Below, piece by piece: positions 1-64,000 of a stretch of 64,000 nucleotides of DNA. The notes beneath the pieces are model-generated. The model was not told the DNA's origin. It was given only the letters and a program-made list of their open reading frames with translations, and made no database searches. Numbering within the stretch: position 1 is the first letter of the stretch; each line of letters opens with the position of its first letter. Position numbers and translations under genes: made by a program. The stretch comes from Magallana gigas. Its lineage: Eukaryota. Location of the stretch: NCBI RefSeq assembly GCF_963853765.1, contig NC_088854.1, positions 11,904,001 through 11,968,000 of the forward strand. Direction: 5' to 3'.

Positions 1-53526: not shown

Positions 53527-53636
53527 TTTTTGTGGAAGTCATAAATTTCTTCTAGGTTACAGAAGATGATTTTATGTTTTCCCATTATGCCTGCAGGGAC
53601 ATTGTTGTCTGGTTCCATGGCTTCATTCAAATAAGT
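53527..53636 (-). CDS. TRIO: Trio exon, DH1
   Basis: TYLNEAMEPDNNVPAGIMGKHKIIFCNLEEIYDFHK. Confidence 0.95.
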
Positions 53637-53763
53637 CTGGGGGAAAATACATCATTTTACTGACAACAGTCATTTACTTTCATAGCATCTGTTACTTTTT
53701 TATTTCTTTCAAAAAACAAGATTTTAAAGCAACAACTAAGGCTACATGTTACTTCTCTCCTAC

Positions 53764-53830
53764 CTTGACGCAAACTTCTAAATCTTTGACATATGTTCTT
53801 TCTGTCTGTAAAAGTTCTGCCATCACAAAT
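53764..53830 (-). CDS. TRIO: Trio exon, DH1 (Rac/RhoG-type GEF1)
   Basis: FVMAELLQTERTYVKDLEVCVK. Confidence 0.95.
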
Positions 53831-54005
53831 CTTTGAAAAAAATAATCATAATTAGTTAAAATCTAAGTGCCAACATTTCATTCATAAAAAAATCTTTGCA
53901 TGTCAAAAACATGTTAGTCATGAATCTGTATGTCTGAATCTCAAGGGGGCAAAGATTGATATGTTGACTTGCTGGGACCTCAGTTTTGAATGAACTGTGT
54001 CTTAC

Positions 54006-54115
54006 TCTCTCTTCCTGGCTGATCTGCGTTTTTCCTCTGTCAGTTCTTTGGGAGCCTGATTCAGAACTTTGTCTTCCAGTGAAGAATCACTATGTCTCTG
54101 TTCTTCTTTTGGTTC
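54006..54115 (-). CDS. TRIO: Trio exon, linker before DH1
   Basis: EPKEEQRHSDSSLEDKV...EEKRRSARKR; ttgcag / gtaaga. Confidence 0.92.
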
Positions 54116-54287
54116 CTGCAAGGAATGTCAACAAATTTCAGAAATCAGATTAATAAATGCTTTCATAAAAATACTCTTTATTGGACAATGGGCAATCAAC
54201 TTTCTAATGAATTTTGCAATGAAATTTATTGTTACATAAATGTATCGAGATAGGAGGGACAATTGTTGTCTGTATACATACAGGCAC

Positions 54288-54470
54288 CTGTTCCTTGACT
54301 CCCAGCTTGGACTCCAACTTGTGTCTATATCTGTCCATGCGAGAGGAGAAGTCTTTGTACCGCTTGTCCACAGCTGTACACCATTGTCTGATGCTTGCTG
54401 CATGGAGGTTTCCCTTGGCCACAAATCCATCAGCGAGTTGTAAGAGTAAATTAACACTTTCTTTTGTATC
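54288..54470 (-). CDS. TRIO: Trio exon, last spectrin repeat
   Basis: DTKESVNLLLQLADGFVAKGNLHAASIRQWCTAVDKRYKDFSSRM...GVKEQ; tttcag / gtgcct. Confidence 0.92.
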
Positions 54471-54705
54471 CTGAAATCATGAGAAATGATACCTTGTTGT
54501 TCATTTGTTGTGAGATAAACATTTCCTACACTTTGTCTTACTTTTTAAATATATTTTAAGGGTTATAGAAATCTTTCATGTGATTAGAGTCATTTTTCCT
54601 TCAACATCTTTACAAAATAAATAATACAAATACTTTAATAAACACTATACGACAAGTTACAGTACTGTGGAGGTAGACAATATGATAGTATGGAAACTAG
54701 AGTAC

Positions 54706-54828
54706 CTTTGCCCTGGTTCTGAACTCGTAGTGCTCCTTCAGTAAGGTCTCTGTCTCCTGCTGATTGGAGCCCACAGTCTTGTGACTGTCCAGGTAAGCCT
54801 CCCCATAGTCACAGATCCAGTCTATGGC
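54706..54828 (-). CDS. TRIO: Trio exon, spectrin repeat
   Basis: AIDWICDYGEAYLDSHKTVG...LLKEHYEFRTRAK; gtacag / gtactc. Confidence 0.92.
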
Positions 54829-55050
54829 CTGTACACAGTAAAACAGTATCTTAGAGATCACACACTCATTTGAAATTGAGATTTGAACTATCATTTGAAG
54901 GAAAAATAAAATCATGACAGCACAGATATGTTCAAAGCATGTCATCCCATTGAGAAAATATCTCTCTCAGCTACCACTGCCAAAATTTTCTCTATTTAAC
55001 AATGTTTCAGTTAAAATTTCCGTGCTTATTTTGCATTTCCATAACCTGAC

Positions 55051-55166
55051 CTGTCTAGCACTCTGCTCAAACAGGATGTACTGGTGACACTGTTCCAGTT
55101 TCTTCTTCTTCTCTGTCCAGTTCTCCAGCACGTAGTCCTCTTGATGAAGTAACTGCTCCAGGCAAG
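55051..55166 (-). CDS. TRIO: Trio exon, spectrin repeat
   Basis: CLEQLLHQEDYVLENWTEKKKKLEQCHQYILFEQSARQ; atgtag / gtcagg. Confidence 0.92.
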
Positions 55167-55317
55167 CTACATTAAACAGTGATAAATCATTAAAAAATCA
55201 TTAAAAGTACTTAACTAGACTAAATATGAAATGCTTTTTTTCAACGAGGCAAAAACAGGCTAACAATTCCCAGTTTCCTCCTCACCATACTTGTGAGCTG
55301 ATGATAACCAGCCATAC

Positions 55318-55435
55318 CTTTGACATGTTTTCCTGGATCTGGTGTCCTGTATTTGATCTGAGCTCCAAATGTGTACAAGTTCCTGTTGACATACTTCAGG
55401 AAAGCTTCAGCAGTTCTTCTGGCCAGGGTACATGC
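55318..55435 (-). CDS. TRIO: Trio exon, spectrin repeat
   Basis: ACTLARRTAEAFLKYVNRN...PGKHVK; ttgtag / gtatgg. Confidence 0.92.
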
Positions 55436-55654
55436 CTACAAAAACAATTTAGTCCATTCTGATTAAAACACAAAAGCACCTTGTATAAGGTACCATTAAA
55501 AGACATTTCAATTTCATTTACAGTTTCAGTAAATTGCTTACTTGGTTTACTATCAAAAACTTCATTATCTTGTGAAATGCTTAATTTAATGAAATACTTC
55601 AATCTCAATCACACTATACACCTTCAAACACTACTTTTATGACATTGACCATAC

Positions 55655-55801
55655 CTTGAGGAAGGCCTCCTTCTGCTCATTGTGTTTGTTGATCAGCTGT
55701 AGGAGGAAAGCAGACTTTTCTCCAGCGGCCACTCGCTCGTTAGAACACCAGTCCTCGTCCCTTCTGTAGTCCCTCTCAAGACTCTCCAGCACTGACCACA
55801 C
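55655..55801 (-). CDS. TRIO: Trio exon, spectrin repeat
   Basis: VWSVLESLERDYRRDEDWC...KHNEQKEAFLK; ctgtag / gtatgg. Confidence 0.93.
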
Positions 55802-56196
55802 CTACAGACACAGGGCAACATCATACAAATATTGAGTGGGATTGAAATCATCATTGATTATATTAGCCCCCGGGGGATGAAATATTGCCCGACGCAAAGC
55901 TAATATTTCAATTATTCACTATTCATCTATATAGAGTTATATAGTGTAAATACTACTGAATATAACAATAATATACTTGTTATATCAAAAGTCATGTATG
56001 TTATGCATTATTGTAAATTATACATCTATCGCAGACTAGTGGTAGAATTTCAACGTTGTCAACATTTTTTTTTTTCAATTTAAAAATTCAACATTTTCAT
56101 AAAAGCAAAATTCATTCCCTTACAAAAAGAGGGAAAATGTTGATTTTATAGAAAACCACATTTAAAATTGCTTATTTCTTAGAGACTTGCCCTTAC

Positions 56197-56388
56197 CTGT
56201 TCAGCAGTTTTGTACCAGTTCATGGAGGCCATCACTAACTTGTGCCTCTCCTCTGTGTGGTACATGAGCTGCTGCCACGCTACTGTCACGTTCTCCGCAA
56301 TGGCTCGCACCAGGTCCGAGTTGTAGTGGTTGTTCTGAATCATATTCTCCGCCCGGTTTGTCACTTGAGCCATACTTATGTTGGTTTT
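56197..56388 (-). CDS. TRIO: Trio exon, spectrin repeat
   Basis: KTNISMAQVTNRAENMIQNNHY...SMNWYKTAEQ; ttatag / gtaagg. Confidence 0.93.
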
Positions 56389-57064
56389 CTATAAAATACA
56401 TAAAAATCATCATTTTATATGGAGTTAATAATTACCTTTAATAAGCTTATGAATGGAGATGAAGTGAAATCTTCACATCCAATTTCAAAATACATGTTTA
56501 TTTATTGGTAACAGGATAATCTAATTATTGACAAAAGACAATTAACAAAAATCTATGATCAATCTATTCATTTTACTGATTTCTAACATTCCAGGAAGAC
56601 ATATGATAAGAGTCAATTTTGGCCCCATACATCAACAATATTTCATTCATCTTACATTGAGGTTTTTTTCAGTTGACAATAGATATATTTTTTATCCCAT
56701 TGTGTCATTTGTTTGCACTCGATGACAATAGAATATAATGTTGGTTCAAGATTTAAGGAAAAACTGCTTGGAAAAAAGCACTGCTATGAAAAAATATTCA
56801 AATGGTGGGAAAGCAAAACTTTATGCCATATTTCTGAGCTGTGAGCATTTGGATCAAATAGGGAAAACAATCCACAAGATATCTGTGCAAAGTAATCCTA
56901 CATGTAAAATGTTAACTGAAATTAAAATGTTCCTTTAACAGGCCATTTATCATTCTTATAATGTACATTGTAAATATACTTAAAATTTTGAATGAATTTC
57001 TAAAGTTTTCAACATATCGAAATTACGTGACGTTCACACAAGTTTTCTAGGACTAACGACTCAC

Positions 57065-57184
57065 CTCAATAGCCAGCATAAACTGTTCGTGTTCCTTCCT
57101 CAACTGATCTGCCTCCATCAAGGAGTTCGGACAGATAAAGCTGCTGACCAACATAGATTTTCCGTTTTCTATCCAATAGATCAC
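57065..57184 (-). CDS. TRIO: Trio exon, spectrin repeat
   Basis: VIYWIENGKSMLVSSFICPNSLMEADQLRKEHEQFMLAIE; ttttag / gtgagt. Confidence 0.9.
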
Positions 57185-57391
57185 CTAAAATTCAAACCAA
57201 TCACTGAAATCAATCTAGATTTCTTGTAAAACAACTTTCTCTACATTCTGATCTGCCTCCATCAAGGAGTTCGGACAGATAAAGCTGCTGACCAACATAG
57301 ATTTTCCGTTTTCTATCCAATAGATCACCTAAAATTCAAACCAATCACTGAAATCAATCTAGATTTCTTGTAAAACAACTTTCTCTACATT
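57104..57391. repeat. Perfect 144-bp tandem duplication spanning an acceptor site and 81 nt of exon
   Basis: 57104-57247 is identical to 57248-57391. Confidence 0.95.
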
Positions 57392-58270
57392 AGGTTTAAC
57401 AAGCTCAGTGCAAGCACATTGTATCTTACTGCTCAATGTTCAATCTCCCAAGTATATTATTCTCAAAAACAATTCCGACGACCGCCAAAATCAAACTTAT
57501 TATGTTTAGTTTACCCGCCAATTTTATATTCATGGTTCTCAGCCAATGATATTCAGAGTTATAGTTAATCTTATCAGAAGAGAGATGTCAACATTCATTA
57601 CATCATTAACATGCATTCTGTTTACAATTACGACTGTCCACCAACTGCAACATGTGAGGATTTCAGTTTAGTTTGCCCGCCAAAAGCTAACTAATGAATA
57701 TTCACTATCATAATAACCAATCCGCTTCGCTTTCTTGCTATCATCAAAGACCATATGTCATTTCTATAGTCTTTGTCATTTACAGAGAACAAATCATTTT
57801 GGCGCTCAGATCCTTGCAATGTGTTTTTGATTGTTCATTTGTACATAAATGTTTCCTGGCTGAATTGCAAAACAAACAGATGCAATAAAACTCACTGTGT
57901 ATTCTGTAGTTCACTTATATACAGTGTATTCACCATTAAAGATAGCAAAAATTGCAATTTTCTGAGATGTTATATCAGACAGACTGTGAGACTGAAATTT
58001 CCCTCCAAAATATAAATGCTAAAATACTCATAAACTCCATAACTAAACAGATCCTCTGTCATTTGGATATACATGTACCGGTATATGAATTCCAAGAATT
58101 GACAGCAATAACTAAGCATCCCATTATTCAGAAAAAATTTTCAGTGTGATGTGTGATAGGTGATATCCTGTTCTTTGGATATGAACCCCATGAATTGATA
58201 CAAATGTACTACAAACTGATTTGGGATCTATATTTCAGTGTATGTTACAGTTGATTGTCCCTTAGCTTAC

Positions 58271-58453
58271 CTGTCTGGCCTCCACCTCAAAGTTCTGTAG
58301 CTGCACCCCCTGCTCCAGCCTCAGCCTCTTGGACTCGGCAATGGTCTCCAGATCCAGCTCTCGCTCTCTGAGGTACTCCATGAGCGCCTGGATTCTGGAC
58401 TGAGCGTCGTACTGAGGGTCAGCCATCAACTGAATCCCACTTGTTTCAAATAT
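58271..58453 (-). CDS. TRIO: Trio exon, spectrin repeat
   Basis: IFETSGIQLMADPQYDAQSRIQALMEYL...FEVEARQ; gtgtag / gtaagc. Confidence 0.92.
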
Positions 58454-59128
58454 CTACACAGAAAAGAAAAGCTCAACCTGAATTTGGTCTTGAACACAAT
58501 AAAATCCTCTACTATTGTATAATCCTGTTTTACAGATTATCATACAATATGGAAAAATATTCTTTTAGCTTACAAATTCTCTCAGTCTCTACCATATTAT
58601 TCACTATGCATTAAATGGAAATCTTCACATCCATCTCTTTGACAAACAACTGTACGACTAAAAAACTTTGTATATTTAGTAGATATCTTGAGTGATATCA
58701 TAGATGGGTGGGGACCCAAATGCATGGCACTTCCATACAGTACCATTACAATGTAATGCACTAAGTAAGTGGAAGTGTAAACAAAAATCCTACTTGAATT
58801 AAAGCCTAAAGTACTGGCAGTTTACAACATTCATATTTCAAATAATAATAAAAACACAAAGTTGTTAAACTTTTAAATAGAATTTCAAAACCAGTGCGAG
58901 GCCTCTTTTTTGATAAATGTCATGGTAATGATAATATGACCTGAACCTTGATCAAATGATCTCTGATCAGAATAAATGAAATATCCTTTGGTCATGATCA
59001 TGAGCTAAATAAATGTACATAAATTTGAACATTTACATTGGTAGCGAATCATTTTTATAGTCTCTTGGCTATACAGACCCAAAGACCCCTCCCTCAATTT
59101 TATTCCCCTGGTTTTACTCAAATCTTAC

Positions 59129-59290
59129 CTGTATGATATCTTGTCCCCTCTGGAGGACGTCAAATGTACAGTTCTGCATGTGTAGCACACTGTCATTATG
59201 GAGCTGGAGTTGTTGTTCTGACTTAGCTCCGTCGGACATCAAGTCTTGATGTTGAAGCTCCTCCGCCCATAGCTCCAGCTGAGCAGATAC
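59129..59290 (-). CDS. TRIO: Trio exon, spectrin repeat
   Basis: VSAQLELWAEELQHQ...FDVLQRGQDIIQ; gacag / gtaaga. Confidence 0.92.
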
Positions 59291-60055
59291 CTGTCATAGG
59301 ACAAACCAAAAAATGTCACCAAACTTATCTCAAAGATATCTCAAATGTACATTTTCAAAATGTATTTGTTTTGTTTATAATCAGTGTTTAAAGTTTTTGG
59401 TTTCTGCCCTTTCAAATCAATATTCAAATATTATCAAGTTTATAAATAATTCTTTTTGTTCCTCAAAGTTAACTAAAGTCTTCAATAGCTGTTACATATG
59501 ACTATAATAAGAGGACAATCCCGAAATAAATCTGAATTACACAGAATGCCAACTGTTACACACAAAAAGAAAATAATTTGTAGGAAGGGATTAATTACCT
59601 TTTTTTCTCTCAAATAGAAATCTGGCAGTATACCTTATTTTCTATACACAACCAAAAACTATGACAGGTTATAAAACAGTTTAAGTTCCATCTAGCACCA
59701 ACAGAATGGATTTAAATATATAATTTTTTACTCTTTTAAGCTTTGAAGGTGAGGTTTTCACTTAAATTGGGTTCAGTCAGGTAACAATATTTAAATAATA
59801 TTCTTTTTGGCCTAGTGCTTTATGTCAGATGTCCCATCAACACAATAGTGACAGTACAGTTAGACATAGTTATAGTGAAGTGTCAGCCTGGGATGACCAT
59901 ATTTGATTGGTGGAAAAAAGTAATTTATTAAATCCATAAAATTTACAATACATCTTTAAAAGATTTGAGAGAATGAAACCGACATTGCTGTAAGTGTGAA
60001 TTTGTTTTATTTATGTTCTGTATAACCATGTTTTACTGTAAACTTAGCTAAATAC

Positions 60056-60171
60056 CTCCAAAGCATCTCTCTCAAACAGTCTGAGCTGTAGACACAGGTC
60101 CAGCTTCATCTTCCTGTTGGCCCACAGTTCTTCTAGCTGGGTTCTACTGTCATTCAATTGCCTCAGGACAC
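60056..60171 (-). CDS. TRIO: Trio exon, spectrin repeat (phase 1 start)
   Basis: VLRQLNDSRTQLEELWANRKMKLDLCLQLRLFERDALE; ctgtag / gtattt. Confidence 0.93.
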
Positions 60172-62028
60172 CTACAGATTTTATTATACATCAATTTTCA
60201 ATAACAGTATTTTTAAAACTCAGGTGTTGTAACTCAAGTGTACCTTTAGGTGTTAAAATACTAATTGATGGTCTACAAAATCTGATCACCAGGTAATACA
60301 TTTCATCTCCAACCCCACTCCTCCAAAGTATTTTTAATGTTTTGAATTCAAATTTGTTTTTGTTTTACAAAGTTATAACATTGAAACAACACATCACATG
60401 TTGCACTTTTGTAGCAAAAATGAATCAAAGCATGTTGGAGACTGTTTATTAAACAAATCAAGGAACACAAGAAAAATGTTTACACTGACAGCTTGTTTGA
60501 TGCTACTATGATAAAACGCAAAAGGTATGATAGCTAACTCAACAATGCAGAAATCACTACAGATCATTAGTAGGTATGAAAACATATCTTTGAAAAATGA
60601 TATGAATGTTTATTGAAAACGGGAGTTATGAAACTATGTATTAAATGTGTACTCTGAGACAGACAGACAGATACACTGAAATTTATGAATTTGTTTACAA
60701 ATATCTCTAGCTTGAAATGAAGATATGCAGATAAAGACAGATTCTGGAATATAGTAGTTCTGATTGACTCCATGCACCTACAGAATTCCATTAATTTGTC
60801 ACTCATCTATTTATCTCACAGCCACAGAAGCACTTCCTTATCACAAAAGAGAGCATTAAATTCATTAAGGCAGGTCTTAATAACAAAGGCTGTCTGCCAA
60901 AGAAGGTTACATAATACAGAAAGATAATGCCAGTGGGAAATTGTTGAAACAAGATTGGCATGCATGAAATAATTATGTTTTCAAAAAACAAACTCTCTCC
61001 CCCCCCCCCCCCCCCCTCTTTCTCTCATGAATACACTATTAATAATTTTTTTCACTTCTCAATTGTACTCATTAATAATACATGCAGTTTGAAATCTCAG
61101 AAATCTCAGAACATTTATAGATAAGTATGACTCAAAAAGGACAAGGCCTACTTTGAATTATAGATAAATGACTATCACCTTTGTTTATATATGGTTCTCA
61201 ATTATTGATTATCTACCCTTGGGTTGGCCTCTCTAAATCAAATAGAAACACAATACCATTTTCTAGCAGAATGGACTTGCATGGGCATTGATTATCAGTG
61301 CTTTGACCATAAAGATAACCCAGACGGGGACTTCCTATGCCCAGAATACTCTAGATACTATGGGAGAGATCACCACTGATATCTCTTATTGGTTCAAGGG
61401 ACATCTGAAGCCAATCTATATTGAATCAGATACTAGGTTACCAATAATTGGTGATGTAATATTCAAGTTTATTTTGGAAAAGGGCAATTTAAAACACAAC
61501 CAAGAAAAATACCAATCCTGTCCGTTTGAGAAAAAGAAGTGATATGTACATCAATACATGTATTATTTATTAACTTTCTGCTACATTTATATAATTATTC
61601 AATGAAAAGAAATTTGGTAATGGATGTTTCTGATGCAATCTTGAAAGAAACATTACCAAGAAAACAATAACACAGTTCTAGAAAACTTCATTTGAGCTCA
61701 GCATCCAAAGAACATTGTAAACAACAAATGCTTTCACAGAGAAACGATGTGTAAGAAAAGAGGAGTTTTCCTTGCAAGAGAATGATAAGTGCATCTGAAA
61801 GTAATTACACCCCAGACTCAATAAAACAGCAAATTTTGAAAATTAAAACCACAAGGGATCAAACTGAGCCACAAGTACGTGAACAAGAAACCTAAAATAA
61901 ATTGGGTGTGTCCTTGACCTTCTGTTACTTTTGAATTTCTTTATACATGAATAGTGATATGACCTTAACCTTTGGCACTAGAATTTCTGTACATGACCTT
62001 AAATCTTTTGCACTAGAATTTCTGTATA

Positions 62029-62246
62029 CCTTGGAATCATTAAAATTCTCAGGGGCCAATTTTCGTGGATTCCTTAAAATTTACAAGTTTGTGGGGATGT
62101 AATTTTGTCTACTATATTATACCTACAAAAGGAAAAAGACTTTATAGCCCTAAATTATTAATTTGGAGGATGTAAATTCATGGATGAGAGATACCCATGA
62201 ATTCCACAAAAAAATTGAGCCACCACGAAATCTAATGATTCCACAG
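62029..62246. mobile_element. MITE with imperfect TIRs and TA flanks
   Basis: TA|CCTTGGAATCATTA ... TAATGATTCCACAG|TA. Confidence 0.65.
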
Positions 62247-62965
62247 TACCTGAGAAGAGATATGACCTTGACAGTCTGCAAAAGAATTTCCCTCTCAGCT
62301 TATTTACAATTTACATACAGTAGACACAATAAAAGTGAAACACTGTCAGTGAGGAGCATGCAACCACACATGTACTAACACTTGAGAGTGATACATGCAC
62401 TATCTCTTCCAGACATCACTATTTATTTCCTGGTTTTGTCCCACATACTGTGTTTTGGGGCACAGACCATAGACAGGTACAATAACATCTACACTGAATC
62501 TCCTGTCTATAGGTAACACTATCATCAGTGACCAAATGGGCTGGTCACCATGTAATTGGATTTTATAATGACATCCATTAACTTGTCATATAAAAGAGAC
62601 ACCCTACTCTCTTTAATGTTTATCTGACATGATGCTATTTTATAGATTGACAAAAACAACTGTGTTCAACTTGAAAACATACCGAAGTTTTAAGACTAAA
62701 AGTTCATAAACATCTGAAGAAGTTATGGGGGTTGGGGTGAGGGAGGGGGAATGATGGGGAGGAGTGGTTGTTTACATTGATGTGTACTTAACGATTGTGT
62801 GTGTGGAAGGGGGGGGGGGAGAGTGGGTAGGGTACATACAAGGAAATAAAGCAACTATATAACTTAATTCTACAGCAGTGAATCAAAATCACACGTTATA
62901 CTAAAAATTTAGCACAAAACATTATAAAACTATCATAGAACAATATGATATGACATTTAACTTAC

Positions 62966-63356
62966 CTTCAATATGTGTATAATCTGCATTCTGGTTTATC
63001 TTGTCTGGCTCAGCACTGAACACCCTACGAAAAACGTAAACAATAAGTTCCCACAGTTTCATCAGTCTTATCCATAGGAAAAGACACACCACTGCCACAA
63101 ATCGTAGAATTTTTGACACAATGATTAACATCATTAATACAAAGCTCATAATCTGCATCACAATGATGTTAAAATTTTGGTCTGGCATTTTATCAAAGAG
63201 TTTGCTTCGCCACTGGGTGAAATTGACCCTTCTTTGAGAAGGTCCTGGGGTCCAGGAATGTCGCCATGATTCCCTCCAAGAGCGACGCTGTCTTACTGGT
63301 ACACTCTCGGAATCGGACCCCGAGCGCCTTCTCGGGATAGGAATGTTAGATGGCAT
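62966..63356 (-). CDS. TRIO: Candidate alternative first coding exon of Trio encoding a basic N-terminus plus a ~48-aa hydrophobic segment
   Basis: 130-codon ORF after an in-frame stop. It ends at a consensus donor G|GTAAGT in phase 1, matching the phase-1 acceptor of exon 60171. Confidence 0.7.
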
Positions 63357-64000
63357 GATGGAATGTTTATTTTGAAATTTCAGGAAAAGTATTTCACTCT
63401 AATTCCATAGTATTTTTTAAATTCTTGACAAAATGTTCAAGAATTTCAACATTTCTTTATCGGTTGACATTCTGAATTGATTTGAGTTGCAGTAACATCA
63501 TGACAATAAGCTGGTCAACATCATAAGTGATTTTCTAAAATATAAAATTCTCCCCAACTTATTACACAAGTCTGCACAGATGAATGTACTTGTTCCTTCA
63601 TACACCATCGGACACAGAATATTGAGCTGCACTATGACTAATTTCCTTACATGTTTTCCCCACTTGACAAAAACTATGTGATTTCCCCTTTGTGATTACC
63701 ACATGCTTTCACTCAAACACCATCTCACAACCAGTGAGGCAGGAGAAATACACATCCCGGGGTCTCTATCATCTCATAACATGTACACAATAGGCACCAG
63801 GGACAGTTAACCCCGATGAATGGCCAGGCGTAACGACATCTCCTTATTTCTTAAATACTTTCACAGCGATTTCCATCAGACAAACACCTGATAATCCCAC
63901 CAATTTTATCCATATCCTTTATAACAATTAATGGAACGTTGGACTTTCCTCACAACACATCAACGAACCATGTGTCATTTGTAAACAATTCAAACATGGA

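What the first reader, a model, noticed from the sequence alone, without database searches (positions are those of the whole stretch)
62966..63356. Intronic 130-codon exon adding a long hydrophobic anchor in place of Sec14
Seen: MPSNIPIPRRRSGSDSESVPVRQRRSWRESWRHSW (basic, RRxS-rich), then FNIIVMQIMSFVLMMLIIVSKILRFVAVVCLFLWIRLMKLWELIVYVF (~48 aa hydrophobic, punctuated by K/R). It ends at G|GTAAGT in phase 1, exactly fitting exon 60171 (G-VLRQL) and giving a 2379-aa ORF. The ATG has A at -3 and follows an in-frame TAG. Known: delta-Kalirin isoforms start inside the spectrin repeats, but I know of none with an N-terminal membrane segment. Inferred: a signal-anchor or monotopic hairpin (ER/lipid-droplet type) Trio isoform, possibly regulated by PKA.
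Basis: partly seen in the sequence, partly recalled or inferred. Interest (0 to 1): 0.8.

Follow-up and report, generated by a model that had tools for sequence, protein, structure and literature searches.

The report
Hydrophobic alternative N-terminus of oyster Trio
An oyster Trio/Kalirin gene makes a second, shorter protein from a start inside the gene. It swaps the lipid-binding Sec14 head for a conserved, very hydrophobic helix that probably ties this Rho-GTPase activator to a membrane.

Summary
On the minus strand, ATG 63356 opens 130 codons that end at G|GTAAGT (62966). RNA from four runs splices 62966 to 60171.

The last 59 nt (63024-62966) are a constitutive Trio micro-exon. The canonical upstream exon, 5.1 kb away, splices to an AG|G acceptor at 63024. 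So the "intronic exon" is a 5' extension of that micro-exon, and only codons 1-110 are isoform-specific.

Those codons are really coding:
- Three oysters keep 390 nt without indels, with dN/dS 0.14-0.19 (p = 2e-7).
- At least 19 distinct homologous ORFs keep a gap-free 74-residue core.
- Seven related loci keep the same internal acceptor, and six of them a GT donor. Spectrin exons follow the ORF in four loci.
- More distant species carry a 340-440-aa version with further conserved serine/arginine motifs.

The new N-terminus replaces Sec14, spectrin repeats 1-4 and helices A-B of repeat 5. That is the position of the vertebrate delta-Kalirin start.

Residues 62-81 are transmembrane-grade hydrophobic in the 11 homologues scanned. 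Residues 82-114 form an amphipathic helix with a conserved charged stripe. AlphaFold2 gives one 55-residue helix, not a hairpin. Membrane anchoring is likely but inferred. Topology, transcription start and PKA control are open. I rate it a new variant of a known kind.

The parts
63027..63356 (-). Isoform-specific coding part, codons 1-110 (MPSN...VYVFR). It lies in the 5.08-kb intron upstream of the micro-exon.
   Evidence: ORF. An RNA unitig covers 62997-63411 at depth 152 against 336 for the shared exons in X5. dN/dS is 0.14-0.19 with no indels in three oysters.
63174..63356 (-). Residues 1-61: a basic, Ser/Arg-rich segment (net charge +8) with RRRS and RQRRS motifs, predicted disordered.
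   Evidence: Charge count. AlphaFold2 pLDDT is 44-60 here. dN/dS is 0.11-0.21. RRRS is also present in P0002 and P0003.
63114..63173 (-). Residues 62-81: a strongly hydrophobic helix of transmembrane grade.
   Evidence: The best 19-residue window has a Kyte-Doolittle mean of 2.0-2.75 and a negative summed insertion free energy in all 11 homologues scanned. The columns are gap-free in 19 sequences and F72 is invariant.
63015..63113 (-). Residues 82-114: an amphipathic helix with a conserved charged stripe (K/R82, R85, K/R97, E/D103, K/Y107, R111). It runs across the internal acceptor into the micro-exon.
   Evidence: Column table: E/D103 in 19/19, R111 in 19/19, R85 in 18/19. AlphaFold2 places a helix at 60-114 with pLDDT 89-96.
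63025..63026 (-). AG of the internal 3' splice site (tttttcgtAG|G), used by the canonical Sec14-containing transcript.
   Evidence: A loose end at 63026 in X5 and X1 maps to the upstream exon end at extended coordinate 68106. The pyrimidine tract plus AG|G is conserved in the seven related loci examined as well as in the window.
62966..63024 (-). Constitutive 59-nt micro-exon ((R)VFSAEPDKINQNADYTHIE-G). It forms the B-C loop and start of helix C of spectrin repeat 5, and both isoforms share it.
   Evidence: There are zero non-synonymous changes among three oysters.
62964..62965 (-). GT of the donor G|GTAAGT, phase 1.
   Evidence: The joint 62966>60171 is seen in 4 runs. Six of the seven related loci keep a GT donor (GTAAG or GTACG) after a G; L018 reads A|GTAAG.
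63357..64000 (-). Transcribed upstream region, either 5' UTR or upstream start sites. The transcription start is not fixed. This stretch holds 23 upstream ATGs.
   Evidence: X21 polyA reads give depth 1.3-4.3 here against 0 in the other introns, all first mates on +. X13 and X1 contigs run on past 64000. Upstream ATGs are listed.
63570..63760 (-). Non-coding blocks conserved in three oysters; a candidate promoter or regulatory region of the internal start.
   Evidence: Three-way alignment. Long exact blocks persist although dS is about 0.64 between the species.
60056..60171 (-). Next exon (VLRQLNDSRTQLEELWANRKMKLDLCLQLRLFERDALE), which is helix C of spectrin repeat 5.
   Evidence: Joints and translation. 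The homologous exon follows the alternative ORF in L010, L011, L020 and L013.
58269..59290 (-). Two further spectrin exons (59290-59129 and 58453-58269), joined in the same RNA contigs.
   Evidence: Joints 59290>60056 and 58453>59129. The reading frame stays open.

Best explanation
The oyster Trio/Kalirin gene has an internal start of the delta-Kalirin type. Transcription begins in the 5.08-kb intron upstream of a constitutive 59-nt micro-exon and runs through that exon's acceptor. Translation from ATG 63356 gives 110 isoform-specific residues, fused in frame to the rest of Trio from helix C of spectrin repeat 5 onward.

This N-terminus replaces Sec14, spectrin repeats 1-4 and helices A-B of repeat 5. 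It has three parts:
- a basic, Ser/Arg-rich disordered segment;
- a 20-residue hydrophobic helix of transmembrane grade;
- a 33-residue amphipathic helix with a conserved Lys/Arg/Glu stripe.

The most likely function is a membrane anchor that tethers the two GEF domains and the kinase to a membrane, in place of the peripheral lipid binding given by Sec14. Both the N-terminal segment and the Trio body probably stay cytosolic, in a hairpin or a deeply embedded monotopic arrangement.

Shown: transcription, splicing, coding constraint, deep conservation and hydrophobic character. Inferred: membrane insertion, topology, the organelle and kinase control.
For: Splicing and strand:
- The joint 62966>60171 is present in four runs from four studies. 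Stranded polyA reads fit minus-strand RNA.
- The isoform-specific unitig has depth 152 against 336 for shared exons in X5 and 85 against 375 in X13. Other introns are at 0-30.
- No splice joint enters between 63027 and 64000.

Coding constraint:
- Three oysters keep 390 nt with no indels, while flanks of about 650 nt carry 29-43 gap columns.
- Codons 1-110 have dN/dS 0.14-0.19. Oyster against L022 gives 32 synonymous and 28 non-synonymous changes, p = 2e-7. Both the basic and the hydrophobic halves are constrained.

Deep conservation:
- A phmmer search of 1.8 billion proteins finds only ORFs that end ...NQNxDYTHIE(G/S)K, which is the donor read through.
- 19 distinct sequences align without gaps over residues 57-130.
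- The acceptor AG|G is conserved in all seven related loci and a GT donor in six.
- Trio spectrin exons follow the ORF in four loci.
- The long forms (344-437 aa) share further motifs and, in several cases, an MKRR start.

Canonical isoform: it has Sec14 and four spectrin repeats upstream.

Hydrophobicity.

Precedents: delta-Kalirin lacks Sec14 and the first four spectrin repeats (PMC11630257). Alternative first exons change Kalirin's membrane binding (PMC9823006). Solo/Trio8 is a membrane-associated Trio isoform (cited in PMC3547891).
Against: - The transcription start is not mapped. Coverage continues at least 640 nt upstream, and 1.1 kb past the window in X13. That stretch holds 23-46 upstream ATGs, so part of the signal could be retention of this one intron in canonical transcripts.
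- AlphaFold2, run twice, predicts one unbroken helix from 60 to 114 and no hairpin turn at 82-85.
- The second segment carries three conserved charges and is only marginally hydrophobic.
- The flanking charges would favour N-terminus-out, C-terminus-in: acidic residues before the helix, Lys/Arg after it.
- No transmembrane predictor was available and there is no experiment.
- F109 and R111 are also constrained by the overlapping splice acceptor.
- Some reads continue past the donor into the intron (X21 depth 1.5-1.75 at 62401-62800).
Confidence: 0.6

Rival explanations
1. The isoform is real but has a different topology: a single-pass N-out, C-in (type III) anchor. Residues 62-81 cross the membrane. 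The Ser/Arg-rich N-terminal segment is lumenal or extracellular. The amphipathic helix 82-114 lies on the cytosolic face and leads into the spectrin repeats.
For: Acidic residues sit before the helix (E/D58-59) and Lys/Arg after it (82, 85, 97), which fits the positive-inside rule. AlphaFold2 gives one continuous helix without a hairpin turn.
Against: The N-terminal segment has net charge +8 in the oyster and is about 290 residues long in other species. It has no signal peptide. It carries RRS and SP-type motifs, which are typical of cytosolic kinase substrates. The only NxT sequon (N45) is not conserved.
Confidence: 0.12
2. The hydrophobic helix is not a membrane anchor. It packs against helix C of the truncated spectrin repeat 5, or it drives oligomerisation through its 3-4 spaced polar stripe.
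For: It replaces exactly helices A-B of a three-helix repeat. Polar residues recur every 3-4 positions along all of 60-114.
Against: A Kyte-Doolittle mean of 2.0-2.75 over 19 residues, with a nearly all-hydrophobic surface, is far above that of soluble bundle helices. Conserved Trp and Phe and the flanking Lys/Arg are typical of a membrane interface.
Confidence: 0.15
3. The functional product is a stand-alone protein of about 144 aa, made from transcripts that do not splice at 62966 and end in the intron.
For: Reads continue past the donor (X21 depth 1.5-1.75; X5 43 against 152). The unspliced ORF stops 14 codons after the donor.
Against: The read-through tails differ in length (0-39 aa) and sequence between species, while six of the seven related loci keep a GT donor. 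The spliced joint is seen in every run.
Confidence: 0.05
4. There is no function: a chance ORF in a retained intron or an untranslated leader.
For: An open frame of this length is expected 0.41 times per shuffled window. There are many upstream ATGs.
Against: dN/dS is 0.14-0.19 with p = 2e-7 and there are no indels. ORFs are conserved in at least 19 distinct sequences, up to 437 aa long, with shared motifs.
Confidence: 0.03

Closest known systems
Delta-Kalirin (intragenic delta transcription start of vertebrate KALRN)
   Same: An internal start gives proteins that lack Sec14 and the first four spectrin repeats (PMC11630257). One human delta start overlaps an internal exon (deltaEx12), like the exon extension here.
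   Different: I found no report of a long hydrophobic N-terminal peptide on delta-Kalirin. Here 110 to about 330 specific residues are conserved. Homology of the two starts is not shown; only the position matches.
Solo/Trio8 (Trio C), the membrane-associated short Trio isoform of mouse cerebellum
   Same: It is a Trio isoform tied to membranes (early endosomes) through alternative exon use. It is cited in PMC3547891 and PMC8467920 as Sun et al. 2006.
   Different: Solo/Trio8 keeps Sec14, the spectrin repeats and GEF1, and lacks GEF2. The oyster form changes the N-terminus and keeps all catalytic domains.
Kalirin Ex1C front peptide (cKal7)
   Same: An alternative first exon adds a positively charged, hydrophobic amphipathic helix that binds membranes (PMC9823006). 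Residues 82-114 here have that character.
   Different: Ex1C is short, precedes an intact Sec14 domain and binds peripherally. Here Sec14 is absent and a 20-residue transmembrane-grade segment comes first.
Spastin M1 isoform (from my own knowledge, not checked here)
   Same: An alternative start adds an N-terminal hydrophobic hairpin that moves a cytosolic enzyme to the ER or lipid droplets.
   Different: It is an unrelated protein. This is an analogy of mechanism only.

Membership tests
Trio/Kalirin gene (Sec14, spectrin repeats, two GEF units, kinase) | [quoted passage not shown] | tested here: met
   The exon at L003:9492-9647(-) matches the Kalirin Sec14 structure 7UR2 at E = 7.2e-9. Pfam on single exons gave nothing.
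Trio/Kalirin gene (Sec14, spectrin repeats, two GEF units, kinase) | Spectrin repeats, DH-PH units, SH3, Ig/FN3 and kinase downstream | tested here: inconclusive
   Matches to spectrin are weak. Spectrin_6 hits a downstream ORF in L011 and L020. The other domains were only read by eye in the open frames.
Delta-type internal-start isoform | Lacks Sec14 and spectrin repeats 1-4 and joins in frame within or at repeat 5 | tested here: met
   Four helix-C end motifs lie upstream and four downstream of the broken repeat.
Delta-type internal-start isoform | Transcription start inside the intron | tested here: inconclusive
   No joint enters 63027-64000 and coverage there exceeds that of other introns. 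However, no 5' ends were seen and contigs run past the window.
Integral membrane anchor (transmembrane helix or hairpin) | Hydrophobic stretch of 19 or more residues with favourable insertion energy, conserved in orthologues | tested here: met
   The insertion-energy scale values came from memory; the Kyte-Doolittle scale is standard.
Integral membrane anchor (transmembrane helix or hairpin) | Two membrane helices separated by a turn (hairpin) | tested here: not met
   AlphaFold2 gives an unbroken helix 60-114 in both runs. Segment 2 is marginal, with summed energy +0.7 to +6.7.
Integral membrane anchor (transmembrane helix or hairpin) | Carbonate-resistant membrane association with a defined topology | not testable with these tools
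   This needs an experiment.
Solo/Trio8-type anchor | Isoform that retains Sec14, spectrin repeats and GEF1 and lacks GEF2 | tested here: not met
   The change here is N-terminal and removes Sec14.
Kalirin Ex1C-type front peptide | Short amphipathic helix placed directly before the Sec14 domain | tested here: not met
   No Sec14 follows. The peptide joins spectrin repeat 5.

The most novel reading that the evidence does not exclude
An evolutionarily old, integral-membrane form of the dual RhoGEF-kinase Trio. An internal promoter at the delta position supplies a conserved membrane-embedded helix plus a phospho-regulated disordered head, so that Rac/Rho activation is fixed to one membrane. The taxa that carry it are not identified; the homologues are probably other molluscs. 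It would be the first Dbl-family GEF I know of with an N-terminal transmembrane-type anchor, and it may hint at what the poorly understood vertebrate delta isoforms once did.
Probability: 0.5. Interest if true: 0.6.

Novelty: new variant of a known kind. Interest (0 to 1): 0.5.

Why it matters
Where Trio and Kalirin act in the cell is set by their N-termini: the Sec14 domain and the alternative front peptides. A conserved isoform that swaps this peripheral lipid-binding module for an embedded helix would be a different way to localise Rac/Rho activation. It would also give a testable function for an internal start at the delta position. For annotation, it shows that a splice acceptor and its pyrimidine tract can lie inside a conserved coding sequence, so the same bases carry two constraints.

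Tried and rejected
- Pfam on the peptide and on five long-form homologues gave nothing above cut-off.
- The ESM Atlas feature search gave no usable hit.
- Rfam on 61800-64000 found nothing. On L002:1-4400 it gave only a sub-threshold histone stem-loop match.
- A whole-genome search with CRAL_TRIO_2 missed the locus because the domain is split by introns. Pfam on single Sec14 exons failed too. The PDB sequence search settled the point.
- The PDB holds no chain covering the Trio or Kalirin spectrin region for numbering.
- I looked for a remnant of the long-form N-terminal region upstream in the oyster by tblastn and by an HMM, and found none. The oyster form is truly short.
- The loose end at 63541 is not an upstream exon. 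It maps to another chromosome, C8:17919795.
- AlphaFold2 was run twice to look for a hairpin and gave a single helix both times.
- The taxa of the homologous contigs could not be found. No paper names the run or assembly accessions, and no source gives a meaningful name for the proteins.
- The P0040 look-up found no contig.
- I could not test whether public annotation already lists this isoform. The length filter of the protein search excludes 2400-aa proteins, and a spliced protein has no reference to hand in.
- The 2379-aa total was not rebuilt.

Full report
**What is in the sequence**

On the minus strand an ATG at 63356 (atcATGc, A at -3) follows an in-frame TAG at 63401-63399. It opens 130 codons plus one base, ending ATTGAAG|gtaagt at 62966. 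The next exon begins tgtag|GTGTCC at 60171, so the split codon is Gly and the frame continues VLRQLNDS.... The stretch is single-copy in the genome. The window is G000:C2:11904001-11968000 of an oyster genome. ORF length alone is not remarkable: an open frame of 158 or more codons is expected 0.41 times per shuffled window.

**RNA evidence**

I laid three RNA-labelled contig runs and one raw-read polyA run on 58001-64000.
- The joint 62966>60171 appears in all four. The raw reads give 6 reads with 5 different starts.
- The joints 60056>59290 and 59129>58453 are also present.
- All raw-read first mates lie on +. In the usual stranded library that means RNA from the minus strand.

Contigs in two runs carry a 255-nt loose end at 63026. 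It maps 5.08 kb upstream, to the end of a canonical spectrin exon (...GENLLEEI, AAG|gtaaaa; extended coordinate 68104 = C2:11972104).

The last 59 nt, encoding (R)VFSAEPDKINQNADYTHIE-G, are therefore a constitutive micro-exon. The finding is its 5'-extended form, and only codons 1-110 are isoform-specific.

Depth of the isoform-specific unitig (62997-63411) against the shared exons:

| Run | Isoform-specific | Shared exons | Other introns |
|---|---|---|---|
| X5 | 152 | 336 | 0-18 |
| X13 | 85 | 375 | 0-30 |
| X1 | 45 | 260 | similar to the isoform-specific depth, so not informative |
| X21 (polyA raw reads) | about 2-5 | about 7-9 | 0 |

No joint enters 63027-64000.

Coverage continues upstream to the window end, and 1.1 kb beyond in one contig. 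The transcription start is therefore not fixed, and the leader would hold many upstream ATGs. Some reads also run past the donor into the intron.

**Is the specific part coding?**

The evidence says yes.
- A phmmer search of 1.8 billion representative proteins found 11 hits. Apart from one low-complexity match (P0010), they are ORFs that end ...NQNxDYTHIE(G/S)K, which is the same exon end with the donor read through.
- Word-based searches added more, at 82% identity and at 36-46%.
- Three oyster species keep exactly 390 nt without indels. The flanks of about 650 nt carry 29-43 gap columns.
- Nei-Gojobori dN/dS for codons 1-110 is 0.16, 0.19 and 0.14 in the three pairs. The oyster against L022 has 32 synonymous and 28 non-synonymous changes (binomial p = 2e-7).
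- Both the basic half (0.11-0.21) and the hydrophobic half (0.13-0.24) are constrained.
- Nineteen distinct sequences align without a gap over residues 57-130.
- In the seven related loci examined, the Arg111 codon is AGG preceded by a pyrimidine tract, which is the acceptor. In six of them a GT donor (GTAAG or GTACG) follows the exon.
- Trio spectrin exons follow the ORF 1.9-9.5 kb downstream in L010, L011, L020 and the sister oyster L013.

More distant species have a long form of 344-437 aa. It carries further conserved motifs (YRSSWHG, RSxSxGNLQQ, RLKFFKRRSYPVNPSPP, GLKSLFxNIKR, HPIHTFQ, SIFGRSRxKKSVIKEVEENLTHP), and several start MKRR. The oyster has no remnant of that region. The species behind these contigs could not be identified.

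**What it replaces**

A Sec14 exon lies upstream at extended coordinates 83647-83492 and matches the Kalirin Sec14 structure 7UR2 at E = 7e-9. Counting helix-C end motifs gives:
- four complete spectrin repeats upstream;
- a fifth repeat made of the exon 68288-68104 (helices A and B), the micro-exon (B-C loop) and the 60171 exon (helix C);
- four further repeats downstream.

The isoform thus lacks Sec14, repeats 1-4 and helices A-B of repeat 5. This is where vertebrate delta-Kalirin starts (PMC11630257). That paper also reports a delta start overlapping an internal exon.

**The peptide**

- Residues 1-61 are basic (net +8), Ser/Arg-rich and of low AlphaFold2 confidence.
- Residues 58-61 form a conserved acidic cap followed by His-Pro in the long forms.
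- Residues 62-81 are 20 hydrophobic residues. The best 19-residue window has a Kyte-Doolittle mean of 2.0-2.75 and a negative summed insertion energy in all 11 homologues scanned (the energy scale values are from memory).
- Then come K/R82 and R85 (18/19).
- Residues 86-114 are hydrophobic but carry K/R97, E/D103 (19/19), K/Y107 and R111 (19/19).
- Polar positions recur every 3-4 residues from 68 to 114.

AlphaFold2 on two alignments gives one helix from 60 to 114 at pLDDT 89-96, with no turn. F109 and R111 are also fixed by the overlapping acceptor.

**Interpretation**

A translated internal-start Trio isoform is well supported. That its hydrophobic helix anchors the protein in a membrane is the most economical reading, but it remains inferred.

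The GEF domains must face the cytosol, and the N-terminal segment looks cytosolic. I therefore favour a hairpin or a deeply embedded monotopic arrangement. The flanking charges and the unbroken predicted helix keep an N-out single-pass topology alive. A protein-protein role is also not excluded. PKA control rests only on RR(R)S motifs.

**Comparison with what is known**

The nearest known cases are:
- delta-Kalirin, for the position of the start;
- the Kalirin Ex1C amphipathic front peptide (PMC9823006);
- the membrane-associated Solo/Trio8 isoform (cited in PMC3547891 and PMC8467920).

None of them has an N-terminal transmembrane-grade segment. Two literature searches found no such Trio isoform. 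Whether genome annotations already list it could not be tested.

Noticed in passing
window 62211-62248: A 38-nt element (aaaaattgagccaccacgaaatctaatgattccacagt) has RNA depth above 10,000 in the three contig runs. It shows hundreds of loose ends with varied flanks on both sides, so it looks like an abundant dispersed repeat. Rfam gave no match.
   Followed up: partly
L002:1501-2100 (extended coordinates 65501-66100, C2:11969501-11970100): A 600-nt block in the same intron is 97% identical between two oysters, against 82-89% for most of the surrounding non-coding sequence. It has no ORF and no Rfam match. It could be an enhancer or the promoter of the internal start.
   Followed up: partly
window 62401-62900: PolyA reads continue past the donor into the intron at depth 1.5-1.75, while other introns are at 0. 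This may be partial intron retention or an alternative 3' end after the alternative exon.
   Followed up: no
window 63541: Contigs in two runs diverge here into sequence that maps to another chromosome (G000:C8:17919795). This suggests a shared repeat or a chimeric contig rather than an upstream exon.
   Followed up: partly
L005-L007 (extended coordinates about 102000-119000, minus strand): The open frames upstream of Trio look like a seven-helix receptor with a Cys-rich region and a long C-terminal tail, possibly a class C GPCR-like neighbour gene. This was read by eye only.
   Followed up: no
window 148-831 (+): A long open frame (276 codons stop to stop, reaching the window start; 227 aa from the listed GTG start), beyond the 3' end of Trio. 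It is probably the end of a neighbouring gene and was not examined.
   Followed up: no
Open frames that read from an exon into T-rich intron here are hydrophobic, as T-rich sequence tends to be when translated. This was not tested.
   Followed up: no
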